In this document: positions 1-64,000 of the stretch, piece after piece
How positions within the stretch are numbered: position 1 is the first letter of the stretch
Layout of the letters: every line of letters starts with the position of its first letter
Source of the DNA: Halorarum halobium
Lineage (GTDB): Archaea > Halobacteriota > Halobacteria > Halobacteriales > Haloferacaceae
Reading direction: 5' to 3'
DNA: 64,000 nt
Assembly (NCBI RefSeq): GCF_032116555.1
Contig: NZ_CP134949.1
Coordinates: 1,550,001-1,614,000, forward strand
The notes under the pieces: generated by a model
What the model was told of the DNA's origin: nothing
Database searches by the model: none
What the model saw: the letters and a program-made list of their open reading frames with translations, nothing else
Program-made: the position numbers and the translations under genes

Positions 1-36
1 CTCGAGGACCGGGAGCCCGACTGGCGTGGCGAGTGA
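1..36 (+). CDS. 3' end of an upstream gene, probably enoyl-CoA hydratase/isomerase (partial)
   Basis: Reads LEDREPDWRGE*, resembling the crotonase C-terminal (F)xEKRxPxFxG motif; near a paa cluster. Only 11 codons are visible. Confidence 0.4.
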   Translation, partial: LEDREPDWRGE

Positions 37-231
37 ACGGGGGGAGCCGAGCGACGGGGAGGCCCTCGTGACCGCCGGCCAGTGGATGGTGGTCAATCGA
101 CGGGCTGCTGGTGATGACGGCCGTTCGGCCCGTTCAGGCTCGATCGGTCGGCTCCGCCACTGCTCCGGGTCGTGGGTCCTGTTCACGAGGCTGCCACACG
201 ACTTATGCGGCGGCCGTCGGAACGCGGGTCC

Positions 232-879
232 ATGCGTCGACGACAGCTACTCGGGGGGGCCGGCATCGCACTGACGACGGCGACGGCGGGCTGTCTCGGA
301 TTCATCACGGGCGAGCAGTCGCTCTCGTTCGCCGCGGAACCGGCCGTGGCCGCGGAGAGCACGGTCGGCGAGACCGATTACGAGACGGAGGGGCCACAGG
401 CACGGACGCAAACACGGGAGTTCACCGTGGCGGGCCAGACGCGCGAGGTCGAGGTGACCAACCGGATCACGACCTACCAGAAGACCGTCGACAACCCGCT
501 CTTCGGCGAGGCGCGCCTCGCCGTGTTCGCGGCCATCTCCAGCCCGAAGGTGACGGTCGCGGGCCAGACGCTCAACCCGGTGGAAGACTACTCGAACGAG
601 AAGCTGGTCTCGCTGCTCACGAGCCAGTACGAGGGGTTAGACGAGCCCACCCGCGTGGACGGCCGGACCGTCCGAACGCTCGGCAGCGACGTCGAGCTCG
701 ACAAGTTCGAGGCGACCGCGACCGTCGACGGCCAGGAGGTCGACGTGTACATCCACGTCGGTCGAACCGAACACGAGGATGACTTCGTCATCCCGATGGG
801 GATGTACCCCAAGCGGCGGGAGAGCGAGGAGCGGCCGACCGTCGTCTCGCTAACCGAGAGCCTGGAACACCCCGCCTGA
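232..879 (+). CDS. Tat-exported lipoprotein, haloarchaeal DUF6517-like
   Basis: ATG at 232 gives MRRRQLL...TAGC (twin-arginine motif plus lipobox); acidic composition. Confidence 0.7.
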   Translation: MRRRQLLGGAGIALTTATAGCLGFITGEQSLSFAAEPAVAAESTVGETDYETEGPQARTQTREFTVAGQTREVEVTNRITTYQKTVDNPLFGEARLAVFAAISSPKVTVAGQTLNPVEDYSNEKLVSLLTSQYEGLDEPTRVDGRTVRTLGSDVELDKFEATATVDGQEVDVYIHVGRTEHEDDFVIPMGMYPKRRESEERPTVVSLTESLEHPA

Positions 880-962
880 TCCGGGTTCGGGTGAATTCGG
901 ACCCGGTTGACCCATAGCTATATACGTCAGACGCTCCCTACCGTATGGCGAGGTAAGCGCGA

Positions 963-1157
963 ATGGCGAAAGGAACGGTCGCATTCTTCAACGACACGGG
1001 CGGTTACGGCTTCATCGAAAGCGAGGACGCGGACGAGGACGTCTTCTTCCACATGGAGGACGTCGGCGGTCCGGACCTCGAGGAAGGGCAGGAGGTGGAG
1101 TTCGACATCGAACAGGCCGACAAGGGTCCGCGAGCGACGAACCTCCAGCGGCTGTAG
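963..1157 (+). CDS. csp: Cold-shock protein
   Basis: GTVAFFNDTGGYGFI and DVFFHM (RNP1/RNP2 motifs); 64 aa. Confidence 0.97.
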   Translation: MAKGTVAFFNDTGGYGFIESEDADEDVFFHMEDVGGPDLEEGQEVEFDIEQADKGPRATNLQRL

Positions 1158-1443
1158 GAGAGTACGGGGACCCGACTCGCTCGGGTTCACTCGTCGCCGC
1201 GGGCGGTTCCGTTTTTACGGTGATCGGTCGGTGAGTGCCGACGGCGTCGCTACCGCGGGTGTTTCAGCGAGGCGCCACAGTCCGGGCAGGCGGCCCTGTA
1301 CGAGAGGACGCTGACCGAGCGGGAACATTCCGAACAGACGAACGCGCTGCCGACCATCGTGCCGTCTGACGGACGTCATCCTGTTAAATGTTACCATGGA
1401 TAGACCACCGCGATTTTTACCGTCCCCCGCGGTCCATCCGAGT

Positions 1444-1905
1444 ATGCCATACAGCTACCGGCCACACCACTTCGAGGACTTCGAGGAGGGCCAGACGTTC
1501 GAGAGCGTCGGCCGCACCGTCACCGAGTCCGACTTCGTCATGCACTCGGCGTTCACCGGCGACTGGACCGAACTCCACACGAACGCCGACTACGCGGCCG
1601 ACTCGCAGTTCGGCGAGCGCGTCGCCCACGGTCCGATGACGTTCTCGCTGGCCACCGGGTTCGTCTACCGGTGCGGCTTCCTCGAACGCACGGTGATGGC
1701 GTTCCTCGGCATGAACTACATGGACATCCCCGCGCCCGTCTACGAGGGCGACTCCATCTCGCTCGACATGGAAGTCACCGAGACGAAGCCGTTCTCCTCG
1801 CGCGAGGACGCCGGCCTGGTCGTCATCGACACGGAGATGACCAACCAGGACGACGAGACGGTGTTCGCGGGCGACATGAAGTTCATGATCGAGCGCGAGT
1901 CGTAG
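1444..1905 (+). CDS. MaoC-family (hot-dog fold) dehydratase
   Basis: FEDFEEG, GRTVTESD, TGDWTELH, ERVAHG motifs; next to paa genes. Confidence 0.88.
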   Translation: MPYSYRPHHFEDFEEGQTFESVGRTVTESDFVMHSAFTGDWTELHTNADYAADSQFGERVAHGPMTFSLATGFVYRCGFLERTVMAFLGMNYMDIPAPVYEGDSISLDMEVTETKPFSSREDAGLVVIDTEMTNQDDETVFAGDMKFMIERES

Positions 1906-1938
1906 CGCCCCGCCGCCGGACGGGTCGTCCCGGTCCCG

Positions 1939-2574
1939 TCATCCGAGCATCTGTTCGAACAGCGCTCCCTGTCCCCGTCGGAGCCGCTCCAGGAACGCCG
2001 ACTTGCTGATGCCGAGCTCCGCGGCCACCTCGCTCGCCGTCGATTCCTTGGGAACTGCAAAGTAGCCCGCCGCTAACGCGGCTCGCAACGCGGCCTCCTG
2101 TGGCGGGGTCACGTCCCATCGTCCCGCCGCCTCGGCCGAATCCGGACCGAGCGGGTACACCCGTTCGAGCGTCACGCCGACGGCCTCCCCGGCCGCCTCC
2201 ATCACGCCCTGGAGGACGTCGCGCCCGACGACCGCGCCCTCGAACCGCCCCTCGCCGTCCGCGTACGTCAGCGACTCGGCCATGAACCCCGCGTCGATGA
2301 GGTCGTGGACGACGCAGGGATGCATCGACAGACAGCGGTACCGGTCGCGACCGTCGCCGGCCGAGCGGTGGAGGTACCGGATCCGCTCGTCCGCGTCGAG
2401 TGCCGCCGCCAGGTCGTCGTCAGCGGGCGCGGAGAATCGGAGGAGCGCGTTGCCGTCCCGCCTGAGCAGGGGCGATTCGGCCTCCAGTCTCGCCCCGGTC
2501 GCCCGGGTTGCGGCCGCGAGCGGGCACTCGTCGCCCGTGACGCGGACCTCGACGACGAGACAGTCGTCGATCAT
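1939..2574 (-). CDS. Bat-like HTH-10 transcriptional regulator, divergent from paa operon
   Basis: C-terminal TPPQ..AL..A..GYF..P....SEVAAELGISKSAFLERLRRG is a typical haloarchaeal HTH_10 domain. Confidence 0.88.
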   Translation of the reverse strand: MIDDCLVVEVRVTGDECPLAAATRATGARLEAESPLLRRDGNALLRFSAPADDDLAAALDADERIRYLHRSAGDGRDRYRCLSMHPCVVHDLIDAGFMAESLTYADGEGRFEGAVVGRDVLQGVMEAAGEAVGVTLERVYPLGPDSAEAAGRWDVTPPQEAALRAALAAGYFAVPKESTASEVAAELGISKSAFLERLRRGQGALFEQMLG

Positions 2575-2657
2575 GCCCCCTCCTTCGACGAGTAACTATT
2601 TATATCCCGTCTATGGGCGGGCGAACCGATAGGGAGCCACGTCCGTAACGGTTCTTC

Positions 2658-3596
2658 ATGGACATCGAGGAGGTCACGGAGCGGGCGGGCCCCCGTCAGT
2701 TCGGCCCCGGCGACGACATGCCCGAGGAGTACCGCACGGCGGCGACCCGCATGATCCAGTTCCACGCGAACAGCGAGGTGATGGGCGGCTACCTCGACAA
2801 GGAGTTCACGCGACACGCCCCGTCGCTGGACCGGAAGCTGGCGAACACGGCGAAGGTCCAGGACGAGGTCGGGCACGCGCAGTTGCTCTACCGCGCCGCG
2901 GAGACGCTCGGCGTGAAGACCCGCGAGGAGATGCTGGAGGAGCTTCGCGTCGGCAAGGGGAAGTTCCTGAACTGCTTTCACTACCCGGTTGACTCGTGGT
3001 ACGAGGCGCCGATGATCGACTTCTTCGTCGACGGCGGGGCGATGCGTCGGCAGGCGACGCTGAAGAATACCTCGTGGACCCCCTACGCCCACGCGATGGA
3101 CAAGGTCTGCTTCGAGGAGGGCTTCCACGTCAAGCACGGCGAGTCCATCCTCCGCGAACTCATGCGGGGGTCGAAGGCGACCCGCGAGCGGACCCAGGAG
3201 ACGTTCGACGAGTGGTGGCCGCGCATCCTCCAGTTCTTCGGGCCGACGAACGACGAGTCCACGCACGACGACTTCGCCCAGCAGGTCGGCCTGAAGACGG
3301 TGAGCAACGACGAACTCCGCAACTCGTTCCTGAACATGTACGTCCCGAAGGCCGAGAAGTACGGCCTCGAGATCCCCGACCACCCGCGCCTGTTCGAGCG
3401 GGAGGACGGCACGATGGCCGTCCGCGAGGACGACCTCGACTGGGACGAGTTCTGGACCATCTCGAAGAACGAGTACGAGGGGAGCCACGAGCAGATCGGC
3501 TCGCGTCGCCGCCGCCAGGACGCCGTCGATTGGGCCCGCCAGTCGCTGGACTCCTGGGAGTCGGGCGCGGGCGCCGCCGCGGGGGCGGCCGACTGA
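2658..3596 (+). CDS. paaA: Phenylacetyl-CoA epoxidase subunit A
   Basis: APSLDRKLANTAKVQDEVGH and EEGFH di-iron ExxH motifs; WWPRILQFFGP. Confidence 0.93.
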   Translation: MDIEEVTERAGPRQFGPGDDMPEEYRTAATRMIQFHANSEVMGGYLDKEFTRHAPSLDRKLANTAKVQDEVGHAQLLYRAAETLGVKTREEMLEELRVGKGKFLNCFHYPVDSWYEAPMIDFFVDGGAMRRQATLKNTSWTPYAHAMDKVCFEEGFHVKHGESILRELMRGSKATRERTQETFDEWWPRILQFFGPTNDESTHDDFAQQVGLKTVSNDELRNSFLNMYVPKAEKYGLEIPDHPRLFEREDGTMAVREDDLDWDEFWTISKNEYEGSHEQIGSRRRRQDAVDWARQSLDSWESGAGAAAGAAD

Positions 3597-3934
3597 TGAT
3601 CTTCGAGGTGTTCCGGCAGGAGGAGGCCGGCGACTACCACCGGCACGTCGGCAACGTCCACGCGCCGGACCGCGAGATGGCGAAACTGTTCGCCTCGATC
3701 CAGCACGGCCGCCGGATGCAGACCAACTCGCTGTGGGTCGTCCCCCGGCCGGAGATCGGCGAGGTCGACGCCGACGACGTGACGTTCGGCGGCGCGACCG
3801 ACAAGGCGTACCGCTGGGCGATGACGTACAACGACATCGACGCGTCGTTCGCCCAGGAGGTCGAGGACAGCGAGGCCGAGCAGCGCGAGGCCGCGCGCAA
3901 GCGCCGCGAGGCGATGCAGGAGGGGGGTGACTGA
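3596..3934 (+). CDS. paaB: Phenylacetyl-CoA epoxidase subunit B
   Basis: ATG overlaps paaA stop; MIFEVFRQ..HRHVGNVHAPDREMA..SLWVVP. Confidence 0.9.
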   Translation: MIFEVFRQEEAGDYHRHVGNVHAPDREMAKLFASIQHGRRMQTNSLWVVPRPEIGEVDADDVTFGGATDKAYRWAMTYNDIDASFAQEVEDSEAEQREAARKRREAMQEGGD

Positions 3935-4779
3935 TGGCCGCGAAACTGGACCGTGGCGACCTGAGCGCCGAAGGGCAGCTCGCGCTGGAGGAACTCCTCT
4001 TTCGGCTCGCCGACGACGAGTTCGTTCACGCCGAGCGGCTCACGGAGTGGCAGATCTACTCGCCCACGGTCGAGGCCGACCTGGCGCTCGCGAACGTCGC
4101 ACAGGACGAGTTCGGCCACGCACGCCTCTGGTACGACCTCCTGCAGGAACTCGGCTACACCGAGGCCGAGTGCATCTGGGAGCGCCCGCCGGGGGAGTGG
4201 ACCCACGCGCCGCTGGTCGAGCTGCCGTTCGACGACGACGGCTGGGGCGACGCGATCCTCCGGGGCTACCTCTACGACGTGGCCGAGCGACTCAGGCTCG
4301 AGGCGCTCGTGGACACGAGCTACGCCCCGCTGGCGGACCGCGTGGGCAAGGCACTCTCCGAGGAGGACTACCACCGCGAGCACGCCCAGAGCTGGCTGGA
4401 GCGACTGACCGCGGACGAAGAGGGACGCGAGCGGCTGCAGTCGGCCCTCGAGACCCTGTTCCCGCACGCGCTTTCGCTGTTCGCGCCCGGCCCGCGCGAG
4501 GACGAGATCCTCGAGCACGGCTTCCGGACCGAGACGCTGTCGGACCTCCGAGCCGAGTGGCTCGACGTCGTCGTCCCGTTCCTCGAATCGCTCGGGCTCG
4601 ACGTGCCGGAACCCGATGCCGGCGGGACCGGTGACGCCGGCGAGGTGGAGCGGCCGGACGTCCGGGGTCGTGACGGTAGCCACACCGACGACTGGTTCGA
4701 CCTGTACGAGGCGTTCACCCGGACCTACCGGGAGGTCGAGTTCGAGTCGCCGGCCCGCCTGCGCGGCGAGGAGGCGTAG
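3934..4779 (+). CDS. paaC: Phenylacetyl-CoA epoxidase subunit C
   Basis: LADDEFV..RL.EW....P..E.DLALAN.AQDEFGHAR; EEDYH; GRDGSHT. Confidence 0.92.
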   Translation: MAAKLDRGDLSAEGQLALEELLFRLADDEFVHAERLTEWQIYSPTVEADLALANVAQDEFGHARLWYDLLQELGYTEAECIWERPPGEWTHAPLVELPFDDDGWGDAILRGYLYDVAERLRLEALVDTSYAPLADRVGKALSEEDYHREHAQSWLERLTADEEGRERLQSALETLFPHALSLFAPGPREDEILEHGFRTETLSDLRAEWLDVVVPFLESLGLDVPEPDAGGTGDAGEVERPDVRGRDGSHTDDWFDLYEAFTRTYREVEFESPARLRGEEA

Positions 4780-5196
4780 ATGCCGACGAACGTCCCGCTC
4801 GACTCCGAAGCGTGCGCCTACACGGAGTACGACTCGGGCGAGTCGCCCGAGGAGTTCCCGAAGACCGGCGACGACGCGACCGGGACGGAAGCGGGCGTCT
4901 GGGCCGCCCTCTACGAGGTCGAGGACCCGGAGATGCCGGTGAGCGTCGTCGACCTCGGGCTCGTCTACGGCGTCGAGGTGGACGAGGAGTCGGGCCGCTG
5001 CGAGGTCGAGATGACGCTCACTTACTCGGGCTGTCCGGCGCGAGACATGCTGCTCAACGACGTGCGCTGTGCCGCCGAGACCGCCGAGGGCGTCGCGGAG
5101 GCCGAGGTCCGTCTGCGCTACTCGCCCGAGTGGAACGTGGAGATGGTGACCGAGCGCGGACGCGAGGACCTCCGCGAGTTCGGCCTGAGCGTGTGA
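4780..5196 (+). CDS. paaD: PaaD-like SUF-type (DUF59) protein, N-terminal part
   Basis: V.DPEMPVSVVDLGLV and TYSGCPA motifs. Confidence 0.9.
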   Translation: MPTNVPLDSEACAYTEYDSGESPEEFPKTGDDATGTEAGVWAALYEVEDPEMPVSVVDLGLVYGVEVDEESGRCEVEMTLTYSGCPARDMLLNDVRCAAETAEGVAEAEVRLRYSPEWNVEMVTERGREDLREFGLSV

Positions 5197-5199
5197 GGC

Positions 5200-5367
5200 A
5201 TGAGCCGGAACGATCCAAGCACGACGGCGACGGACGAGGACGAGGCCGCCGAGTGCCCGTACTGCGGTTCGACGAACACCGTTCGGGACCACCCGAAGGG
5301 GCCGGGGCTGTGCCGCTCGATGCACTTCTGTGAGGACTGCCAGCAGCCGTTCGAGCAGTTCGGGTAG
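5200..5367 (+). CDS. Small Zn-finger protein corresponding to the C-terminal domain of bacterial PaaD (not in ORF track)
   Basis: 55 aa: MSRNDPS...CPYCGSTNT...GPGLCRSMHFCEDCQQPFEQFG; starts 3 nt after paaD stop. Confidence 0.85.
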   Translation: MSRNDPSTTATDEDEAAECPYCGSTNTVRDHPKGPGLCRSMHFCEDCQQPFEQFG

Positions 5368-5434
5368 GGTTCCGGTTCGGGTCCGGATTCCGTTTTTCCG
5401 TCGTCTCGCGCATGGGTGACCGTCACCGAGACGA

Positions 5435-5561
5435 CCTCGGAAGCCCCCGCGGCTCTCGGCTCGCGCGGGACGCTCTGTGCTCCTCGCGCTCCCTGCGGTC
5501 GCGCTACGGTGCTTGAGGCCCCGGGCGTCCCCGAGAGCCGCGCCCCCTTCCATTCCCACCC
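5435..5561 (+). repeat. Dispersed palindromic intergenic element, copy 1
   Basis: CCTCGGAAGCCCCCG...GCTCCCTGCGGTCGC...CCCCTTCCATTCCCACCC shared with other copies; perfect 12-bp stem 5448-5459/5531-5542. Confidence 0.8.
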
Positions 5562-5711
5562 TGCAGACGGTCGGTCGCCACCCCCTCACTGACACCCGCT
5601 TGCGCCGCTGTGGGGTGCCGACGTCGCTGCTTCGCTGGATGGACGGAGGTGTCGTCCAGCCGTGAACGGGGATGTCGTCCCGCCGGTAAACCAGAAATCG
5701 TCGCGCGGCGA

Positions 5712-7640
5712 TTATTCGGCGTCGATGAAGTCCGGTCGCGTGCGCTTCTCGTCGCGCTCGGCTTCGATGTGGGCGCGGAACTCGCTCGGATCGACGTCCC
5801 CGACCTCGTTCTCGAACCGGTCGCGCACCGAGATGGTCTCGGATTTCTCCTCGTCGCCGCCGACGATGACCATGTACGGTACGCGGTCGTCGTGGGCCGC
5901 GCGGATCTTCCGCCCGATGGTCATGTCGCGGTCCTCGACCTCGACGCGGAACCCGTCGAGTTCGTTCTTCGTCCGGTAGGCGTAGCCCAGGTTGTCGTCC
6001 GAGATGGGGAGGATCCGGACCTGCTCGGGCGCGAGCCAGAGCGGGAACTTCCCCGCGAAGTGTTCGATCAGAACCATGAAGAAGCGCTCGTAGGAGCCGT
6101 AGAGCGCCCGGTGGATCATCACCGGCCGGTGCTCCTCGTTGTCCTCGCCCGTGTAGGTGAGATCGAAACTCTCGGGCATCGTGAAGTCGAGCTGGACCGT
6201 CGGGCCGTCCCAGCTTCGGCCGAGCGCGTCCTCGAAGCTGAAGTCGATCTTCGGCCCGTAGAACGCGCCGTCGCCCGGTTCGAGCCCCCAGTCGAGCGCC
6301 GAGGACTCCAGCACCGCCTCGAGCTGGCTTTCGGCCTTCTCCCACACCTCGTCGCTCCCGACCGACTTCTCGGGACGCGTCGCGAGATCGACCGAGACGT
6401 CGAGATCGAACGTCTCCAGCACCTCCTCGATCATCTCCATGATGGTCCGGACCTCGGCTTCGATCTGGTCGGGTTCGACGAACAGGTGGCCGTCGTCGAT
6501 GGTGAACGCCCAGGTCCGCGAGAGTCCCGAGAGTTCGCCGCGCTGCTCCTTGCGGTACACCTTCCCGTGTTCCGCATAGCGGACGGGCAGGTCGCGGTAG
6601 CTCCACGAGCCCTGATCGAAGATGGTCGCGTGGCCCGGGCAGTTCATCGGCTTCAGGCCGTACTCCTCGTCGTTCACGTCGAAGAGGAACATGTCGTCCT
6701 GATAGTTGTCGTAGTGGCCCGACTGTTCCCAGAGCTCCGTCCGGAACACGTGTGGCGTCTCGACCTCGCCGTAGCCCGCGTCCCGGTTGAGGTCGTTGAC
6801 GTACGACTCGAGTTCCGAGAGGATCGTCTTGCCCGGCGGATGATACAGCGGCAGCCCCGGTCCCGTCACCGTCGGGATGGAGAACAGATCCATCTCCCGG
6901 GCGATACGCCGGTGGTCGCGGTCCTTCGCCTCCTCGCGCATCTCTAGGAACTCCGCCAGGTCGGACTCGGACTCGAACGCCGTGCCGTACACCCGGGTGA
7001 GCTGGTCGTTCTCCTCGTCGCCGCGCCAGTAGGCCGAGGAGATGTTCATCAGCTTCACCGCGCCGATCTTCCCGGTCGAATCGACGTGGGGTCCCTTGCA
7101 GAGGTCGCGCCAGTCGTCCTGCTCGTAGACGGAGACGGGGTCCTCGCCCGCGGCCTCCTCGTGGAGGATCTCGGTCTTGTACGGGTTGTCATCGAAGGCG
7201 GCGAGCGCCTCCTCGCGGGACAGTTCGCGGCGCTCGATGGGGTAGTCGGCCTCGATGATGTCGCGCATCTCGGCTTCGAGTTCCCCGAAGTCGGACTCGT
7301 CGAGGTCGACGCCGGTCACGTCGTAGTAGAACCCCTCGTCGGTCGGCGGACCGATGGCGAGATTCGTCTCGGGGTGGAGCCGCTGGAGCGCCTGTGCGAA
7401 CACGTGGGCCGCCGAGTGGCGGAGCACGTCCAAGTACTCCTCGGACTGGTCGGTGACGATCTCCAGGCGCGCGCCGTCGTGCAGCGGCGCGGCCTTGTCG
7501 ACCAGTTCGCCGTCGACGACGCCCGCGATGGTGTCGTCCCCGAGACCGGGTCCGATCTCGTAGGCCGCGTCCTCCACCGTCGCGCCCCCGGGGACGGACA
7601 GTTCCGAGCCGTCCGGCAGGACGACCGCGATGTCGCTCAT
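5712..7640 (-). CDS. thrS: Threonine--tRNA ligase (bacterial-type, TGS plus editing domain)
   Basis: ATG at 7640 ([12 protein letters not shown]); [41 protein letters not shown]. Confidence 0.97.
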
Positions 7641-7808
7641 ACGAAACGGGAGTCGGAGGGCGCGAATAAGTCTTGTCGAACTGTGTGACCGTGCTCGGCA
7701 CGCGGTCGCCGAGCAGGTGTGTGGCCCGGTTGGAACACGCCCGGCCGGGCTACCGGCCCGGACCGCCGCGGCGGAAAGGTCCAAGCCCCGACCGCCGTGA
7801 GGGGACGT

Positions 7809-9065
7809 ATGAACGTGCAGGTCGACGGGGATCGACTCCGCGCCGACATCGAGGCGAACGCGGCCTTCGGCGAGGTCGAGGTCGCGGAGGGACGGGGCCG
7901 GACCGTGCGCTGCGGGACGGAGGCGAACCGACTCGCGCGCGAACGGTTCGTGAAACGACTGGAGGACGCGGGACTCGACGTCACCGTCGACGCCGTCGGC
8001 AACGTCGCCGGCGCGTGGACCCCCGCCTCGGCGGGCCCGGACGCCGCGCCGGTCGCGGCCGGGAGCCACCTGGATTCGGTTCCGGAGGGCGGCATCTTCG
8101 ACGGCCCGCTCGGCGCCTACGCCGCGCTGGAGGCCGTCCGTGCGATGCAGGACGCCGGGGTCGAGCCGGCGCGACCCCTCGTCGTCGTCTCGTTCACCGA
8201 GGAGGAGGGACAGCGCTTTGCCGAGGGATTGCTGGGCTCCTCCGTGGCGGCCGGGGAACGCTCCCTCGAGGACGCGCTCGCGCTGACTGACGACGAAGGG
8301 GTCACCCTGGAGGAAGCACTGACGGACGTCGGCTTCCGGGGTGAAGGGGTGCTCGACGCGTCCGAGTGGGACGCCTGGTACGAACTCCACGTCGAGCAGG
8401 ACGCGACCCTGGAGGACGCGGAGGTCCCGGTCGGCGTCGTGACCGACATCACCGGAATCACGCACTGTGAGGTCCTCATCCGGGGTGAGGCGAACCATGC
8501 GGGGGCGACGTCGATGGTCGACCGGACGGACGCGCTCGCGGCCGCAGCCGAGTTCGTCCTGGACGTCGAGTCGGCCGCGAACGACGTGGTCGAGACGAGC
8601 AGCGAGTCGGCGGTCGGGACCGTCGGGTCGCTGTCGGTCTCCCCGAACGCGACGAACGTCGTCCCCGGCAAGGTCGAGGCCGGCGTGGACGTGCGCGACG
8701 TGGACGCCGAGTCGATGGAGACGGTGGTCGCGGCGGCGCGCGACTCGCTCGAGCGACTCGAGACGGAACGCGGCGTCGACACCGAGTTCTCGCGGCCGTT
8801 CGATCTGTCCCCGACGCCGATGAGCGACCGACTCCGCGCGGCCGCCCACGACGCGGGCGAGGCGGCCGGGATCGGGACGCTCGACCTCCACTCGGGGGCC
8901 GCCCACGACACGATGTACGTCGCCGGCGTGACCGACGCGGCGCTGCTGTTCGCCCCGTCGCGCGACGGGATCAGTCACAACCCCCGCGAGTGGACCGACT
9001 GGGTCGACTGCGCCGACGCGACGCGGGTGATGGCCGGCGCGATGGCCGACGTGGCGACCGAATAG
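7809..9065 (+). CDS. M20-family Zn amidohydrolase (N-carbamoyl-amino-acid/allantoate type)
   Basis: [43 protein letters not shown]. Confidence 0.92.
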
Positions 9066-9131
9066 TGTGAGGTGAACGACCGAAGGGAGCGAATCGAGCG
9101 AACCGACAGATGAATGAAAGAAACGGCGGCA

Positions 9132-9183
9132 TTTTTGGCAGGCCTAAAAATCGAAGCGGTTATGTGCTTTTAGGCCACCCGAA
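9132..9183. promoter_or_regulatory. Two DtxR/Idr-like operator boxes around promoter of iron-ABC lipoprotein
   Basis: TTTTTGGCAGGCCTAAAAA (9132-9150) and TTTTAGGCCACCCGAA (9168-9183): imperfect TTTAGG-N-CCTAAA palindromes. Confidence 0.6.
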
Positions 9184-9188
9184 CGTGC

Positions 9189-10436
9189 ATGACGGACGAC
9201 GAGGGCCGGACCGAGGCACCGACACGGCGCGAGTACGTGAAGTACGGCGGGGCAGTCATCGGGGGAGGGCTGCTCGCGGGATGCGCCGGGCGATCGGAGA
9301 GTGACCCGACGCGGACGCCGGACGCGACCCAGCAACCGGCGAACACGGGCGATAAAACGGAGCCCGAGACGTCGACCTCGACGGCGGAACAGAGTTACTC
9401 CGTCGAGCTGTCACCCGTCGGCGAGGTCACGCTGGAGGAGCCGCCGACGAACGTCTTCACCCACTTCCCGTGGTTCCCGGACATGGCAAGCGCGCTCGGG
9501 CAAGGAGAGACCATCAACAACCTCTGGTGGGACGGAACGGTGGCGGGGCTCGAGTACTTCACCGCCGGGTTCGACGATTTCGAGATCGAGTGGGCGGACG
9601 CCGCGGGACAGTACGGCTTCGCGAAGGAACAGGTGTACGAACTCGACAGTGACCTCCACCTCGTGGACCCCGCCTGGGTCACCTCACAGGACGGCTGGGA
9701 CCGGGACGACGTGGATGAAATCGCCGACAACGTCGGGCCGTGGCTCGGCAACTACTACAGTAACTTTCACTCGACGCCCCCCGAGTCGTGGGCTGATGGG
9801 TACGAGTACTACGACCTCTGGGAGCTGTTCGACTCCGTCGCGACGATGTACGGGGAACGGTCACGGTACGAGGCGCTCCGGGCCGTCCACGACGACTTGC
9901 TGGCGACGATCGAGGCGGGACTCCCGCCGGAGTCGGAGCGGCCGACCGCGGCCTACCTCTCGATCTCGGCGGACCTCTCCAGCATCTACCTGCTCCGACT
10001 GAACGCGCCCGGCTACTGGAACTCCCACACCCGACCGCTCGGCGCGGTCGACGCCTTCGGCGACGAGGAATTTTCGGGACCGTTCCTGCAAGTCGACATG
10101 GAGGCGCTGTTGGAAGCCGAACCGGACGTGATACTCGGACTGTGGACGGTCACGGAGACCTTCGATTTCGGAACGCTGAAGCAGAACCTGGCGGAGGACC
10201 CCGTCGGGAGCGAGTTATCCGCCGTCCGGAACGACCGGGTGTACCCGCAGGGGACGCGGTGGCAGGGACCGCTGATGAACCTGTTCCAGCTCGAAATGAC
10301 CGCGAAGCAACTGTACCCCGAGCAGTTCGGTGCGTGGCCGGCCTACGAGAACGGGGACTCGTACCCCGAGTTCGGTGCCGACGAACAGCTGTTCGACCAC
10401 CAGCGGGTCGCCGACGTCATCAACGGCGACTTCTGA
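9189..10436 (+). CDS. ABC transporter substrate-binding lipoprotein, iron-siderophore type (Tat)
   Basis: PTRREYVK...LLAGC Tat lipobox; DMEALLEAEPDVIL and LSAVRNDRVY motifs of class III binding proteins. Confidence 0.87.
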   Translation: MTDDEGRTEAPTRREYVKYGGAVIGGGLLAGCAGRSESDPTRTPDATQQPANTGDKTEPETSTSTAEQSYSVELSPVGEVTLEEPPTNVFTHFPWFPDMASALGQGETINNLWWDGTVAGLEYFTAGFDDFEIEWADAAGQYGFAKEQVYELDSDLHLVDPAWVTSQDGWDRDDVDEIADNVGPWLGNYYSNFHSTPPESWADGYEYYDLWELFDSVATMYGERSRYEALRAVHDDLLATIEAGLPPESERPTAAYLSISADLSSIYLLRLNAPGYWNSHTRPLGAVDAFGDEEFSGPFLQVDMEALLEAEPDVILGLWTVTETFDFGTLKQNLAEDPVGSELSAVRNDRVYPQGTRWQGPLMNLFQLEMTAKQLYPEQFGAWPAYENGDSYPEFGADEQLFDHQRVADVINGDF

Positions 10437-10739
10437 CCGCGAACTCACCCGCGCCCGTTCGACGGTCGTCCTTGGTGACTCCCCTTCAGTTCGTCTCAAC
10501 GGGAGGCGGGCCGATTCTACCGACCCGTCCACAGCTCTCCGCCCGGAACCGCCAATCAGCGATCGGGTCCCTCGAGCGACCGGAACGTGAGGTTTCGGCC
10601 TTCCAGCCGACGGGGGCGGCGCGAGTCGAGATGCCGGGTCTCCAGCGTCCCGATTCTGGGAGTTCTCCCAGTATCGTCGCCACCAGCCGTTCCCGTCCCC
10701 GGTGACGGTCCCGGCACCGCCACGGTGAACACCGACGAA

Positions 10740-11579
10740 TCACGCCGCGAGCGCCACGTCCAGATACAACATCACCACGACCCCGAGCATCGTCCCCAGC
10801 GTCGCCAGCCGCTCGTTGCCGCGCGCGTGCGTCTCCGGCAGGATCTCGTCCGAGATGACGAACAGCATCCCGCCCGCCGCAAACCCCATCGCGTACGGGA
10901 GGATGGGCATCGCTATCGTCACTGCGACCGCGCCGACGACGACCAGCGGAATCTCGACGAGTCCGGACCTGATGCCGGTCAGGACCGCGTACGCCCGCCG
11001 GTCGAAGCCGGCGTTGACCGCCGCCACCGAGACGGCGAACCCCTCCGGGACGTTCTGGATGCCGATGGCGAGCATCAGCGCGATCGCGTTGGCGACGTCG
11101 CCCGACCCGAACCCGACGCCGACGGCCAGTCCCTCCGGCATGTTGTGAATCGTGATGGCGACGATGAAGAGGATGACCGAGGCGACCCCCGAGTCCGTGA
11201 CGGTCTGGTCGGTCCGTCGTCGGCCGGTGATGAGGACGTGGACGTGGGGAACCCAGTGGTCAGCCTGGTCCAGCACGAACACGCCGAGGAGGATTCCGAC
11301 CAGCACCGGAGCCGGCGTGAGGAGCCCCGTCGCGGGGACGCCGGGGACGATGACCTCCGTCGCGTCGATGCCGGGGACGATGAGGCTGGTGAACGACGCT
11401 GCGAGCATGACGCCGGCGGCGAAGCCGAGCGCGCCGTCGAGCGCGCGCTCGCTCGGATCCCGGTAGACGAGCACCAGCGACGCGCCGACGAGGTTGAGCC
11501 CCGCGATGACGAGCCCGCCGACTATCGCCTGCAACAGCGGGTTCGACCCGACGAGGTCGACGAACAGCTGATCGACCAT
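10740..11579 (-). CDS. ZIP (GufA/ZupT) metal transporter
   Basis: FAAGVML, HNMPEG, IQNVPEG signature motifs; multiple TM segments. Confidence 0.93.
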   Translation of the reverse strand: MVDQLFVDLVGSNPLLQAIVGGLVIAGLNLVGASLVLVYRDPSERALDGALGFAAGVMLAASFTSLIVPGIDATEVIVPGVPATGLLTPAPVLVGILLGVFVLDQADHWVPHVHVLITGRRRTDQTVTDSGVASVILFIVAITIHNMPEGLAVGVGFGSGDVANAIALMLAIGIQNVPEGFAVSVAAVNAGFDRRAYAVLTGIRSGLVEIPLVVVGAVAVTIAMPILPYAMGFAAGGMLFVISDEILPETHARGNERLATLGTMLGVVVMLYLDVALAA

Positions 11580-11698
11580 ACGAACGTCGTGTCCGCGAGC
11601 GTCTCAAAGATACCGCCCGGATCGTCCGTGGCCTCCGTGGGGTCCCTGACGTCCGGGCCCCTCCGGGTCCGCTTTGCGTCCCGATCCGACTCGGGTCC

Positions 11699-12895
11699 TC
11701 AGTTCCGGGTGCCGTCGGCCGGGCGGGAGACGCTCGCCGCCTCGTCGCGTCTCCCGACGCGGAAGCCGTCGGTCTCCTCGCGCCCGGTGAGTTCCCGCTG
11801 CGGGAACGGGATCTTGACGCCGGCTTCCTCGAGCGCGGCCTTCACGTCCCGCACGACCGTCGCGGTCGTCAGGGCGCGGCGGGGCGCGCTCGGGTTCTCG
11901 ATCCAGTACCGGCACTCGAGGACGACCGCCGAGTCGTCGAACGACTTGGGCACGACCTGTGGCCCCGGGTTCTCGAGGACGCCGTCGGCCTCGACCAGGG
12001 CTCCGGTGATGGTGGCCTCGGCGGTCTCGAGGTCGGCGTCGTAGTCGACGCCGACGTCCACCGAGAGCCGCAGTTGCCCGATGCGGCTCCGGTTCGTGAT
12101 CGTCGCGTTCGCTACCCGTTCGTTCGGCACGACGACGGTTTCTCCCGACGCGTTCCGGAGCCTCGTGTTGATGACGGTGATGTCGGTGACGATCCCCTCC
12201 TCGCCGTCGAGTTCGATCCAGTCGCCCAGTTCGAACGGGCGGGAGAACATGAGGACGAACCCCGCGATGAGCGAGCCGATGGTCGACCGCGCGGCGGTCC
12301 CCACGACGATGCCGAGAAAGCCCGCACCGACGAGGAGCCCGCTGAGGTTCACGCCCCAGAGCGTGAGCGTGGCGACGCCGGCCGCCGCGAGCACCGAGAG
12401 CTGGAGCACCCGGAAGACGATCCCCTGCTGGTGACGGTTGATGTTGTCCGACTCCGCCGCGTAGGCGTCCAGTCGCGCCTCCAGCACGTCGATGCCGACG
12501 AGCGCGGCCGCGACGAGCCCGACGGTCACGAGCACGTTGGCCAGCACGGGAACGGTCATCTCCATCCCGGACACGGCAAGCAGCGCGAGTTCGAGCCGTC
12601 CCCAGGCGACGAGCGTCGCAAGCGCGACCGCGAGCAACACCGCCAGCTGCAGGGTCCGGACGACGAGCGTGATCGGGACGAGCCAGTCCAGTTCCGCTAG
12701 TTCGCCGGGGATCAGGTCGTCGTCGACGAGTCGCCGACGGACGATCCGCTGGACGGTCCTGACGATCCGGGGGGTGAGCACGACGGCCGTCACGGCGGCG
12801 GCCGTCACCAGCACCACGGTCGCGGCGACCCGCGCCTCCGTGGTGACGAACCCCTATAGCGTCCGACGAACGCCCTGGAGCAACGGAGGCGACAT
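11699..12895 (-). CDS. mscS: MscS mechanosensitive channel; likely start 12895 interrupted by in-frame TAG at 12854-12856 (otherwise GTG start at 12817)
   Basis: RPFELGDWI, VVVPN, IPFPQR motifs; upstream ATG is in frame but codon 14 is TAG. Confidence 0.85.
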
Positions 12896-12974
12896 ACGTC
12901 CGTCGAGTGATAAGATCGGCAAAAGGGTTCCGGCCTGGTCCGAGTGGTCCGATTCGCCGGGGCTCCGGCGGGAT

Positions 12975-14753
12975 TCAGAGCCGCCGGCTGACGAACGGCC
13001 CGTCCTGGTAGTAGCCGAGCTTGTCGCGGTAGTAGCCTCGGACGCCGAGCCCCGAGATGATCGAGAGCTTCCCGAAGCCCGCGTCCGCGGCCAGATCCTC
13101 CGCCGTCCTGACGAGCCGCCGGCCGTAGCCGCGGTGCTGCCAGTCGCCGTCGGCTCCGGGACCGTCGCGCCCGTCGGCCCCGCTGCCGGCAGCGTCGCTT
13201 CGGCCGGCGTCGCTCCCGTCCGAGTCGAACGTCGCTGGCGAGCCGTAGACGTGGAGTTCGCGGACGAGCGCGGCGTCGGCGAGTTCCCGGCGAACCGGGT
13301 CGCCGTCGGCGTCGGGCCCGGCACCCGGCGCGGCGTGGGAGTAGGAGGGGAACCGGAGGCGACAGAAGCCGACGAGCAGGTCCTTCTCGACGTCCTCGAA
13401 CGAGACGAACTGCTCTATTCCCCCGCCCGACTCGTACTCCAGCACGTCGAGTTCGACGTCCGAAGGGTCCGGGTCGGCGTCGTTGTGCCCGACCTCGCGG
13501 GCGCGGATGTCGCGGAGGTCGTACCCCTTCTCCGCGGCGCGCTGTTCGGCGAGTTGACGGAGGTTCGACTTCCAGACGCCCGCGTCGATGAAGTCCGCGG
13601 GGATGTCGCGCTGGACGCGCTGGAGCCGACAGTACTTCGGGATCTCGTTCATGGCGTCGGCGACGAGGTCCGCGGCCTGCTCGTTGTCCAGCGGGTCGAA
13701 GTCGTCGCGGCGCCACTGGTCGTACACGCGGGTCCCGCGGACGACGAGCGTCGGGTAGATCTTCAGGTAGTCGGGCCGCCAGTCCGGGTTCTCGAACAGC
13801 TGTCGGAAGTCCTCCCGGCACATCTCGGCGGTCATCCCCGGCTGGCCGGGCATCATGTGGAAGCCGACCTTGAACGCCGCGTCGCGCAGGCGGCGGTTCG
13901 CGTCGATCGACGCCCGGTTGCCGTGTCCGCGATGCATCTCGCGGTTCACCCGCTCGTAGGTCGTCTGGACGCCGACCTCCACCTTCGTCCCGCCGAGGTT
14001 CAACATCCGGTCGATCTGCTCTGGGTCACACCAGTCCGGCTTCGTCTCGAACGTGATGCCGATACAGCGCACGTCGGTCGACTCGTTGCGGGCCTTCACG
14101 TCCTCCAGGTACTCGAAGTCGTACTCGGAGGGGGCCTGGGCGAACGACTCCCCCTCCGCCGGGTTCGGCTCCGCGTCGACGTCGTACTCGTTCATCGCCT
14201 GAAGCGCCCGCTTCACGAACCACTCCTGGTAGTCGTGGCTGCGGGCCGTCATCGTCCCGCCCATCAGGATGAGTTCGGCCTTCCCGACCGGATGGCCGAT
14301 GTGGCGGAGCTGTTCGAGCCGCAGGGTCACCTGGCCGTACGGATCGTAGTCGTTCTGCTTGCCCCGGGCCGCGGCCGGTTCGTGGCCCGTGTAGCTCTGT
14401 GAACTGGAGAACTCGGAGGCGGGTCCGCCGGGACAGTAGAGACACTTCCCGTGCGGGCACATGTGGGGCGACGTCATGATGGCGACCGGCGAGACGCCGG
14501 AGGCCGTCCGGACCGGCTTGCGTCTGACGACCTCCTTCACCTCGTCGCGCCGCCCCTCCGGTGCGAATCCCAGGATGTCGGTGTTCTTGGGCACCGTCGA
14601 CGCGGAGAACTCCGAGCACGCCTGGAGCTTCGCGGATTCGAGGCCGTCGCGGTCGAGGTCCCCGTCGAGGATTCGCGAGACCAGCGACTCGCAGACGCGA
14701 CGGAACGCCTCGGAGCGCTCCTCGGTCTCCTCGGCCGTGCCGGTGCCGCTCAT
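12975..14753 (-). CDS. elp3: tRNA U34 acetyltransferase Elp3 (radical SAM plus GNAT)
   Basis: RTASGVSPVA, CPHGKCLYCPGG, LKIYPTLV, RELHVYG, QHRGYG. Confidence 0.96.
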   Translation of the reverse strand: MSGTGTAEETEERSEAFRRVCESLVSRILDGDLDRDGLESAKLQACSEFSASTVPKNTDILGFAPEGRRDEVKEVVRRKPVRTASGVSPVAIMTSPHMCPHGKCLYCPGGPASEFSSSQSYTGHEPAAARGKQNDYDPYGQVTLRLEQLRHIGHPVGKAELILMGGTMTARSHDYQEWFVKRALQAMNEYDVDAEPNPAEGESFAQAPSEYDFEYLEDVKARNESTDVRCIGITFETKPDWCDPEQIDRMLNLGGTKVEVGVQTTYERVNREMHRGHGNRASIDANRRLRDAAFKVGFHMMPGQPGMTAEMCREDFRQLFENPDWRPDYLKIYPTLVVRGTRVYDQWRRDDFDPLDNEQAADLVADAMNEIPKYCRLQRVQRDIPADFIDAGVWKSNLRQLAEQRAAEKGYDLRDIRAREVGHNDADPDPSDVELDVLEYESGGGIEQFVSFEDVEKDLLVGFCRLRFPSYSHAAPGAGPDADGDPVRRELADAALVRELHVYGSPATFDSDGSDAGRSDAAGSGADGRDGPGADGDWQHRGYGRRLVRTAEDLAADAGFGKLSIISGLGVRGYYRDKLGYYQDGPFVSRRL

Positions 14754-14846
14754 TGCCGGTGAGTCCGCGCGTTTCTCGGGTAAGGGTTTCGTTCGGGCGG
14801 GTCGGCCACCGACGGCGTCCGACTCCGTGGCACCCGGCGCGCCCGA

Positions 14847-16391
14847 CTACTCTTCGGGGTCGGTGGACACCGTCTCGACGCCGCGGAACTCGAAGCGGGC
14901 ACCCCCCGCGGCTGACTCGCTCGCCTCCACCGTCCAGCCGTGCGCCTCGGCGACGCGCTCGACGATGGCGAGTCCGAGTCCCGTCCCGCCCGGGACGGAG
15001 GTGTAGCCCGTCTCGAACACGTCCTCGCGCTCGTCGGTCGGGATCCCGTCGCCGTCGTCGGCGACGTAGAACCCGTCGGCGTCGGGGATGGGGCCGACCC
15101 GGATCGTCGGGTTCGGCGTGGCGTGCTCGCTCGCGTTGCGGAGCAGGTTCTCGAGCACCTGCCGGGCCCGGTTCGGGTCCGCCCGGATCGTCACCGTCCC
15201 CTCGACTACGAGCGAGCCGTCCATGGAGACGGTCCCCCACGCCTGCTGGGCGGCAGTTTCGAGGTCGATCGGGCTCGGGTCGGTGACGGCCCGCCCGTTC
15301 CGCGCCAGCGTGAGGAGATCCTCGATGAGCGACTCCATCCGGTCGTGGGCGGTCGAGATCCGGCCGATCCGCTCGTCGTCGACGTCCTCGGCCAGCAGTT
15401 CGAGGAAGCCGGACGCGGTGTTGAGCGGGTTGCGCAGGTCGTGGCTCACGATCGAGGCGAACTCCTCGAGCCGTTCGTTCTGCCTGCGGAGGTCGCGTTC
15501 GCGCTCGTGTCGCTCGGTGACGTCGCGCGCGACGAGGACGGCCGCGGTGCGGCGGCCCTCCACGCTCGACAGCGGCGCGACACGGCCCTCGTAGTGAACC
15601 TGGCCGGTCGGGCGCTCGGTCGAGTACTCGACCCGCTGTACCTCTCCGGTGCCGGTCGCGGTGCTGATCGCCGAGACGATGCTGTCGGCCGCTTCCCCCG
15701 CCAGCACGTCGCGCACGTTCCGACCGACGAGTTCGTCCTTGGCGTGGAGTTCGATGGTCCGGATCCCGAGCAGCACGTCGAGATACGTGCCGTCGACGTC
15801 GAGGATGTAGGCGTAGTCCGGGAAGGCGTGTGAGAGGGCGTCGAGGAGCTCCTCCTCGGAGACGTCGGGGCGCACGTCGGCGGTCGCGGCCCGACGGAGG
15901 GTCCCGCCCTCGACGTCGCCGAGCGCGCTCTCCGCGTGGCCGACGAGCATGGAGAGCCCGGCCGCCGTCTCCGCGTCGATCCCGTTCGTGGCAGTGGTGA
16001 GGACGAGCACCGCCCCGTCCCCGTTGAGCGGGGTGACACAGTACGCAGTCGCGTCGCCGAAGGCGTCCTCGGGCACGCGGTCGCGGCACGTTTCCCCGGA
16101 GTCGGCGGCGGCGGCGACGGGGGAGTGCTCGCCCGAGAGCACCTCGGGGAGCCTGACGGCGTCGCCCTCCGCGCTCCGCACCGCGGCGCGGTAGCGGTCG
16201 CCCTCGCGTCGAAAGACGCCGACCGCGTCAGCGTCGAACTGGTCGCGGACGATGTGGGCGAGCTCCTCGCGGACGGCGCGGGCGGTCTGACAGCCTTCGA
16301 GCGCCGTCGCCCGCTCGCGGAGCCTGTCGAACGCGGCGCCGGCGCTCGCCGCCCGGCCGCCGTCGCGCTCACCCTGACCCGTGTCGTCCAT
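14847..16391 (-). CDS. GAF/PAS sensor histidine kinase
   Basis: H-box SHDLRNPL, N-box ENLLRNA, DDGDGIP, GTGLGL; PAS region upstream. Confidence 0.92.
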   Translation of the reverse strand: MDDTGQGERDGGRAASAGAAFDRLRERATALEGCQTARAVREELAHIVRDQFDADAVGVFRREGDRYRAAVRSAEGDAVRLPEVLSGEHSPVAAAADSGETCRDRVPEDAFGDATAYCVTPLNGDGAVLVLTTATNGIDAETAAGLSMLVGHAESALGDVEGGTLRRAATADVRPDVSEEELLDALSHAFPDYAYILDVDGTYLDVLLGIRTIELHAKDELVGRNVRDVLAGEAADSIVSAISTATGTGEVQRVEYSTERPTGQVHYEGRVAPLSSVEGRRTAAVLVARDVTERHERERDLRRQNERLEEFASIVSHDLRNPLNTASGFLELLAEDVDDERIGRISTAHDRMESLIEDLLTLARNGRAVTDPSPIDLETAAQQAWGTVSMDGSLVVEGTVTIRADPNRARQVLENLLRNASEHATPNPTIRVGPIPDADGFYVADDGDGIPTDEREDVFETGYTSVPGGTGLGLAIVERVAEAHGWTVEASESAAGGARFEFRGVETVSTDPEE

Positions 16392-16501
16392 TGTCGCGGC
16401 TACTCGTTACTTTGCCACGTGTGTCGTGCTGACAAATACTTTCCTAATGACACCTCTCTCGAGCTTCCGATCGGCCCCCAGGAAAACGGTTCGAGGCGCA
16501 G

Positions 16502-18730
16502 TTACGCGATCTGGCCGGCGATCGCGTCGACGACCGCGTCGACCACGGCCTCGCGTCGCCCGGAGAGGAACTCGATCCGCCCCTCGCGGACGCCGACCGC
16601 GGTGACGCCGGCGTCGGTCACCTCGTCAGCGACGGCGGCGGCGACGTCGCGCACGTCCAGGTCGCGGGTCGCGCGGACGAACAGTTCGTCCGTGCCGTAC
16701 ACGAGCGTCACGGGAGCCTCCTCGCGCTCCCGGCGGTGGAGTTCGTCCGCGAGGAGGCTGGTCGGCGGGAAGTCGTAGCGGTGCGCGTAGGCGTCGGCGT
16801 CGAGCACAGTGAACGCGACGCCGTCGGGGTCGCGGGACTCGACGTTGGCGCGCGCGGTGTCGATCTCCGTCCCGAGCTTCTCGCGGAACTGGCCGGAGAT
16901 GTGGCCGGCCAGGTCGCCGTCGTCCTCGCCGAACAGGATGTCCGTGATGAGTTCGCGCTTGTCCTGGTAGCTCTGGTAGAACGCCTCCAGCGCGATGGCC
17001 TCGCGCAGCTCCGTGACGCGCTCGTCGTCGAAGCCGGTTTCGGCCGCCAGATCGACGTACGCGTCGGGCGTGTCCTCCCAGTAGCTGACCGCCGGGAGGT
17101 GTGCGAGGTCCTCACGGACGTCGCCGTTGACCGTCGCGCCGAGCGTCGCCGCCAGCGCGCCCGTGGAGAGTTCGGCGGCGTCCACGCCCGCGAGTTCCGG
17201 GTTCGCGACGGTCTCGACGGACTCGGTGATCTCCGGGTCGGCGGCGGCGGCGTCGACGACGGCCCGCTCGGCGCCGTAGATGCCGAGCAGGTTGAGGCCG
17301 TCGGCGGACTCGACCGTCGAGCCGGTGCCCAGAAGCAGCACGAGCGGCAGCTTCTCGTCGTGTCGGTCGCGGTCCTGGAGCATCCGCGTCGCGTCCTTCG
17401 TCGCGGCGTCCATGTCGTACACCGGTTCGTCGAGCGGGCGGCGGGTGAAGTAGTGGTACTGCGCGTCGCTGGCGGCGTGCTCCTCGCGGATGAGCGGGAG
17501 GACGGCGCGCTCGATGGCCGAGCCGGCGACGTAGCCGTCCGCGGTGGCCGCGTGGCGCACGACGACCGGGCGGGACTCGAGCACGGAGCGCCGGATCGCT
17601 TCCGCGATGTCGAGCAGGTCGTCGGCCATCGCGTCGATCGCGTCGTGCTCCGCGAGCACGTCCACCGACTCGGGGCGGGCCTCGGCGGTCAGCGCGTCCG
17701 AGAGCCGCTGGCGGACCGTCTCGGCCTCCTCGCCCTCCAGCGCGGCGAGCGCCTCGGTCTCCACCTGGATCTCGTTGCGGCGGCGTTCGATCTCGCCGTC
17801 GAGGCGGACGACGTCGCCGACCTCGACCGACGGGTACGCGCGGACGCCGGCCTCGATGAACGCTGCACAGTCGACGACGCCGGTCTCGTCGCGGAGTTCG
17901 AAGACGGTCGGCCCGCCGGTCTGTCGCGCGCCGACGACCTCGCCCTCGATCCGGACCTGCTGCCCGACGCGGTCGGCGAGCGAGCCGATCTCGACGCGTT
18001 CGAGGTCCCCGTCGGGCTCGGACCCGGACTCGGGCTCCTCGGAGTCCGTGTCCGGCGTCGAGTGGGCCGGAGCGGAACCAGTGGAATCGTCCGTGGCTGC
18101 GTCGGTGGAGTCGGTGGTGTCGTCCACGGGAGCGTCCGTCGAATCGTCCGCGGCGTCGGCTGATTCGGACGCGGCCGTGGCCCCACCAGTGTCGGTCGAT
18201 CCCGACGACCCGTCGGTCTTCGGTTGTTCCGTCCCGCTACGCCCGTTTCCCGAGTCGTCCTCGGTCTCCCGGCTCCCGTCGCGGTCCGACGTCGAGGTCG
18301 GCGTGTGCGACACCGGACCCGGACCGCCGTCGTCGTCGTCCTGGTCCGACTCGTCGGCGTCCAGCTCCTCGGTGCCGTCCTGGACGAGCGCTCCGCGGAA
18401 GTCGCGGTCGGACTGGCGGATCGACCACGCGAGGTCGACGTCGCCGTTGTCGCGGACGTTCTTCACCTGAACGTAGACGCTGTCGCCGGGTTCGAGATCG
18501 AGCGACTCGAGCCGCTGGTCGAGCTCGGACCGGTGGAGCAGCCCCGTCACGTTCGAGGAGAGGTCGACGAACAGGCCGAAGTCGGCGTAGCCGTCGACCG
18601 TCCCGCCGTAGAAGCGGTTCGGGACCAGCTGGTTCGGATCGTTACCTCGGAACTCGAAGACGACGTCTTCCTGGTGGGAATCACAGATCCGCCCGTCCAC
18701 GGGCGTACCACAGATGATACAGGTACCCAT
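16502..18730 (-). CDS. RecJ-like S1/OB-fold DHH-family protein, catalytically degenerate (RecJ4-like)
   Basis: N-terminal CxxC, S1, acidic linker, OB (QTGGPTVF); DHH motifs altered (RHAATADG, VDAAA). Confidence 0.85.
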   Translation of the reverse strand: MGTCIICGTPVDGRICDSHQEDVVFEFRGNDPNQLVPNRFYGGTVDGYADFGLFVDLSSNVTGLLHRSELDQRLESLDLEPGDSVYVQVKNVRDNGDVDLAWSIRQSDRDFRGALVQDGTEELDADESDQDDDDGGPGPVSHTPTSTSDRDGSRETEDDSGNGRSGTEQPKTDGSSGSTDTGGATAASESADAADDSTDAPVDDTTDSTDAATDDSTGSAPAHSTPDTDSEEPESGSEPDGDLERVEIGSLADRVGQQVRIEGEVVGARQTGGPTVFELRDETGVVDCAAFIEAGVRAYPSVEVGDVVRLDGEIERRRNEIQVETEALAALEGEEAETVRQRLSDALTAEARPESVDVLAEHDAIDAMADDLLDIAEAIRRSVLESRPVVVRHAATADGYVAGSAIERAVLPLIREEHAASDAQYHYFTRRPLDEPVYDMDAATKDATRMLQDRDRHDEKLPLVLLLGTGSTVESADGLNLLGIYGAERAVVDAAAADPEITESVETVANPELAGVDAAELSTGALAATLGATVNGDVREDLAHLPAVSYWEDTPDAYVDLAAETGFDDERVTELREAIALEAFYQSYQDKRELITDILFGEDDGDLAGHISGQFREKLGTEIDTARANVESRDPDGVAFTVLDADAYAHRYDFPPTSLLADELHRREREEAPVTLVYGTDELFVRATRDLDVRDVAAAVADEVTDAGVTAVGVREGRIEFLSGRREAVVDAVVDAIAGQIA

Positions 18731-18806
18731 TTGTGCGAACGGTAGGTCCCCTGCTTAAAACGGTTGTCGAAACGAGGATGAGAGCGCTCGCCCGAACCGG
18801 TCCCGG

Positions 18807-19442
18807 TCAGACCGGCGCGAGCCGTCCGAGCAGCGCCGTCGCGGCGGCGACGCCGCGGAATCCGAACCCGAACAGGAGCGTCGCGGGCACCAGCCCCGCG
18901 GCGAGGGCCCGGGGCGCGGACGTGTCGTGGACGGTCCGGATGCCGACGACGAGCAGTATCGTCCCGTAGAGCGCACACAGGAACCTGAGCTCGGGAACTG
19001 CGGGGCCCGCGAGCGCGCACGGGGCCGCCGCGTACGCGATGACCTGAACCGACTCGCTCACGCCGCCGCGGTCACGGACGAACAGCAGCAGGAGCACCGT
19101 CTGCAGCGCGGCGACGAGGTGGAGCACGGCGGGTGCGATCAGCAGCGCGGTGGCGAGCACGGCGAGCAGCGCCGGCGCGAGCTGGCCGCCGAGCAGCGTC
19201 GGCGCCGGACCCGGCCGGTAGCCGAACAGTTCACCGTAGGCGAGCCGGGCGTGGAGGAAGCGCCCGCCGACGAACGCGACGGCGACACAGACGCCGAACA
19301 CGAGTCCGGGTGCCTGATCGCCCGGCGAGACGCCGGTCCTGAAAAAGCGGGTCGGGCGGGCGAGGACCTCGACCCACGCGCGGGCGAGTCCCCGCGGCCC
19401 GCGCGCCCGTCCCCCAGCCGGGTTCTCGACCCACGTCGTCAC
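18807..19442 (-). CDS. YIP1-family membrane protein
   Basis: GTG start; EVLARPTRFF, SESVQVIAYAAAP motifs; hydrophobic segments. Confidence 0.75.
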   Translation of the reverse strand: MTTWVENPAGGRARGPRGLARAWVEVLARPTRFFRTGVSPGDQAPGLVFGVCVAVAFVGGRFLHARLAYGELFGYRPGPAPTLLGGQLAPALLAVLATALLIAPAVLHLVAALQTVLLLLFVRDRGGVSESVQVIAYAAAPCALAGPAVPELRFLCALYGTILLVVGIRTVHDTSAPRALAAGLVPATLLFGFGFRGVAAATALLGRLAPV

Positions 19443-19486
19443 AGTCGGACCTCGCGGGCGCGGGCCATGACGGTTGCGATGCGCGA

Positions 19487-20074
19487 TCAGCCCTGCCGGA
19501 GCGTGTGGCAGTTCCGGCAGCGCGCCTCGTAGCTCTCCTCGGCCCCGACGAAGATGGTCGGGTCGTCGACGTGGGCCGGTTCGCCCTCGATGAGCCGCTG
19601 ATTCCGGGACGCGGGCTCGCCACAGACCGAGCAGATGGCCTGGAGCTTGTCGACGTACTCGGCGACGGCCATCAGTTCGGGCAGGGGGTGGAACGGCTCG
19701 CCGCGGAACGTCTGGTCGGTGCCGGAGACGATGACCCGGCGGTCGTCCTCCGCGAGCGCCTGGCAGACCTCGACGAGTTCGCCCGAGAAGAAGTTCGCCT
19801 CGTCGATGGCGACGACCTTCTCGCCGTTCAGATCCTCGAGCATCTCCCAGGGGCCGTCGTCCTCGTTCTCGACGACGGTCGCCTCCCAGGCGCGGCCGTT
19901 GTGCGTCCCGATGGTCGTCTCGCCGTAGCGGTCGTCCATCGCCGGCGTGAACACGGCGACGTCCTGGCCCGCGATCTCGGCCCGGCGGAGCCGACGGAGG
20001 AGCTCCTCGGTCTTCCCGGAGAACATCGACCCCGAGATGACCTCGATCCACCCCGAGCCCGTGATGGCGTGCAT
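19487..20074 (-). CDS. tdk: Thymidine kinase
   Basis: GSMFSGKT P-loop, IDEANF, DQTFRGEPF, CSVC...CRNC Zn site. Confidence 0.96.
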   Translation of the reverse strand: MHAITGSGWIEVISGSMFSGKTEELLRRLRRAEIAGQDVAVFTPAMDDRYGETTIGTHNGRAWEATVVENEDDGPWEMLEDLNGEKVVAIDEANFFSGELVEVCQALAEDDRRVIVSGTDQTFRGEPFHPLPELMAVAEYVDKLQAICSVCGEPASRNQRLIEGEPAHVDDPTIFVGAEESYEARCRNCHTLRQG

Positions 20075-20179
20075 GTTCATCCGGGCAGTAGCCGGGGTGA
20101 AAACGGTTGCTCTCTGGTCGCCACTGCTCGGAGTACGTCCCCGGCCAGAACCTGAATGCGAGGGCCTAGACCGCCGAAT

Positions 20180-20441
20180 GGCGCGCGGCTGGCGGATCTC
20201 CGTGTCCGCCGCCGGCGCGCGAGGGATGAGTGAGGGGAGCGACCGGAGGGAGCGAGCCGAGCGAATCGGCTGGGGAGGTGTGTGGCCGAGCTGTACGGGC
20301 GAGGTGGGTGGGTGGGACTGAAAGGGGCCGCCGTTCTCGGGGACGGCGCGGACCGAGAAGCACCGCAGGAACGAGGGCGAAGGCCGAGTGACGAGGAGCG
20401 CAGCGGCCGCACCGAGTCGAGAACGGCGGGGGCTTTCGAGG
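20180..20441 (-). repeat. Dispersed palindromic intergenic element, copy 2 (longer form)
   Basis: Reverse complement reads CCTCGAAAGCCCCCG...CCCCTTTCAGTCCCACCC...CCTCCCCAGCC...GCTCCCTCCGGTCGC; 12-bp stem 20328-20339/20418-20429. Confidence 0.8.
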
Positions 20442-20644
20442 CAGTCGAACCGACGATCGAAACAGTACTGACTGCGACGGACCGGGAGTCGAGAACGGCG
20501 AGGGCTGTCGAGCTGTTCGAAACCGTCCTGCCGACCCGCTCGACTGAGCGACCGCTCCGAAATGATTGCGTCCGAAAGGATTGTGCGTGGGTGCTGTCCG
20601 TAGGGCGACCCCGAAGGGTCGCACAGCACCTGCATCCGAGTGGA

Positions 20645-20729
20645 TGCGTGGGACCGGATTTGAACCGGCGGACCTCTACAGGACAGCGCCCTCAACGCTG
20701 CGCCGTTGGCCTGGCTTGGCTACCCACGC
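20645..20729 (-). tRNA. tRNA-Leu (anticodon GAG)
   Basis: GCGTGGG acceptor stem, CAGCG-TTGAGGG-CGCTG anticodon arm, long variable arm, GGTTCAAATCC T-arm; CCA not encoded. Confidence 0.96.
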
Positions 20730-20869
20730 ATCGTGCGTCAATGCGCAGTCGTTCGTTTCCCCGAGAGGGATAAAGGGCTTTCCATCCGTCCAGTCCCCGT
20801 CACCCAACCGCATGCGGGCTCGGTACCGCGAGGCCAACTGCTTTGTCCCCGCCGCCCCTGGTCACGAGC

Positions 20870-21451
20870 ATGAACACGGACGCGACCGGGCTGCGTGCGA
20901 CCGCCCGGGACCACACCGTCGCCGTCGCGGCGCTCCTCTCGGCGGTCGCGCTCGCGCTGGTTTTCGCCGTCGCGCTTGAACTCGTCCCGGGCGGAACGCT
21001 CCCGCGCCCGCCGGAGGCCGTCCTCGCCGCCGTACCGCACGTCAACGCCGCGCTGTCGCTCGCCGCGATCGTGACCATCTCGCTCGGCGTCCGGTTCGTA
21101 CGGCGCGACGAGTACGGTCGCCACAGGGCCGCGATGCTGGTCTCGACGGGCCTGTTCGCGACGTTCCTCGTGCTGTATCTCTACCGCGTCGCCATCCTGG
21201 GGCCGACCGACTTCCCCGGCCCGGCGGGGGTCGAGCAGTTCCTCTATCTCCCGATCCTCGTCGTCCACGTCTCGCTGGCGGTCGTCTGCGTGCCGGTCGT
21301 CATCTACGTGCTCACGCTCGCGGCGACCCGGCCGATCGGGGACCTGTTCGACACGCGCCACGCTCGAGTCGGCCGGATCGCGGCGTCGCTGTGGGTGATC
21401 TCGTTCACGCTCGGGGTTCTCGTGTACGCGCTGCTGTATCACCTGTACTGA
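20870..21451 (+). CDS. DUF420 membrane protein
   Basis: PHVNA, HRAAML, FLVLYL, H.RVGR motifs. Confidence 0.85.
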   Translation: MNTDATGLRATARDHTVAVAALLSAVALALVFAVALELVPGGTLPRPPEAVLAAVPHVNAALSLAAIVTISLGVRFVRRDEYGRHRAAMLVSTGLFATFLVLYLYRVAILGPTDFPGPAGVEQFLYLPILVVHVSLAVVCVPVVIYVLTLAATRPIGDLFDTRHARVGRIAASLWVISFTLGVLVYALLYHLY

Positions 21452-21511
21452 ATCACCTGACGGAGCCACCTGTACTGAGCCGGATGCGGTGGGCGAGCGA
21501 CGTCCGTGGCG

Positions 21512-22084
21512 CTACTCCCCGGCGTCGATCTCGAGGAGGTCGTCACACAGCGACCGGAAGCGGCCGAACGCCGGCGGAGCGACGACGTCCCGATACAGCG
21601 AGTACACGCCGCGGACGTCGTTTCCGCGGGCGTTGCCCATGAGCCAGTCGACCAGCTTGTAAACCCGCCGCTCCTCGGAGTACAGCAACAGCGTGCTGAG
21701 CGAGTCGAAGACGAGCCACCCCTGTCCGGGGTCGAGATACTGGAAGCCGCGGCTGACCTCGACGCTGATGCCCGTGAGGTCGCTCGGCGCGACCCGCTTG
21801 CCCGTCCACAGGGGTCCCTCGTACTCGACCTCGTTCGAACTCACGGGGACGACGCCGATCTTCCGGGGATCGAGGCCGCGCTCCTCCACCCGCCGCTGAA
21901 TCCGCCGTGGCGTCGACCCGGTGGTCACGACGAGCGCGTTCTCGAAGGCCGCGTCCGGAAGTTCCGAGAGTGGCGGTCCGAGCGCCCGCTTCGCGAGCAG
22001 GACCTGCTGGCCGGCGTCGACCGAAATCGTCCGATCGCTCGTCGGCGGGCCGGGCATCAACGGGTTCTCGACGGCCTCAAGCAT
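21512..22084 (-). CDS. Inactive KaiC/RecA-like domain protein (DUF835/DUF7504-like)
   Basis: PSDLTGIS, WLVFDSLSTLLLY, F..LCD motifs; no Walker A motif. Confidence 0.7.
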   Translation of the reverse strand: MLEAVENPLMPGPPTSDRTISVDAGQQVLLAKRALGPPLSELPDAAFENALVVTTGSTPRRIQRRVEERGLDPRKIGVVPVSSNEVEYEGPLWTGKRVAPSDLTGISVEVSRGFQYLDPGQGWLVFDSLSTLLLYSEERRVYKLVDWLMGNARGNDVRGVYSLYRDVVAPPAFGRFRSLCDDLLEIDAGE

Positions 22085-22412
22085 CCTCGAACCTCTCGCT
22101 CGTCGTCGTCAGTTCCGCGTTCAGCTCCGGTGGCTCCCCCCGGTGGACGTACTCGCGGGCGAACAGCCAGACGCTCCAGAGGTAGCCGCCAGCCGCGAGC
22201 AACTGAAGCCCCTCCGAGACGACCGATCGTCCCTGGAACGCCTGCAGCGCGACGCTGAACGCGAGCACCCCGATGGTCGCGGTGAGCAGGACGATGGCGT
22301 TCGTGTGCATCACCCGCGGCGCGTACGCCGCGACGGGGTACAGGAGCGTCAGCGCGACCGCGATCAGGATGACTACCCGGAACATCTCGACGACCGTGAG
22401 GCCCGCGATCAC
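22077..22412 (-). CDS. Small membrane protein (about 3 TM)
   Basis: GTG start overlaps upstream stop (GTGA); hydrophobic; overlaps downstream gene. Confidence 0.65.
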   Translation of the reverse strand: MIAGLTVVEMFRVVILIAVALTLLYPVAAYAPRVMHTNAIVLLTATIGVLAFSVALQAFQGRSVVSEGLQLLAAGGYLWSVWLFAREYVHRGEPPELNAELTTTSERFEDA

Positions 22413-22708
22413 GTTCCCACCTCCGTCCGTCCGCCGAGGACCCGGACGAGCTGGACGCCCACCCACGCGAACCCGACCAGCGCGAGGAGGCTCCCGAGTC
22501 GCCACGCGTCGCTCTCGACCGCGAGGCTCGACGACAGCAGTTCCCCGGTGGCCGACAGCAGGAGCCCGACGCTAACGACCGGGAGGCCCGCGACGACGGC
22601 GCCGAACGGCGTCCCCCTGTACCCGTGGACCGCGACGAGCGCGAGCGGCAGGCTCGCCGCGAGCAGCAGCGCCTGCCCGTAGTTGAGCAGCGAGAGTGGG
22701 AAGGTCAT
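22409..22708 (-). CDS. Small membrane protein (about 3 TM)
   Basis: 99 aa hydrophobic with GYRGTPFG loop; GGAGGTG SD for next gene within its 3' end. Confidence 0.7.
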   Translation of the reverse strand: MTFPLSLLNYGQALLLAASLPLALVAVHGYRGTPFGAVVAGLPVVSVGLLLSATGELLSSSLAVESDAWRLGSLLALVGFAWVGVQLVRVLGGRTEVGT

Positions 22709-22810
22709 CGAATCGTTTCGAAATCGTACCGAACGGCCCCGGATAATTCTTTCCCGAACCGTCGTACCTGGACGCCGTGCAGCGATGACCGGGACGACGG
22801 TCGCCCGTCG

Positions 22811-24262
22811 CTAATCGTCCGCCGGCCCGCCGACCACGGGCGGTTCGAGGTCGCGGTCGGTCGCCTCGCCCTCGATGTCGAACGGATACTCGCCCGTGAC
22901 ACAGCCGAGACAGAGGTCCGCGCGGGACTGGCCGATCGCCTCCGCGACGGCCTCGATGGAGAGGTAGGAGAGCGAGTCGGCACCGACCGTCTCGCGGATG
23001 TCATCGGTCGATCGACCCGCAGCGATGAGTTCGTCGCGGGTCGCCATGTCGATTCCCATGTAGCAGGGCGCGAGGATGGGCGGCGCGCCGATCCGGAGGT
23101 GGACCTCCGAGGCACCGGCGTCCCGGAGCAGTTCCACCAGTTGCGTCGACGTCGTCCCCCGGACGATGGAGTCGTCGATGAGCGTCACCGAGCGCCCCTC
23201 GACGGTGGACTTGATGGGGTTCAGTTTCAGCCGGACGGCGCGCTCGCGCTCGTCCTGGGTCGGCATGATGAACGTCCGGCCAACGTAGCGGTTCTTCATC
23301 AGCCCCTCCGCGAACTCGGTGCTCGCGCCGTCCGCCTGCGCGGCGTCGGCGTAGCCCGACGCGAACGCCCTCCCCGAGTCCGGCACCGGCATCACGACGT
23401 CGGTCTCGATGCCCGACTCCGCCCAGAGCGCCCCGCCGAGGTTCCGACGGGCTTCGTACACCAGCGTGTCGTCGATGACCGAGTCGGGCCGGGCGAAGTA
23501 GACGTGTTCGAAAAAGCAGTGGGCGGCGGTGTCCTCCTCGTACAGTTGATAGGAGTCGTAACCGGAGCCGTCGGCCTCCAGGACGACGAGTTCGCCCGGC
23601 CGGACGTCGCGGACGAGTTCGCCGTCCAGCGTGTCGATGGCCGCGGACTCGGAGGCGAGCACGTAGCCATCCTCCAGTTCGCCGAGACAGAGCGGGCGGT
23701 TCCCGCGCGGGTCGCGCACGCCGAGGACGGTGTCGTCGTGCATCACCGTCAGGGCGTACGAGCCGTGGATGCGGCCCATCGTCCGCTTGACGGCGCGGAT
23801 GAGATCCGAGTCGAGGAGGTTCCGGGCGAGGTCGTGGGCGATGACCTCCGTGTCCCCGTCGGAGGTGAACGCGTGGCCCTGCGAGGCGAGTTCGTCGCGG
23901 AGGTCCCCCGTGTTCACGAGGTTGCCGTTGTGCGCGAGCCCCAGCGCGCCGGACTTGAACGAGACGGAGAACGGCTGTGCGCAACTGGAGTTCACGCTGC
24001 CGGCCGTGGGGTAGCGCACGTGGCCGATGCCCGCAGAGCCGTTGAGATCGTCCAGGTCGTCGGGATCGAACGCGTCGCCGACGAGGCCCATCTCCACGTG
24101 GCCGTGCTGCTGGAAGCCGTCGTGGGTGACGATGCCCGCGGAGTCCTGGCCCCGGTGCTGGAGCGCGTACAGCGAGTAGTAGAGCGGTCTGGCGGCGTCA
24201 CGCTCCGCGAGTGCGACCCCGACCACCCCGCACTTCTCGGTCGGGCCCTCCCCGTGTTGCAT
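22811..24262 (-). CDS. purF: Amidophosphoribosyltransferase
   Basis: Propeptide then CGVVG; LQHRGQ, GHVRYPT, DDSIVRGTT, Fe-S Cys. Confidence 0.97.
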   Translation of the reverse strand: MQHGEGPTEKCGVVGVALAERDAARPLYYSLYALQHRGQDSAGIVTHDGFQQHGHVEMGLVGDAFDPDDLDDLNGSAGIGHVRYPTAGSVNSSCAQPFSVSFKSGALGLAHNGNLVNTGDLRDELASQGHAFTSDGDTEVIAHDLARNLLDSDLIRAVKRTMGRIHGSYALTVMHDDTVLGVRDPRGNRPLCLGELEDGYVLASESAAIDTLDGELVRDVRPGELVVLEADGSGYDSYQLYEEDTAAHCFFEHVYFARPDSVIDDTLVYEARRNLGGALWAESGIETDVVMPVPDSGRAFASGYADAAQADGASTEFAEGLMKNRYVGRTFIMPTQDERERAVRLKLNPIKSTVEGRSVTLIDDSIVRGTTSTQLVELLRDAGASEVHLRIGAPPILAPCYMGIDMATRDELIAAGRSTDDIRETVGADSLSYLSIEAVAEAIGQSRADLCLGCVTGEYPFDIEGEATDRDLEPPVVGGPADD

Positions 24263-24484
24263 GGACGACGGTCGGCGAGCCAGTCACAAAAATCCTCGTT
24301 ATCGTGGTCATCACCCCGGACGGCCGTGAAGAGTTATGCACGAATTTGTATGAGATGGCGATTTCGGGGCCCGCCCTCCTGCGCGGTGGTTTACGTGTTC
24401 GGGCCGTCCGTGAACCGGAGTCGAGCCTTCGCTCCGGGGTCGGAGAACGGAGAGAGAAGTCAATCGAGAGTCGGTCGTCCGTCG

Positions 24485-24661
24485 TCAGTTGTCGCCGGAC
24501 TTCGACTGCCACTCGTAGCCGCGCTGCTTCTTCGACTTGCCGAACCCACACGAGGAGCACTGTTTCTTCTTGACGTGGTAGGACTTCTCGCCGCACCGTC
24601 GGCACTTCACGTGGGTCGTCTTGTTCTTCTTTCCTTGTGAGGGGGTTCCTGCACCGGTCAT
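24485..24661 (-). CDS. rpl37e: 50S ribosomal protein L37e (not in ORF track)
   Basis: [41 protein letters not shown]. Confidence 0.96.
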
Positions 24662-24873
24662 GCGTTGATTTTGACGACGTTGTCGCCACGGATAATCGTT
24701 GTGTCTTCCACTTCTCCCTCCGTGGAGCCGTCGATGTCGGTCGGTTCCAGCACCACGTTCATGTGCTGGTCGTAGCCGGCGAGGACGCCGAAGTGGGCCG
24801 TGCCGTCCTTGAGCAGGACGGTCACTGGCGTGTCAAGTGCTTCCTCCAGCACGTCGAGGGGTCGGCCGCTCAT
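24658..24873 (-). CDS. lsm: Sm-like (LSm) protein
   Basis: RPLDVL, G.L.GYDQHMN, IIRGDNV; overlaps rpl37e as in the conserved archaeal pair. Confidence 0.95.
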
Positions 24874-25015
24874 ACAGCGGGCGTCGGTCAGGTGTGGGTT
24901 AAATATACCGGACGACGGGAGCGGGATCATCCTCGTTGACGTGATTGCGGGAATTTCACTGGGAGAGTTACCTGACTGTGATGGATGTTTCCGTCCCTAC
25001 CACGCGAACGACGAC

Positions 25016-25127
25016 GGAAGCCCCGGCGGCTCTCGGGGAGGACGCGGACCGACAAGCACCGTGGTTCGAAAATCGAAGATTTTCGTACGACAGCGACCGC
25101 CATCGAGCCGAGAGCGCGAGGGCTTTC
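25016..25127 (-). repeat. Dispersed palindromic intergenic element, copy 3 (short)
   Basis: Aligns with 20328-20438; terminal inverted GAAGCCCC..CTCTCGG / CCGAGAG..GGGCTTTC; central perfect hairpin CGAAAATC-GAA-GATTTTCG. Confidence 0.72.
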
Positions 25128-25244
25128 ACGGCCATCAACACCTGCCAGAATGGTCGTCGGGAGCAACCACCGTCAGCGAACGACGAGACTCCCCAGAATA
25201 GGCAACACTCTTGGCCCCCTCACAGAAACACGACGCGAGACGAG

Positions 25245-26411
25245 ATGAATCGGCGCACGCGCGAGTACCTCGAAGGTCGCTTCGGCGACTACTACCGGAG
25301 CGCCGAGATCACGCCGCCGCCCGCCGCAGACCGGCGCGAGTGGGGGCAGATCCCGTTCACCTCGGGCGAGGGAACGCGGATGGTCCGCCACCAGTCGCTT
25401 CTGGATCTGGGCGACCTGAGCGAGTTCCTCGCGCGGGAGTCGCCGCGGCACGCCTACTTCTCGGCCGCGCGGTACGACGACCCGAGCAACAGCGAGATGA
25501 GCGAGAAGGGGTGGCGCTCGGCCGACCTGGTGTTCGACATCGACGCCGACCACCTGCCGGCCATCGACCCCGAGGAGGCTTCCTATCCCGAACAGCTCGC
25601 GGCGGCCAAGGACGCGCTCGTCAGGCTGCTCGACCTGCTCGAACGTGACTTTGGGTTCGCCGAGTCCGACATGGCGGTCGTGTTCTCGGGCGGCCGCGGC
25701 TACCACGTCCACGTCCGGGACCCGTCGGTCGCGTCGCTCGATTCGAAGGCGCGCCGGGAGGTGGTCGATTACGTCCGCGCGATCGACCTCAACTTCGACG
25801 GCCTCATCGAGAAGCGGCCCAACGAGCGCGGGACGCTCCAGAAGACGCTCCGCGCCGAAGGGGGCTGGGGCGGTCGCGTCCACGAGCGCCTGCTGTCGTA
25901 CGCCGACGACCTGCGGGAGATGGAGGAGGCGGACGCGCTCGAGCGCCTCCAGGAACTCGACGGCGTCGGCGAGAAGACGGCCCGGACCATCTACGGCGTG
26001 TTCCAGCGGAACCCCGAGGGCGTCCGTGCCGGCAACGTCGAACTCGGGCCCGGCGCGAGCACGCTGGTTCGTGCGCTGGCCCACGAGGTCGTCGCCGAGC
26101 AGACCTCGCCCATCGACGAGCCGGTGACGACCGACGTCCGGCGGCTCATCCGGCTCCCGCGGAGCATCCACGGCGGCAGCGGCCTCGTGGTGACGCCGCT
26201 CGACCGGGACGAGATCGGCGGGTTCGACCCGTTCCGCGACGCGATTCCGGACCGGTTCAGGGGTCGGGACATCCTCGTCGACGTCACCGACCCCGGGCCG
26301 CTCCCGATCGCCGGCGACAGGACTAAGGTGGCGGCGGGAGTCCAGTCAGTCAACGAATACGTCGGCGTGTTCCTCATGGCACGCGGTCGCGCCGAGAAGG
26401 CGAAGGAGTAA
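25245..26411 (+). CDS. priS: DNA primase small subunit
   Basis: DLVFDIDAD, FSGGRGYHVH, IDEPVT.D..RLIR. Confidence 0.96.
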   Translation: MNRRTREYLEGRFGDYYRSAEITPPPAADRREWGQIPFTSGEGTRMVRHQSLLDLGDLSEFLARESPRHAYFSAARYDDPSNSEMSEKGWRSADLVFDIDADHLPAIDPEEASYPEQLAAAKDALVRLLDLLERDFGFAESDMAVVFSGGRGYHVHVRDPSVASLDSKARREVVDYVRAIDLNFDGLIEKRPNERGTLQKTLRAEGGWGGRVHERLLSYADDLREMEEADALERLQELDGVGEKTARTIYGVFQRNPEGVRAGNVELGPGASTLVRALAHEVVAEQTSPIDEPVTTDVRRLIRLPRSIHGGSGLVVTPLDRDEIGGFDPFRDAIPDRFRGRDILVDVTDPGPLPIAGDRTKVAAGVQSVNEYVGVFLMARGRAEKAKE

Positions 26412-26414
26412 CCG

Positions 26415-27296
26415 ATGGATCTGGATGAACTACGCGGCGTCCAATCGACCGAACGCCAGCGCGACAGCCTCCAGCACCTCCGCGACTCGTTCTACGAGGA
26501 CGTCGCCTCCTACATTGAAGGCCGCAAGCACCGGCGGGACGATCGCGCCTCGTCGGTCGAGAACCCGTTCTCGGACGAGCAGGTCCGGAAGCTCTCCGAC
26601 GAGATCGAGACGGCAGAGGAGGTCGTCGAGTCGCTGTACGAACGGCGCGTCGGGAAGGTGGTCAAACTCGCCTCCTTCGCCGCGGCCGACGCCCCCGTCG
26701 AGACGGACGGGCTGACCGCCGAGGAGACCGAACTGTTCGACGACCTCGTGGCACGCATCGAGGAGAACAAGGGACGGGTGCTCGAGGTGCTCGGCGGCGG
26801 CGCGGACGTGGACCTCGACGCGCCGACCGGCGCGGAGCCGACGACGCCGTCGACCGACGACGAAGTCGGTACGGAACCGACGGCGGCGGACGCCGGGGGC
26901 GAACCGGACGGCGTGCTGGCCGACGCGATGGGTGCCGATTCGGCCGCGCCCCGCGAGTCGGGGACGACCGACGCCGGCGGCCACGAGTCGGAGGATGCCC
27001 CGCCGATTCCGCCCGACGAACCGGAGCTCGAACACGGTGCGGGCGGGTCCGTGCAGGATGTGGAGTCGGGCGCGAGCGAGGGCGAGGACGGCTCGACCGG
27101 CGACGGGGCACGGCCGTCAGGGGAAGCGCCCCCCTCGGACGACGACCGGCGGACCGTCCGGATCACCCGCGACGTCGGCCAGATCCTCGGCGTCGACGAC
27201 CGCGAGTACGAACTCGAGTCCGAGGACGTGGTGACGCTCCCGGCCGCGAACGCGGACCCGCTCGTGGACCGGGACGCCGCGGACCCGCTGGAGTAG
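26415..27296 (+). CDS. ginS: GINS complex protein
   Basis: Directly follows priS; ERRVGKVVKLA A-domain, acidic linker, B-domain GVDDREYEL..EDVVTLP. Confidence 0.85.
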   Translation: MDLDELRGVQSTERQRDSLQHLRDSFYEDVASYIEGRKHRRDDRASSVENPFSDEQVRKLSDEIETAEEVVESLYERRVGKVVKLASFAAADAPVETDGLTAEETELFDDLVARIEENKGRVLEVLGGGADVDLDAPTGAEPTTPSTDDEVGTEPTAADAGGEPDGVLADAMGADSAAPRESGTTDAGGHESEDAPPIPPDEPELEHGAGGSVQDVESGASEGEDGSTGDGARPSGEAPPSDDDRRTVRITRDVGQILGVDDREYELESEDVVTLPAANADPLVDRDAADPLE

Positions 27297-27402
27297 CGAC
27301 CAACGAGGGGCGCCACGAGTCGAGTGATTGGCACCGGAGTCGACCCAGACGGCGGCTTCCGGAACCGGAACCGGTTTTTCCCGCCACTCCCCAGGCACGG
27401 AC

Positions 27403-27870
27403 ATGTTGGAACCAGGGGACGATGCGCCCGCGATCGAGCTTCCGAACCAGCACGGCGACACGATAGCTCTGGCCGACCACGAGGGCGAGTACGTCGTCGT
27501 CTACTTCTACCCCCGGGCGGACACGCCGGGGTGCACGACCGAGGCCTGCGGCTTCCGCGACGCGTGGGCCGAGTTCGAGGAGCGCGGCGTCGCCGTCCTC
27601 GGCATCAGCGACGACCCCGTCGAGGACCTCGCCGACTTCGCCCAGGAGTACGACCTGCCCTTCCACCTGCTGTCGGACGAGGACGGAGCGGTGTCGACCG
27701 CGTACGACTCCTACGGCGAGAAGAACGTGTTCGGCAACGAGGTGACCGGCGTCTTCCGGAACTCGTACGTCGTCGGCCCCGACGGGACCGTCGTCCGCGC
27801 CTACGAGGGCGTCTCCCCGGAGGGACACGCCGACGAACTGCTGGCGGACCTCGACGAACTGGACGCCTGA
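27403..27870 (+). CDS. bcp: Peroxiredoxin BCP
   Basis: YFYPRADTPGCTTEAC. Confidence 0.95.
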   Translation: MLEPGDDAPAIELPNQHGDTIALADHEGEYVVVYFYPRADTPGCTTEACGFRDAWAEFEERGVAVLGISDDPVEDLADFAQEYDLPFHLLSDEDGAVSTAYDSYGEKNVFGNEVTGVFRNSYVVGPDGTVVRAYEGVSPEGHADELLADLDELDA

Positions 27871-27915
27871 AACGGGGACGAGGCTCCCCACCCGGCGCCA
27901 CCGTTTCGGTGATCG

Positions 27916-28818
27916 TCAGCGACCGAGCAGTCTGACGATCGCGTGGCGTTTCAGCAGCGCGAACCCGAGGACGACGACGAGAAAGCCCGCGACGGTGAGC
28001 GGCGTCACCGGCTCCGAGAGCAGCACGGCACCCAGCGCGGTCGCCACCACCGGAACCACGTACGAGACCAGGTTCGTCTCGAACGCGCCCAGCCGGTCGA
28101 GCAGCGTGAAGTAGATGCCGTACGCCGCGGCGCTCGCGAACACGCCCATGAACGCGAGCGCCAGCATGACCTCGGGCGTGAACGCCGCGGCCGTCGGCAT
28201 CGGCTCGCCCAGGACGAGCGACGCGAGGTGGAGCTGGACGGCACCGAGCGCCATCGCCCACGCGGTCCGGGTGAGCGCCGGCGCGGGCGGTTCGAGTGCC
28301 CGTGTGAGCACGCCCCCGAGCGAGACCGAGACGGCGGCCACGAACACCAGCGCGACGCCGAGGGTCGTGTCGCCGCCGACGCTCCCGGGCGAGGGGTTCG
28401 CCACGAGCACGACGCCGAGGACGCCGAGCAGGACGCCGAGGTACCCCCGCGCGTCGAGGGTACCTTCCGAGAGCAGGACGGCCGCGAACGCGGTCGTCAG
28501 GATCGGGTTGAGACTGTAGACGATCGAGGCGACGCCGCCGGTCGTGAACCGCTGGCCGAAAAAGAGGAACACGACGTTGACGCTCACCAGTAGCGTCGAC
28601 CCGACGAGGACCGCCCAGCCGTCCGCGCGGGTCCTCGGGAGCGGGTCGTCGACGGCAAAGAGGACGTACGCGAGCGCGACCGCCGCGCCGACGTCGAACC
28701 GGAACGCTCCCAGCAGCACTGGTGCCAGTTCGGTCAGGCCGACCTCGACCGCGGGGAACGTCCCGCCCCAGAAGAGCCCGAGCGTGAGGAACAGGACGGC
28801 GTCTCGGGCTCGTGTCAC
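27916..28818 (-). CDS. DMT/EamA transporter
   Basis: WGGTF, two EamA repeats, about 10 TM. Confidence 0.9.
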   Translation of the reverse strand: MTRARDAVLFLTLGLFWGGTFPAVEVGLTELAPVLLGAFRFDVGAAVALAYVLFAVDDPLPRTRADGWAVLVGSTLLVSVNVVFLFFGQRFTTGGVASIVYSLNPILTTAFAAVLLSEGTLDARGYLGVLLGVLGVVLVANPSPGSVGGDTTLGVALVFVAAVSVSLGGVLTRALEPPAPALTRTAWAMALGAVQLHLASLVLGEPMPTAAAFTPEVMLALAFMGVFASAAAYGIYFTLLDRLGAFETNLVSYVVPVVATALGAVLLSEPVTPLTVAGFLVVVLGFALLKRHAIVRLLGR

Positions 28819-28949
28819 GGCGGAGAGTCATCCCGGACCGCCTTCGTCGTTTTCCTTTCGGTCAGGCGGGCCGATTCGGCGCACTCGTCCGGTCGCCGTC
28901 CGGGTCTGATCGATCGGTGAGAAAAGCGCCCGACGGACGGGTCAGTCGC

Positions 28950-30005
28950 TCAGTAGCGCCGCGTGATGAGGTAGTCCGCGAGGTCGCGGAGCAGCGAGCG
29001 CGCCTCGTTGTCCGGGAGGACAGAGAGGCGCTCCTTGCTCCGTTCGGTGAGCTCCGTGGCCTTCCCCCGGGCGAACTCGATGCTGCCGGCCGCCTCGAGC
29101 GCGGCGACGGCGTCGTCGACCTCGGCCTCGGTCACCTCGGCGGGCGTCTCGGCGGAGACGAGCCCGTCCACGTCGACGCCCTGCTGGCGCGCGTGGAGGG
29201 TGATGAGCGTCTCCTTCTCCTCGACGAGGTCGGAGCCGCGCTGTTTGCCGAGGTCCTCCGAGGGAACCGTGAGGTCGAGCACGTCGTCCTGGATCTGGAA
29301 CGCGCGCCCGGAGTCGACGCCGTATTGGTAGAGCGCGTCGACGACCTCGTCGTCGGCACCCATCAGCACCGCGGGGATGGCGGCCGACGCGCCGTAGAGG
29401 ACGGCCGTCTTCAGCTCCACCATCTCCAGATACTCCTCGGGCGTGACGTCGTCCCTGCCCTCGAAGTCGACGTCGAGCGACTGCCCCTCACAGATCCGGG
29501 TGCAGGTCGACGCGAGGAGGTTCACGGCCCGCAGGCCGTTCGCCGGGTCCGCGCCGGTGTCCGAGAGGAGCTCGAACGCCTTCGCGTACAGCGTGTCGCC
29601 CGCGAGGATCGCCGTCTCGGTGTCGTACTCGCGGTGGACCGCCGGCACGCCCCGGCGGAGCTCGTCCTCGTCCATGATGTCGTCGTGGATGAGGGTGAAC
29701 GACTGGATGACCTCGACGCTGACCGCGGCGCGCATCAGATCGAACTCCTCGCCAGACAGCGACGGGAAGGCGCGGTAGTCGGCCGAGAGCGGCGCGACGT
29801 CGCCGAGCGCCTCGGCCGCGAGCAGCGCGGCCGTCGGGCGGAGCCGTTTGCCGCCCGCGTCGAGGAGGTAGCGGGTCGCCTCGTAGAGCCGCTCGGGATC
29901 GGCCATCGGGAGGTCCGCGTCGATGGCCTCGTTCACGAGTTCGCGTCGCTCGGTGACCGCGGCGAGCACCCGCTCCTCGGTCGCGTCCTGGGTCATGCGG
30001 CTCAC
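28950..30005 (-). CDS. idsA: Polyprenyl (geranylgeranyl/geranylfarnesyl) diphosphate synthase
   Basis: GGKRLRP, HDDIMD..RRG (FARM), FQIQDD (SARM); start 30005 or 29996. Confidence 0.93.
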
Positions 30006-31354
30006 TCCGTGAGCTGGATCATGTTGCCGTTGCGCGTGACGTGGAGGTCACGCCCGAGCGTGTACCCCATGCTCTCGGCCAGGTCAACGTACGGCGCGAA
30101 CCCTTTGAGGTCCTGGTGGGCCGGGATGACGTGCTGGGGCTGGAGCGCGTCGAGCATCTGGTAGTGGCCCTCCTCGCGGAGGTGGCCCGACACGTGGATC
30201 TCGTCGTAGATGCGCGCGCCCTGCATCCGCAGGAGCTGTTCGGACTGGTAGCGCTGGCCCTCGTTGGTCGGCTCCGGGATGACGCGGGCGCTGAAGATGA
30301 CCTTGTCGCCGTCGTCGAACTCGTAGGGCGTCTCGCCGCGGCCCATCCGGGTGAGCATCGCGCGCGGCTCGCCCTGGTGGCCCGTGACGACGGGCAGGTA
30401 GTTCTCCTTGCCCTCCTTCATGATGCGCTTGAACGTGCGGTCGACGGACTTGCGGTGGCCGTACATCCCGAGGTCGTCCGGGAAGTCGACGAAGTCCAGC
30501 CGTTCGGCGGTCCCGCTGTACTTCTCCATCGAGCGGCCCAGCAGCACCGGCTCGCGGCCGATGTCCTTGGCGAACTCGACGAGCGAGGAGACGCGCGAGA
30601 CGTGCGAGGAGAACGTGGTGGCGACGATGCCGCCGTCGTAGTCCTCGATGCTGTCGATGGTGTCCTTGAGGTGGTTACGCGCGTGGGACTCGGAGGGCGT
30701 CCGGCCCTTCCGGCCGGCGTTCGTACAGTCCTCGATGTAACAGAGGACGCCCTCGCCCTCGCGGCCGATCTCGCGGAAGCGATCCATGTCGATCGGGTCC
30801 TCGAGGACCGGATTGTGGTCGATGCGCTTGTCGAGGCCGTAGACGACCGCGCCCTCGGGCGTGTGGAGCACCGGGTTGACCGCGTCGATGATGGAGTGGG
30901 TGACGTGGACGAACTCGAGTTCGACCTGTCCGGAGTCGCCGATGGACATCGTCTCGCCGGCCTCCATCTTGACGAGGTCGTTGTTGACGTTGAACTTGTT
31001 CTCGCCCTTGATCTGCTGTTTCACCAGTTCGATGGTGAACGGTGCGGCGACGACCGGCGCGTCGTAGCGGTGTGCCAGCTTCGAGATGGCACCGATGTGG
31101 TCGAGGTGGCCGTGGGTCGGCACGATGGCCTTCACGTCGCCCTCGAGGTCGGACATCACTCGGTCGTCCGGGATGGCCCCCATGTCGATGAGGTCCAGGC
31201 TGTGCATCTTCTCGGTCTCGACGTTGTCGTGAATCAGGACCTTGCTCAGGTTGAGGCCCATGTCGAACACGACGACGTCGTCTCCCGCGCGAACTGCGGT
31301 CATCTGGCGGCCGACTTCCTCGTAGCCGCCGATTGTTGCGATTTCTACTTCCAT
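30002..31354 (-). CDS. rnj: Archaeal RNase J (beta-CASP)
   Basis: [28 protein letters not shown] motifs. Confidence 0.95.
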
Positions 31355-31737
31355 AGGTTCGATGTCGAACTGCTGTTGCGAGCGTTGGAAATCCGGCTCG
31401 CCGCACCGCGGCGAGCGGACAGGCTCGTACGGAAAGCCCCGGTAACACGGGTCGCTGTGGACCCCGGCGTCTTGCAGCGCGTCGGTCCGCAATCCCGCTA
31501 TACGAACGGGGTCGGTCCCCCGATTCGTACTTGCCCGCGGGCTCTGGTAACCGTACGTTGCGGCGGCGCGGTTAAAACTGTGCGGGTTCGCGGATCATCG
31601 ACTCGTTCCATCGATTCAGTGTCCCTTCACGCCGCCCAGACGGCGAGGACGATCTGGAAGGTCCTGGTTCAGTGATCATCTAGATACCCTCCCCCTTAGT
31701 GTCGCACTCGATTCTGTCACGGTTGTCGTGACGACCG

Positions 31738-32080
31738 CCTCGAAAGCCCCCGGCTGGCTACGCTCCCGCGGACCACGCTGTGCTCCTCGCCTCGGTCGCT
31801 CCGCTCCCTCGCCTGCGGTCCTTGCTAGGAAAGACGGCCCTCCTCGCTCCGTTCGTCAGCTGCGACTTCCGAGGTTCGCGTCGCTGTGCTCGCCTCACCG
31901 GGTCCGGGATTCGCGTACCCACCCTGCCCCTTTCAGTTCCACCCGACCGCACTGCGCCTCACCCTCCCCAGCCTCCTGCGCTTCTCGCTCCCTGCGGTCG
32001 CTGCGATGCTCGTCTTACCTCGGAGCGAGCGCGAGGAGCGCAGCGGTCGCACCGAGCCGACAGCGCGGGGGCTTTCGGAG
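31738..32080 (+). repeat. Dispersed palindromic intergenic element, copy 4 (composite, terminal inverted repeats)
   Basis: Begins CCTCGAAAGCCCCCG, ends CGGGGGCTTTCGGAG; internal CCCCTTTCAGTTCCACCC, CCTCCCCAGCC and GCTCCCTGCGGTCGC. Confidence 0.8.
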
Positions 32081-32194
32081 TCGTCAGCGTCGAGGCAAAA
32101 CCGACGTGACGACGACCGTCACGCCAAACGACAGGTCCCGAGAAAAATCGGCAGTCCCGGAACACCTTTCCCCGAAACCGTCGACAGCACAGCC

Positions 32195-33043
32195 ATGATA
32201 GACGAGACGGTCGAGGAGATCCGCGAGATGCAGACGCACTCCTCGTCGGTCGTCGCCGTGAAGGCCGCCCGCGCCCTCCGGGAACTCGTCGAACGCGAGT
32301 ACGCCACCCTCGACGAGTTCGAGCGGGACCTCGACCACAACGCCGGCGCGCTCCGCCGGGCCAACCCCTCCCACGCCTCGCTCCACAAGGCGATGCGCGA
32401 GGTATCCGACGCCGTTCTGGGGGAGGCCGAGACGGTCGGCGGCGCGAAGGAACTGCTCGACGCGGCCGTCCAGCGGACGACCGAGCGCATCGAGACCGGC
32501 AAGCGGGAGGCCGCGGCAAACGCGGCCGAGACGTTCGAGGACGGCGAGACGTTCCTCACGCACGACTACTCATCGACGGTGCTGGAGGCGGTCGAATCGG
32601 CGGCGGCCGGCGGCAACCACATGACCGCTTACGTCACCGAGGCGCGACCGCGATACCTCGGCCGTAAAACCGCCCGCGCGCTCGCCGCGATGGACCGGGT
32701 CGACCCGCACCTCTCGGTCGACGGAGCCGCGGGCTACTACCTCGACGAGTGCGACCGCGTCGTCATCGGGATGGACTGCATCGTCGGCAACACGCTGTAC
32801 AACCGCGTCGGCACGTTCCCCATCGCCGCCGCCGCGGCCGAGGTGGGCGTCCCGGTGGTCGTCGTCGGCTCCGGCGCGAAAGTCATCGAGGACGGGTTCG
32901 TCTTCGAGAACGAGTTCCGCTCGCCGAGCGAGGTGATGCTCGAACCGGCGGAGGGCATCCGACTCGAGAACCCGGCCTACGACGCGACGCCGACGGACCT
33001 CGTCGACGCGGTCATCACCGACCAGGGCGTCCGGGAGCTCTGA
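32195..33043 (+). CDS. eIF-2B/ribose-1,5-bisphosphate isomerase family protein
   Basis: THDYSSTV, TEARP, GMD, NRVGT, NPAYDATP motifs. Confidence 0.88.
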   Translation: MIDETVEEIREMQTHSSSVVAVKAARALRELVEREYATLDEFERDLDHNAGALRRANPSHASLHKAMREVSDAVLGEAETVGGAKELLDAAVQRTTERIETGKREAAANAAETFEDGETFLTHDYSSTVLEAVESAAAGGNHMTAYVTEARPRYLGRKTARALAAMDRVDPHLSVDGAAGYYLDECDRVVIGMDCIVGNTLYNRVGTFPIAAAAAEVGVPVVVVGSGAKVIEDGFVFENEFRSPSEVMLEPAEGIRLENPAYDATPTDLVDAVITDQGVREL

Positions 33044-33097
33044 GTTCGGTCGGTACCACAGTCACGCGGAACCAAACCGCCGAACCGAAACGCCGCG

Positions 33098-34213
33098 TCA
33101 GGGTGCGACCCACTCGCCGGACTCGTCGCTCCGCTGGACGGCCGAGAGCAGCTTCTGGACCTCGAACGCCTCGTCGAACGAGGGCGAGAACGCTTCGCCC
33201 TCGCGCACGGCGGAGAGGAACTCGTAGTTCTCGTGGACGAACGTGTGCTCCCAGCCGAGCACGTGACCCGGCGGCCACCAGGCGTCGACGTACGGGTCGG
33301 ACTCCTCGGTGACGAGCACGGTCTCGTACCCGCGCGCGTCGCCCGTCAGCACCTCCAGTTCGTTCAGCCGTTCGAGCGAGAACCGGATCGAGCCCTCGGT
33401 GCCGTGGACCGCGATCGAGTGGTCGTTCTTGTGGCCCTGCGCGACGCGCGAGCCCTCGAACGTCCCCGTCGCGCCGTTCTCGAAGGCCACCTGCGCGGAG
33501 TAGGCGTCGTCGACCGTGACCGGTTTCATCTCGCCGGAGTCGGGCGCGGGACGCTCCTCGGTGAACGTCCGCAGGTGACCCGACAGCCGGTCGACGTCGC
33601 CGACGCGGTCGCCGACGAGGAACCGCGCGAGGTCGAGCGAGTGGGCGCCGATGTCGCCGAGCGCGCCCGACCCCGCCAGGTCGGCGTCCATCCGCCAGGC
33701 CCACGGCGCATCGGGGTCCGAGAGCCAGTCCTGGAGGTAGCGCGCGCGGACCTGCCGAATCTCGCCGAGTTCGCCGGCCTCGACGAGCCCCTTCGCGTAC
33801 CTGATCGCCGGGACGAAGCGGTAGTTGAACGCGCAGCCAGCGACCGCCTCGCTGGCGTCCGCCGCGTCGCGCAGTTCCCTGGCCCCGTCCAGCGTCGGCG
33901 CGAGCGGCTTCTCACACAGGACGTGCGTGCCGGCCTCCAGCGCCGCGACCGACGGCTCGACGTGCAGGTGGTTCGGACCGAGGTTGTAGAATGCGTCCAC
34001 CTCGTCGACGACGTCGCGCCAGTCGGTCGCGGTGTGCTCGAAGCCGAACCGGTCGGCGGCGTCGGCGAGCGCGTCCTGGTCCCGCCCGATCAGCGTGTGC
34101 CGGACGACGTCGGGTGCGTCCGGGAAGAACATCGGAAGCCTGGCGAGCGCGTTCGAGTGCGCCTTGCCCATGAACCGGTAGCCGAGCATGCCGACGGTGA
34201 GTGGGTCGTTCAT
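33098..34213 (-). CDS. Gfo/Idh/MocA oxidoreductase (levoglucosan dehydrogenase-like)
   Basis: FMGKAHS..PMFF, CEKPLA, FNYR, YLQDW, GSGALGDIGAH. Confidence 0.9.
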   Translation of the reverse strand: MNDPLTVGMLGYRFMGKAHSNALARLPMFFPDAPDVVRHTLIGRDQDALADAADRFGFEHTATDWRDVVDEVDAFYNLGPNHLHVEPSVAALEAGTHVLCEKPLAPTLDGARELRDAADASEAVAGCAFNYRFVPAIRYAKGLVEAGELGEIRQVRARYLQDWLSDPDAPWAWRMDADLAGSGALGDIGAHSLDLARFLVGDRVGDVDRLSGHLRTFTEERPAPDSGEMKPVTVDDAYSAQVAFENGATGTFEGSRVAQGHKNDHSIAVHGTEGSIRFSLERLNELEVLTGDARGYETVLVTEESDPYVDAWWPPGHVLGWEHTFVHENYEFLSAVREGEAFSPSFDEAFEVQKLLSAVQRSDESGEWVAP

Positions 34214-34270
34214 GCGGTACCCTCGCCTCGGGTGAACCGGGTCGTGTGGTAAATATCTGTGTTCATGTGG

Positions 34271-35239
34271 TCACTCCGTCCAGTGTGCCTCGCCCGGCGT
34301 CGTCTCGAAGACGGCACGCCCGAGCAGGTCGACCGCCTTCTCCAGCCCCTCCCGCGAGGAGGTCAGCGAGTCCTCGTGTTCGATCGAGAGCGCGCCGTCG
34401 TAGCCGACCATCCGGAGCGTGGAGACGACGTCCTTCCAGTGTTCTTCCCCGTGGCCGTAGCCGACCGAGCGGAAGATCCAGGAGCGGTCCGCCTCCGCCA
34501 GGTAGTCCGTCGTGTCGAGGACGCCCTTCTCGCGAGCGTTCTCCTCGTACACGCGCGTGTCCTTCGCGTGAACGTGGTGGATCGCGTCCCGCTCGCCGAG
34601 CAGCCGGATGGCGGCGGTGACGTCGATGCCCTGCCAGTAGAGGTGTGAGGGGTCGAAGTTCGTGCCGATCCGGTCGGAGGTACGCTCGCGCAGTTTCAGC
34701 ATCCCGTGAGGCTCGTAGACGAGCATGTTCGGGTGCATCTCGATGCCGACGTCGACGCCGTGCGCCTCGGCGTGTGCGCCGACCTCGGACCAGTACTCCT
34801 CGGCCACCTCCCACTGGTACGCCAGCGCGTCGGCGTGCTCGGTCGGCCACGGGGCAGTGATCCAGTTGGGAACCTCGTCGTTCGGCCCGCCCGCCGGCAG
34901 TCCGGAGAAACAGGTGACCGTGCCCACGTCGAGTTCGGCGGCGAGTTCGATCGCCTCGCGCAGTTCCCGGTCGGCCTCGCTCGCCGTCTCCCCGTCCGGG
35001 TGGAGCGGGTTGTTGTGGGTCGCGAGGGCGCTCACGCGGAGGTCGTGGTCGGCCAGGTCCGAACGAAGCGACTCCCTGGCCTCCCTGCTCTCGAGCAGTC
35101 TCTCGCGGTCGGCGTGTCCCTGTCCCGGGTGTCCACCGACGCCGAGTTCGACCGCGTCGACGCCGAGCCCCGACAGGTATTCGAACGCGTCAGGTCTCGA
35201 CTCGGTCCCGAGTGGAACCGTCAACACTCCGATGTCCAT
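34271..35239 (-). CDS. Sugar-phosphate isomerase/epimerase (IolE/AP-endonuclease-2 TIM barrel)
   Basis: EMHP, NFDPSH, HVHAKD, SIEHED metal ligands. Confidence 0.9.
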   Translation of the reverse strand: MDIGVLTVPLGTESRPDAFEYLSGLGVDAVELGVGGHPGQGHADRERLLESREARESLRSDLADHDLRVSALATHNNPLHPDGETASEADRELREAIELAAELDVGTVTCFSGLPAGGPNDEVPNWITAPWPTEHADALAYQWEVAEEYWSEVGAHAEAHGVDVGIEMHPNMLVYEPHGMLKLRERTSDRIGTNFDPSHLYWQGIDVTAAIRLLGERDAIHHVHAKDTRVYEENAREKGVLDTTDYLAEADRSWIFRSVGYGHGEEHWKDVVSTLRMVGYDGALSIEHEDSLTSSREGLEKAVDLLGRAVFETTPGEAHWTE

Positions 35240-35355
35240 GGTCGTGATTGTACTACGGTCCGAATAAACGCTCGGGCGGGGGCAGGAACGACGAGCAGCG
35301 CGGAACGAACTGAAAACGGGGTCGGGACCGACCGCCGGTGGGGCCGGGGCGGAAC

Positions 35356-36471
35356 CTAGTCGACCTGTGCGGCCTCGACTGGCTCCCGCGCAGCCGGCAC
35401 GTCCTCGCTGTGGAGTTGCACGGCCTGACCGGTCTCGCTCGAACGGTAGATCGCGTCGATGATGCGCTGGACGACGAGCGCCTGCTGGACCGTGTTGCGC
35501 TCGGGTGGTTCCCCGGCTTCGACCGCCCTGATGAACGCGGCCTGCTCGGCCTGGTGGGTGTCGACCTCCCGGGTGGAGACCTCCGTGTTCGTGAGGTGGT
35601 GGCTGCCGCCCGTCCCCGACTCGTAGAGGGTGAGTTCCCCGGTCTCCCGGTCGAGGTGTGCGCCGCCCTCCGTGCCGCGCACGTAGAAGTCGTTCGACGG
35701 CGGCCGGTTCGTCGCCCACGCGGCTTCGAGGCTGAGCGTCTCGTCATCGGTGCCGCGGACGAACGCGGAGACGGAGTCGTCGACGTCGAACCCGTCGGGG
35801 CCGTCGTCCTCGCCCCACATGTCGACGTAGGCGTACTCCTCCCGGTTCCCGAACTCCGACCGCGTCGTGCCCGTGACCTCCTCGACGTCCGGGAAATCGA
35901 GGAAGTGCATCGCCAGGTCGATGGCGTGGACACCGACGTCGATGAGCGCGCCCCCGCCCGAGGCCCCCTTCGACGTGAACCACGACCCTCGACCCGGGAT
36001 CCCGCGCCGTCGGACGAAGTTCGCCTCGACGTGGCGGACGTCGCCGAACCGTCCCTCCTCCCGGTAGTGTGTGAGTACCTCGGCCGCGGCGGCAAAGCGG
36101 TTGTTGAACCCGACCATGCAGAACCCCTCGGCGGTCTCGGCCGCGGCGGCGATGGCCTCGGCCGAGTCGAGCGTGTGCGCGAGCGGCTTCTCGAGCAGGA
36201 CGTCCAGCCCCGCTTCGAGCGCAGAGACGGCGTACTGCTCGTGGAACCGGTTCGGCGTCGTCACGAGAACGGCGTCGACCCCGTCGTACAGGTCCGACTC
36301 GTCCGCGAACGTCTCGGCCGCGAACCGTTCGGCGAACTCAGCTCTCGCGCCGGCGTCGACGTCCATCCCGCCGACGAGCGTCGCGTCCCCCTCGGTCAGG
36401 CGTTCGGCGTGATACGTTCCGATCCCCCCGAGTCCGATAATGCCGATCCTGACGCTGCGGTCCCGAGTCAT
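35356..36471 (-). CDS. Gfo/Idh/MocA oxidoreductase
   Basis: GLGGIG, EKPLA, RRRGIPG.GSWFT, GGGALIDVGVH. Confidence 0.92.
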   Translation of the reverse strand: MTRDRSVRIGIIGLGGIGTYHAERLTEGDATLVGGMDVDAGARAEFAERFAAETFADESDLYDGVDAVLVTTPNRFHEQYAVSALEAGLDVLLEKPLAHTLDSAEAIAAAAETAEGFCMVGFNNRFAAAAEVLTHYREEGRFGDVRHVEANFVRRRGIPGRGSWFTSKGASGGGALIDVGVHAIDLAMHFLDFPDVEEVTGTTRSEFGNREEYAYVDMWGEDDGPDGFDVDDSVSAFVRGTDDETLSLEAAWATNRPPSNDFYVRGTEGGAHLDRETGELTLYESGTGGSHHLTNTEVSTREVDTHQAEQAAFIRAVEAGEPPERNTVQQALVVQRIIDAIYRSSETGQAVQLHSEDVPAAREPVEAAQVD

Positions 36472-36545
36472 AGGACCGTCCTACCTGTTCCGTTTCCATA
36501 AATCCGCCGGATGGTCGGGCGCGGCGTCCGTTGGTTGGGGATTTG

Positions 36546-37514
36546 TTACGGCTTGGGGTATCGGGGGCGCTTCTGTGACGCGATTTCGGACCGCTGTTCC
36601 TCGGAGAGTGAGACGTCCAGCGCGCCGAGGTCGTCACGCAACTGCGTACTGGATTTCGGCCCGATGATGGGTGCCGTGACGACGTCGCGGTCGAGCAGCC
36701 ACGCGAGCGCGACCTGCGCGGGCGTGGCATCCTCCTCGGCCGCCACCGACCGGATCGCGTCGAGGACCGCCCAGTTCTCGTCCGTGAAGTAGGACCGCAC
36801 CGACTCGGAGGCCGCGCCGCGCGTTCCCTCCGCGGGGCCGCTGTCCCGTTCGTACTTGCCGGTCAGGAACCCGCCGGCGAGCGGTGACCACGGGATGACG
36901 CCGAGCCCCTCTCCCTCGGCGACGCGGAGCATGTTCTCCTCCTCGTGGCGGGCGACCGCCGAGTACTCCGGCTGGATGCAGACGAACCGGCCGTAGTCCT
37001 CGACGTCGCTGGCGTAGAGCGCCTTCGTCAGCCGGTAGGCAGTCATTGTCGAGGCGCCGACGTAGCGGACGTGGCCGGATTCGATCAGGTGGTCGAGCGC
37101 GTCCAGCGTCTCCTCGATGGGGGTCGTCTCGTCCCACCGGTGGAGCTGGTAAAGGTCGACGTACTCCACGCCGAGCCGGTCCAGGCTCGCCTCGCACTGG
37201 TCGATGACGTGCTTCCGCGAGAGTCCGCCGCCGTTCGGTCCCTCGCGCATGTCGCCGTACACCTTCGTCGCCAGGACGAGTTCGTCCCGGTTCGTCGAGT
37301 CGATCGCCTCGCCGACGATCTCCTCGCTCTCGCCGGTCGAGTAGACGTTCGCGGTGTCGAGGAAGTTGATGCCCGCGTCCAGCGCCTCGTGGATGAGGTC
37401 CACGCTGGCCGCGCGGTCGTTCATCATCCACGGCTGCTCGGAGCCGAAGTTCATGCAGCCGAGACAGAGCCGGGAGACCTCCAGCCCAGTCCGGCCGAGC
37501 GTGGTGTATCGCAT
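36546..37514 (-). CDS. Aldo/keto reductase
   Basis: LGRTGLEVSRLCLG, DTANVY, ATK, DLYQLH, PWSPLAGG. Confidence 0.95.
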   Translation of the reverse strand: MRYTTLGRTGLEVSRLCLGCMNFGSEQPWMMNDRAASVDLIHEALDAGINFLDTANVYSTGESEEIVGEAIDSTNRDELVLATKVYGDMREGPNGGGLSRKHVIDQCEASLDRLGVEYVDLYQLHRWDETTPIEETLDALDHLIESGHVRYVGASTMTAYRLTKALYASDVEDYGRFVCIQPEYSAVARHEEENMLRVAEGEGLGVIPWSPLAGGFLTGKYERDSGPAEGTRGAASESVRSYFTDENWAVLDAIRSVAAEEDATPAQVALAWLLDRDVVTAPIIGPKSSTQLRDDLGALDVSLSEEQRSEIASQKRPRYPKP

Positions 37515-37754
37515 CTCGGTCGTGCTCGCAATTCTTGCCAGCCCACGCATAAGCGTGCGGGAACTGGTTTCGCGGTCACCCAGTCGGCGGCACGGACCGA
37601 TAAGGGTGGCTGCAAGACCGACCGTGGTCGGGGTGGATTCACGATTGCTCCCGGTCAGGGTAGCTCGAAACCGTCCGAGGGCGCGTGAGCCGTTCACACG
37701 TCGACGCGGCCGGCAAAGACAATCCTTAAACGCCGCGCGGAAGATTCTCGGGAC

Positions 37755-38246
37755 ATGGCTGGAACCATCGAAGTGCTCGTCCCCGGTGGCGAGGCCAACC
37801 CGGGTCCGCCCCTCGGACCCGAGCTTGGCCCGACTCCGGTGGACGTGCAGGCGGTCGTCGGCGACATCAACGACCGGACCGCCGCGTTCGACGGCATGGA
37901 AGTGCCCGTCACCGTGGAGTACGACGACGACGGGTCGTTCACCATCGACGTCGGCGTCCCGCCGACGTCCGAACTGATCAAGGACGAGGCCGGCTTCGAG
38001 ACCGGCTCGGGCGAACCCCACGAGAACTTCGTCGCCGACCTCTCGGTCGAGCAGCTGAAGAAGGTCGCCGAACAGAAGCAGTCCGACCTGCTCGCCTACG
38101 ACGTGAAGAACGCGGCCAAGGAGGTCGCCGGCACCTGCGTCACGCTCGGCGTCACCATCGAGGGCGAGGACGCGCGCACCTTCAAGGAGCGCGTCGACTC
38201 GGGCGAGTACGACGACGTGCTCGGCGCCGAAGAGGCGGCGGCCTGA
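37755..38246 (+). CDS. rpl11: 50S ribosomal protein L11
   Basis: GGEANPGPPLGPELG. Confidence 0.97.
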   Translation: MAGTIEVLVPGGEANPGPPLGPELGPTPVDVQAVVGDINDRTAAFDGMEVPVTVEYDDDGSFTIDVGVPPTSELIKDEAGFETGSGEPHENFVADLSVEQLKKVAEQKQSDLLAYDVKNAAKEVAGTCVTLGVTIEGEDARTFKERVDSGEYDDVLGAEEAAA

Positions 38247-38388
38247 TTTCGGACGACGTTCGACCACCTCCTTCACGTTCTCGACCCGGTAGCGGACGCG
38301 CCGTTCGCCGAGGGACTTCCCGTGAGGGTGGCACGCACGCGGTCGGCGCTTCGGAGGCCTTAAGTGTCGCTTGGCCGTCCTTCACGGT

Positions 38389-38452
38389 GAGACAGGCCTA
38401 CGCCTGTTTCACTGACCCGTAGGAGCATTCCTGCGTACTACGGAGGTGAAAG
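38389..38452 (+). promoter_or_regulatory. Structured rpl1 5' leader, probable L1 autoregulatory site
   Basis: TATA-like CTTAAG at about 38359; hairpins ACAGGC..GCCTGT and CCGTAG..CTACGG abutting SD GGAGGTGA. L1 leader control is established in archaea. Confidence 0.6.
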
Positions 38453-39090
38453 ATGGCAGATTCAATCGAGGACGCAGTATCCCAAGCGCTGGAGGACGCC
38501 CCACCTCGCAACTTCCGCGAGACCGTGGATTTGGCGATCAATCTCCGCGACTTGGATCTCAACGACCCGTCGAATCGAGTCGACGACGAGGTTGTCCTAC
38601 CGAGCGGTACCGGCCAGGACACCAGAATCGTCGTCATCGCGGAGGGCGAGACCGCCCTCCGCGCGGAAGACGTCGCGGACGACGTACTGTCCGGGGACGA
38701 CCTGCAGGACCTCGCAGGCGAGGAGAACGAGGCCAAGGATCTCGCCGATGAAACGGACTTCTTCATCGCCGAGGCCGACATGATGCAGGACGTCGCGTCC
38801 AACCTCGGGCGCATTCTGGGGCCGCGCGGCAAGATGCCGACGCCGCTCCAGCCCGACGACGACGTCGTCGAAACCGTCAACCGCATGAAAAACACCGTCC
38901 AGCTCCGCTCGCGCGACCGGCGCACGTTCCACACGCGCGTCGGCGCACAGGACATGTCCGCCGAGGACATCGCCAGCAACGTCGACGTCATCATCCGTCG
39001 GCTGGAGGCGGACCTCGAGAAGGGGCCGCTCAACCTGGACGGCGTCTACGTCAAGACGACGATGGGCCCGTCCGTGGAGGTGCCCGTCTG

Positions 39091-39091
<1 letters not shown>
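38453..39091 (+). CDS. rpl1: 50S ribosomal protein L1
   Basis: [23 protein letters not shown]. Confidence 0.97.
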
Positions 39092-40134
<1,043 letters not shown>

Positions 40135-40158
40135 CGACGACGACGGAGATTCACAACA

Positions 40159-40497
40159 ATGGAATACGTTTACGCTGCACTCATCCTGAACGAGACGGAC
40201 GAAGAGATCAACGAGGACAACGTCACGGCGGTGCTCGAGGCCGCCGGCGTCGACGTCGAGGAGTCCCGCGTCAAGGCGCTCGTCGCCGCGCTGGAGGACG
40301 TCGACATCGAGGAGGCCATCGAGACGGCCGCCGCCGCGCCCGCAGCGGGTGCCGCGGGCGGCGCCGCCGGTGGCGCCGAGGAGGCCGACGAGGACGAGGA
40401 AGAGGAGGCCGAGGAGGCCGACGCCGAGGAGGAGGAAGCCGGCGACGACGACGACGAGGAAGCCTCGGGCGAGGGCCTGGGCGAGCTGTTCGGCTGA
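40159..40497 (+). CDS. rpl12: 50S ribosomal protein L12 (P1)
   Basis: [10 protein letters not shown]; Ala hinge, acidic tail, GLGELFG. Confidence 0.97.
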
Positions 40498-40631
40498 AGC
40501 GGCACCCGGTCGCCGCTGAAGTGTTCGGCTGAAGCGGCACTCGACACCCGAAAACCGATTTTCTTCGCGTTCGACGACCACCAGCGGCGAGGCCGAACGC
40601 TTATATCCGAAAGCGGGACCACTCCGCCGCG

Positions 40632-41855
40632 ATGGTTCCCGCCCTCCCCCCGGCGACGCTGCTGCCGCTCGCGTACACCCTCGCCGGCTGCGGGCTCGGC
40701 ACGGTGAGCGGCCTGCTCCCGGGTCTGCACGCGAACAACTTCGCGCTGTTGCTGGCAGCGACGGCTCCGGCGCTCGACGCGCCGCCGCTCGCGCTCGGCT
40801 GTGCGATGCTCTCGGCGGGGCTCGTTCACACGTTCCTCGACGTGGTGCCGGCGCTCGCACTCGGCGTTCCCGACGCCGCGATGGCCGCCAGCGCGTTACC
40901 GGGACATCGCCTCGTGATCGAGGGGCGGGGACGCGAGGCGCTCCGACTGTCCGTGGTCGGCAGCGGGAGCGCAGTCCTGCTGGCCGTCCCAGTGGCAGTG
41001 CCGCTCACCGCCGCGATGGAGGTCGCGTACCCGACGCTTCGCGGCTGGCTGCCGGTGCTCCTCGTCGGCGTCCTGATCGCGCTCCTCCTGACGGAACCGT
41101 CGTGGATGGCACGCGGCGCGGCCGCCGTCGCCGTCGCGCTTGCGACTGGCCTCGGCACCGTCACACTGGAGATGACACCGTCCGGACCGCTTCCGGCCGG
41201 CGGGGTGCTCGCGCCGCTGTTCGCCGGGCTGTTCGGGGCACCGATCCTCCTCGACGCGCTAGACGGCGGAGGAATCCCGCCACAGGCCGACGCCAGAATC
41301 GCGCTGGAGCGACGTGCGACCGGCGTCGCCGCCGTCGCCGGCACCGGCGCGGGTGCGGCGGTCGGCTACCTGCCGGGCGTCTCCGCTGGCGTCGCGTCGA
41401 CGCTCGCGCTGCCGTTCGCCGGCGGCGACGACCCTGCGAGGGAGTACCTCGTCGCCACGAGCGGCGCGAACACCGCGACCGCCGTCTTCGCGCTGTTCGC
41501 GTTCACGGCGCTCGGGACGCCGCGGTCGGGCGTCCTCGTGGCGATGTCGGACGTCGGCGTTCCGGCCAGGCTCCCGCCGCTGCTGGTGTCGGTCGCCGTC
41601 GCGGCAGCCGTCGGCGTGGCGGGAGTGCTCGTCCTCGGCGACGCGGCGCTGCGAGCGGTCGGCCGCCTGAACCAGCGGGCACTCGTCGGCTGCGTGCTGG
41701 TCGGCCTCGTACTCCTCTCCTGGGGGTTTGCCGGCGGAACCGGAATCGTCACCTTCGCGTCCGCGACGGTCGTCGGCTTCGTGCCGTCGAGACTCGGGTG
41801 TAAGCGAGTCCACCTGATGGCAGTGCTCGTCGGGCCGCTCGCGCTGGGATCCTGA
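40632..41855 (+). CDS. TctA-like (DUF112) membrane protein
   Basis: SGLLPGLHAN, LPGHRL..EGRG, GLFG, YLPG motifs. Confidence 0.85.
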   Translation: MVPALPPATLLPLAYTLAGCGLGTVSGLLPGLHANNFALLLAATAPALDAPPLALGCAMLSAGLVHTFLDVVPALALGVPDAAMAASALPGHRLVIEGRGREALRLSVVGSGSAVLLAVPVAVPLTAAMEVAYPTLRGWLPVLLVGVLIALLLTEPSWMARGAAAVAVALATGLGTVTLEMTPSGPLPAGGVLAPLFAGLFGAPILLDALDGGGIPPQADARIALERRATGVAAVAGTGAGAAVGYLPGVSAGVASTLALPFAGGDDPAREYLVATSGANTATAVFALFAFTALGTPRSGVLVAMSDVGVPARLPPLLVSVAVAAAVGVAGVLVLGDAALRAVGRLNQRALVGCVLVGLVLLSWGFAGGTGIVTFASATVVGFVPSRLGCKRVHLMAVLVGPLALGS

Positions 41856-41911
41856 TCACCGGAGGGCGGTGAAAGACAACCGTTAAAAGCCGCGCGCCGG
41901 TCCGTGTAGGT

Positions 41912-42091
41912 ATGAGCGAGGCAGAGCAGGCGTCCGAACGACGCTGCGTCTCCTGTGGCGTCAACGTCGCGGGCATGAGCGCGGCGGCGTTCAAGTGCCC
42001 GGACTGTGGCACCCGCATCTTCCGCTGTGCGAAGTGCCGGAAGCAGAGCAACCTCTACGAGTGTCCCGACTGCGGCTTCCGGGGGCCCTGA
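41912..42091 (+). CDS. Small Zn-finger protein, HVO_2753/DUF1610-like (not in ORF track)
   Basis: 59 aa with four CxxC motifs (CVSC, CPDC, CAKC, CPDC); conserved position upstream of EF-1beta. Confidence 0.9.
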
Positions 42092-42092
42092 C

Positions 42093-42359
42093 ATGGGGAA
42101 GGTCGCGGCCAAGATGAAGGTCATGCCGGACAGCCCGGAACTCGACCTCGACGACCTGCAGGACAAACTCGAGGCGTCCCTCCCCGAGGGTGCCGAGATC
42201 CGGACGGTCGACCGCGAGGAGGTCGCGTTCGGGCTCGTGGCGATGCTCCCGATGGTCGTCGTCCCCGACGGCTCCGGCGGCACCGAGGCCGTCGAGGAGG
42301 CGTTCTCGCAGGTCGAGGGCATCGAGAGCGTGAAGGTCGAGGAAGTCGGTCGACTGTAA
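42093..42359 (+). CDS. ef1b: Elongation factor 1-beta
   Basis: [19 protein letters not shown]. Confidence 0.95.
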
Positions 42360-42536
42360 CCGGAACGGCTTTTCCGATTTCGCAGGGGTTCGAGCGGCGC
42401 CGGCGGCGATTCGTCACCAGTGGGACGTTCACACCGTTACGATTCGAAACGAAACCGGCTGACCGCGTCCCGGTCGGTCCCGATTCCGTGGGAACGTTTA
42501 AGCCACGGGGGCGGCCAGTGTTCGCCAGACGTTATC

Positions 42537-42977
42537 ATGGGGCTGTACGAGCGCATCCTGGTTCCGACGGACGGCTCGGACGGCGTCGAACGCGCCATCC
42601 AGCACGCGGTCGATCTCGCCGTGGACCACGGCGCGACCCTCCACGCGCTCTACGTCGTCAACTCCGCGTCCTACGCAGGCATGCCGATGGAGTCCTCCTG
42701 GGAGGGGATCGACGACATGCTACGGGCCGACGCCGAGGACGCCGTCTCGATGGTGGAGGCGGTCGCCGACGACTTCGACGTGCCGGTCGAGACGGCGATC
42801 CTCGACGGGAGCCCCAGCAAGGAGATCGTCCGCTACGCCGAATCCGAGGGCTGTGACCTCGTCGTCATGGGGACCCACGGCCGCGGCGGCATCGATCGAC
42901 TGTTGCTCGGCAGCGTGGCCGAGAAGGTCGTCCGTAGCTCGTCGGTCCCCGTCCTGACGGTCCGGGTCGACGGCTGA
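42537..42977 (+). CDS. usp: Universal stress protein
   Basis: ILVPTDGS, MGTHGR, LGSVAEKV. Confidence 0.95.
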   Translation: MGLYERILVPTDGSDGVERAIQHAVDLAVDHGATLHALYVVNSASYAGMPMESSWEGIDDMLRADAEDAVSMVEAVADDFDVPVETAILDGSPSKEIVRYAESEGCDLVVMGTHGRGGIDRLLLGSVAEKVVRSSSVPVLTVRVDG

Positions 42978-42992
42978 GTCTCGGACCGGCCA

Positions 42993-43961
42993 TCAGCTTC
43001 CGGCCGGCCGGAGATGCTCGCAGTCGCCCGCCGTCACCCGGACCTCGCCGTCCTCCGTTTCGACGACGAGCGTGCCCGGGAAGGCGACGTCGACCGCTTC
43101 CCCCTCGATGACACCGCCGGGCGTCTCCACTCTCACGTGCCGTCCGAGCGTGACGGCGTGCTCCCGCCAGGCCGGCATGACGGCCGCCGGATCGGTCGTC
43201 AGCGCCTCGAACTCCTCGAGCACGCGCTGGACCAGGACTCGCCTGTCGACGTCGCTCCCGAGTTCCGTCGAGAGGCTCGTCGCGGCAGCGTCGGCAGGGA
43301 GCGCGTCGGGGTCGACGTTCGCGTTCAGGCCGATGCCGACGACGAGCCACGAGACGCGGTCCGCCTCGCCGCTCATCTCGGTCAGGATGCCACAGAGCTT
43401 CCTGCCGCCTCGCGCCTCCGGACCGGGAACCAGCACGTCGTTGGGCCACTTGATCCGGGCGTCGACGCCGGCCTCGCGGCAGGCTCTCGTGACGGCGACG
43501 GCGGCGGCGAGGGTGAACGCCGGCGCGTGTGCGGGCGGGACGTCCGGTCTGACCGCCAGCGAGAGCCAGACGCCGCCCGCGGGGGACCGCCACTCACGGT
43601 CGAGGCGTCCGCGGGACGCCGTCTGCTCCTCGGCCAGCACGACCACGTCGCCGTCGCCGGACGTCGCGAGCTCTCGGGCGCGGTCGTTCGTCGAGTCGAG
43701 TCGGTCGTGGAACTCGACGGCGTAGGGCGCGTCGAGCCCGAACGCGACGCCGGGCCCGTTGTACGGGGGAGCGCCGGTGACGGCGTAGCCGCCCTCCCCG
43801 CTCTCGACGTCGAACCCGGCCTCCCGGAGCGCCTCGATGTGCTTCCAGACGGCCGCACGGGAGACGTCGAGTTCGGTTGCGATCGCCGGCCCCTCGACCG
43901 GCCCGTCGGCCAGCGCGTCGAGGAGCACCCGACGCGTCGCCGGGAGTTCACCCCCCGTCAT
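42993..43961 (-). CDS. birA: Biotin--protein ligase with N-terminal HTH
   Basis: SRAAVWKHI HTH, DSTN, QTASRGR, KWPND, KLCGIL. Confidence 0.95.
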   Translation of the reverse strand: MTGGELPATRRVLLDALADGPVEGPAIATELDVSRAAVWKHIEALREAGFDVESGEGGYAVTGAPPYNGPGVAFGLDAPYAVEFHDRLDSTNDRARELATSGDGDVVVLAEEQTASRGRLDREWRSPAGGVWLSLAVRPDVPPAHAPAFTLAAAVAVTRACREAGVDARIKWPNDVLVPGPEARGGRKLCGILTEMSGEADRVSWLVVGIGLNANVDPDALPADAAATSLSTELGSDVDRRVLVQRVLEEFEALTTDPAAVMPAWREHAVTLGRHVRVETPGGVIEGEAVDVAFPGTLVVETEDGEVRVTAGDCEHLRPAGS

Positions 43962-44383
43962 CAGTCGTTCGCCGTCGCCCCCTTGCCGTCCACGGTGATG
44001 ACGGTCGCGTCGAGCTTCTCCCGGAGATACGACTCCACGTCCGGGTCGGAGAACAGTCGCTGGAGGGTCCGTCGCCACCGACTCGCCTGCTTGGCCCCGA
44101 TGACGACCATGTCGGCAGCCTCGGCGGCGACCTCGTCGAGGATCGTCTCCTCGACGAGGAACCCCTTCCGGACGACGTAGCGCGCCGAGGGAATCGACCC
44201 GAACTCCCGCTGGACTGCCCGCTTGAGGTCCGTCCACGTCACCTCGCTGCTGTTCTGGTACAGGTCGACGTGGAGGATGGTGAGCGTGGCGTCACGCTCC
44301 TCGGCGATGCGAATCGCCTCCGTGAGCGTGGCTTTCGAGTGCTTCGAGAGCGGGTACCGGACCGGAACGACCACCAGCGTCAT
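43961..44383 (-). CDS. Universal stress protein (divergent haloarchaeal type)
   Basis: Usp fold pattern, ADMVVIG; stop overlaps birA start. Confidence 0.8.
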   Translation of the reverse strand: MTLVVVPVRYPLSKHSKATLTEAIRIAEERDATLTILHVDLYQNSSEVTWTDLKRAVQREFGSIPSARYVVRKGFLVEETILDEVAAEAADMVVIGAKQASRWRRTLQRLFSDPDVESYLREKLDATVITVDGKGATAND

Positions 44384-44414
44384 TGAGTCTACTGAGTGAC
44401 CGAACGACTAAACG

Positions 44415-45863
44415 CTACTCCTCGGTCGGCTCGGTGGCGGCCGTTTCTGCCGATTCCCCGCCCGCGGTCGCCGCGGTCCCGTCCTCTTCGGTCGCGGTCG
44501 ACACCCGCGTGATCCGTCCATCCACGGTCGGGTCGAGTCCGGCGTCCCGGATGTACTCGGCCAGCGCCTCGTGCTGGATCCCGTGCTCGCCGGCCCGGTG
44601 CCGTTGCCCGATGGCGGGAAACTCGTGGTCCGAGTGGAGGATGTACTCCGGCGTCGCTACCAGATACGTCGCGTCCGGGTCGACGGACTCGCCGTCGACG
44701 CGCGCCTCCCGGAGTTCGCGCTCGGCGTCGTCCCAGACGACGCGCGCGCCGCTGACGTGGCCGTGCCACCAGTCGGGTTCGCCGAAGTCGACGACCGCGG
44801 CCGACATCTGGCGGAACGCGTCGCGGAGTTCCGCGCCGGTGACCTCGGCGGTCACGATCGGTTCCTCGAACGGGATGGTGCTGACCAGATCCGCGAGCGT
44901 CACGTCGCCGGCGAGCTCCTCGCCCAGCCGGATGCCGCCTGAGTTCTGGAGCCCCACGTCGGCATCGGCCGCGTGCCGGTAGGCGTCGGCGACGAGGTTG
45001 CCGATCCGCGACTCGCCGCCGTGAATCGTCGCCTCGGTTCGCCGGATGGGCTCGGCCGCGTGGCCGACGACCTCATCGAGGCCGGCGGACTCCATCCGCC
45101 GGCCGAGCGCGTCCGCGAGGCGGTCGTTCACGGGCCACTCGCCGGGGTCGTGTCGCCTGACCGACGCGCCGTCGTCGGTCACCTCGACTTCGAGCACGGT
45201 CCCGCCGTTGACGCCGGGCCGCGTGCAGAGGACGCCGTCGACGCGGTCGACCCGTTCGGTGTGGACGTGGCCCCCGAGGACGAGATCCACGTCGGCCCGG
45301 CGCGCGAGGTCGTCGTCGCCGCCGCCGAGATGCGACACCGCGACGACGTGGTCGACGCCCGCGGACCGGAGCGCGGTCGCCGCGCGCGCTGCCGCCTCGT
45401 AGGGGTCGGTGAAGGTGAGGTCCGCGGCCATCGGGTTGAGCGAGTCGGTCGCGGGGTCGGTGACGCCCAGGAAGCCGACGTCGACGCCGCCGACCGTCTC
45501 GACGGTCCACGGGACGACGCCCTCGGACGCCGCGAACGGCTCCTCGTCGTCGGGGTCGTCGTACACGTTCGCGCTCACCCAGGTCTGGGGGGAGTCGGCG
45601 ACGATCTCCCGCGTCGCGTCGGGGCCGAAGTCGAAGTCGTGGTTGCCGAACGTCTCGACGGCGGTGTCGACGGCGGCGAAGAAGTCCAGCGCCTGGCGAC
45701 CGCGCGCGACGAGCGCCAGGACGCCCGGCGCGGTGTCGTCGCCGGCGCCGACGACCAGCGCGTCGGGGCCGTCGAGGTCGGCGATGCAGGCGGCCAGCCG
45801 GCCCGCCCGTTCGGGGTCGTCATAGACGTTTTCGACGTCGGAGTAGTGGAGAAGGCGAACCAT
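44415..45863 (-). CDS. Bifunctional metallophosphatase/5'-nucleotidase
   Basis: HYSD, GD, GNHDFD, SHLG, GGHVH, NSGGIR. Confidence 0.92.
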   Translation of the reverse strand: MVRLLHYSDVENVYDDPERAGRLAACIADLDGPDALVVGAGDDTAPGVLALVARGRQALDFFAAVDTAVETFGNHDFDFGPDATREIVADSPQTWVSANVYDDPDDEEPFAASEGVVPWTVETVGGVDVGFLGVTDPATDSLNPMAADLTFTDPYEAAARAATALRSAGVDHVVAVSHLGGGDDDLARRADVDLVLGGHVHTERVDRVDGVLCTRPGVNGGTVLEVEVTDDGASVRRHDPGEWPVNDRLADALGRRMESAGLDEVVGHAAEPIRRTEATIHGGESRIGNLVADAYRHAADADVGLQNSGGIRLGEELAGDVTLADLVSTIPFEEPIVTAEVTGAELRDAFRQMSAAVVDFGEPDWWHGHVSGARVVWDDAERELREARVDGESVDPDATYLVATPEYILHSDHEFPAIGQRHRAGEHGIQHEALAEYIRDAGLDPTVDGRITRVSTATEEDGTAATAGGESAETAATEPTEE

Positions 45864-45983
45864 CTGGAGGTGCCCGGTCGTCCCACCGCGCGGACAAAAC
45901 GCCATCGGGACGGGACGGGGTTGCCGGTGTCGGGTCATCGCGGTTCTCGCCGTCGGGTCCCGATGCCGGCGAATCGACCCGAT

Positions 45984-47675
45984 TCAGGGGAACGGGTGGA
46001 ACGCGCGGTCCGGCCGCGGCTCGAACCCCATCGACGCCGCGACCCGCCCGAGCCGGTCACCGAAGAACGGCTCGCCCGTGAACAGCGGCTGTGCCGCCGG
46101 CACGAGCACGCGGACGCCCTCGAAGCCCAGCTTCGCCACGTCACGCGTGGTCAGCCGGGCGGCGTACGCGTCCAGCCCCGCGTCGTCGAGTCGCCCGAGC
46201 ACTGTCTCCAGTTCCGCGGTCCCGGATGCCGGCTCGCCGACGTCGCCCGCGGGAATCGTCGCGGACGGGTCGACGAACGACCGTGCCTCCCCGGGGAACT
46301 CGGCGTACGTGCCGATGGCTCCCTCCTCGTCGGCCGCCTGCTCGGTGCCCATCGCGCGCAGTTCCATCCAGTTCTGGAGCGCCTCCGCGGCCGCGTCGGC
46401 GGCGGCCGCGCCCGCGTCCAGGTCCGCCGCCGACCCCGCCGCGAACCGCGGCCAGTCCCCATCGCGGTGGACGGCGGCTCCGACCACGGGAACGTCGACG
46501 TCCTGGGTGAGCAGCAGCGGCGTGACGTCGAGGTCCTCCGCGCGAGCCCGGGATTCGACCGCCTCGAAGCGCTCGTCGGCGACCTCGAGCCCCAGCGGCT
46601 CGAACGTGGAGTACCAGGCCAGCATCGTCGCGTCCCGCTCGATCACCTCGTAGAGCCCCGACAGCACCGCCTCGACCGTCGAGTTCCCGAGTCCGAGTCC
46701 CGTCGTGATCGGCGGCTTGAACCGGGACTCGGGCGGCGGGAAGTGGACGAACTCGGCCGGGAGCGACACCTGCTCGTCGGCCCGCAGGTCGAGCCCCCGG
46801 ACCCACTCGACGTGTTCGTCCGGGTCCGGCGACGCGGCCGATTCGGGCCGGACGAAGCGGTCCACCGGGACGGCGTCGATGACGCCCTGGGTCGGCGCGG
46901 AGCGGAGCGCGTCCGTCCGATACACGCCGGCGCAGTACCGCTCCAGCGCCTCGCCGATCGCCTTCGCGTACGCGGCGTCCCAGTCGGGGGAGACGCCGGC
47001 GGCGAACTCGGCACACCGCGCGTCGGAGAACGCGGTGGTGTCGGTCGTTCGTGCGATGTAGTACGGCAGCGGGAACGACTCGCGCTCGCCCACGTCCGTG
47101 ACGACGCCGAGGCGGTCGTCCACCGCGCGATCCATGCGGTTCACCGCGTCGTCGAGGTCGACCTCGCGGTGTGTGAGTTCGAGCCCGTCCGGCGCGCTCC
47201 CGCAGTCACAGTCGGGGCTTGGGAGGAAGGAGCGTTCGTGACCGGGGACCTCGAGGACCGTCCCGCCCAGTTGCTCGCCGCCGAACCCCCGGATCGCTCG
47301 CCGCCCGGCCAGTGCTCCCGCGTACCGGACTGCGCTCCTGGTTCCACGCGGCGTCGCGTCCTCGTCGGGGACGTTCGCGCGGACGCGGTCGGAGAGGCAG
47401 TCGAAACAGCCCGATCCCTCGGAGAACGTCGAAACTGTCGCGTTGAGCCCCTCGATCGGTCGTCCCCCCATCCCCCCGACTTCGATCGCGACCCAGTCGT
47501 CGATCAGTTCGTTCGCCCGCCGGAAGCGGGCGTCGCCGGTCGTCCCCGCGACCACGGCGAACTCGAACCCGTCCAGCAGGTCGACGTCCACCTCCATCAC
47601 GTTGGCGTCGATGTCGGAGAAGGCGGCCCGCACCGCCGCCGCGGCGGGGTCGGGCCCGACGATTGCGATGTCCAT
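45984..47675 (-). CDS. Fused E1-like/YcaO protein (cyclodehydratase-type)
   Basis: N-terminal CFDC...CDC; YcaO motifs GEALERY, GLGLG, LYEVIERDA, EALQ; Pro-rich C-terminus HPFP. Confidence 0.9.
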   Translation of the reverse strand: MDIAIVGPDPAAAAVRAAFSDIDANVMEVDVDLLDGFEFAVVAGTTGDARFRRANELIDDWVAIEVGGMGGRPIEGLNATVSTFSEGSGCFDCLSDRVRANVPDEDATPRGTRSAVRYAGALAGRRAIRGFGGEQLGGTVLEVPGHERSFLPSPDCDCGSAPDGLELTHREVDLDDAVNRMDRAVDDRLGVVTDVGERESFPLPYYIARTTDTTAFSDARCAEFAAGVSPDWDAAYAKAIGEALERYCAGVYRTDALRSAPTQGVIDAVPVDRFVRPESAASPDPDEHVEWVRGLDLRADEQVSLPAEFVHFPPPESRFKPPITTGLGLGNSTVEAVLSGLYEVIERDATMLAWYSTFEPLGLEVADERFEAVESRARAEDLDVTPLLLTQDVDVPVVGAAVHRDGDWPRFAAGSAADLDAGAAAADAAAEALQNWMELRAMGTEQAADEEGAIGTYAEFPGEARSFVDPSATIPAGDVGEPASGTAELETVLGRLDDAGLDAYAARLTTRDVAKLGFEGVRVLVPAAQPLFTGEPFFGDRLGRVAASMGFEPRPDRAFHPFP

Positions 47676-47777
47676 GCGCGCCCCGTCGGGCGAAGTGGTC
47701 AAAAAGGTGGGCGTCCGTCAGGTGGCGGCTCCCGGCGTGCGGTCCGGGTGGGCGGTCGGTCGGCGGTCGGTCCGTGG

Positions 47778-48596
47778 TCAGTTCAGCATGCTGTGGGCGA
47801 CGCCGGCCAGGCTGGCCGCGTCGGCACCGCGGAGCTTCTCGTCGCCGAGCTTCAGGCGGAGGCGCGGGCGGCCGACGTCGATGGGGACCTTCTCGGTGTC
47901 GATGAGGCCCATGTCCTCGAGGCGCGTCTTCGTCCGGGAGAACGTCGCCTTCGAGGCGATGCCCACGTCCTCGCCCCACTTGCTGATGTCGTACAGCAGC
48001 ACGTCGTTTTTCGCCGCGACGAGCAGGCTGATGGTGACCTCGTCGAGCCCGTCGCCGTCGCCCCGGGCGGTTTCGAGCGACGAGAGGACCGCGTCGAAGT
48101 CGGCCTGCACGTCCTCGCCGATGTCCTCGGCGAGCGTCGAGCGGACGTGGTCGAGCGGCGGTGTCCGGAGGTTGAACGGCTCCGCCTCGGCCCACTGGTC
48201 GTGGAACGTCTCGTAGGCGTCCGCGATGAACGAGTCGTCGTCGGCCGAGAGCGCGGCGACGTGTTCGCCCGCGCGGACCAGCGCGTACAGCGAGTCCTCG
48301 CCGACCAGCAGCGTGTTGTCGGCGCCGTCCTCGAGGTTTCGGAGCGTCATGTCGCCGGCCTCGACCAGGTCGGCGGCCGCGGAGGCGACGATGAAGTCGT
48401 CCATCACGTCCTTCAGCAGCCGCTCGTCTGCCACGACGTCGAGCGCCGGCAGCTCACCGTCGTACTCCGAGCCGAGCTCCACGAGCGACGTGATCACTTC
48501 GGCCGACGGGTCGACGACCACCAGGTCGCCGTCGGTTCGTTCCAGCACCGCCCTGAGGATATCATCGGTCCCGTCTTCGAGTAAATTCGAGTCCAT
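47778..48596 (-). CDS. tbsP: Haloarchaeal transcriptional regulator TbsP (DUF5821)
   Basis: C-terminal wHTH LLYDISKWGEDVGIASKATFSRTK..LE..GLI.TEKVPIDVGRPRLRL; near glyA. Confidence 0.8.
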   Translation of the reverse strand: MDSNLLEDGTDDILRAVLERTDGDLVVVDPSAEVITSLVELGSEYDGELPALDVVADERLLKDVMDDFIVASAAADLVEAGDMTLRNLEDGADNTLLVGEDSLYALVRAGEHVAALSADDDSFIADAYETFHDQWAEAEPFNLRTPPLDHVRSTLAEDIGEDVQADFDAVLSSLETARGDGDGLDEVTISLLVAAKNDVLLYDISKWGEDVGIASKATFSRTKTRLEDMGLIDTEKVPIDVGRPRLRLKLGDEKLRGADAASLAGVAHSMLN

Positions 48597-48741
48597 GCGT
48601 ATACCTACAGAAGGATACGAGAGATATTTAATACTAACGGGGTTTCCCGGGAATCAAGCGCTCTCTCGACTGTTTCTAGGTAAATTCGCCATGATTTCAT
48701 TTGGCACAAATTACTTGGTCGAGTCCGTGGTATCGGGTGGC

Positions 48742-48927
48742 ATGGGTGGAACTGATTCGGATCGGAGCGCGCTCGGGAGCCGTGCGGTCGGCATCGTCGT
48801 CTCACATCCCCGGCTCGTGACGGCGCTGCTGGTGAGCCTCCTGCTGCTCGCCTCGGCCGACACGGCAGCCGCGTGGGACTCGTTCGTGACGACCCACGGC
48901 GAGGGGATCACGAACACCGGCCCCTAG
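48742..48927 (+). CDS. Small putative secreted peptide precursor (DUF7503-like; not called separately in ORF track)
   Basis: 61 aa: ...SHPR-LVTALLVSLLLLAS-ADTAAA|WDSFVTTHGEGITNTGP; AT-rich promoter about 30 nt upstream. Confidence 0.75.
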   Translation: MGGTDSDRSALGSRAVGIVVSHPRLVTALLVSLLLLASADTAAAWDSFVTTHGEGITNTGP

Positions 48928-50999
48928 TCGAGCAGCCGCTCCTCGATCTCTTCGCGCCAGCGGAGGTCACCGTCGTGGACGATCGGGTTCTCGGAGTAGG
49001 AGAGGAACTCTCGCAGCTCCGCGGCCGTGACCTCGTACTCCTCGGTCGTCCGCAGGAGGCTGCAGCCCTCGTCGTCCCGCAGGTGACAGTGGTGTGTCGC
49101 GCCCGGAAGCCTCGGCCCGTCGACGCAGTAGGTCACGGTGAACTCCTCGTCGCCGGGCTCGCCCGCGATCTCGGTATCCGGCGGCACCAGCGTGTCGGTC
49201 TGGGTGAGGACGTGGGTGCCGTCGCCGACGACCGCGTAGTCCTTCCCGGTCATGATGCGTCGCCGTGCGGCATCGAGCGCGCGCTCGATGGAGTAGCCGA
49301 GCGTCATCAGCCGCGCGAACGTCGTGCCGACCGTCGCGGCCTGTCCGTCGAGCACCTCGTCGAACGTGACCCCGCCCGCGACGCTCCCCTTCCGGACGAG
49401 CTGCTCGCCTTCCTCGTAGGAGCCGCACGCGTTGAGAAAGAACGTCTGGGCGTTCGACTCGGCCAGCGACTCGGCCGAGAAGTGGCCGTCCGCACAGCGG
49501 AGCCCGTCGGTCTCGCAGTGGCCGATGTAGTGGACGAGGTCGTGACGCTCCTCGAAGGTCCGGGCCAGTTCGGCGACGGTCAGGTGCTCGCGCACCTCGA
49601 TGTCAATGTTCAACTCGGTTGCCCGCTCCTCGTAGTGGTCGGCCGCGTCGTCGTACTCCTCGCGCATCGCGCTGTCGTTCAGGACGGCGACGATGGAGAT
49701 CGGCTCGCCGGCCGCGTCGAGGAACGCCGCGCGGTTCCCGTACGCCTCCGGGAGCGTCTTGAACACGTCGATGGGGACGCCGTCGGCCAGCCAGCCGTGG
49801 GTCCGACCGGGACCGAGGTTCGGGCCGACGAGGTCGACCGCGGCGACGTCGCCGGCAGCTCCCCGGTAGAACGACGAGAGCGACCTGTCGAGCCACTCGT
49901 TCTCGGCGAGTTCCTCGGCGTCCGGCAGGAACACGAACGGGAGGTCCCGGAGCAGGTGGGACAGCGTTGGAACGTGCTCGAACCGCGGTTCGACGTACAT
50001 CGAGAGGTGCCACTCGGGCAGGCGTCCCGAGACCTCCTCGAACGGGGCCGACAGGAACCGGTCGACACGCGCCGGGAGCGGCAGTTCGTACGTCGCCTCG
50101 GCGTCGATGCCGAGCGCGTCGAGGTGGGTTTCCTCGTCGAGTTCGCGGCCGTGCGGGCCCGCCGACCGGACGAGACAGTCACAGAAGAACACTCGTCTGA
50201 GGAGGTCGGCGGCCGCCGTCTGGAACAGCGGGAGCCGCGGGAACTCGTGGCGTCGCTCCGGCGTGAGAAGCGCCGGGGTGGCCCCGTCCGCGACGGTCAC
50301 GTCGGCACCGAGATACGAGGCGAGCGGGGCGGCGGTGACGAGCGACGACAGCTCCGCGGGGAGCCGGAGTTCCAGGTCGCTCGACTCCCGGCGGTCCCGG
50401 ACGCTCCGCGGGATCGACACCGCCTCGCCGAACGCGACGTCCGGCCCTCGCCCCCGCATCGACGGAAACGTGCGATCCGGGGTCGTGGTCCGGTAGCCCG
50501 TCGGGAGCACCGAAAGCGCCGTCGCGACGCCGGAGACGGTCCGCGGGACCGTGACGGTCTCCGCGTCCGTGGCGACGCTGCTGTGAAAGCCGAGCGTGAC
50601 CGGGGTCTCGCGCTCGAACGTCACGACGAGGTGTTTGTAGTCGACCCGCGACAGCGTGGCGGGTCCGTCGAACCTGAGTTCCGCCCGGATCGCGCCGCCG
50701 ATCCGGAGCACGTGACGGCCGTCGGGGACCTCCACCGACCCCGACCGGCTCGTGACAGCGAGGCCGTCGCCGTCGCCGAGCGATCGGACCGTCGCGGAGT
50801 AGGGCGGGAACGTGAGCGAGCGCGTCCGACCGGAGACGACCGTCGACGGGATGCGGGACTCCTCGACGCCGAGCGCCTCCAGCGCGGCCCCGAGCGCGGG
50901 CCCGTCCGCGTCCGGGGTCCAGCCCTCCGTCCCGACCGACAGCGTCGTCTTGGCCGCGTCGGTCGCGCGGAGCCCCCCGTCGGTCGTCTCGACCTGCAT
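48924..50999 (-). CDS. Large protein with C-terminal caspase/CHAT-like domain
   Basis: LVHYIGHC and FFLNAC match the caspase-hemoglobinase His/Cys dyad pattern; YAVVGDG; acidic 691-aa ORF. Confidence 0.7.
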   Translation of the reverse strand: MQVETTDGGLRATDAAKTTLSVGTEGWTPDADGPALGAALEALGVEESRIPSTVVSGRTRSLTFPPYSATVRSLGDGDGLAVTSRSGSVEVPDGRHVLRIGGAIRAELRFDGPATLSRVDYKHLVVTFERETPVTLGFHSSVATDAETVTVPRTVSGVATALSVLPTGYRTTTPDRTFPSMRGRGPDVAFGEAVSIPRSVRDRRESSDLELRLPAELSSLVTAAPLASYLGADVTVADGATPALLTPERRHEFPRLPLFQTAAADLLRRVFFCDCLVRSAGPHGRELDEETHLDALGIDAEATYELPLPARVDRFLSAPFEEVSGRLPEWHLSMYVEPRFEHVPTLSHLLRDLPFVFLPDAEELAENEWLDRSLSSFYRGAAGDVAAVDLVGPNLGPGRTHGWLADGVPIDVFKTLPEAYGNRAAFLDAAGEPISIVAVLNDSAMREEYDDAADHYEERATELNIDIEVREHLTVAELARTFEERHDLVHYIGHCETDGLRCADGHFSAESLAESNAQTFFLNACGSYEEGEQLVRKGSVAGGVTFDEVLDGQAATVGTTFARLMTLGYSIERALDAARRRIMTGKDYAVVGDGTHVLTQTDTLVPPDTEIAGEPGDEEFTVTYCVDGPRLPGATHHCHLRDDEGCSLLRTTEEYEVTAAELREFLSYSENPIVHDGDLRWREEIEERLLD

Positions 51000-51099
51000 C
51001 GACAGAGTCAGTGGCGGGCTGACCTGTTAAAGTGATGTCGTCGTCGCCGTATCGTCCGGGAGGGGCGGGGTTTTTGATGCTCTGCGCCGGACTCCGAAC

Positions 51100-52347
51100 A
51101 TGGAGTACCCCGAGGTCCGCGCGGTCGACCCGGAAGTCGCAGACGCCCTCGTCGGCGAGGTGGACCGACAGCGGGAGACGCTGTCGATGATCGCCTCCGA
51201 GAACCACGTGTCGAAGGCCGTCCTCGAGGCGCAGGGGAGCGCGCTGACCAACAAGTACGCCGAGGGCTATCCCGGGTCGCGCTACTACGCGGGCTGTGAG
51301 TACGCCGACGAGGTGGAGGAGCTCGCGGTCGAGCGGGCGAAGGAACTGTGGGGCGCGGAACACGTCAACGTCCAGCCCCACTCCGGGACGCAGGCGAACA
51401 TGGCCGTCTACCTGGCGATGCTCGAGGCGGGCGACCGCATCCTCTCGCTGGAACTCGACCACGGCGGTCACCTCAGCCACGGCCACCCGGCGAACTTCAC
51501 CGGACAGCTGTACGAGGTCGAACAGTACCAGGTGGACGCAGAGACGGGCTACGTCGACTACGAGGCGCTCGCGGAGCAGGCTGAGTCGTTCGACCCCGAC
51601 GTCATCGTCTCGGGCTACTCGGCGTACCCCCGCGAGGTCGAGTGGGAGCGCGTCCAGGACGTCGCCGAATCGGTCGACGCGTACCACCTCGCGGACATCG
51701 CCCACATCACCGGTCTCGTCGCCGCCGGCGTCCACGACTCGCCGGTCGGCGTCGCGGACTTCGTCACGGGGTCGACCCACAAGACCATCCGCGCGGGCCG
51801 CGGCGGCATCGTGATGACGAGCGAGGAGCACGCCGACGCCGTCGACTCGGCGGTGTTCCCCGGCGGGCAGGGTGGCCCGCTGATGCACAACATCGCCGGC
51901 AAGGCGGTCGGGTTCAAGGAAGCGCTCCGGCCCGAGTTCGAGGAGTACGCCGAGCAGGTCGTCGCCAACGCCGGGGCGCTCGCGGACTCGTTCGCCGACA
52001 ACGGCTTCGAAGTCGTCTCGGGCGGCACCGACACCCACCTCGTGCTCGTCGACCTGCGCGAGTCCCACCCGGACGTCTCCGGCGGCGACGCGGAGGACGC
52101 GCTCGCCGACGCGAACGTCGTCCTCAACGCCAACACGGTGCCGGGCGAGACTCGCTCACCGTTCGACCCGTCCGGCATCCGCGCGGGCACCCCGGGGCTC
52201 ACGACCCGCGGGTTCGACGAGGACGACCTCCGGACGGTCGGGGACCTCATCCACCGGGTCGTGGACGCGGACGGCGACGAGGCGGTCCTCGCGGACGTGC
52301 GGGACCGCGTCGCCGACCTCACGGACGCGCACCCGCTGTACGAGTAA
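51100..52347 (+). CDS. glyA: Serine hydroxymethyltransferase
   Basis: IASEN, NKYAEGYPG, GGHLSHG, STHKT. Confidence 0.97.
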   Translation: MEYPEVRAVDPEVADALVGEVDRQRETLSMIASENHVSKAVLEAQGSALTNKYAEGYPGSRYYAGCEYADEVEELAVERAKELWGAEHVNVQPHSGTQANMAVYLAMLEAGDRILSLELDHGGHLSHGHPANFTGQLYEVEQYQVDAETGYVDYEALAEQAESFDPDVIVSGYSAYPREVEWERVQDVAESVDAYHLADIAHITGLVAAGVHDSPVGVADFVTGSTHKTIRAGRGGIVMTSEEHADAVDSAVFPGGQGGPLMHNIAGKAVGFKEALRPEFEEYAEQVVANAGALADSFADNGFEVVSGGTDTHLVLVDLRESHPDVSGGDAEDALADANVVLNANTVPGETRSPFDPSGIRAGTPGLTTRGFDEDDLRTVGDLIHRVVDADGDEAVLADVRDRVADLTDAHPLYE

Positions 52348-52455
52348 GGGAGCCCACGCCGACTAACACCACGTTCTTGCATACTCCCGTCAAATTCTAG
52401 CGGTCGGTATGCACTATCCAGAGGATACTTACGGCTCGCTGCCGCCCGTCTACAC

Positions 52456-53343
52456 ATGACCGACGTCATCGACGGCAACGCCGTCGCCGCCGAGATCCGC
52501 GAGGGCGTTGCCGGCTGCGTCGACGTGCTCGCGGGCGAGGGGGTTTACCCCGGCCTCGCCACGGTGCTGATGAGCGACGACCCGGCGAGCGAGACGTACG
52601 TCTCCATGAAGCAGCGCGACTGCGAGGAGGTCGGCATCGACGGGATCCACGTCGAGGTCGACTCCGACGCACCGGCCTCGGAGCTGTACGGGACCATCGA
52701 CGGCCTGAACGACGACGACGCCGTCAGCGGCGTCCTCGTCCAGTTACCCCTCCCGGACCACGTCGACGAGCGGGAGGTCGTCCGCCGCATCGACCCCGCG
52801 AAGGACGTGGACGCCTTCCACCCCGAGAACGTCGGGCGGCTCGTCGCGGGCGACTCGCGCTTCAAGCCCTGCACCCCCCACGGCATCCAGCGTCTGCTCG
52901 CCGCGGCGGCCGTCGACCCCGAGGGCAAGGAGGCGGTCGTGGTGGGTCGGTCGGACATCGTCGGCAAACCGATCGCCAACCTGTTGTTCGGCCGCGGGGA
53001 GGGCGGCAACGCGACCACGACCGTCTGTCACTCCCGGACCGCCGACCTCGCGGAACACACCCGGCGCGCGGACGTCGTCGTCGCCGCCGCGGGCGTCCCT
53101 GAGTTCATCACCGGGGACATGCTCACGGCGGGGACGGTGGTCGTCGACGTGGGGATCAATCGGGTCGAACGCGACGGCGAGTCGACGCTCGTCGGCGACG
53201 TCGAGTACGACTCGGCCGCCGAGAAGGCGAGCGCCATCACCCCGGTCCCGGGCGGCGTCGGCCCGATGACCCGCGCGATGTTGCTGTACAACACCGTGAA
53301 GGCCGCGGGGCTGGAGGCCGGCGTGGACGTCCCGCTGCCCTGA
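52456..53343 (+). CDS. folD: Methylene-THF dehydrogenase/cyclohydrolase
   Basis: VQLPLP, KDVD, PCTP, GRSDIVGKP, PVPGGVGPMT. Confidence 0.97.
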   Translation: MTDVIDGNAVAAEIREGVAGCVDVLAGEGVYPGLATVLMSDDPASETYVSMKQRDCEEVGIDGIHVEVDSDAPASELYGTIDGLNDDDAVSGVLVQLPLPDHVDEREVVRRIDPAKDVDAFHPENVGRLVAGDSRFKPCTPHGIQRLLAAAAVDPEGKEAVVVGRSDIVGKPIANLLFGRGEGGNATTTVCHSRTADLAEHTRRADVVVAAAGVPEFITGDMLTAGTVVVDVGINRVERDGESTLVGDVEYDSAAEKASAITPVPGGVGPMTRAMLLYNTVKAAGLEAGVDVPLP

Positions 53344-53371
53344 CGCCGTTCCGGAGCCGTCGTCCTCCCGA

Positions 53372-54079
53372 TCAGTCGTCTTCCAGACCGTCGCGGGCCC
53401 GCTCGAGCGCGTCCGGGTCGTCCGTGATGAGATGCCGGCCGAGTTCGCGCGCGGCCGTCACGAGCGCGTCAGCCTCCGCCGGGTCGACGTCGCCGCCGAG
53501 GGCGTCGATCCGCTTGGCTCGTTCCCGGAGCGACCCGAGCGTGCTCCTGACAGCCGGATCCTGGTCGCCGTCCAGGAACGTCGAAACGTCCGTTCGGTAC
53601 TCCAGAACGGCGGACGCGGCGGCGAGCCCGCGAGCCTCCCGCAGTCGGTCCGGCACGTCCGCGGCGGCCGGTCGCTCGCCGGTGTCGGCCGCGCGGAGCA
53701 GCGCCGTCACGTACCACTCGTCGTCGTCGGTCGGGTCCCTGAGGCGACCGTAGAGGTCGGCTGCCTGTACCAGTTCCTCGGCCGCGAGGTAGGCGTCGTC
53801 GAGCGGCTTGAGCTCGCCGCCGCGGATGAACCCGCGCTTTCGCAGATAGGCGCGACAGGCCCGTTTCACGTCGTCGGTCAACTCGCCCAGCGCCTCCTCG
53901 TCCAGCCGTGCGAGGATCGGGTCGAGTTCGAGTTCCGCGGGTGCGTCCGTGTGCCGCTTCCGTTCGCCGGTCCCGACGCTGCGCATGCTCCCGCACGCGG
54001 GACACTCGACGCTGCCCGTCTCGAAGTAGGACCACCGCGTCCCGCACTCCGTGCACTCGCGCTCGCCGCGGACCTCCAT
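53372..54079 (-). CDS. Zn-ribbon protein (haloarchaeal DUF7117-like)
   Basis: MEVRGERECTECG..WSYFETGSVECPACG. Confidence 0.78.
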   Translation of the reverse strand: MEVRGERECTECGTRWSYFETGSVECPACGSMRSVGTGERKRHTDAPAELELDPILARLDEEALGELTDDVKRACRAYLRKRGFIRGGELKPLDDAYLAAEELVQAADLYGRLRDPTDDDEWYVTALLRAADTGERPAAADVPDRLREARGLAAASAVLEYRTDVSTFLDGDQDPAVRSTLGSLRERAKRIDALGGDVDPAEADALVTAARELGRHLITDDPDALERARDGLEDD

Positions 54080-54245
54080 GTGACTGCGTAGCCGACCCGG
54101 CCCCAAAAACCACCCGTCACCGGACGGGACGGATCTGGCTCGCCGGGCGAGGACCGGCAGATACCCCGTGCGACCGGTCGTTTTATGCCCACGGGGCGTC
54201 CCTCCTCTGGTACCATGCAGACGGATTCCACCCCGTCGGCGGAGG

Positions 54246-54782
54246 ATAGAGGAAGTCGCTCCCGAGCGACTGGTCGAGAAATCGGCCGACGAAACGACTG
54301 AACTCGGGGACGGCCTGGCGGCGACGGCGACCGACGGCACCGTTCTTCTCGAACTCGACGGCACCGAGCGACGGCTCTCGCGCGAGGCCGCGCGAGCGCT
54401 CCGGGACGGACTCGCCGACGCGCTGACGAGGCGACGCGAGTTCCTCCACACCGCCGGCGAACACCGCGAGGACGGCAGCTACGTGGTCGAACGTCGCGCC
54501 GCGGACTCGGCGGGACACAGCAAGGTGTTCGAACGGTTCGAGGCGCTGGAACGACTGTACGGCCGGCTCCCGGAGGAGTTCACGGCCGAGACCGTCGGCC
54601 GGAGCGGTCTGACCGGCGGTCGGCGACACATGCTCGTGCGCCACTTCGTCGAGCACCCCGCGTTCGACTGTGAACTCGTTTCCCGACAGCCCCTGACCGT
54701 CAGGAAGGCCGACCAGCAGCCCGAAGGATCCGAACCGGCGACGGAGCCCGGCACGGAGGAGGTGGACGTCGCCGGCGACTGA
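54246..54782 (+). CDS. Haloarchaeal hypothetical protein (DUF7528-like); start codon uncertain
   Basis: Acidic coding-like frame (REFLHTAGEHREDGSYVVERR, GGRRHMLVRHFVEHPAF); no convincing ATG start. Confidence 0.65.
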   Translation: MEEVAPERLVEKSADETTELGDGLAATATDGTVLLELDGTERRLSREAARALRDGLADALTRRREFLHTAGEHREDGSYVVERRAADSAGHSKVFERFEALERLYGRLPEEFTAETVGRSGLTGGRRHMLVRHFVEHPAFDCELVSRQPLTVRKADQQPEGSEPATEPGTEEVDVAGD

Positions 54783-54894
54783 GCGCCGGGAGGTCGACGG
54801 GTGCGGGCGGTCGGCACGGTCCCGTGCCGGTCGACGTGGCACGGGACGGTCGGCGCGGCGACAACGCTTTGTCGGAACCGGAACATCCTCGCCC

Positions 54895-55809
54895 ATGACG
54901 TTCTCCATCGCGGCGCGGGACCCCGAGACCGACGCCGTCGGCGTCGCCGTCCAGTCGAAGTTCATCGCGGTCGGCTCGGTCGTCCCGTTCGTGAGCGCAG
55001 ACGCCGGGGCCATCGCGACACAGAGTTTCGCCAACGTCGCGTACGGTCCCGACGGGCTATCGCTCATCCGCGAGGGCCGCTCGGCCGGGGAGGTGCTCGA
55101 CCGGCTGATCGAGGGCGACGCGGAGGCGGAATCGAGACAGGTCGGCGTCGTCGGCCAGGACGGCTCGGTCGCGGCCTACACCGGCGAGGAGTGTTTCGAG
55201 TACGCCGGGAGCCGGCAGGGTGAGACGTACACGGTCCAGGGGAACATCCTCGAGAACGAGGCGACGGTGACCGCGATGGCCGAGACGTTCGAGGAGCGAG
55301 GGGAGGACGGTCTCCCGGAACGGCTCATCGCGGCGCTGCACGCGGCCGACGAGGCCGGCGGCGACTCGCGGGGCGAGCAGTCGGCCGCGCTGTACGTCGC
55401 CAAGCCCGACGGGGGGTACGACGGCCGGAACGACCGCTGGGTCGACGTGCGGGTCGACGACCACGGGTCGCCCATCGACGAACTCGAACGGGTGTTCAGA
55501 ATCTACGACGTGACGCTGCTCGAACGGGAGTCGCCCGCCGAGCCGCGCGAACTCGCCGGCGAGGACGCGCTCGGCGTCGCGTCGGCGCTCGCCGACCTCG
55601 GGTTCCACGACGGGTCGCCCTCCGAAACGTTCGGCGACGCGGAGCGGGCGGCCCTTGAGGAGTTCCGCGGGCTGAACAACTTCGAGAACCACTCGCTCGC
55701 CGTGATCGAGGACGCGCTCGCCCGCGGCTGGTCCGATGCGGACGGCGAGGGGGAGGCGCGGCTGTTCGACGCCATCTGGCACGGGCTGTCGAACTACGAC
55801 AGGAAGTGA
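54895..55809 (+). CDS. DUF1028 Ntn-hydrolase-like protein
   Basis: MTFSIAARD, GAIATQ, QGNIL, GGDSRG.QSAAL, RVDDH. Confidence 0.9.
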   Translation: MTFSIAARDPETDAVGVAVQSKFIAVGSVVPFVSADAGAIATQSFANVAYGPDGLSLIREGRSAGEVLDRLIEGDAEAESRQVGVVGQDGSVAAYTGEECFEYAGSRQGETYTVQGNILENEATVTAMAETFEERGEDGLPERLIAALHAADEAGGDSRGEQSAALYVAKPDGGYDGRNDRWVDVRVDDHGSPIDELERVFRIYDVTLLERESPAEPRELAGEDALGVASALADLGFHDGSPSETFGDAERAALEEFRGLNNFENHSLAVIEDALARGWSDADGEGEARLFDAIWHGLSNYDRK

Positions 55810-55845
55810 GGGCGGCGGCTCGGTGGTCGACGGTTCGACGCCGGT

Positions 55846-56286
55846 TCAGCCGCGCTCTTCCAGCAGCTTCCGGATCATCTCGTTCGTCGAGAGCATCTCC
55901 TCCTCGTACTGCGGGTCACGGCCGGTGGCGCGGACGACTTCGGCGTCGAGGCCGCGCTCGTGAAGGGTGTCGCGGATCGCTTCCTCGTCGTGGTGCTGGT
56001 CGAACCCGAGCACGATCACGTCCGGGTCGATCTCGGCGACCGGGACGAAGTAGTCCTCCGTGTGGCCGAGGTGGGCCTCGTCGACGACAGAGAGCGCGGC
56101 GACCACGTCCCGCCGCTGTCGGTCCGGACAGGTCGGCGACGGCTTGTGCGTGACGTTCCCGCCCCGCGAGACGATTACGTGGAGCTCGTCGCCGTGTTCC
56201 GCGGCCTCAGAGAGGTAGTGGAGGTGGCCGGGATGGAGGAGGTCGAACGTCCCCTGGGCCAGCACGCGTCGCGGTTCCTCGCTCAT
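55846..56286 (-). CDS. ribL: FAD synthase (cytidylyltransferase family)
   Basis: [10 protein letters not shown] (HxGH), [10 protein letters not shown]. Confidence 0.88.
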
Positions 56287-56768
56287 TCGTACAGCTCCGC
56301 GTCGATGTCGGACTGATCGAAGTCGAAGAACTCGCTGTCGTCGGGGATCGCGACGTTGAGCACGTCGAGGTCGCGCGGCTCCCCCTTGGAGTCGAACGCC
56401 TTCCAGCAATCGCGCTCGTACGGCGCGCCCATGATGACGTGCACGTCGCCGGCGTGGAACGTCGAGAGATCCTGGTTCGACGGCCGGAGGACGCCGTTCG
56501 GGTGCGAGTGGATCGAACCGACCGCCTTCGCTCCGTTCGGCACGAGGTTCTCGCGGACGGTCGCGCTTTCCGGCGAGGAGGTCGTGCCGGGAATGACGAG
56601 CACGTCGGTGATGACGGTCCCGTCCCGAGCGAGGTTCAACGTCGAGGCGTCGGTTCCACGGAGAAAGCCCATGTACTCGTTCGGGTGGGTTTCGCTGGCC
56701 GCCTCCAGCGCGAACTCGAGGGTCTCGGCCGCGATGCCGAGCACCTCCCCCGACCGGAACAGTCGCAT
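56283..56768 (-). CDS. JAMM/MPN+ metalloprotease (JAMM2-like)
   Basis: HPNE...GSIHSHP....PS..D motif. Confidence 0.92.
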
Positions 56769-56867
56769 ACTCACTCGTCGGTTCGGTCGCCTTCTAAGGG
56801 TGTCGATGGCCGCCATCCCGCCGGTCGATAGCCGGGACCCGGCGGGTGGTGATACGCGACTGCGACC

Positions 56868-58067
56868 TCAGTCCCACTGGATCGCCCGCTCGACGGTCGC
56901 CGTGATTCCGTCCGCCCGCTGGATGAGCACCGTCCCGACGATGCTCATCGCGAGCACGTAGCCGACCGCGAACGCCGGTATCACGGTCCCGAGCGCACCG
57001 TCGCCGCCCCCCGCGGCCAGCGCCGCGATGACGAGCGAGAACTCCCCCCGCGGGACGAGGCCGAGACCGACGCGGACCGACCGCGTCGAGTCCAGCCCGT
57101 AGACGTACCCGGCGATGACGCCGCTCGCGAGCTTCCCGGCGGTCGTCAGCACGAGTGCGGCCGCGAGCAGGCCGGCGACGCCCGCGAGCAGCGTCACGTC
57201 GGTGGTCAGCCCGATGGCGAAGAAGAACACGGCGGCGAAGAAGTCCCGCGCCGGCGCGACGACGTGCTCGATGCGTTCGGTGTGGGTCGTCTCGCCGAAC
57301 GCGGTGCCGACGAAGAACGCGGCGACGGCCTCGCTCAGTCCGAACGTCAGCGCCGCGCCGGCGATCAGCGTCGTCACGCCGAGGATCCGCAGCAGGAACA
57401 GTTCGTCCGATCGGGTGGCGAACAACCGCTCGACGTGGGCCCCTCCGTACCAGGCGACGAGTCCGAGCGCGCCGAGGAACGCGAACGCGGTCCCGACCGC
57501 GACCGCGGCCTCCGCGATCGAACCCTCCCCGAACGCGACGACCGAGAGGACGGCGAGGTAGACGGCGATCAGGAGGTCCTCGAACACCAGCGTTCCCAAG
57601 ATCGGTCCGGCCTCGGGGTTGGCGACCCAGCCGTTGTCGATGAGCGACTTGGTGATGACGGCACTGGAGGAGATGTAGACGATGCCGGCCACGAACAGCG
57701 TCTCGACGACGCCGAACCCGAACGCGAGGCCGAGCGCCGCGCCGATGCCGAAGTTCACGAGCAGGTCGACGGCGCCGATGGTCCCAACGCGTCGACTGTC
57801 GTGGAGTAGCTGGCCGATGCTGAACTCCAGCCCGAGGAAGAAGAGGAGGAAGACGATGCCGAGTTCGGCCACGACGTCGATGAACTCGCCGTGCTCGACG
57901 AGCGTCAACGGGACCCCGGCGAGCGACGAGGGCGGGTTCGGCCCGATGAGGATCCCGACGAGGATGTAGGCGGGAATGACCGAGAGGCCCACCCTGTGGG
58001 CGAGGCCGCCGGCGACGGCGATGGCCGTCAGCGCGATGCCGATCTCGACGAGGATGGGGGTCGCCAT
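56868..58067 (-). CDS. CPA2 cation:proton antiporter (KhtU-like)
   Basis: LFFLGLE, SSSAV, FEDL, PRGEFS. Confidence 0.92.
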   Translation of the reverse strand: MATPILVEIGIALTAIAVAGGLAHRVGLSVIPAYILVGILIGPNPPSSLAGVPLTLVEHGEFIDVVAELGIVFLLFFLGLEFSIGQLLHDSRRVGTIGAVDLLVNFGIGAALGLAFGFGVVETLFVAGIVYISSSAVITKSLIDNGWVANPEAGPILGTLVFEDLLIAVYLAVLSVVAFGEGSIAEAAVAVGTAFAFLGALGLVAWYGGAHVERLFATRSDELFLLRILGVTTLIAGAALTFGLSEAVAAFFVGTAFGETTHTERIEHVVAPARDFFAAVFFFAIGLTTDVTLLAGVAGLLAAALVLTTAGKLASGVIAGYVYGLDSTRSVRVGLGLVPRGEFSLVIAALAAGGGDGALGTVIPAFAVGYVLAMSIVGTVLIQRADGITATVERAIQWD

Positions 58068-58073
58068 CCGGCC

Positions 58074-58565
58074 CTACGTTTCCCCGTCCGCTTTCGCCAG
58101 TCCCGCGAACGCCGTCTGCTGTTCCCTGTCGCCGAGCGTCACCAGGATGTCGCCCGACGCGATGGAGAACTCCGGTTTCGGGTTCGCGATCGTCTCGCCG
58201 CCGCGCTGGACCGCGATGACCGACACGCCGGTCCGTTCCCGGACGTTCGCGTCGTGGAGCGACCGCCCGACGAGCGGCGAGGACTCGTCGATCTCGACCC
58301 ACTCGATGATCGACTCCCCGAGCGGGACCTGGATGTCGTCCATCTCGACCGGCTGGAAGTAGGCACCCTCCAGGATCGAGCCGAGCTGGCGGGCGCGCTT
58401 GCCCGAGAGGCTGAACAGCTTCCGGCTGTCCGCGTCCTCGCTGGGACGGAGGTACACCTCGCGGTTCCCGTCGTGGTGGATGAGGACGATGAGCCGTTCC
58501 TCCTTCTCCAGTTCGAGTTCGAACTTGTGGCCGACGCCGGGGACCTCCGTCTCGTACACCGTCAT
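58074..58565 (-). CDS. Antiporter regulatory subunit with TrkA-C domain (KhtT-like)
   Basis: ETEVPGVG.KF; RTGVSVIAV.RG...NP. Confidence 0.9.
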   Translation of the reverse strand: MTVYETEVPGVGHKFELELEKEERLIVLIHHDGNREVYLRPSEDADSRKLFSLSGKRARQLGSILEGAYFQPVEMDDIQVPLGESIIEWVEIDESSPLVGRSLHDANVRERTGVSVIAVQRGGETIANPKPEFSIASGDILVTLGDREQQTAFAGLAKADGET

Positions 58566-58802
58566 GTGACTGGCATCGTGTGCGACGGATGAAAAACTAG
58601 CACGGCCCCCGATCGACCGTCGGCCCCCTCAGGTGACCGGAGCGATCGGGAGATCGGATCGGTCGGACAGTCTAACGATCGAAAAGCCGGATCAACCGGA
58701 CAGCCTCGCGATCGGGAGACCGGATTCATCGGGCGATCGGACCCGTCGAGCGGTCGGGGGCAGATTACAAGCCTTATACACGGCCTCGCCGTACTCGGTT
58801 CC

Positions 58803-60710
58803 ATGACCGATGCTTCCGCCGGGGGTTCCGGCGACCACCGGGACGATTCGAGTCCCGTCGTCCACGAGCTCGCGTCCGAGTGTACGCTCTCGGACGTCGA
58901 GGTCGGCAACCGATATCACGCGACCGTCAACGGCGTCGTCGAGTACGGCGTCTTCGTCGACGTCTCGGCGAACGTCTCCGGGCTCGTCCACGAGTCCAAC
59001 CTGAACGGCGAGTCCTTCTCGGTCGGCGACGACCTCGTCGTCGTCCTCGAGGAAGTCAAGGAGAACGGCGACGTCTCGTTCGGGCTCGCCCCGTCTGACG
59101 ACTACGAGACCGTCCCCGTCGAGCACGAACCCGACATCACGACCGTCTCCCGTCTCCAGATCGGCCGCGAGGTGACCGTCGAGGGTGAGGTCGTGCAGAT
59201 CAAACAGACCGGCGGCCCGACGATCTTCCACGTCGGCGACGAGACCGGCATCGTCGCCGCTGCCGCGTTCGAGGAGGCGGGCGTCCGCGCCTACCCCGAG
59301 ATCGAGGTCGGCGAGCTCGTCCGAATCTCCGGGTCCGCCGAGCAGCACGACGGGGCGCTCCAGCTCGAAGCCGACGACGTGACCCGGCTCGAGGGGGAAG
59401 CGGCCAGCGAGACCCGGGGCCGACTCGACGAGACGCTCGTGGACCGCGCCGAACCGGAGTCGGTCGAGCCGCTCGTCGAGTGGGAGGCCTTCGAGAAGCT
59501 CCGCCCGGGCCTCGAAGACGTGGCCCGACTCCTCCGCCGGACCGTCCTCGAGGGGCGGCCGATCCGCATCCGCCACCACGCCGACGGCGACGGGATGTGC
59601 GCCGCGATCCCCGTCCAGCTCGCGCTGGAGAACTTCATCCGGTCGGTCCACGCGGACTCCGAGGCGGCGCTCCACCACCTGAAACGGCTGCCCAGCAAGG
59701 CCCCGTTCTACGAGATGGAGGACGTGACGCGCGACCTGAACTTCGCGCTGGAGGGCCGCGCGCGACACGGGCAGAAGCTCCCGTTCCTCCTGATGCTCGA
59801 CAACGGGTCGACCGAGGAGGACGTGCCCGCGTACAAGAACCTCGCCCACTACGACATGCCGATCGCGGTCGTCGACCACCACCACCCGGACCCCGACGCC
59901 GTCGAGGACCTGCTCGACGCCCACGTCAACCCGTACCTCCACGACGAGGACTACCGCATCACGACGGGGATGATGTGTGTCGAACTCGCGCGGATGATCG
60001 ACCCGGACGTGACCGACGACCTCCAGCACGTCCCGGCCGTGGCCGGGCTCTCGGACCGCTCGAAGGCGGAGGTCATGGCCGACTTCGTCGAGCTGGCAGG
60101 CACGGCCGGCTACGACCGCGAGCAGCTCGAGGACGTCGGCGAAGCTCTCGATTACGCGGCCCACTGGCTCCGCTACAGCGAGGGCAAGACGCTCGTGAAC
60201 GACGTGTTGAACGTCGGCAGCGAGGACGAAACGCGCCACGAGGAGCTCGTCGACTTCCTCGCGGAGCGCGCCGAACGGGACGTGAACGAGCAGCTCGACG
60301 CGGTCGAACCCCACGTCGAACACGAGACGCTCGAGTCCGACGCACATCTCTACAGCGTCGATCTCGAGCGGTTCGCCCACCGGTTCACCTACCCCGCGCC
60401 GGGCAAGACGACCGGCGAACTCCACGACCGGAAGGTCCACGAACACGGCGAACCCGTCATCACGATCGGCTACGGCCCCGACTTCGCCGTCCTCCGGTCG
60501 GACGGCGTTCGGCTCGACATCCCGCAGATGGTCACCGAACTGAACGAGGAAGTCGTCGGCGGGGGCGTCTCCGGCGGCGGCCACCTCGTCGTCGGATCCA
60601 TCAAGTTCGTGAAGGGCCGTCGCGAGGACGTCATCGACGCGCTGGTCGAGAAGATGGGCGAGGCGGACATCGACGAGGAGCTCTCGACGACGGTCTCCAT
60701 CGGCGAGTAG
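58803..60710 (+). CDS. RecJ-like S1/OB-fold DHH phosphoesterase, intact active site (RecJ3-like)
   Basis: HHADGDG, LDNGST, VDHH, SGGGH motifs. Confidence 0.9.
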   Translation: MTDASAGGSGDHRDDSSPVVHELASECTLSDVEVGNRYHATVNGVVEYGVFVDVSANVSGLVHESNLNGESFSVGDDLVVVLEEVKENGDVSFGLAPSDDYETVPVEHEPDITTVSRLQIGREVTVEGEVVQIKQTGGPTIFHVGDETGIVAAAAFEEAGVRAYPEIEVGELVRISGSAEQHDGALQLEADDVTRLEGEAASETRGRLDETLVDRAEPESVEPLVEWEAFEKLRPGLEDVARLLRRTVLEGRPIRIRHHADGDGMCAAIPVQLALENFIRSVHADSEAALHHLKRLPSKAPFYEMEDVTRDLNFALEGRARHGQKLPFLLMLDNGSTEEDVPAYKNLAHYDMPIAVVDHHHPDPDAVEDLLDAHVNPYLHDEDYRITTGMMCVELARMIDPDVTDDLQHVPAVAGLSDRSKAEVMADFVELAGTAGYDREQLEDVGEALDYAAHWLRYSEGKTLVNDVLNVGSEDETRHEELVDFLAERAERDVNEQLDAVEPHVEHETLESDAHLYSVDLERFAHRFTYPAPGKTTGELHDRKVHEHGEPVITIGYGPDFAVLRSDGVRLDIPQMVTELNEEVVGGGVSGGGHLVVGSIKFVKGRREDVIDALVEKMGEADIDEELSTTVSIGE

Positions 60711-60712
60711 CC

Positions 60713-62350
60713 TCACGCGAACTCGAGTTTCCGATGGGCGTACAGGATCGCCCCGGCGACGATACCGACCGCCGCCAGGAGGAACGACCGCGGGACCGTC
60801 CCGCTGCCGGCCCGCCAGTCGGCGGCGAACACGCGCCGGTAGTACTCGGCGACGGTGTCTCCCCGTAACGCGACTGCGACCTCCCTGTTCTCACGGGTGC
60901 TCGTCGGGTTCCAGTTCAGCGAACCCACGACCGCCACGTCGTCGGCGACCACGCCCTTCGCGTGAATCTTCCCGTACCGGCCCGCAGGCTCGGCCAGCCG
61001 CGCCTCGAACGGGACGCCCGTTCGCTCGGCCCAGTCGTTGAGATTGCTGGCGAGGGCCGCGTTCTCCTCCTGGACGTACCACGCGTTCGACAGCAGCAGC
61101 CGAACCTCGACGCCCCGTCCGGCAGCCCTGCGCGTCGCGGCCAGCATCGGTCCGTCCTCGACCGTGGGCTGGATGACGTCGACCCGGTCTGTCGCCCGGT
61201 CGATGACCCGAACGACGCCGGATTCGGCGTTGCCCGGGGCCGTCAGGACGGTAACGTTCCGGACTTCGACGGTTCCCGGCGCGAACCGTTCCGGGTAGCT
61301 GTTCGGCTCCGACTCGGCGTCGGTGAACTTCCGTCCCCGCCGGTACTCGGACCACGATCGGGCGTCCCGCCATCCGGCGTCGTTGCGAAACACCGATGCG
61401 AGTTCGTCGGCCGCGGCCGACGAGTCGATGCGGACGCCCCAGCCGCGGCTGTCGGCCCCTCCGGTGCCGGAGGGTTTCCAGTTCTCGGTCATGACGAGCG
61501 CGCCGTCGTCGACGACCGCGTACTTCGGGTGGTGGTAACGGAACCTCGCCGCCGGCCCGCCCAGAACCTGCACGTCGACGTCGGCGGCGACGAGGCGGTC
61601 GAGGAGGGTCGCCTGTCGCACGCTGATCCCGCCGACCGGCGCGTCGTCGACGAGGACGCGAACTCGGACGCCACGCTGGGCGGCGGCAACGAGCGCATCG
61701 GCCACGCGTTCTGAGCCGAACGTGTAGCCGGCTAGCAGGATCCGGTGCTCGGCGCGGCGAATCGTCTCCGCGGGCACTTCCGGCGCGTCCGGAAGGACGA
61801 ACGCGGTCGCGGTCGCGCTTCCGACCGGCGTCGCGGATCGAGGATCGTAGCCGAGCGGTCGCCAGACCGGATCGGCACCGCGGAGCCACCGTTCCCCCTC
61901 CGGTGCCGTCCCGTACTCCGCGGAGTCGACGGTTCGATTCGGTGCGGTTCCGGGGTGAAGCGACAGCCGTTCGCCCGAGTTCGCGAGCGAGAGGGACGCG
62001 GGGAGGACGTGTCCCACGGTCCCGTTCGGGAGTGCGTCGGGTGCGTCCGTGAGGACGACCTGTCCCGGCCGGCCGCGGACGGTGACGGTCGATTCGCCGT
62101 CGCTGATCGTCCAGTTGCCGTCCGGGAGCGAGAGGCGGACGTACTCGCCGCGGTCGTTCTCGGTCGGCGGGTTGGGGTAGAGTTCGACGATTCGGGGGTC
62201 GACGCTCGTCGCGTTCTCGGGGTCGGCCGAGCGATGTGAGCCGTCGGTTGGCCGATCCGAGGATTGTTCCTGTGGCACTGCAGCGACCGGTGCGGCCGCT
62301 GCACAGAGCAGCGCTACCACCACGATCGCCCGCGAGACGGCAGCCGGCAC
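60713..62350 (-). CDS. Phospholipase D-family protein with signal peptide and C-terminal TM anchor
   Basis: Two HKD motifs (HPKYAVVD, HAKGVVAD), GSLNW, NRE; N-terminal lamin-tail-like region. Confidence 0.88.
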   Translation of the reverse strand: MPAAVSRAIVVVALLCAAAAPVAAVPQEQSSDRPTDGSHRSADPENATSVDPRIVELYPNPPTENDRGEYVRLSLPDGNWTISDGESTVTVRGRPGQVVLTDAPDALPNGTVGHVLPASLSLANSGERLSLHPGTAPNRTVDSAEYGTAPEGERWLRGADPVWRPLGYDPRSATPVGSATATAFVLPDAPEVPAETIRRAEHRILLAGYTFGSERVADALVAAAQRGVRVRVLVDDAPVGGISVRQATLLDRLVAADVDVQVLGGPAARFRYHHPKYAVVDDGALVMTENWKPSGTGGADSRGWGVRIDSSAAADELASVFRNDAGWRDARSWSEYRRGRKFTDAESEPNSYPERFAPGTVEVRNVTVLTAPGNAESGVVRVIDRATDRVDVIQPTVEDGPMLAATRRAAGRGVEVRLLLSNAWYVQEENAALASNLNDWAERTGVPFEARLAEPAGRYGKIHAKGVVADDVAVVGSLNWNPTSTRENREVAVALRGDTVAEYYRRVFAADWRAGSGTVPRSFLLAAVGIVAGAILYAHRKLEFA

Positions 62351-62420
62351 GGGAGTGCTGGTCCCGTTTCAGTACAAGAAGCTTCGGTGCGCTTTTGCCC
62401 CCTCACGTCGGGGGCCGGGT

Positions 62421-62660
62421 ATGGTCACGCTCGCAACGGGAGTGCGACTCGCCGGGGCCGCGCTCGGCGCGATCGGGGGCATGCTCGTGTTCATCGAGTT
62501 CATGCAGTTACCCTCGTACGTCGAGTACCGCGCGGACGTCGACAGCTACGACCTCAACATCGCACCGCAGGAGCTCCGGGAACACACCTGGATGGGCCGC
62601 GTCGGCGGACTGCTCGTCGGCAGCGGGTTCGCGTTGCTGTTCCTCGGCGAACTGCTGTAG
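62421..62660 (+). CDS. Small 2-TM membrane protein
   Basis: 79 aa; two hydrophobic segments flanking an acidic loop. Confidence 0.65.
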   Translation: MVTLATGVRLAGAALGAIGGMLVFIEFMQLPSYVEYRADVDSYDLNIAPQELREHTWMGRVGGLLVGSGFALLFLGELL

Positions 62661-62718
62661 TTACGAAACACGACGAGCCGTTCCCGCCCGGACCCCGAAG
62701 ATCGAACCCGCGTCAGTT

Positions 62719-64000
62719 CTAGGCCGCCGCCGTCTCCGTCTCGCTCCCGTCCTCCTCGAGCGCGTCGCCCGCCTTCTCCGCCTCGGCCTGGACGATGAAC
62801 GAACGGTCGTCCGCGTGTTCGGCCGCGGCCTCGAGCGCGTCCGCGGTTCCGATCTGTCTGAGCGCCCACAGCGCCGCCGCACGCACGGAGTCGCTGTCGT
62901 CGTCGGCCGCGGTGTCCGCCAGCGGGTCGACCGCGCGAGCGTCGCCGATCATGCCGAGCGCTCGGGCCGCAAGCGGGCGCACCTCGTCGTTCTCCATGAC
63001 GAGTTTGTCGGCGAGCGGCTGGACGGCGTCCTCGTGACCGATCTCGCCGAGCGCCCTGAACGTCACCTTCTGGAGCGCCGGGTCGGAGTCGGCGTCGACG
63101 TACTCGACGAGCGTCTCGACCGCGTCGGCGGCGGCCATCTTGCCGAGCGCGCGGACGGCGGGCTTGTCCCGCTTCCCGGCGCGCTGGTGCATCGCCTCGA
63201 ACGCGCCCTCGTCGTTCATCCGCGTGATCGCCTCCAGCGCGTGCCGCTCCATGAAGTCCGACTGGAACGAGTCGAGCGCGAGCAGCACCATCTCGACGTT
63301 GCCGCGCTTCTCCCACTCCTTCAGGGCGGCCCACTCGGGCGGGAAGTCCTTGTAGTGGCCGAGCGCGTCGTAGTAGCCCTGCGCCTGCAGCTGTTCGTGC
63401 GTCTCCAGGTCGTCCCACTCCTCGGCGTCCTCGAGGTCGCTCGTCAGCGAGTCGGTCGCCTCGAGGAGCGCGGCGATCGCCGCCGCGTCCTCGTCCGCGT
63501 CGAAATCCTCGGCTTCGACGGCCTCGACGGCCGCGTCGAGGTCCTCCGCGAGTTCGTCGGCGGTCTCGCCGTCCCGCGAGAGGTCGGCGTCCAACACCTC
63601 GTTCACGTCCGCGAGGAAGGAGTCGACGACGCCGGGAAGGCTGGCCGCTCCGTCCTCGGTCCACCGCGTGTCCCGGAGCGTCGCCCGGGCGTCCTCCACG
63701 TCGGCGACGACGTCCTCGGCGTACGGGCCGCGCTGCTCGGCGAGTTCGTCGCGCTGGTCCGAGAGACGGGACTCGAGTTCCTCGCGGGGGTCCTCCGCGT
63801 CATCGTCGTCCTCGTCCGGTTCCGGAAGGCTGGCGGCCTCGAGGTCACTCTCGATCCCGTCGAGGTCGGCCTCCACGTCGTCGAGGTCGGATTCGGTCTC
63901 GGCGGATTCGAGCGCCTCCGCGGTTTCGTCGAGACGCGCGTCGAGGTCCTCGGCGGAGACGTCGGGTGCCGGTTCGCTCTCGCCCGCCTCGTCGCTCGCG
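62719..64000 (-). CDS. Acidic HEAT/PBS-lyase repeat protein (5' end outside window)
   Basis: Repeated AARALG.IG..AV.PL units; frame is open to the window edge. Confidence 0.88.
   Translation of the reverse strand, partial: ASDEAGESEPAPDVSAEDLDARLDETAEALESAETESDLDDVEADLDGIESDLEAASLPEPDEDDDDAEDPREELESRLSDQRDELAEQRGPYAEDVVADVEDARATLRDTRWTEDGAASLPGVVDSFLADVNEVLDADLSRDGETADELAEDLDAAVEAVEAEDFDADEDAAAIAALLEATDSLTSDLEDAEEWDDLETHEQLQAQGYYDALGHYKDFPPEWAALKEWEKRGNVEMVLLALDSFQSDFMERHALEAITRMNDEGAFEAMHQRAGKRDKPAVRALGKMAAADAVETLVEYVDADSDPALQKVTFRALGEIGHEDAVQPLADKLVMENDEVRPLAARALGMIGDARAVDPLADTAADDDSDSVRAAALWALRQIGTADALEAAAEHADDRSFIVQAEAEKAGDALEEDGSETETAAA

Follow-up and report, generated by a model that had tools for sequence, protein, structure and literature searches.

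A small gene for a precursor ending in Gly-Pro and, convergent to it, a gene for a larger partner protein with a predicted caspase-like fold form a real, widespread and uncharacterised peptide-protease module, the parts of which already carry labels (DUF7503 for the peptide, an automatic CHAT name for the protein). The tail of the precursor is likely a signal that turns the protease on or off. We put at about one in two the probability of the fuller reading, namely that this Gly-Pro tail is exported, taken back into the cell and there gates the cytoplasmic caspase-fold protease.

The pair lies in a window of 64,000 nucleotides from Halorarum halobium (Table 1). The layout claimed in the original prediction is present in the DNA: a 61-residue reading frame with an HPR motif, a hydrophobic core, a TAAA site and a 17-residue tail ending in Gly-Pro, and a 691-residue gene carrying HYIGHC and FLNAC, the two placed between tbsP and glyA behind an AT-rich divergent promoter. 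The HPR motif occupies residues 22-24, and the core of 13 residues has a KD hydropathy of 2.85. The gap between tbsP and the peptide gene is 46% GC versus about 70% in the surroundings, and glyA, divergent from the partner gene, forms the flank on the partner side. An in-frame ATG at 48691 offers an alternative peptide start; the start of the 61-residue frame is favoured because the TATA-like element ends 26 bp upstream of it.

Table 1. Features of the peptide-protease locus and its surroundings, in window coordinates
Feature	Position	Strand	Basis or remark
Gly-Pro precursor gene, 61 aa	48742-48927	+	translation of window sequence; ends Gly60-Pro61
Precursor sub-parts: n-region 1-24 ending HPR; hydrophobic core 25-37; AxA-type site after residue 44		+	sequence pattern, no predictor
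Predicted 17-residue tail of precursor, after third Ala of TAAA	48874-48924	+	sequence pattern
Partner protein gene, 691 aa	48924-50999	-	translation; His494 in HYIGHC, Cys525 in FLNAC
Predicted clan CD (caspase-hemoglobinase) region, partner residues ~330-601	49197-50012	-	structure comparison of model
His494 codon	49518-49520	-	within clan CD region of partner
Cys525 codon	49425-49427	-	within clan CD region of partner
Middle module, partner residues 145-329, alpha/beta + helical	50013-50567	-	model secondary structure
N-terminal beta-sandwich domain, partner residues 1-144	50568-50999	-	model secondary structure
Shared divergent promoter region, tbsP / peptide gene	48597-48741	.	145 bp between the two genes
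Conserved AT-rich element	48625-48640		29 bp before tbsP ATG; likely tbsP core promoter
TATA-like element for peptide gene	48705-48716		ends 26 bp before 48742
tbsP transcription regulator, divergent from peptide gene	47778-48596	-	NF047393, 397 bits vs cut-off 300
YcaO gene, behind tbsP	45984-47675		profile match

Three copies of the partner gene occur in the H. halobium genome, each with its own precursor and a different tail. The other two precursors pass the Pfam family DUF7503 (PF24335) at 72 and 50 bits, and the window precursor, which aligns with them on Pro23, Gly60 and Pro61, scores 17.8 bits (E 0.0025), under the gathering cut-off of 27. It has the HP[RK]-hydrophobic-Gly-Pro layout in common with DUF7503 and with its H. 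volcanii relative HVO_1270 but is longer, and by this sequence comparison it is a longer variant related to DUF7503. The same genome holds 65 short reading frames that end in Gly-Pro; six have a hydrophobic core, and three of those six stand beside proteases.

Pairing, selection and distribution

The pairing is observed far above chance, and the gene pair is real and general. Among 80 loci of named genomes, of which one was dropped at a contig end, 63 of the remaining 79 have a convergent Gly-Pro-stop between -30 and +200 bp from the partner stop, against a background of about 1% (42 of 2921 other windows and 5 of 450 other gene ends). A family set of 189 non-redundant copies was divided into 175 that keep both the His and the Cys of the putative dyad and 14 that do not: a Gly-Pro-stop lies within 250 bp in 140 of the 175 dyad-intact copies and in none of the 14 dyad-less ones. 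Because the dyad-less copies form only two clades (nine copies, and five very divergent, poorly aligned ones), this 0/14 represents at most two events. With 13 related reading frames chosen by eye (four extended beyond Gly-Pro, four more distant, four truncated before Gly-Pro and one ending in Gly-Leu) the count rises to 153 of 175, so that 22 of 175 have no peptide gene nearby. The four extended precursors carry 3-5 residues past Gly-Pro, four other precursors lack Gly-Pro, and 5 of the 140 Gly-Pro frames have no ATG at a suitable distance. The expected conservation of the small frame beside homologues was thus found, whereas the 4-bp overlap of the two stops, which is indeed present in the window (CTAG, 48924-48927), is not a conserved trait; it recurs in 18 of 140 pairs, with a median stop offset of +5 and a range of -22 to +221.

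The small reading frame is a gene under purifying selection at the protein level. Its terminal codons vary freely, with all four Gly, all four Pro and all three stop codons in use. Estimates of dN/dS from 43 disjoint pairs give 0.13-0.33 at tail positions -10 to -3; the Gly-Pro codons themselves carry no weight here because they were used for selecting the set. By class, dN/dS is 0.19-0.23 for the short hydrophobic precursors and 0.33-0.42 for the class of the window, and in the polar class it is 0.13 in the tail and 0.64 in the remainder. In that polar clade strong constraint falls only on the last 10 residues, and a tail that is held while the rest is nearly free points to the tail as the conserved, functional unit. 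Translation, which had also been anticipated, is on record for HVO_1270 by Ribo-seq and mass spectrometry (PMC10117724, supplement). A chance reading frame or a conserved DNA element is rejected on the background rates, the free codon use, dN/dS and this translation.

The signal-peptide pattern described for the window precursor is shared by one part of the family. By hydropathy, a hydrophobic core is present in 89 of 135 precursors, including that of the window, and absent from 46, so export by a signal peptide would be common but not universal. The coreless, polar precursors come mostly from Natrialbaceae and have a near-fixed end of the form VSTYGGP. Tail identity is 0.10-0.13 where partners are less than 50% identical, 0.68 at 60-70% and 0.98 above 90%, and across 31 within-genome pairs it is 0.12. 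Tail and partner identities therefore rise together, as had been proposed for co-variation, but shared descent yields the same pattern, and we do not count the trend as co-evolution.

A search of 151 Halobacteria genomes found the protease family in 133, at 1-8 matches each. DUF7503 occurs in 121 of the 151, all of them among the 133 with the protease (121/133) and none among the 18 without it (lists compared by eye). Outside Halobacteria, the protease family is present in 4 of 4 genomes of one low-GC family and in 11 of 12 of another, and in 0 of 154 genomes from 19 further families. In three of the four low-GC genomes the pair is kept, the signal-peptide pattern is clean and the tail is predicted to have 7 residues; beside the 11 distant copies of the other family a Gly-Pro frame was not found. 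A search of 1.84 billion representatives gave 732 matches, the best 150 of which all belong to this protease family. There was no match among 50,697 phage records, and the 27 plasmid records with a match are all non-mobilisable haloarchaeal replicons.

Fold and active site of the partner protein

The structural model of the partner is confident (pLDDT 92, pTM 0.92) and comprises a beta-sandwich, an alpha/beta module and a caspase fold, with no helical repeat array. Residues ~330-601 are modelled as a clan CD (CHAT/gingipain/separase) fold: with VIA-align this region matches gingipain RgpB at Z 19.1 (rmsd 3.6, 255 aligned), SAVED-CHAT at Z 17.3 (2.5, 170 aligned) and separase at Z 16.8 (4.7, 236 aligned), and lower down come DdvA (Z 14.5), Csx29 (13.8), the OaAEP1 ligase (10.5) and GPI transamidase (9.5). 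The top Foldseek match of the partner is SAVED-CHAT (E 5.5e-8). Profiles see little of this; no Pfam or NCBIfam profile matches the partner, PF12770 (CHAT) is also without a match in four paralogues, and a profile search against PDB sequences gave 0 matches. The label "CHAT domain-containing" in UniRef and the Atlas is an automatic name only.

The caspase/CHAT dyad claimed for HYIGHC and FLNAC is partly upheld. In the model His494 follows strand 486-492 and Cys525 follows strand 517-523, the positions expected for clan CD, and both residues are kept in 175 of 189 family copies; in these 175, His494, Asn523, Cys525 and Ser527 are invariant down to about 25-30% identity. In clan CD the catalytic His is typically followed by Gly, the His-Gly motif being associated with the oxyanion hole. 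That part of the pattern is missing, as Gly follows the His in 0 of the 175 dyad-intact copies, where the residue is Cys in 104, Ile in 32, Val in 19, Ala in 12, Arg in 4, Thr in 2 and Ser and His in one each. Because Gly never follows His494, catalysis may be altered.

The partner is predicted to be cytoplasmic, with no signal peptide or membrane segment (maximum KD19 1.22) and a hydrophobic N-terminus in 0 of 189 family members. Ahead of the catalytic region, residues 145-329 are a candidate ligand-reading module. Its Arg176, Arg182, Asp274 and Arg278 never vary among the 175 dyad-intact copies, and most members of the peptide-less, dyad-less clade retain the arginines too (6, 9 and 5 of 9). 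This module gave no clear structural match and is barely covered by the fold searches. Residues 1-144 weakly resemble the sandwich domains of galactose-mutarotase-like proteins and of periplasmic YidC (Z up to 8.1; rmsd 3.2 over 124 aligned residues), a likeness that may come from a common arrangement alone. With the N-terminal 328 residues Foldseek found no match at E up to 0.001, and an Atlas feature search with residues 1-420 gave no usable match.

Regulatory neighbours and the H. volcanii relative

In the clade of the window copy, tbsP faces the peptide gene in 101 of 109 loci, glyA lies upstream in 100 and a YcaO gene is near in 35 (flanks 1.5-4 kb). Neither tbsP nor YcaO is near any of the 80 other copies (flanks 0.3-4 kb overall), the neighbours of which are DUF7504, a HalX response regulator with TrmB, an HTH protein and histidine kinases, the last beside dyad-less copies; no conserved transporter was found among the neighbours clustered for these 80. 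Fifteen of the 18 genomes that lack the protease encode TbsP; none of the four genomes of the low-GC family outside Halobacteria does. Since TbsP occurs without the protease and the pair without TbsP, the core consists of protease and peptide, and TbsP is a companion of long standing. We reject TbsP as an obligatory third component because of its presence in those 15 protease-less genomes, and YcaO as an obligate link because of its sparse occurrence (35/109 in the window clade, 0/80 elsewhere). Seven of the eight tbsP-less loci of the window clade also lack the peptide, for which adjacency alone can account. The published TbsP motif is not evident in the window promoter, where it appears only at three or more mismatches, and in window-clade promoters it is found 13 times versus 8.4 expected (up to two mismatches), no clear enrichment. 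In one genome (G146) there are four duplicated copies, each keeping a tbsP paralogue.

More is on record for H. volcanii. HVO_1270, a DUF7503-type relative of the window peptide, has 46 residues and is convergent with HVO_1269. According to the supplement of PMC10117724 it is leaderless, translated with a Ribo-seq efficiency of 22 and positive by mass spectrometry, and a FLAG-tagged version appears in Figure S5 of that work. Its promoter is TbsP ChIP peak 3 of nine, with the motif present (PMC11023807, Table 3). Its RNA rises by 1.72 log2 without tbsP, a borderline change that has FDR <0.06 in Table 3 and p 0.014 with padj 1 in the full sheet (PMC11023807), where TbsP is tied to adhesion, motility and shape.

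The disk-forming signal of H. volcanii is described as no larger than 3 kDa, stable to autoclaving and resistant to proteinase K (PMC12240190), and the quorum-sensing signal of this species is given as still unidentified (PMC12240190; PMC13464002). A very short peptide as the disk-forming signal would be compatible with the proteinase K resistance. We claim no link between the module and this signal because, in published supplement rows, loss of qarA brings no response in HVO_1270 RNA (padj 0.11 and 0.46) and because HVO_1269 is absent among the rows listed of three published tables. The neighbour HVO_1271 does change with conditioned medium in a published table (log2 -2.8, adjusted p 0.006). 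A literature search, with most subscription papers and bioRxiv supplements outside its scope, returned nothing that links the DUF7503 family to a protease or describes the module.

Peptide gating, its rivals and known systems

Gating of the protease by the Gly-Pro peptide was chosen as the main reading because of the invariant terminal motif, the selection focused on the tail, the coupling to the dyad, the paralogue-specific tails, the regulatory neighbours and the allosteric behaviour of the nearest folds; craspase and separase are gated allosterically according to PMC11506125. In lineages with a hydrophobic core, the precursor would be exported by Sec and the tail released by signal peptidase, to be taken back into the cell. 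There the cognate partner would read the terminal Gly-Pro, perhaps by means of the arginines that never vary in residues 145-329, and binding would switch the His494/Cys525 protease allosterically, as in other CHAT proteases. The switched protease might then cut a regulatory protein, TbsP being the first candidate in the window clade, and repression of the peptide gene by TbsP could provide feedback. The polar precursors of Natrialbaceae would work without being exported by the classical route. In 140 cases the chain ends freely at Gly-Pro, as would suit a ligand more than a site of internal cleavage. Counted against peptide gating are the 46/135 coreless precursors, the 22/175 copies without a peptide, the four precursors lacking Gly-Pro and the four extended past it, the missing His-Gly, the dyad-less copies that amount to two clades at most, the arginines kept in the dyad-less clade, the separate occurrence of TbsP and protease, the TbsP motif without clear enrichment, the borderline rise of HVO_1270 and its lack of response to loss of qarA, the lack of a conserved transporter and the 11 distant copies without a Gly-Pro frame.

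A bolder form, in which the Gly-Pro peptides are private cell-to-cell pheromones, each read by its own caspase-fold protease receptor in 1-8 or more channels per genome, connected through TbsP and further regulators with switches of cell shape, motility and adhesion and older than Halobacteria, is possible but probably goes too far.

As the main rival reading, the partner might be the enzyme that matures the peptide, either by removing the leader or by cyclising or ligating the Gly-Pro tail through transpeptidation. Clan CD includes enzymes capable of such chemistry, namely the legumain-type ligases and GPI transamidase. A maturation enzyme would agree with one enzyme per precursor, with the loss of the peptide alongside that of the dyad, with the four precursors that have 3-5 residues after Gly-Pro, as though cut there, with the unusual residue after the His and with a fold common to the OaAEP1 ligase (Z 10.5) and GPI transamidase (Z 9.5). 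However, these ligase-type folds score below gingipain, SAVED-CHAT and separase, the signal-peptide pattern would place the tail outside while the enzyme stays in the cytoplasm, the genes are convergent and form no operon, and YcaO is near only 35 of the 109 window-clade loci and none of the other 80; this makes maturation unlikely.

The partner might instead be a non-catalytic peptide receptor that holds the tail in the old active-site cleft, uses His and Cys for binding and signals by protein contact. His-Gly is missing in 175 of 175 copies, there is no Pfam CHAT match, and dyad-less paralogues persist beside histidine kinases, which suggests that the scaffold can work without catalysis. We nevertheless regard such a receptor as distinctly unlikely, as none of the 175 copies has lost His494, Asn523, Cys525 or Ser527, which lie on the expected strands of the model. 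That the peptide is the cognate inhibitor of a harmful protease (as in securin-like, toxin-antitoxin or defence pairs) and has no role between cells is very doubtful, for in spite of the tight pairing, the strong translation of the H. volcanii relative, the polar precursors that would remain inside the cell and the defence proteases among the nearest CHAT folds, 22 of 175 intact proteases lack a nearby peptide gene, the window clade occupies a stable housekeeping position (glyA adjoins it in 100 of 109 loci), no match occurs in 50,697 phage records, the 27 matching plasmid records are all non-mobilisable haloarchaeal replicons, and an export signal makes little sense for an inhibitor.

If peptide gating is correct, it would represent an undescribed archaeal peptide-signalling system in most salt-loving archaea, and a protease of caspase fold under the control of a peptide that the cell makes itself would bring together two kinds of system known separately, peptide pheromones and ligand-gated CHAT proteases. 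The short peptide is a candidate for the disk-forming signal (PMC12240190), and the clan CD protease for the haloarchaeal caspase-like activity, the gene behind which was not known according to PMC3615174. For both questions the module offers cheap test objects, a synthesisable peptide of 7-20 residues and one mutable cysteine; a third is TbsP, a regulator already tied to adhesion, motility and shape and bound at the promoter of HVO_1270.

SAVED-CHAT (8tl0), Csx29/Craspase (7y9x, 8eey) and DdvA (8rot) resemble the modelled partner in combining a clan CD fold and a His-Cys dyad with an attached non-catalytic module. The attached part of the partner, however, is a beta-sandwich with an alpha/beta module and not SAVED or TPR, His-Gly is missing, and the partner has a peptide gene of its own next to it; the neighbours examined showed no CRISPR or CBASS context. 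Gingipains (4ief, 4rbm) and separase (5fc2) are the best structural matches (Z 19.1, 18.6 and 16.8), covering the catalytic and the preceding subdomain, but at 11-14% identity, and the partner is neither predicted to be secreted, as gingipains are, nor equipped with the helical repeats of separase. Peptide signalling of the RRNPP type is known from Bacillota and phages (Rap-Phr, PlcR-PapR, NprR-NprX and AimR-AimP). The module has in common with it a small precursor with a variable C-terminal tail and, by hydropathy in 89 of 135 cases, a putative signal peptide, an adjoining cytoplasmic partner, and several paralogous pairs per genome with different tails. It differs in the caspase fold of the partner, which has no TPR array, in the convergent genes and in one large clade without an export signal. 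By analogy, the peptide half of the module would work like RRNPP signalling and the receptor half like ligand-gated CHAT proteases; by the features tested, the module is a member of neither group. Compared with the haloazolisin YcaO clusters as described in PMC4603692 and PMC9953058, the precursor is not consistently clustered with YcaO (35/109 and 0/80), which is treated here as a mere neighbour; the likeness consists of the YcaO gene behind tbsP and the tails rich in Ser, Thr and Gly.

Genes neighbouring the protease and tbsP

Among the 80 protease copies outside the tbsP clade, 26 have a DUF7504 gene closely upstream in the same direction, and at some of these loci the two genes touch. The DUF7504 protein is a candidate substrate or partner of the protease.

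Features noted beside or within the protease family
Feature	Location	Strand	Remarks
DUF7504 gene, example locus	L003:3663-4466	(-)	25 similar loci
YcaO cyclodehydratase, haloazolisin type	window 45984-47675	(-)	PF02624 and TIGR03604 above cut-off; immediately behind tbsP
Members of the nine-copy dyad-less clade	L150, L135, L143, L159, L123, L127, L131, L132, L139

Paralogues lacking the dyad and distant relatives

Nine paralogues that have neither the His/Cys dyad nor the peptide form one clade, nested beside the tbsP clade. Four of them sit right behind genes of a single cluster, represented by a PAS histidine kinase. Three make up a tandem array in one genome (G051).

The protease-peptide pair was also found outside Halobacteria, in low-GC genomes of one family (loci L225, L227, and L228), where the predicted tail of the precursor is 7 residues long and where the TbsP_N profile has no match. 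In a second non-halobacterial family, distant full-length relatives of the protease occur in 11 of 12 genomes (L214-L224); a convergent Gly-Pro ORF was found beside none of these relatives, and four of them carry an HYAGH motif.

Multiplied and divided genes

In a single genome, G146, there are 16 TbsP-like matches, and the protease is matched 12 times, although in some cases two of these matches are pieces of one gene; a tbsP paralogue lies behind each of four of its protease copies. The peptide is repeated in two cases: at L177 its tail is present twice within one frame, and in genome G015 two DUF7503 (short-class precursor) genes of equal score stand in tandem (G015:C1:486534-486796). At L229, in genome G028, the protease gene is broken into two overlapping reading frames, covering profile positions 7-259 and 239-679, and the peptide gene beside it is intact.
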